From the IMG/VR virus record IMGVR_UViG_3300018494_000461: DNA of 20,608 bases; one strand, written 5' to 3'. Each line of letters opens with the position of its first letter. Position 1 is the stretch's first letter. The position numbers and the translations under genes were made by a program. The notes under the pieces were generated by a model that searched no databases, was not told where the DNA came from, and was given only the letters and a program-made list of their open reading frames with translations. The stretch comes from a virus. This document shows positions 1 to 20,608 of this stretch, piece by piece.

Positions 1-7649: not shown

Positions 7650-7856
7650 TTACCTCCCATACATCGGCCACAGGTCAGAATATTTTCTTACACCATCGCC
7701 AATTTTAATCCAAAAATAATCCTCTGCGTGTATTCTAAAGCACCAAACTTCTCCTGGGTCTGGTACATCTTGGGAGTGGCTACATAGCCACTCCCCATAT
7801 TCTTCCATGCTCTGGAAATCAAACAGTTTCGGCCTCAGTATCCTCGTCCAGTCCAT
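7650..7856 (-). CDS. Hypothetical protein, 68 aa
   Basis: ATG at 7856 has RBS GGAGGAAGCAG but overlaps the last 38 nt of the RNA ligase gene. Its stop lies in the SD of the next gene. Confidence 0.35.
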   Translation of the reverse strand: MDWTRILRPKLFDFQSMEEYGEWLCSHSQDVPDPGEVWCFRIHAEDYFWIKIGDGVRKYSDLWPMYGR

Positions 7857-9237
7857 CTGCTTCCTCCATATCAGGAGCCTCGGCGTTCTCCTTGATGATG
7901 CCTTCCAGCACCTTGAACTGGAAGTTCTTGTGCTTATAGGCGGTGAAAGTAGGACGATTGATTACACGAACTACGACGCCCTCACGGATGTGAGTAGGGT
8001 CAATAGGCTCTTCACCATCGTAGAACTGTTCTGCCTTATTCAAGACCCATTCACCGGCAGAGATAGTGTCATCTTCCTTGGAACCAGGATTCTCGGGAAT
8101 GAAGCCATACCAGTGCAGAGGAACGGTCTTAACACCCATGTACATACAACGATGACGCATCTGGTCAGGAGTGTACTCTACAACCTCGCCATCCTCGTTA
8201 GTCATGGTCATACGATATACATAGATATCGTTCTTGTGGTAGAAGGGGATGCGGTTTACAACATCACCTTGCTCATTGAACTCAAGTTCGTACTGAACAC
8301 CAGGAGCGCAGCCGTAAGAGAAAGTAGTAGTCTCGCCATACTTCTTTACGAACTCCTTATCGTTCAGCTTCTTGTTGTTACATACGCCCATAATAGGCTG
8401 ACCCTCGTGAGTGAAGCCAACAATCTCGTAGTAGACAGTCTCGCCCTTCAGCAACTTGCCCTCAAAGAAATCGTGATAAGGCTTACGGAACTCATTAGAG
8501 CCGTAGAAACCACCATCAAAAGTATCCAGAACAGTGCGGCGAGTACCAGATACATAACCCCAATCGTAGATAGGAGTGCCCTCACGACGCAGGATAATAT
8601 CCAGTAAAGTACGCTTAAAGCCCTTCAAAACCTTGGTATGAGAAGTACGAGCGGAAGTTCCGTGGAGCTTACGAGTAATCTCAATCAAGTCACCAGGCTT
8701 AAACACATGTAGGTTGTAAGCCAACTGCTCAGTATCAATGTGCTCATAGAACACAGGTGCGATAGAGCGCTTTGCCTTACGCTTTGCGCGCTTACCAGCA
8801 CCGCCGGCCGCAGTTGCCTGATGCTTGCTGCGAGGAATGTACTTACGGCAGATTTCATGTCCATTCACAGTAGTGATGGAGTCGCCGATATTCAAGGAGT
8901 CCATATCTACGCCAGTGTAGGCGAGACAAGACAAAGGTAGGAACAGACCATCAGACTGCTCACCACGCAGCTTAATTGCCTTTACATTTCTCTTAGCGGG
9001 GTCCATATAGCCGCCGGAAACATTCTTTCCGTTCTCATATACAGCCAAAAGACCGTTCTTCTGACAAAACTCCATAGACAGCTGCAGGTCTACGGGGAAA
9101 TATACACCAATCTCGCCCTCGGTGTACTTATCCTTTGCGACGCAGACAGTATTTACAAAGCAGGTTGCCAGAACCAGCTTATCTGCGTTAGGATGGGGAC
9201 GTACATCCTTCAAAGTAGTTACATATCCACAATGCAT
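7819..9237 (-). CDS. ATP-dependent RNA ligase with an N-terminal tRNA-binding (OB-fold, Myf/EMAP-like) domain, 472 aa
   Basis: N-terminal HPNADKL..V motif of the tRNA-binding domain. Ligase nucleotidyltransferase motifs: I KLHGTS (compare T4 Rnl2 KIHGTN), III YYEIVGF, IV EGVVVRV, V KHKNFQFK. RBS GAAAGGAG. Confidence 0.8.
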   Translation of the reverse strand: MHCGYVTTLKDVRPHPNADKLVLATCFVNTVCVAKDKYTEGEIGVYFPVDLQLSMEFCQKNGLLAVYENGKNVSGGYMDPAKRNVKAIKLRGEQSDGLFLPLSCLAYTGVDMDSLNIGDSITTVNGHEICRKYIPRSKHQATAAGGAGKRAKRKAKRSIAPVFYEHIDTEQLAYNLHVFKPGDLIEITRKLHGTSARTSHTKVLKGFKRTLLDIILRREGTPIYDWGYVSGTRRTVLDTFDGGFYGSNEFRKPYHDFFEGKLLKGETVYYEIVGFTHEGQPIMGVCNNKKLNDKEFVKKYGETTTFSYGCAPGVQYELEFNEQGDVVNRIPFYHKNDIYVYRMTMTNEDGEVVEYTPDQMRHRCMYMGVKTVPLHWYGFIPENPGSKEDDTISAGEWVLNKAEQFYDGEEPIDPTHIREGVVVRVINRPTFTAYKHKNFQFKVLEGIIKENAEAPDMEEADGLDEDTEAETV

Positions 9238-9575
9238 AGCACATTCTCCTTTCTAATTCCATTTTTTGTATTATCTCTATCTTCCCAGACAGATTCTCTG
9301 ACATATACGACAGGAGAAACCTTTTTATTTTCTCTCCAGTAGTCAGCAACATAAGAATCTCCCTGGCAACCATGAGGGGGAGTAATCCAGGGCCATTCGG
9401 GGTTTTCTGCGACCGCAGTCGCAAAATCGTCTTCATCTTCCTTTGTAGGCGTATACAATTCCACAACTTCAATACGACTATCGCATTCATCGGTTTCAGA
9501 ATAGCTAAAAACGGGAGCATCCTGGGGCATCTTCTGCAAAGCAGAAATCAAATCAGCAACGGTAGTATATCTCAT
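9219..9575 (-). CDS. Hypothetical protein, 118 aa (paralog A of a tandem pair)
   Basis: RBS AAGGAGAG. ATGA overlap with the upstream gene. Shares TVxDLxxxLxxxPxxxPxF and GCxGDxYVxDYWxE blocks with 9572-9853. Confidence 0.5.
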   Translation of the reverse strand: MRYTTVADLISALQKMPQDAPVFSYSETDECDSRIEVVELYTPTKEDEDDFATAVAENPEWPWITPPHGCQGDSYVADYWRENKKVSPVVYVRESVWEDRDNTKNGIRKENVLCIVDM

Positions 9576-9853
9576 TCGTGTCTCTCCTTATATGTCTGTT
9601 CACGCAGGCAAAGGAAAATTGTATTTCCATGTTCCTGCCAATAATCTTCAACATTACAAACTCCCTTACAGTAATAAGGGGAAGAAGGAATAATATTCCC
9701 TCCATCATCGGGGTTAAGCTGCGGCCCAGCCAACTCAAGAACTTCCAGGTTGGAATCTCGCTCTTTATCTATATCATAGAAAAAGATAGGTAATTCTGGC
9801 GGGAAAACCGCCAACTGCTTCATCAGCTCTCCGACCGTCATAGTCTTAGTCAT
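9572..9853 (-). CDS. Hypothetical protein, 93 aa (paralog B of a tandem pair)
   Basis: ATG at 9853 follows AAGGAGGAAGCTA and lies just after the exonuclease stop. The longer track ORF starting at 9961 would overlap the exonuclease gene. Confidence 0.5.
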   Translation of the reverse strand: MTKTMTVGELMKQLAVFPPELPIFFYDIDKERDSNLEVLELAGPQLNPDDGGNIIPSSPYYCKGVCNVEDYWQEHGNTIFLCLREQTYKERHE

Positions 9854-10754
9854 TAGCTTCCTCCTTAGCGGCGGCCGCAATTGCTCCCTCGGGAGAATAC
9901 TCCCAATAGCAATTATAACGGCACTTTCCAGTCTGAGGAGCGGCCTTGACCGCAGCCTCAATCTTTCTTACAGAGTCAGCGTTCTTAGGACTGACATTGC
10001 GGGCGATGTACTTGATAACCCACAAAGCAGCGGTGTTGAAATCGTTGAAATACTTTGCCTGACCGCTATGTTGGTCGACGCACTTGAGCATCCAATGATT
10101 TTCATCAGCGCCAGTTTCTGCTTCCCACTTAGGCTGAGAATTCCACTTCTGGAAAACCGCAGGAGCCTTTTTGCCGATATGGGGACGAGGCTGAGAAGGC
10201 ATAGCCAGAATAGTTTCCTTATCTTCGGGCTTACACTTATCATACAAGTGAGCCACAACGGTTTCAAGCATACGAGCGTCTTCCAGAGCATCATGCTTCT
10301 GAACCAGTTCTTTCTGCTCCTGGATAAGCATATACACCTTACGAAGAGCCAGGTCGTTCTTTGCGACGAAGAACTTCTTCACCACAGATGCGTAGTCAAT
10401 TAGATTGCCTGCGATAGCCTGGGCGCAGACACAAGCCTGCGTATCGCTCATATGACGGAGTGTGGAATTGATAAATTCGGCATCCGAATTGCCGTAGACA
10501 TAATAGGCAGGAGCTTCACCGTCGCTATTGGCTTCAATGAAATCATACAGCATCTTGAACGCAGCATCTGCGTCCGGAGCTTCAGCCAGCATTTCATTGG
10601 TAATACCGGTCAGTTCGGTGATGAACTTATCGACCTTCTTTTTGTCGCCAGGCTTGACATATGTTTCAAATGTCTCACCCGTTCCAGCGACGCAGCCGAT
10701 ACTGATAATTCGATTTGAAAATCTCGTTGCCTCAAAGTCTAAGTAAAAATTCAT
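9846..10754 (-). CDS. DEDDh-family 3'-5' exonuclease (DnaQ-like fold) with a ~130-aa C-terminal extension of unknown function, 302 aa
   Basis: Exo I YLDFEAT, Exo II YGNSDAEFI, Exo III HDALEDARM. First gene after promoter copy 4. Confidence 0.8.
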   Translation of the reverse strand: MNFYLDFEATRFSNRIISIGCVAGTGETFETYVKPGDKKKVDKFITELTGITNEMLAEAPDADAAFKMLYDFIEANSDGEAPAYYVYGNSDAEFINSTLRHMSDTQACVCAQAIAGNLIDYASVVKKFFVAKNDLALRKVYMLIQEQKELVQKHDALEDARMLETVVAHLYDKCKPEDKETILAMPSQPRPHIGKKAPAVFQKWNSQPKWEAETGADENHWMLKCVDQHSGQAKYFNDFNTAALWVIKYIARNVSPKNADSVRKIEAAVKAAPQTGKCRYNCYWEYSPEGAIAAAAKEEAND

Positions 10755-10792
10755 ATATTCATCAATTCCTTTCTTTCATTCTTTACATATAT

Positions 10793-10821
10793 ATTATATC
10801 ATATTTTTTAATAAAAATCAA
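10793..10821 (-). promoter_or_regulatory. Sigma-70 type promoter, cassette copy 4: -35 TTGATT (10816-10821), 17-nt spacer, TGaTATAAT (10793-10801)
   Basis: Same cassette. Confidence 0.8.
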
Positions 10822-10844
10822 AAGAGGGAGTTTAATCTCCCTCT
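10822..10844 (-). terminator. Intrinsic terminator: 8-bp stem AGAGGGAG/CTCCCTCT with loop TTTAAT, U-tract into the -35
   Basis: Hairpin at 10823-10844. The stop codon of the upstream 77-aa gene sits in its loop. Confidence 0.7.
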
Positions 10845-11065
10845 TCAATTTCTATCTCTGGATAAGCTGCAAGGTCAATATCAGCCAGTTCTTCAAGGTC
10901 TTCGATATCTCGTCCGATATCCTGGCTACATTGTTCCAGGAAGTCGTGACAAGACTCTCCATACCAGGTCCAGTTATCAACTCCACCTTGCTCTAATGCG
11001 CAACACTTATTTGCAGCATAGATTAGTTCTCTTAGCTCATCTTCTTTGATAATACGATATTTCAT
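10832..11065 (-). CDS. Hypothetical acidic protein, 77 aa, co-transcribed with the sigma factor
   Basis: Its start is 1 nt after the sigma factor stop. Cys-containing, Glu/Asp-rich C-terminus. Confidence 0.5.
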   Translation of the reverse strand: MKYRIIKEDELRELIYAANKCCALEQGGVDNWTWYGESCHDFLEQCSQDIGRDIEDLEELADIDLAAYPEIEIEEGD

Positions 11066-11066
11066 T

Positions 11067-11969
11067 TTATGCCATGGCCTCCTTTAGCATCTTCGCACGA
11101 ACAGGATTTCTGAGCTTACGGATAGCCTTATTTTCAATCTGGCGAATACGCTCCTTGGACAGGCCATAGTGCTGACCAACTTCCTCAAGAGTCATAGCCT
11201 TTTCGGCATCAATACCGAAACGCATCTTGAGAATTTCAGCTTCACGAGCGCCCAGAGTGTCAAATACCGCAGCGATAATCTGACTGTTCGCTTCACGGAT
11301 AATATTTGCCATAGGATTCTCTGCACTGTGGTCCGCAATTAGGTCGCCCATACAGGTTTCACCCTCATCATCAACGGGGGTGTCGAGAGAGGTAGTAGCC
11401 TGTGCCAGGTCCATAACAGTCTGGACCTTGTCCAGTTCAACGCCCATATGAGCCGCAATTTCCTTATCAGAGGGAGCTCTGCCGAGCTTCTGAGTGAGTT
11501 CCGCAGTTGCCTTCTTCACCTTAGACAGGAGTTCAACCATATTAGCAGGAATACGAATGGTACGAGATTGGTCGCCCAGTGCGCGAGAAATGGCCTGGCG
11601 AATCCAGTAAGTTGCGTAGGTAGAGAATCGGAAGCCCTTGGAGCCATCGTACTTTTCAGCCGCCTTAATCAGACCGAGATTGCCCTCCTGGATGAGGTCA
11701 AGCAGCGGCAAGCCGCAACCATAATACTTCTTCGCAACAGATACAACCAGAAGCAGATTGCACTCAACCAGAGTGTTTACCGCATCTCTGTCGCCTGCGA
11801 GAGCCTTAACAGAAAGTTCCTTCTCCTGGTCAAAAGACAGGCGAGGATGATTGCCAATAGACTTTAGATAAGCCTTAACACCATCCAGAACAACATTGGT
11901 ATCATAATCATAGGTCTCGTTCATTTCACGAGCATCTTCTTCCATAATCATAACTTCATTCTGTTCCAT
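11067..11969 (-). CDS. RNA polymerase sigma factor, sigma-70 family (regions 1.2 to 4.2), about 300 aa
   Basis: Region 2 [18 protein letters not shown] and [18 protein letters not shown]. Region 4.2 helix-turn-helix [27 protein letters not shown]. Likely start is the ATG at 11969 after GGAGAG. The track's longer ORF begins at a TTG. Confidence 0.9.
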
Positions 11970-12015
11970 TATGCACTCTCCTATCAAACTTTATCTTTTT
12001 TCATTTTCTATATAT

Positions 12016-12044
12016 ATTATAACATATTTTTTTATAAAAATCAA
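12016..12044 (-). promoter_or_regulatory. Sigma-70 type promoter, cassette copy 5: -35 TTGATT (12039-12044), 17-nt spacer, TGtTATAAT (12016-12024)
   Basis: Same cassette. Drives the sigma factor operon. Confidence 0.8.
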
Positions 12045-12074
12045 ATAAGCCCTTTCTGTTGAGAAAGGGCTTAT
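12045..12074 (-). terminator. Intrinsic terminator: 13-bp stem ATAAGCCCTTTCT/AGAAAGGGCTTAT with loop GTTG, directly abutting the -35
   Basis: On the minus strand the hairpin is followed by TTGATTTTT. Confidence 0.8.
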
Positions 12075-12078
12075 CTTT

Positions 12079-12204
12079 TTAATTAGCCAATGTTTTATTA
12101 GCTGTTCTAAATCGCCAATAGTGGCGAGCATACTGAATGGCATTGTAGCCATCAACGCTACACAGCCACATTGCGACACAAGTCAGAAAACCACGAATAT
12201 CCAT
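12079..12204 (-). CDS. Possible small protein, 41 aa (MDIRGFLTCVAMWLCSVDGY...)
   Basis: ATG coupled as TAATG to the upstream gene. Preceded by GGAGGGTTCACTA. Short ORF; the track's 11991-12179 ORF in another frame runs through the terminator and promoter and is rejected. Confidence 0.25.
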   Translation of the reverse strand: MDIRGFLTCVAMWLCSVDGYNAIQYARHYWRFRTANKTLAN

Positions 12205-12443
12205 TAGTGAACCCTCCAAGTATAACCACATTGCTGACAAGAGCAATAAGTTTGAACTTTAGTTTTTGTTCGCTTTGGAGCAAAGATTTTAAACACTAGA
12301 GCAGGTAACGTAAAAAAGAGCCATTTCATTGGCACCCAAAACCATCCCCAGCAAATCCACCACAATAATCCATGATGTTTGTTTTTAGTAACAGCAACTG
12401 CTTGAGTATTTACATTTGTGCTTCCACATTTAGGACAAACCAT
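12204..12443 (-). CDS. Zinc-ribbon membrane protein, 79 aa
   Basis: N-terminal CPKCGS and C-terminal CSCQQCGY flank a Trp-rich hydrophobic segment. RBS GAGGAAGG. Confidence 0.5.
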   Translation of the reverse strand: MVCPKCGSTNVNTQAVAVTKNKHHGLLWWICWGWFWVPMKWLFFTLPALVFKIFAPKRTKTKVQTYCSCQQCGYTWRVH

Positions 12444-12449
12444 AATATT

Positions 12450-13256
12450 TTACATTCCTTCCTCTATATAAATTACTTTATCAACATATTTGCGGTCCTC
12501 ACCTTTGAGAATCGGCATATCGTAGTCAATACCGGTTTCACGAGTCCAGGCAGTGCCACGCTTCCAACGAGTTGGAAAATCGTTCCAGTTGATACCTTTT
12601 TGCTCGTGGAGCATATCTTGGATTACGCTACAAGAGCAACCCTGGAGCTTACTGTGAGAGAAGAATGCCTGACCAACCATCTGAATGGAGTTGCGGGTTG
12701 CGTCAAGCTGGCGCCAGTAAATCAGATTACAGGCTTCCTCTTTGGGAATGTTGAACACGCGAGAGTCGAACATAGCACCAATAGATGCTTTCTCGCAGTA
12801 AAGACTATATAGCTTATCCTGCTGCTCCCACCATTCGGGGTCAGTGTGACGAGGGTCGCTCCACTGACGGCTACGCCAAGTACCAACTTCCTCGGCAAAA
12901 TATTTGTTGAACGCCATGGTTGCCATAGAAGCAGAGATAGAACACATCTTCTGTACTTCATAATCGAACCAGGCACTGGTATCGAGAGTCTGGTAGTCAA
13001 TCAACAGGAGAGTGATTTCGTCAGACTGGGTGTAACCGAAGACACAACCCTGGATATTTCTACACAGATGTTCCATGGTTTTTACCATCGCATTTCCCAG
13101 CACTTTATCGAAAGGCTTTTGGAAGCCACGAGTGAAAGTGTGGAAGGCTTTACCGTCGAGGCGAATTGCGACGGGCATTCGTCTCACCAAACGGGTTTTC
13201 GGCACCTGCTCGTAGAAAGTTTTCATACGAGTGCCAAGAGCATCATTCACTGGCAT
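12450..13256 (-). CDS. Thg1-like protein (tRNA-His guanylyltransferase family 3'-5' nucleotidyltransferase), about 268 aa
   Basis: Thg1 hallmarks VAIRLDGKAFHTFT (RxDGxxFxxF) and GYTQSDEITLL (SDE). The best start is the ATG at 13256 after GGAAGGAGAAGAGAAAAA. The track ORF extends to 13340. Confidence 0.85.
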   Translation of the reverse strand: MPVNDALGTRMKTFYEQVPKTRLVRRMPVAIRLDGKAFHTFTRGFQKPFDKVLGNAMVKTMEHLCRNIQGCVFGYTQSDEITLLLIDYQTLDTSAWFDYEVQKMCSISASMATMAFNKYFAEEVGTWRSRQWSDPRHTDPEWWEQQDKLYSLYCEKASIGAMFDSRVFNIPKEEACNLIYWRQLDATRNSIQMVGQAFFSHSKLQGCSCSVIQDMLHEQKGINWNDFPTRWKRGTAWTRETGIDYDMPILKGEDRKYVDKVIYIEEGM

Positions 13257-13473
13257 TTTTTCTCTTCTCCTTCCAAGCTGCACAGTAGTGTGTAGGTTTT
13301 TCATATTTGCGGCTTCTCTTACAATAGCATTTTCCTTCAATGCCGCGTGTTGAAAACGGACCTCTGCCGTCGCCGCAAGTATCGCAGCATTTTACTTCTT
13401 GACTTTTGGAAAATACATCCCTAAACAGGGCTTTTGTTAATTCGCCAGATTGCCATTTTTCAATGGTAGCCAT
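13243..13473 (-). CDS. Small Cys-rich (zinc-binding) protein, 76 aa
   Basis: CCDTCGDG...CYC...C. The start is uncertain; the ATG at 13473 is the first after the upstream gene's stop. The track ORF to 13587 would overlap the phosphoesterase gene by 100 nt. Confidence 0.4.
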   Translation of the reverse strand: MATIEKWQSGELTKALFRDVFSKSQEVKCCDTCGDGRGPFSTRGIEGKCYCKRSRKYEKPTHYCAAWKEKRKNASE

Positions 13474-13486
13474 GGCGACTTCTTCA

Positions 13487-14227
13487 TCAACGACGAACTT
13501 CGCCAATTTTCTTACCTCCACGCTTAGCCTTACGCTTGGTAGCGTTATCAATGGTTTCACGATGGATAGTCTGAATTTTGGAAGCAAAACCAGACTTGAG
13601 GAATTGAGTGAAGTTCACAGGCTCCCAACCAATGACATCAGAGCAGACGTTCAGGTGGTTAGCTCTCTTATGACCGGCATGGTCATGACCATGGATGTTA
13701 AACAACCAAGGAATTTCCACAGGCTCATGAGTCAGAATCAACTTCTCACCAACGATGAGGGCACCCTCATACACCTCATCGAACAGCAGGTTGTCTGCAG
13801 TTGCGACCCAACGCTTAAAAGGAGCGTGAAACTCCCAAGACTCATTGATGGTAATTTTCCAATTATGGAAATACATTCTCATTTCAGCGAGAACTTCTTC
13901 CTTGGTGAACTTATCCTGGTCATAAACACGAGTAATGACCTTGCGCTTGTAGTTAGAAGCGCCGGCATCATGGTTACCCATAATCAGAACCTTATATTCA
14001 GCACGAAGCTGACGCACATACTCGATGTCACCAACGTCGCCCAGAATAACCAGACAGTCGCGGCGGCCGCACTTTGCGTTGATTCTCTTAACCTGCTCTT
14101 CGGCGGAAGGACGACCCTTAATGCCGCCGGCAAGTTCATCATCATTGAAGTGAGGGTCGGAATAAATCCAGACAGTCTGGTGCTTTTCGCCCCAGTGCTG
14201 GAAAGAATCATAGATACCAGCTAACAT
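13487..14227 (-). CDS. Calcineurin-like binuclear metallophosphoesterase, 246 aa
   Basis: DPHF, LGDVGD, GNHD and HGHDH motifs. RBS AAAGGAGG is 8 nt upstream. Confidence 0.8.
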   Translation of the reverse strand: MLAGIYDSFQHWGEKHQTVWIYSDPHFNDDELAGGIKGRPSAEEQVKRINAKCGRRDCLVILGDVGDIEYVRQLRAEYKVLIMGNHDAGASNYKRKVITRVYDQDKFTKEEVLAEMRMYFHNWKITINESWEFHAPFKRWVATADNLLFDEVYEGALIVGEKLILTHEPVEIPWLFNIHGHDHAGHKRANHLNVCSDVIGWEPVNFTQFLKSGFASKIQTIHRETIDNATKRKAKRGGKKIGEVRR

Positions 14228-14240
14228 AATGTCGCCTCCT

Positions 14241-14381
14241 TTAACCTTTAATTAAATACTCAACAGTAGTAACATACAGAGGAATGAAACCGAATAAGAA
14301 CCATCCCTTCCAGGTTCGTTCATGCCACTTGCGATAATGCTTATCATAACGGCTGGTACACCAAATGTACTTAATAATCAT
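14241..14381 (-). CDS. Possible small membrane protein, 46 aa (MIIKYIWCTSRYDKHYRKWHERTWKGWFLFGFIPLYVTTVEYLIKG)
   Basis: Not in the ORF track (under 60 aa). RBS GAAGGGGA is 9 nt upstream. One hydrophobic helix. The stop overlaps the SD of the phosphoesterase gene. Confidence 0.3.
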   Translation of the reverse strand: MIIKYIWCTSRYDKHYRKWHERTWKGWFLFGFIPLYVTTVEYLIKG

Positions 14382-14385
14382 AGTA

Positions 14386-14571
14386 TCAATCCCCTTCTAA
14401 AACTTTGATTACTCTATCACAGAGTTCTTCCATCTGTTCCTTTGTGATTTTTCGCCATTTCCAACACCAAGAGATTCGATTGGAAATCCATTCAATACTG
14501 CGTGTGTGGTAAGGCTTATAATTCTCGTAAGATTGGAGAGCCTTATCAATCTCGCTATAAAACTTATTCAT
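14386..14571 (-). CDS. Hypothetical protein, 61 aa
   Basis: First ORF after promoter copy 6. RBS AGAGGAGAAAGTT. Confidence 0.5.
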   Translation of the reverse strand: MNKFYSEIDKALQSYENYKPYHTRSIEWISNRISWCWKWRKITKEQMEELCDRVIKVLEGD

Positions 14572-14601
14572 AACTTTCTCCTCTCTTTACTTTCTATATA
14601 T

Positions 14602-14630
14602 ATTATAACATATTTTTTATAAAAAATCAA
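14602..14630 (-). promoter_or_regulatory. Sigma-70 type promoter, cassette copy 6: -35 TTGATT (14625-14630), 17-nt spacer, TGtTATAAT (14602-14610)
   Basis: Same cassette. Confidence 0.8.
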
Positions 14631-14661
14631 TAAAGACCCTATGGTTGCCATAGGGTCTTTA
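14631..14661 (-). terminator. Intrinsic terminator: about 14-bp stem TAAAGACCCTATGG/CCATAGGGTCTTTA with loop TTG
   Basis: Directly abuts the -35 of copy 6 and follows the stop of the 85-aa membrane protein gene (14663). Confidence 0.8.
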
Positions 14662-14662
14662 C

Positions 14663-14920
14663 TTAAAATTCAATCTTACTGTCTTTAGACTTGCCTTTAA
14701 AAGCATTTTCGGCTTTTTCAATTAAATAGCCAATATAGTTAGGTTCTCTGTTCTCACGATATTCAACTGCCCAAGAGTAGGTCTTAGGTAAGAATACAAC
14801 AACAAGAACAACCCAAACGACAGGCCAGCCAATTAATGCCAGAAGAGCAAGAAGAAGTGTAATCGCTAAGGCACCTGCGGCCGCAGTTCCCACGGCAATT
14901 AGATAATCTTTAATCCTCAT
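14663..14920 (-). CDS. Small membrane protein with two predicted TM helices and a charged C-tail, 85 aa
   Basis: MRIKDYLIAVGTAAAGALAITLLLALLALIGWPVVWVVLVVVFLPK... RBS AAGGAGTATGTTT before the ATG at 14920. Confidence 0.55.
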   Translation of the reverse strand: MRIKDYLIAVGTAAAGALAITLLLALLALIGWPVVWVVLVVVFLPKTYSWAVEYRENREPNYIGYLIEKAENAFKGKSKDSKIEF

Positions 14921-15122
14921 AAACATACTCCTTATAACTTTTTGCGTAATCGGGAGCACAAATTTTTACCTCGAAATGGTCGTCGTCTATATCGCTGGAA
15001 TAGAATATTTCATGTAATGCCATTTGAATGTCATTTACATAATCTTCTAATTCATCTTCTGGAATGTCCTTAATTCTCATTACAAAATGAAATGGAATAA
15101 CAAAATCAGCATTTTTTGCCAT
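14910..15122 (-). CDS. Hypothetical acidic protein, 70 aa
   Basis: ATG at 15122 follows GGAGACTGATT and lies 13 nt after the phosphatase stop. The track ORF starting at 15281 would overlap the phosphatase gene. Confidence 0.45.
   Translation of the reverse strand: MAKNADFVIPFHFVMRIKDIPEDELEDYVNDIQMALHEIFYSSDIDDDHFEVKICAPDYAKSYKEYVYED

Positions 15123-20608: not shown

Follow-up and report, generated by a model that had tools for sequence, protein, structure and literature searches.

Why should a phage copy a housekeeping sigma factor rather than invent a promoter code of its own, and is the small acidic protein encoded directly behind that factor its partner? These questions are raised by a two-gene unit on the minus strand of a 20,608-nt viral stretch (the window, meaning the whole stretch of DNA that was analysed). 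An earlier note had proposed that the sigma factor either serves a later promoter class or regulates itself positively, and that its 77-aa neighbour is an anti-sigma factor or a modulator of RNA polymerase. Both proteins belong to known kinds.

The sigma-70 family gene occupies positions 11969 to 11067 (minus strand, 300 aa, ATG at 11969, stop codon at 11069 to 11067), behind a Shine-Dalgarno sequence, AGGAGAG (11976 to 11982, minus strand), the AGGAG of which, as read from the sequence, lies 8 nt before the ATG. These positions and the minus-strand orientation of both ORFs coincide exactly with the earlier description, and the protein strings quoted there, TIRIPANM included, are found in the product. 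Each of the four Pfam sigma regions exceeds its gathering cut-off (bits/cut-off: Sigma70_r1_2, 31.5/22; r2, 75.7/24; r3, 90.2/25.3; r4, 64.1/24.1), and the protein belongs to phrog_351. Among solved structures the best matches are SigA of Staphylococcus aureus (8x6f), Clostridioides difficile (7l7b) and Bacillus subtilis (7ckq), with E-values of 1e-77 to 1e-80; identity is 49–50% to these Firmicutes proteins and 45% to the C-terminal part of Escherichia coli sigma-70.

The alignment to SigA begins at about SigA residue 95, with only 26 residues, acidic in composition, ahead of region 1.2; region 1.1, a trait of primary (group 1) RpoD/SigA factors, is absent. The term 'full-length' used for this protein is thus right for regions 1.2 to 4.2 and wrong for region 1.1. 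The protein falls below every NCBIfam RpoD/SigA equivalog cut-off (329.9 versus 572 for NF006666; 299.9 versus 354 for TIGR02393, RpoD_Cterm), and its matches to the models for RpoS and for cyanobacterial group 2 factors likewise stay below cut-off. Regions 1.2 to 4.2 close to group 1 and a missing region 1.1 make up a group 2-type architecture, the resemblance being one of architecture only.

The alignment of recognition residues in regions 2.4 and 4.2, which had been suggested as a check, was carried out with E. coli numbering and took in region 3.0 as well. Residues Q437, R441, R451, E458, E585, R586, R588 and Q589 are kept, four positions carry conservative changes (W433Y, T440S, H455N and R584K), and every other contact tested for the −10, extended −10 and −35 elements is kept. 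The sigma factor is therefore intact and not a degenerate protein that has lost its DNA-recognition residues. The changes W433Y, T440S and H455N distinguish the recognition regions from those of SigA across the whole closer clade. Among relatives, the residues at W433Y, H455N and R584K/R differ while the cassette promoter described below shows no matching change; because the residues vary in this way, no covariation binds the phage sigma factor to the cassette. Covariation of R584K with the unusual −35 sequence TTGATT was considered and ruled out, since two relatives (L002 and L180) have R584 and yet the same cassette. A better account of the T-rich −35 is that it is formed by the U-tract of the terminator upstream.

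That terminator, which ends the preceding Thg1-like unit, is a hairpin with a 15-pair stem at 12043 to 12076 (minus strand; dG −20.8 kcal/mol, z −6.3), after which comes UUUGAUUUUUAU; its U-tract continues into the −35 of the promoter that serves the sigma gene. The promoter itself (12016 to 12044, minus strand) is an exact match to the cassette, with 0 expected: TTGATT, a 17-nt spacer and TATAAT with an extended −10 TG, that is, a near-consensus promoter of SigA type (TTGATT-17-TGnTATAAT). Seven cassette copies with at most three mismatches (0 expected) and an eighth at 7139 occur in the window, all on the minus strand, which bears out the claim that the sigma gene is expressed from the same cassette as the neighbouring units. 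At the other end of the unit, an intrinsic terminator (10821 to 10846, minus strand; dG −16.6 kcal/mol, z −4.6) overlaps the stop codon of the 77-aa ORF and supplies, with its U-tract, the −35 of the next cassette promoter (10793 to 10821, minus strand), which drives a DnaQ/RNase T-like exonuclease unit. With a cassette upstream, no terminator-like site reported between the two ORFs and a hairpin at the end, the anatomy fits co-transcription of the sigma gene and the 77-aa ORF.

The association of cassette and sigma gene is conserved well beyond the window. The cassette lies ahead of the sigma gene in every relative examined, at sigma identities from 100% down to 47%, and in many of the IMG/VR contigs examined (120–196 kb) whose sigma factor is 45–55% identical; the most distant relatives carry a diverged form of it, matched at up to six mismatches. 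From cassette to sigma start the distance is 65–107 nt in most relatives, and more where another ORF intervenes. The cassette is present in more than 104 IMG/VR stretches and in 59 stretches of metagenome-assembled genomes (GTDB), mostly in Clostridia and Bacilli bins from the guts of ruminants and other animals. Other bins with the cassette carry the labels Methanobrevibacter, Treponema, Alistipes and Alphaproteobacteria, and these occurrences look like mis-binned phage contigs; we therefore go no further than to say that the host is probably a Firmicute. Viral contigs in IMG/VR (132 and 177 kb) and metagenome contigs of some 200 kb carry sigma homologues, and the source is a phage of the animal or human gut, uncultured and about 200 kb in size. 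No cultured relative was found in the phage collection, the best matches reaching at most 51% identity for the sigma factor and at most 31% for a topoisomerase. Candidate counter-defence modules (NAD salvage with SIR2, RNA repair) are also plentiful in the window.

In the course of events that we propose, host SigA-RNA polymerase would first transcribe the sigma unit from the near-consensus promoter fused to the preceding terminator. The phage sigma factor would then most likely place host core polymerase on promoters of the same kind, the phage cassettes, its own included, creating a positive feedback that would sustain early and middle phage transcription or shield it from whatever befalls host SigA. 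The 77-aa gene would be a passenger that has entered a variable slot after the sigma stop codon and ahead of the terminator. Its product would most likely work alone on an enzyme of host DNA processing or defence; it might, for instance, be an acidic protein that inhibits a nuclease of the RecBCD/AddAB type. We give about even chances to this joint reading, in which a SigA-like sigma factor reinforces cassette transcription and a passenger acts by itself, perhaps on a nuclease. Of the two roles offered earlier for the sigma factor, positive autoregulation is the one towards which the data lean, given SigA-like recognition residues and a cassette close to the SigA consensus; service to a later class of its own is retained as a rival. 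Judged from sequence, reinforcement of cassette transcription is favoured over service to a very different late class, since the cassette fits the specificity expected of the sigma factor and precedes its gene even where sigma identity is 45–59%. Host SigA alone could suffice to read the cassette.

The rival just mentioned, which we regard as possible but rather unlikely, holds that host SigA reads all the cassettes and that the phage factor sends core polymerase to middle or late promoters outside the window, as SPO1 gp28 does. The gene content of the cassette-anchored loci speaks for it: these loci, of which about 1.2 Mb were surveyed, carry replication, nucleotide, RNA-repair and NAD genes but showed no structural gene, so that late genes probably lack the cassette and may use another promoter class, possibly served by the phage sigma factor. 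The clade-wide differences from SigA at positions 433, 440 and 455 point the same way, as does the setting of the sigma gene, which is early-type and driven by a host-type promoter, just as gp28 is. Phage factors that define new promoter classes (SPO1 gp28, T4 gp55, ECF-like sigmas) are nevertheless highly diverged in regions 2.4 and 4.2, whereas Q437, R441, E458, E585, R586, R588 and Q589 are kept here. PMC13401047 describes SPO1 switching. A crude k-mer search, run on 481 clusters of non-cassette intergenic sequence from outside the structural regions, also tells against a late class, as it returned AT-rich noise only and no second conserved motif. Occurrences of the T4 late-promoter sequence, TATAAATA, in the non-cassette intergenic clusters had no positional or contextual consistency. 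As for a second, gp55-like sigma factor, phrog_351 was the only sigma family among the 25 most-matched of 131 matched PHROG families (150 representative proteins, partial genome coverage). A further reading, which strikes us as improbable, makes the phage protein an orthogonal replacement of SigA that reads the same −35/−10 code at hundreds of cassettes while escaping a phage-imposed or physiological shut-down of SigA, and makes the 77-aa family a distinct anti-defence fold, mislabelled gp5.9, with its own target in Firmicutes. The escape would follow from the missing region 1.1 and from the differences on the region 4 surface (Q578, K584, N592 and N600), and such a phage could silence host transcription with its promoter language unchanged.

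Whichever of these holds for the sigma factor, the ORF behind it is a real gene. It runs from 11065 to 10832 (minus strand), its ATG lying one base past the sigma stop codon (TAA-A-ATG), and its ribosome-binding site, AAGGAGG (11078 to 11084, minus strand), lies inside the 3' end of the sigma gene, 12 nt before the ATG. Its product is, as described earlier, strongly acidic (pI 4.05, net charge −16, 22 Asp+Glu against 6 Lys+Arg). A dN/dS of 0.02–0.20 indicates strong purifying selection, which disposes of the possibility that the ORF is not translated. The four cysteines, to which the earlier note had drawn attention, are not conserved in the family and carry no weight.

That this protein is an anti-sigma factor or an RNA polymerase-binding modulator, acting with or against the adjacent sigma factor, now appears very improbable. 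The idea draws on the tight juxtaposition of the two genes in one transcription unit, on a pairing kept in lineages with 85–100% sigma identity, and on the small size and acidity that the protein shares with some RNA polymerase inhibitors such as T7 Gp2. Conservation with the sigma gene, as would be expected of an anti-sigma factor, is nevertheless not seen: the gene is absent behind the sigma gene in L001, L002 and L180 (88, 76 and 59% sigma identity), other, unrelated small ORFs fill the slot in L188 and L149, and in the distant relatives (45–55%) the next cassette begins 811–980 nt after the sigma start, which in most of them leaves no room for it. In L137, a homologue adjoins phosphoribosyltransferase (PRTase) and isochorismatase genes instead of a sigma gene, and family members abound in groups of phages (T7-like, Pakpunavirus, T4-like) from which no sigma factor is known. 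The predicted structure of the protein has no match, among known structures, to anti-sigma domains, AsiA, Gp2 or gp67. The 77-aa gene is a swappable passenger, not a sigma partner.

The passenger belongs to PF25708 (Phage_T7_Gp5_9; 34.0 bits against a gathering cut-off of 24.5, residues 6–40) and to phrog_6234 (E 1.8e-8). This family comprises at least 1,000 clusters (1,026 representative clusters) with the motif ALExGGVDNWxWY, carried here as ALEQGGVDNWTWY, in which L24, G28, V29 and W32 are invariant; it has members in Pakpunavirus, T4-like Acj133 and T7-like KpV763. The structure is predicted with a pLDDT of 92.7 as three helices, the motif forming the first turn. The protein may plausibly be a nuclease inhibitor or a DNA mimic, but support for this is weak: we infer the function from the family label, the charge and the genomic company only, and it counts against the RecBCD label that Firmicutes use AddAB, not RecBCD. 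T7 gp5.9 is a DNA mimic that inhibits RecBCD (PMC9836394), and both Pfam and PHROGs place the family with RecBCD inhibitors; moreover, the member in the Klebsiella T7-like phage KpV763 sits in the gp5.9 slot, between a gp5.5-like gene and the exonuclease gene, which suggests functional replacement of gp5.9. These two points weigh against another explanation, to which we accord a limited, minority likelihood, namely that the protein is a counter-defence or host-takeover factor with a target other than RecBCD/AddAB, for example an SMC-type complex or some other defence protein that binds DNA, and that the gp5.9 label has been over-extended. In its favour, T7 gp5.9 itself is marginal on PF25708 (only 27.8 bits), is placed in phrog_9014 and not in phrog_6234, and is missed by the family profile (hhalign probability 0.3%; no PDB sequence match to gp5.9 at E ≤ 10). 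The fold, as predicted, appears to differ from that of gp5.9, and T7 gp5.9 itself acts on more than RecBCD, with MukBEF as its second target (PMC7617805). A literature search for the GGVDNW motif and for PF25708 returned nothing, and the papers searched contain no functional test of GGVDNW-type members.

In a large, abundant and uncultured family of gut phages, this sigma gene belongs to the conserved core; it is always placed behind the SigA-type promoter that it shares with the other early genes, and its unit offers a clean and testable case of a phage that copies the housekeeping sigma factor. The 77-aa gene is a caution, as operon adjacency had suggested a sigma partner and the relatives show a slot for swappable passengers; the label 'gp5.9 RecBCD inhibitor' given to this common family rests on thin evidence.

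Both proteins can be set against known counterparts. T7 gp5.9 and the 77-aa protein are small, very acidic early phage proteins with a pI of about 4.05 in both, the 77-aa protein is above the PF25708 cut-off, and family members occupy the gp5.9 slot of T7-like Klebsiella phages. In contrast, T7 gp5.9 lacks the GGVDNWxWY motif and folds as a beta-strand and one long helix in a parallel coiled-coil dimer, whereas three helices are predicted for the 77-aa protein.

Compared with SigA of Firmicutes, the phage sigma factor is about 50% identical over regions 1.2 to 4.2 and has essentially the same contacts for the −10, extended −10 (E458) and −35 elements; it differs in having a 26-aa acidic N-terminus in place of region 1.1 and in the substitutions W433Y, T440S, H455N, R584K, A592N and H600N. 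With SPO1 gp28 and T4 gp55 it shares an early-type region (replication, nucleotide, RNA-repair and NAD genes), a host SigA-consensus promoter and an expected binding to host core polymerase, but those highly diverged factors read non-SigA promoters and the present one keeps SigA-type recognition residues. Closer counterparts are the RpoD-like, 'more complete' sigma factors of jumbo phages (Iyer et al. 2021, PMC7824862), for which we found no tested mechanism. Such factors, for example the rpoD product of Microcystis phage MaAM05, and the group 2 sigmas of cyanophages have regions 2–4 near those of cellular RpoD, as here, and the likeness extends to a large genome, no phage RNA polymerase seen in the part sampled and a presumed recruitment of host core polymerase. 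The present clade differs from them in being uncultured and gut-associated, the best cultured-phage match being only 47–51% identical, and in the stereotyped terminator-promoter cassette unit in which its sigma gene is conserved across the family.

The sigma gene lies on the minus strand, which carries all long ORFs of the window. It runs from an ATG at 11969 to a stop codon at 11069..11067, encodes 300 aa and has an AGGAG 8 nt upstream. The 77-aa ORF follows on the same strand (ATG 11065 to 10832), one base after the sigma stop (TAA-A-ATG), with a GGAGG 12 nt upstream, within the end of the sigma gene. The unit is preceded by a cassette promoter at 12044..12016 (minus strand; TTGATT, 17 nt, TATAAT, with a TG extended -10) and followed by a hairpin at 10846..10821 (minus strand) overlapping the small ORF at its stop codon. 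The hairpins flanking the unit have energies of -20.8 (upstream) and -16.6 kcal/mol (z -6.3 and -4.6 compared with shuffles), and UUUUGAUUUUUAU or a close variant directly follows each of them, so that the U-tract of each terminator also serves the following promoter as its -35 element. The coordinates given in the earlier note fit the two ORFs exactly, and its account of the anatomy, with the sigma gene under the same cassette as the other units, is correct.

The 29-nt cassette was present in seven copies at no more than three mismatches (none expected), and a further, less exact copy at 7139 brings the number to eight; all are on the minus strand. The terminator-promoter cassettes occupy window positions 1067-1124, 4493-4547, 7111-7139, 10793-10846, 12016-12076, 14602-14663, 16009-16067 and 19477-19543. 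The terminator U-tract (UUUUGAUUUUU) doubles as the -35 TTGATT, and this second role accounts for a constant TTGATT in place of TTGACA. Conservation of the cassette spans -35 to about +12 (220 distinct instances, 286 in total, from related phages).

All four Pfam sigma regions (1.2, 2, 3 and 4) exceed their gathering scores in the 300-aa protein, and its closest solved structures are the primary sigmas of S. aureus, C. difficile and B. subtilis (E 1e-77 to 1e-80). It aligns with SigA from about SigA residue 95 onward, indicating that region 1.1 is missing; in its place are 26 residues, of which nine are acidic and one basic. The NCBIfam RpoD, SigA and RpoS models all match below their equivalog cut-offs (e.g. 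330 vs 572 bits), which argues for a diverged primary-like sigma of group 2 architecture and not a SigA orthologue. In an alignment with sigma-70 of E. coli and two SigA proteins of Firmicutes (45-50% identity), it keeps Q437, R441, R451, E458, E585, R586, R588 and Q589 (E. coli numbering), residues known from sigma-70 to recognise the -10, the extended -10 and the -35, and carries the substitutions W433Y, T440S, H455N, R584K, A592N and H600N. Because these promoter-reading residues are retained, the sigma is intact, and the possibility of a degenerate protein, raised in the earlier note, is dismissed. Covariation of R584K with the unusual -35 was considered and rejected, as the sigmas of the related loci L002 and L180 have Arg there with the same cassette. 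The sigma shared by two other related loci, L003 and L004 (L003 2173-3069), looks recombinant from its sequence: about 90 N-terminal residues are of the L002 type (ENEVLIMEEEAQEALNEEY...) and the remainder is of the window type.

Each relative examined has the cassette ahead of its sigma gene (sigma identities 100, 96, 94, 88, 86, 76, 72, 59 and 47%), usually 65-107 nt upstream and further away where the sigma is preceded by an additional ORF. A wider search retrieved sigma genes of 45-55% identity from IMG/VR contigs (120-196 kb, 27-39% G+C). Cassette-like promoters (TTGATT, a T-run/A-run spacer and TGnTATAAT, with up to six mismatches allowed) are present on the sigma strand in many of the contigs examined, upstream of the sigma gene, downstream of it or both, and a few of the checked loci have none. 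This co-occurrence marks the sigma as a long-standing core gene across a broad family of phages, apparently expressed from the cassette promoter type in those relatives where a promoter can be identified.

The near-consensus SigA promoter that the cassette provides, together with the SigA-like recognition residues of the protein, points to what is the simplest reading, and one we consider about evenly balanced between right and wrong: host SigA would initiate transcription of the sigma unit, the phage sigma would then take over the same promoters, its own included, and early and middle phage transcription would be reinforced, or insulated from host SigA. Of the two options in the earlier note, autoregulation is thus plausible, and a distinct later promoter class served by the phage sigma stays alive as its main rival. 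It does so because structural genes were never seen beside cassettes; a crude search for motifs, run on 481 non-cassette intergenic clusters from outside the structural regions, found nothing.

The 77-aa ORF is a real gene; its dN/dS was 0.02-0.20 at dS 0.30-0.59 against five relatives. Were it a sigma-specific partner, it should co-occur with the sigma, and this was not seen. It lies behind the sigma in lineages of 85-100% sigma identity. In L001 (88%), L002 (76%) and L180 (59%) a terminator directly follows the sigma stop, while the slot holds a 119-aa lipoprotein-like ORF in L188 (72%) and a 38-aa hydrophobic ORF in L149 (47%). Among relatives of 45-55% sigma identity, the following cassette usually begins 811-980 nt past the sigma start, leaving no space for a second gene, and in L137 a distant family member adjoins phosphoribosyltransferase and isochorismatase genes instead of a sigma. 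L001 lacks the ORF (6906-6960, compared with window 11069-10821), yet TAAAATGA, the same bases as the small ORF's start in the window, persists after its sigma stop; this remnant suggests that the ORF was deleted in the L001 lineage and not inserted in that of the window.

An exhaustive profile search (E<=0.001) placed the 77-aa protein in a family of 1,026 representative clusters, mostly of 65-100 aa, with the pattern M-K-Y-Y-x-I-x-E-x-x-L-x-x-L-L ... A-L-E-x-G-G-V-D-N-W-x-W-Y-G-x-S. L24, G28, V29 and W32 were invariant among sampled members, and the four cysteines of the 77-aa protein were not conserved in that sample. Members occur in Pseudomonas Pakpunavirus phages, in the T4-like Acinetobacter phage 133 and in the T7-like Klebsiella phage KpV763, there between a gp5.5-like gene and the exonuclease gene, the position of gp5.9. 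None of the records and regions examined from these phages showed a sigma-partner context, and to our knowledge the Pakpunavirus, T4-like and T7-like groups encode no sigma-70-type partner for such a protein. With a variable slot and a large, independent family, the anti-sigma or RNA polymerase modulator role proposed in the earlier note is judged wrong; the ORF is very probably an independent counter-defence or host-takeover passenger and not a sigma partner.

Candidate counter-defence genes elsewhere in the window, for NAD salvage with SIR2 and for tRNA/RNA repair, fit a passenger. Four minus-strand genes form a single cassette-driven unit (1525-4467), encoding isochorismatase/nicotinamidase-like (3877-4467), phosphoribosyltransferase-domain (2839-3666), YqeY-like (2302-2820) and SIR2-family (1525-2298) proteins, a set suggestive of a module for NAD salvage or for NAD-related counter-defence. 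An RNA-repair-looking set (7819-9237, 9846-10754, 12450-13340, 13487-14227 and 15106-15996, minus strand) comprises an RNA ligase with a PHA02142 OB-fold, a DnaQ/RNase T-like exonuclease, a Thg1-like tRNA-His guanylyltransferase and two calcineurin-like phosphoesterases, and may defend against host nucleases that target tRNA or RNA. A separate cassette unit (4560-7076, minus strand) encodes an 838-aa protein that matches the shoulder domain of the major vault protein (E 2e-23) and a vault repeat (E 1.4e-8), with homologues in a 10-member cluster from related loci; a vault-like protein is unusual in a phage.

Many metagenome contigs, several of them 190-207 kb long, encode an identical or nearly identical sigma, and further homologues lie on viral contigs from IMG/VR (132 and 177 kb). 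Genes in the window and cassette-anchored loci are of replication, nucleotide, RNA-repair and NAD types (e.g. Thg1-like, RNA ligase, phosphoesterases, DnaB, RecJ, topoisomerase II, PhoH, SIR2, nicotinamidase, phosphoribosyltransferase), and none seen there was structural; the window looks like part of the early or middle region of a phage genome of some 200 kb. The phage collection held no close cultured relative (best matches at most 51% for the sigma and 31% for a topoisomerase). The exact cassette was present in more than 104 IMG/VR stretches and in 59 GTDB MAG stretches, mostly in Clostridia/Bacilli bins from ruminant and other animal guts, and the host is probably a Firmicute. Cassette-bearing GTDB contigs of up to 176 kb (L127-L185) were also binned as Methanobrevibacter, Treponema, Alistipes, Alphaproteobacteria and Nanosyncoccus; these few implausible bins indicate that such contigs are probably phage DNA mis-binned into MAGs.

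Both genes belong to known kinds, phage-encoded RpoD-like sigmas having been described as a class in jumbo phages (PMC7824862). The interest of the unit is modest and rests on two points: with the sigma one can ask, in a clean natural setting, why a phage would carry a duplicate of the housekeeping sigma, and the 77-aa protein represents a small-protein family that is very common but has no secure functional label. That protein has a pI of 4.05 and a net charge of -16 (13 acidic and one basic among the C-terminal 32 residues), and matches Pfam PF25708 'Phage_T7_Gp5_9' (34 bits, cut-off 24.5) and phrog_6234 'host RecBCD nuclease inhibitor' (E 1.8e-8). Some PF25708 members have 200-250 aa and two copies of the motif region. 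The single most likely function of the 77-aa protein, still a tentative choice, is that of an acidic inhibitor of a RecBCD/AddAB-type nuclease.

The 'gp5.9' label itself is weak for proteins of the GGVDNW type. T7 gp5.9 barely passes the PF25708 cut-off (27.8 bits, compared with 26-59 bits for GGVDNW-type proteins) and falls in a different PHROG; it was not detected by hhalign against the family profile (probability 0.3%), nor found when that profile was searched against the PDB sequence set. No mention of the GGVDNW motif or of the PF25708 family was found in the papers searched. The AlphaFold2 model of the 77-aa protein, a confident one (pLDDT 92.7, 65-sequence alignment), has three helices (residues 8-27, 32-50 and 57-65), with GGVDNW predicted to form the turn between the first two, whereas in the solved structure of gp5.9 a strand leads into a single long helix, forming a parallel coiled-coil dimer (PMC9836394). 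The label is favoured by the curators' grouping, by positional replacement in T7-like phages and by the matching charge of the two proteins.

Follow-up and report, generated by a model that had tools for sequence, protein, structure and literature searches.

A bacterial-type Thg1-like protein cotranscribed with an aq_1665-type metallophosphoesterase in a candidate phage RNA-repair island

T4 Pnkp/Rnl1 and Clostridium thermocellum Pnkp-Hen1 deal with broken tRNA by a heal-then-seal logic. In 2010, Anantharaman, Iyer and Aravind predicted repair neighborhoods that link Thg1 to a polynucleotide kinase, with Macro and RNA ligase genes as further members (PMC2904730), and in 2021 Iyer et al. described a jumbo-phage RNA-repair kit in which phage Thg1 is an RNA-repair component (PMC7824862). 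Among the characterized Thg1-like proteins (TLPs) is BtTLP of Bacillus thuringiensis (PDB 4KGK/4KGM). Its metal-binding carboxylates D30, D75, and E76 correspond to D29, D76, and E77 of hTHG1, and E12, R28, K43, and S74 act in activation and nucleotidyl transfer; bacterial TLPs favor 5'-truncated tRNAs and are not specific for tRNA-His (PMC3701042). The phage members of the family are grouped as PHROG 4717 ("tRNA-His guanylyltransferase") and include Bc431v3 gp143, Bacillus phage G gp378, and a protein of phage FADO. A gene of this family was remarked upon in 2013 as an unusual phage gene, and our literature search turned up no phage TLP that had been studied biochemically or genetically.

We analyzed a 20,608-nucleotide stretch of viral DNA (IMG/VR record IMGVR_UViG_3300018494_000461; here, the window), which probably derives from a phage of gut Clostridia of ~130 to 190 kb. 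On its minus strand, a single unit running from promoter to terminator (14630-12043) carries the genes for a calcineurin-like metallophosphoesterase (MPE) and a full-length bacterial-type TLP, with a small Cys-rich open reading frame (ORF) between them. Several operons under the same promoter, this unit among them, appear to form an RNA-repair plus NAD-salvage island. The island shares with the 2010 and 2021 kits a kinase that would make the 5'-phosphate for Thg1, an RNA ligase, a probable RlaP-like nucleotidyltransferase (NTase), a cREC domain, calcineurin-like phosphatases, and NAD salvage. Because the linkage of Thg1 to Pnk and ligase and a repair role of phage Thg1 were published in those two papers, the island is of a documented kind and is not new. 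It differs from the published model in that Thg1 in the window is paired with an aq_1665-type MPE, whereas the kinase lies elsewhere in the island; the 2010 paper makes no mention of calcineurin-like Thg1 partners (PMC2904730), and this lineage carries four MPE paralogues. The island would follow the same heal-then-seal logic as the T4 and C. thermocellum systems, and its kinase, encoded close by outside the window, shares homology with the kinase domains of CthPnkp and T4 Pnk. Unlike in those systems, the activities reside on separate polypeptides, the ligase appears to be Rnl5-like, the phosphoesterases belong to aq_1665-like and other MPE subtypes instead of being lambda/CthPnkp-type or HAD enzymes, two predicted end-rebuilding polymerases (the TLP and an RlaP-like NTase) are added, and Hen1 was not found.

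Boundaries and gene content of the unit

The unit begins at a sigma-70-type promoter (14602..14630, minus strand; TTGATT-17-TATAAT with an extended -10 TG), which exactly reproduces a 29-nt motif found seven times on the minus strand, with none expected by chance. The seven copies are near-identical, and a variant copy lies near 7140. The promoter of the unit is the sixth copy from the low end, the number it had been given in an earlier reading of the sequence alone (the sequence-only reading). The T-tail of the preceding terminator (14663-14629) extends into its -35 element. At the other end, the unit closes with an intrinsic terminator (12043..12076, minus strand), a 15-bp stem with a T-run behind it. 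Directly against this terminator lies the next promoter copy (12044-12016), from which the phage sigma-70 gene is driven. All genes of the unit are on the minus strand, and the ORFs between promoter and terminator are tightly packed or overlap, forming one transcription unit in which the MPE and Thg1 genes are cotranscribed and almost without spacing. Megablast of positions 12000-15000 against 50,697 phage records gave no match, and neither a tRNA gene nor an Rfam family was found in the window; two sub-threshold Rfam matches, both overlapping promoter/terminator modules, were taken as chance.

Four ORFs of the unit, of 61, 46, 79, and 41 amino acids (aa), had not been listed before. The 61-aa ORF (14386..14571, minus strand) is the first gene of the unit, has no family match, and is 92% identical in the relative L001; L132 and L141 have a called gene of 61 aa at the corresponding position. 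The adjacent 46-aa ORF (14241..14381, minus strand), also without a family match, shows identities of 100% in L001 and 68% in L081, and a gene is called in L132 and L141. Beyond the Thg1 gene, a 79-aa Zn-ribbon protein whose middle segment is hydrophobic (12204..12443, minus strand) is suggested by sub-threshold Zn-ribbon matches; it begins 6 nt past the Thg1 stop codon, and a search of L001 and L081 revealed no homologue. The last ORF before the terminator (41 aa; 12079..12203, minus strand) was recognized by reading the sequence only, overlaps the preceding stop codon (TAATG), and is of uncertain coding status.

The small Cys-rich protein named in the sequence-only reading is present as an ORF of 76 aa with six Cys residues (13243..13473, minus strand; ATG at 13473), which has no family match and overlaps the Thg1 start by 14 nt. 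The ORF is identical in L141, yet no gene is called there. In L001 its C-terminal half is conserved, L132 to L134 have a different Cys-rich ORF in its place, and L081 has none. Because it is variable or absent in relatives and uncalled in L141, its coding status is uncertain.

Active sites of the TLP and the metallophosphoesterase

The TLP (12450..13256, minus strand; 268 aa) is a predicted 3'-5' nucleotidyltransferase. It matches PF04446 over profile positions 3 to 130 of 130 (E=1.6e-28; 99.7 bits, cut-off 29.2) and phrog_4717 (E=2.5e-83), and its match to PF14413 (Thg1C) reaches 18.6 bits, under the cut-off of 26.3. The C-terminal half aligns with BtTLP residues 126 to 242 (73.5 bits), and a search against BtTLP (4kgk) covers both halves with E=1.4e-52. 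The corresponding values are 6.8e-11 for an archaeal TLP (5axk) and ~5e-6 for yeast, Candida, and human Thg1. By these comparisons, the window TLP belongs to the bacterial-type clade and is nearer to the characterized bacterial TLPs than to eukaryotic Thg1. The gene had been read from a TTG at 13340, and we place its likely start at ATG 13256 because an AGGAG precedes this codon and the MPV(N/H)D N termini of homologues match it.

Every catalytic residue known from BtTLP is present. The two signatures pointed out earlier, RLDGKAFHTF and SDE, are found in the translation, and alignment confirms that the catalytic aspartates are retained, D34 and D79 matching BtTLP D30 and D75. With E80 (BtTLP E76), they align with the metal-binding carboxylates and are 98 to 100% conserved in 65 distinct homologues; E16, R32, K47, and S78 correspond to the activation and nucleotidyl-transfer residues E12, R28, K43, and S74 of BtTLP, and the seven positions together are 97 to 100% conserved in the same set. 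Both proteins share the motif WRQxDAxxNS. BtTLP lacks the length-variable insertion of the phage-encoded window TLP (~37 aa, residues ~124 to 160).

The MPE (13487..14227, minus strand; 246 aa) is calcineurin-like, as had been proposed: it exceeds the cut-off for PF00149 (E=9.3e-6; 26.6 bits, cut-off 21.5), matches phrog_547 (E=3.6e-20), and has all five motifs of the superfamily, D24xH26, G63D64, G84N85H86D87, H167, and G180H181xH183. These motifs are invariant in 58 homologues, including residues D24, H26, D64, N85, H86, H167, H181, and H183. An AlphaFold2 model built with the 58-sequence alignment confidently places an inserted subdomain of about 60 residues (~90 to 150), which, together with a conserved Lys/Arg-rich C-terminal tail, distinguishes the phage enzyme from Aquifex aeolicus aq_1665 (PDB 1XM7). 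Sequence searches of the PDB with the MPE, the second MPE of the window (MPE2), and the NTase (alone and as a profile) returned nothing usable; a literature search for functional data on aq_1665 found none, and structural comparison of the MPE revealed no similarity favoring a nuclease over a phosphatase.

Is the MPE a healing enzyme like that of CthPnkp, as the sequence-only reading had suggested? We looked for specific structural or sequence kinship to CthPnkp/lambda-type phosphatases and found none. Moreover, the unit and the window are free of kinase genes, so the MPE is neither fused nor operonically coupled to a polynucleotide 5'-kinase. It is an aq_1665-type enzyme and not a CthPnkp/lambda-type healing phosphatase, and a Thg1-adjacent MPE should not be annotated as one. 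We predict that it is an active phosphoesterase and a plausible accessory enzyme on RNA ends.

Candidate repair genes inside and beyond the window

Four further enzymes noted earlier in the window are real. An ATP-dependent RNA ligase with an N-terminal OB domain (7819..9237, minus strand) matches phrog_968 (4e-68), PF21189 (OB domain; 5.6e-7), PF09414 (8.2e-6; 26.5 bits, cut-off 27), TIGR02306 (6e-18; 64.8 bits, under the cut-off of 151), and, weakly, the NgrRnl OB domain (E=0.018), which suggests a DraRnl/NgrRnl, Rnl5-like architecture. A DEDDh (RNase T/DnaQ-like) 3'-5' exonuclease (9846..10754, minus strand) matches PF00929 (RNase_T; 8e-17) and several NCBIfam DnaQ families. The MPE2 gene (15106..15984, minus strand; PF00149, 9.7e-10; phrog_1649) had been labeled a PPP phosphatase; we searched for the signature of PPP-type protein phosphatases, and the label is not justified because only the generic PF00149 match is supported. 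The Pol-beta-fold NTase (16471..17358, minus strand; phrog_388, 2.6e-15) has no Pfam match itself, and four of its six orthologues weakly match PF10127 RlaP (best E=3.7e-4), so that by sequence it is probably a distant RlaP relative. In vitro, RlaP extends RNA 3' ends by one or two nucleotides (PMC12776372). The MPE2 and NTase genes are translationally coupled in relatives, their stop and start codons overlapping or abutting in L026, L032, L038, and L043, and the NTase gene lies 7 kb from the RNA ligase gene in the window and 2.5 to 3 kb from it in L026 and L043. A predicted cyclic-phosphate-processing receiver domain (cREC_REC; 18639..19022, minus strand; PF20274, E=4.7e-18), whose role was predicted by Iyer et al. 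in 2021 (PMC7824862), had been overlooked.

Contigs that encode an identical Sir2 protein show how the island continues past the window. A Pnk-like kinase gene just outside the window overlaps a gene for an aq_1665-like MPE. The kinase matches the CthPnkp kinase domain (2.8e-8) and T4 Pnk (1.4e-6), and its coupled MPE (1.2e-4 against 1xm7) is a paralogue distinct from the Thg1-adjacent enzyme. This part of the island further holds NAD-pathway genes and a Band_7 gene, and in L140 a tRNA array lies 3.6 to 9 kb past the high end of the window. The kinase-MPE pair is kept in 52 of 65 loci, 17 of which have an Rnl5-like ligase gene within 5 kb. The idea of an RNA-repair toolkit in the window thus holds, with the cREC protein as an addition, but the window should not be called a complete repair set because the 5'-kinase is outside it.

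Kinase-MPE(-ligase) operons that include Thg1 itself occur in two other phage lineages. The gene order is Zn-ribbon, kinase, Thg1, and MPE in L050, and ligase, MPE, Thg1, kinase, MPE, and MPE within 4.9 kb in L151. Both operons match the model of 2010 and 2021.

Proposed roles of the TLP and its neighbors

We think it rather probable that the unit and the island are an RNA-repair system in which the TLP rebuilds tRNA 5' ends, likely as a countermeasure to host tRNA-targeting nucleases. Besides the intact TLP active site, the single transcription unit, the other genes of the island, and the operons that join Thg1 to kinase and MPE genes, the basic tail of the MPE and the tRNA array of L140 speak for it. 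The same model was reached previously by comparative genomics (PMC2904730, PMC7824862). By homology with characterized TLPs, the phage enzyme would use ATP or GTP to activate RNA ends bearing a 5'-monophosphate and then add nucleotides in the 3'-5' direction with the opposite strand as template, restoring truncated 5' ends of the acceptor stem. Most likely it cooperates with the rest of the island: the Pnk-like kinase could be the source of 5'-phosphate ends, the MPE paralogues and the cREC protein could remove 2',3'-cyclic or 3'-phosphates, the RlaP-like NTase could refill 3' ends, and the Rnl5-like ligase could seal nicks. What the sequences show are the identities of the genes, the intact active sites, the limits of the unit, and the neighborhood statistics; from these we infer the substrates, the sequence of steps, and the role in counter-defense. 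Several observations weigh against this reading. The TLP chemistry does not need a phosphoesterase, 62 of 80 Thg1 loci have no island gene within 6 kb, and our analysis did not identify a host nuclease that would shorten tRNA 5' ends.

The strongest alternative is that the MPE and Thg1 are functionally unrelated neighbors brought together by gene shuffling inside an accessory island, the MPE being a general phage phosphoesterase or nuclease acting on DNA ends, nucleotides, or signaling nucleotides. We give this alternative a fair chance, but less than even odds. Further points against the repair reading come from the variability of the neighborhoods. The window-type MPE adjoins Thg1 in close relatives only. 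The TLP family occurs in 162 cultured phage records, at 39 to 55% identity, and none of these has the window-type MPE, which is almost absent from cultured phages overall; TLP neighbors elsewhere are Prs and NAPRT (PK-3), prohibitin (FNU3), or a COG0617 NTase (a Vibrio phage). No neighbor cluster is common to more than 21 of the 80 Thg1 loci, and the window-type MPE family is found elsewhere in DNA-replication modules, with GyrA-like genes at 14 of 51 loci and an ATP-dependent DNA ligase gene at 11 of 51. With up to four MPE paralogues per island in these phages, some adjacency of MPE and Thg1 genes is expected by chance. The MPE is not an obligate or conserved Thg1 partner, and the MPE-Thg1 repair unit proposed earlier is supported in part.

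The view that the two are simply unlinked must nevertheless be moderated because Thg1 also has other MPE paralogues as neighbors and forms part of kinase/MPE/ligase operons. MPE genes of four paralogue types occur at most 1 kb from Thg1 in different, independent phage lineages, and in Clostridia genomes Thg1 is beside or near Metallophos, PARG/Macro, or Band_7 genes; no homologue of the phage Pnk-like kinase was detectable within 5 kb of chromosomal TLP loci of isolated Clostridia. The cotranscription with almost no spacing in the window and the translational coupling of an aq_1665-like paralogue to the Pnk-like kinase also argue against unrelated neighbors, as do L205, where the window-type MPE gene overlaps that of an RlaP-like NTase, and the presence of the window-type family in tRNA arrays (a tRNA gene within 300 nt at 6 of 51 loci). 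The last association differs from that of the Thg1 loci with a Fisher p of ~4e-4, computed on loci that are not independent, and for this reason, and because the same family occurs in DNA-replication modules, we do not use it to assign a function to the MPE.

Could the TLP instead be a maturation enzyme, adding G-1 opposite C73 of a phage or host tRNA-His whose gene or processing fails to provide it? Database annotation calls these proteins tRNA-His guanylyltransferases, relatives of this phage carry tRNA arrays, and a phage tRNA-His gene in L102 has C73 but T at position -1, so that G-1 is not encoded. We nevertheless consider such a role unlikely. Bacteria normally encode G-1, the window TLP groups with BtTLP rather than with eukaryotic Thg1, the window, the Thg1 loci, and the L140 array showed no tRNA-His, and the embedding among kinase, MPE, and ligase genes suits repair. 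The option was left open for phage 201phi2-1 in 2010 (PMC2904730), and the preference of bacterial TLPs for 5'-truncated tRNAs, without specificity for tRNA-His, speaks against it (PMC3701042).

A narrower form of the repair model would divide tRNA end-repair chemistry among the MPE paralogues (window-type MPE, MPE2, MPE3, and the kinase-coupled enzyme), with the Thg1-adjacent MPE as a dedicated partner that might process a tRNA 5'-triphosphate or blocked or damaged 5' nucleotides before the TLP rebuilds the end. We regard this as improbable; if true, bacterial-type TLPs would gain their first physiological pathway, counter-defense, and the aq_1665 family its first function. Very unlikely, finally, is an excise-and-refill pair as in mitochondrial tRNA 5'-editing, in which the MPE takes off 5' nucleotides that are damaged or blocked, or cuts back the 5'-triphosphate that TLP products carry, and the TLP rebuilds the end: the genes are cotranscribed, the nucleases Mre11/SbcD and PdeM belong to the MPE superfamily, and TLPs perform the refill step of the mitochondrial process (PMC3701042), but the idea is purely inferential, the structural comparison does not favor a nuclease, and the pairing is not conserved.

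What does the RNA-repair reading mean for the TLP family? Bacterial-type TLPs repair 5'-truncated tRNAs in vitro, and neither a natural source of the damage nor a pathway has been established. The L050 and L151 operons, which place a TLP amid a 5'-kinase, phosphoesterases, and a nick-sealing RNA ligase, represent a concrete pathway that could be reconstituted, and the coregulated island of the window adds to it. With Bacillus phage FADO on B. subtilis as one example of a tractable cultured carrier, a role of TLPs in counter-defense against tRNA-targeting immunity is testable.

A Thg1-like protein of the bacterial type

As the sequence-only reading had proposed, the stretch 14227-12450 encodes a calcineurin-like metallophosphoesterase (MPE), a small Cys-rich ORF and a Thg1-like protein (TLP); matches to PF00149, PF04446 and PHROG families confirmed the identities of the MPE and the TLP. 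The TLP (13256-12450, minus strand) matches PF04446 (E = 1.6e-28) and phrog_4717, "tRNA-His guanylyltransferase" (E = 2.5e-83), and its translation contains both expected signatures, RLDGKAFHTF and SDE. The ATG at 13256 is the likely start codon because it is preceded by AGGAG and because homologue N-termini match; an upstream TTG (13340) is a less probable start. The closest solved structure is the TLP of Bacillus thuringiensis (BtTLP, 4KGK), aligned over both halves with an E-value of 1.4e-52, and the E-values against archaeal TLP and eukaryotic Thg1 are 6.8e-11 and about 5e-6. Residues E12, R28, D30, K43, S74, D75 and E76, which are important in BtTLP and Thg1 (PMC3701042), align with E16, R32, D34, K47, S78, D79 and E80, which are conserved at 97-100% in 65 distinct homologues from related loci; the catalytic aspartates are retained as D34 and D79. 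BtTLP lacks a length-variable insertion of ~37 residues found in the window TLP (about 124-160). Judged from the BtTLP match and the conserved catalytic residues, membership of the bacterial-type TLP clade is solid. Homologues with 47-73% identity occur widely among isolates and MAGs of gut Clostridia (genome contigs L207-L256), including Lacrimispora, Robinsoniella, Roseburia, Flavonifractor, Dysosmobacter and Blautia; five "MAG" contigs (L207, L208, L210, L232 and L241) are evidently phage contigs of the window group binned as bacterial.

Every long ORF in the window lies on the minus strand. The Thg1 unit extends from a promoter (14630-14602, minus strand) to an intrinsic terminator (12076-12043, minus strand) and contains, in order, a 61-aa ORF, a 46-aa ORF, the MPE, the Cys-rich ORF, Thg1, a 79-aa Zn-ribbon/membrane ORF and a 41-aa ORF, spaced by at most 14 nt or overlapping. 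The 29-nt promoter motif, TTGATTTTT(T)ATAAAAAATATGTTATAAT, occurs seven times on the minus strand versus 0 expected from shuffles; a variant at ~7140 brings the near-identical copies to eight (1095, 4521, about 7140, 10821, 12044, 14630, 16037 and 19505, minus strand). An intrinsic terminator directly precedes most copies, its T-tail forming the -35 region in each of the five copies for which terminators were scanned, and this modular terminator-promoter cassette separates the units. Because the phage sigma-70 gene (11987-11067, minus strand; regions 1.2-4) itself lies behind the same promoter type, the host primary sigma factor probably reads the island promoter, from which joint expression of the island early in infection would follow. 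The significance of the Cys-rich ORF, read from the sequence as ATG 13473 to 13243 (minus strand), is doubtful. One relative (L141) has an identical copy, though without a called gene, L001 conserves part of it, and L132-134 have a different Cys-rich ORF in its place; in L081, where MPE and Thg1 are 4 nt apart, it is missing.

A probable repair island within and beyond the window

The window had been read as an RNA end-healing and sealing toolkit. The Rnl5-like RNA ligase, the DEDDh exonuclease, the second MPE (MPE2, 15984-15106) and the Pol-beta nucleotidyltransferase (NTase), whose orthologues match RlaP weakly, are indeed present on the minus strand; a kinase gene is found only outside the window. 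We identified a further gene, missed by that reading, with a cREC_REC domain (19022-18639, minus strand; PF20274, E = 4.7e-18), which in relatives L026 and L043 lies directly between exonuclease and RNA ligase. This family has a predicted role in cyclic-phosphate processing and a known linkage to RNA ligases. Gene order within the island is fluid. In L026, L032, L038 and L043, translational coupling links NTase and MPE2, whose stop and start codons overlap or abut (L026 8151-9715, L032 8070-9676, L043 8161-9725); in the window a terminator/promoter module and an ORF of 110 aa lie between the two, and in L205 (538-1870) a window-type MPE overlaps the NTase in place of MPE2.

The window also encodes an 838-aa major vault protein (MVP) homologue with its own promoter copy (4560-7076, minus strand; MVP_shoulder 2e-23, Vault_3 1.4e-8) and an NAD-related cluster of isochorismatase/nicotinamidase-like, ribose-phosphate pyrophosphokinase (Prs), YqeY and Sir2 genes (1525-4467, minus strand). 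The MVP homologue is conserved in many relatives and directly adjoins Thg1 in L026/L043 and L036/L044; SPFH/Band_7 genes adjoin Thg1 in Fusobacterium phage FNU3 and Flavonifractor (L240).

The content beyond the window was read from L138 and L139, contigs with an identical Sir2 protein. The NAD cluster continues there (L138 7701-12512: NAPRTase/NAMPT, NAD synthase, NADAR, AAA_28 kinase and an NMNAT-like gene), followed by a third MPE, a Zn-ribbon gene, a Pnk-like kinase, a fourth MPE and a Band_7 gene. The kinase (AAA_33, 3.8e-15; CthPnkp kinase domain, 2.8e-8; T4 Pnk, 1.4e-6) overlaps the fourth MPE (L138 13963-15044, and L139), roughly 12 kb past window coordinate 1; this MPE likewise resembles aq_1665 of Aquifex aeolicus (1.2e-4). 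The kinase abuts this MPE in 52 of 65 IMG/VR loci, with an Rnl5-like ligase within 5 kb in 17; the conserved healing module is the kinase-MPE pair.

Our IMG/VR scans returned 80 of 299 Thg1 loci, to which the counts out of 80 refer, and 51 MPE loci. Two other phage lineages carry compact Thg1 operons: L050 (5164-7322) has Zn-ribbon, kinase, Thg1 and aq_1665-like MPE genes with 15- and 21-nt gaps, and L151 (1374-6283) has RNA ligase, MPE2-like, Thg1, kinase, MPE and MPE genes, six contiguous genes in 4.9 kb. Island genes occur within 6 kb of Thg1 in 18 of the 80 loci, and four MPE subtypes, each in different lineages, within 1 kb. In several of 50 loci from Clostridia genomes and MAGs, Thg1 has a Metallophos, PARG/Macro or Band_7 gene beside it or nearby. 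This operon embedding and these neighbors support a place for the TLP in an RNA end-repair pathway. An adenylosuccinate-synthetase-like (PurA/PurZ-like) gene, called from its N-terminal motif only (e.g., L037 2896-3987), lies ~2 kb upstream of Thg1 in 15/80 loci, and an HD-domain gene lies downstream in 12/80.

The adjacent phosphoesterase

The 246-aa MPE (14227-13487, minus strand) matches PF00149 above the cut-off (E = 9.3e-6) and phrog_547 (E = 3.6e-20). The five metallophosphoesterase motifs show no variation across 58 homologues, which also share a Lys/Arg-rich C-terminal tail. A PDB sequence search with the MPE gave no match. In the structure comparison, aq_1665 (1XM7) scored 14.9, followed by LpxH (8.4), MJ0936 (8.2), YfcE (8.1), a PdeM-type nuclease MPE (7.6), lambda phosphatase (7.2) and the CthPnkp phosphatase (6.8). 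Therefore, of the suggested likeness to the CthPnkp healing domain, only membership of the calcineurin superfamily stands. We found no functional literature on aq_1665.

MPE and Thg1 occur together only in the closest relatives (L001/L083, L081, L002, L132-134, L141, L207 and L208). A window-type MPE is absent within 6 kb of Thg1 in 76/80 loci, and Thg1 is absent from 48 of the 51 MPE loci. Cultured phages include 162 records with a Thg1 homologue, and the MPE is detectable only in two records of one Arthrobacter phage. In distant lineages the MPE family adjoins genes for GyrA-like protein (14/51 loci), ATP-dependent DNA ligase (11/51), GyrB, DnaB or primase; a tRNA gene lies within 300 nt of a family member in 6/51 loci, versus 0/80 for Thg1. 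From these counts and differing neighborhoods, the window-type MPE is not a conserved Thg1 partner, nor can its substrate be read from genomic context. An RNA end may be the target of the Thg1-adjacent MPE, for instance the 5'-triphosphate that the TLP leaves.

Members of the MPE family sit within phage tRNA arrays in several lineages among L088-L123 (e.g., L096, L097, L109 and L123), a context that contradicts the DNA-replication one. Another array, in L140 (133-5341), lies 3.6-9 kb past the window's high end and has two adjacent CUA-anticodon tRNAs (amber suppressors, "Pyl" in ARAGORN); L097 has one too. TAG recoding may occur in this phage group; code 11 reads the window genes normally. A phage tRNA-His (L102 4695-4771) has C73 and T at -1, so that G-1 is not encoded, and L123 has tRNAs with unusual anticodons, His(AUG) and Tyr(AUA) (5627-5700 and 8325-8397).

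Precedents and a proposed repair pathway

Phage RNA-repair systems of this kind are already known from computational prediction. Anantharaman, Iyer and Aravind (2010) described a persistent Thg1-polynucleotide kinase neighborhood with Macro and RNA ligase genes, proposed that the kinase supplies Thg1's 5'-phosphate, and noted the Thg1 of phage 201phi2-1 as a possible counter-defense repair enzyme (PMC2904730). The jumbo-phage RNA-repair kit comprises ligases, RlaP, CCA enzyme, Thg1, cREC and NAD salvage (Iyer et al. 2021, PMC7824862), as well as some calcineurin-like phosphatases (PMC7824862). A Thg1 in phage Bc431v3 was noted in 2013; our literature search turned up no experiments with a phage TLP. 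Pseudomonas RlaP adds 1-2 nucleotides to RNA 3' ends (PMC12776372). A 2023 preprint describes MVPs in phages of the human gut, with Clostridia as the predicted hosts, and reports no link to Thg1 or RNA repair.

The genes read from the sequence are confirmed, and their interpretation finds support in part: the data favor an RNA-repair setting for the TLP, but neither a conserved partnership with the MPE nor CthPnkp-type kinship. The pairing of Thg1 with the MPE is specific to this lineage, and its meaning is uncertain. We hypothesize that, in the course of infection, tRNAs are damaged by host nucleases directed against them. The Pnk-like kinase would phosphorylate 5'-OH ends, cREC and the MPE paralogues would open or remove 2',3'-cyclic or 3'-phosphates, and the exonuclease would trim the ends. 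The RlaP-like NTase could then refill 3' nucleotides, by analogy with the Pseudomonas enzyme, and the TLP, like BtTLP and other TLPs for which this is shown, would use ATP or GTP to activate the 5'-phosphate and then add templated nucleotides 3'-5'. Finally, the Rnl5-like ligase would seal the nicks, as DraRnl and NgrRnl have been shown to do.
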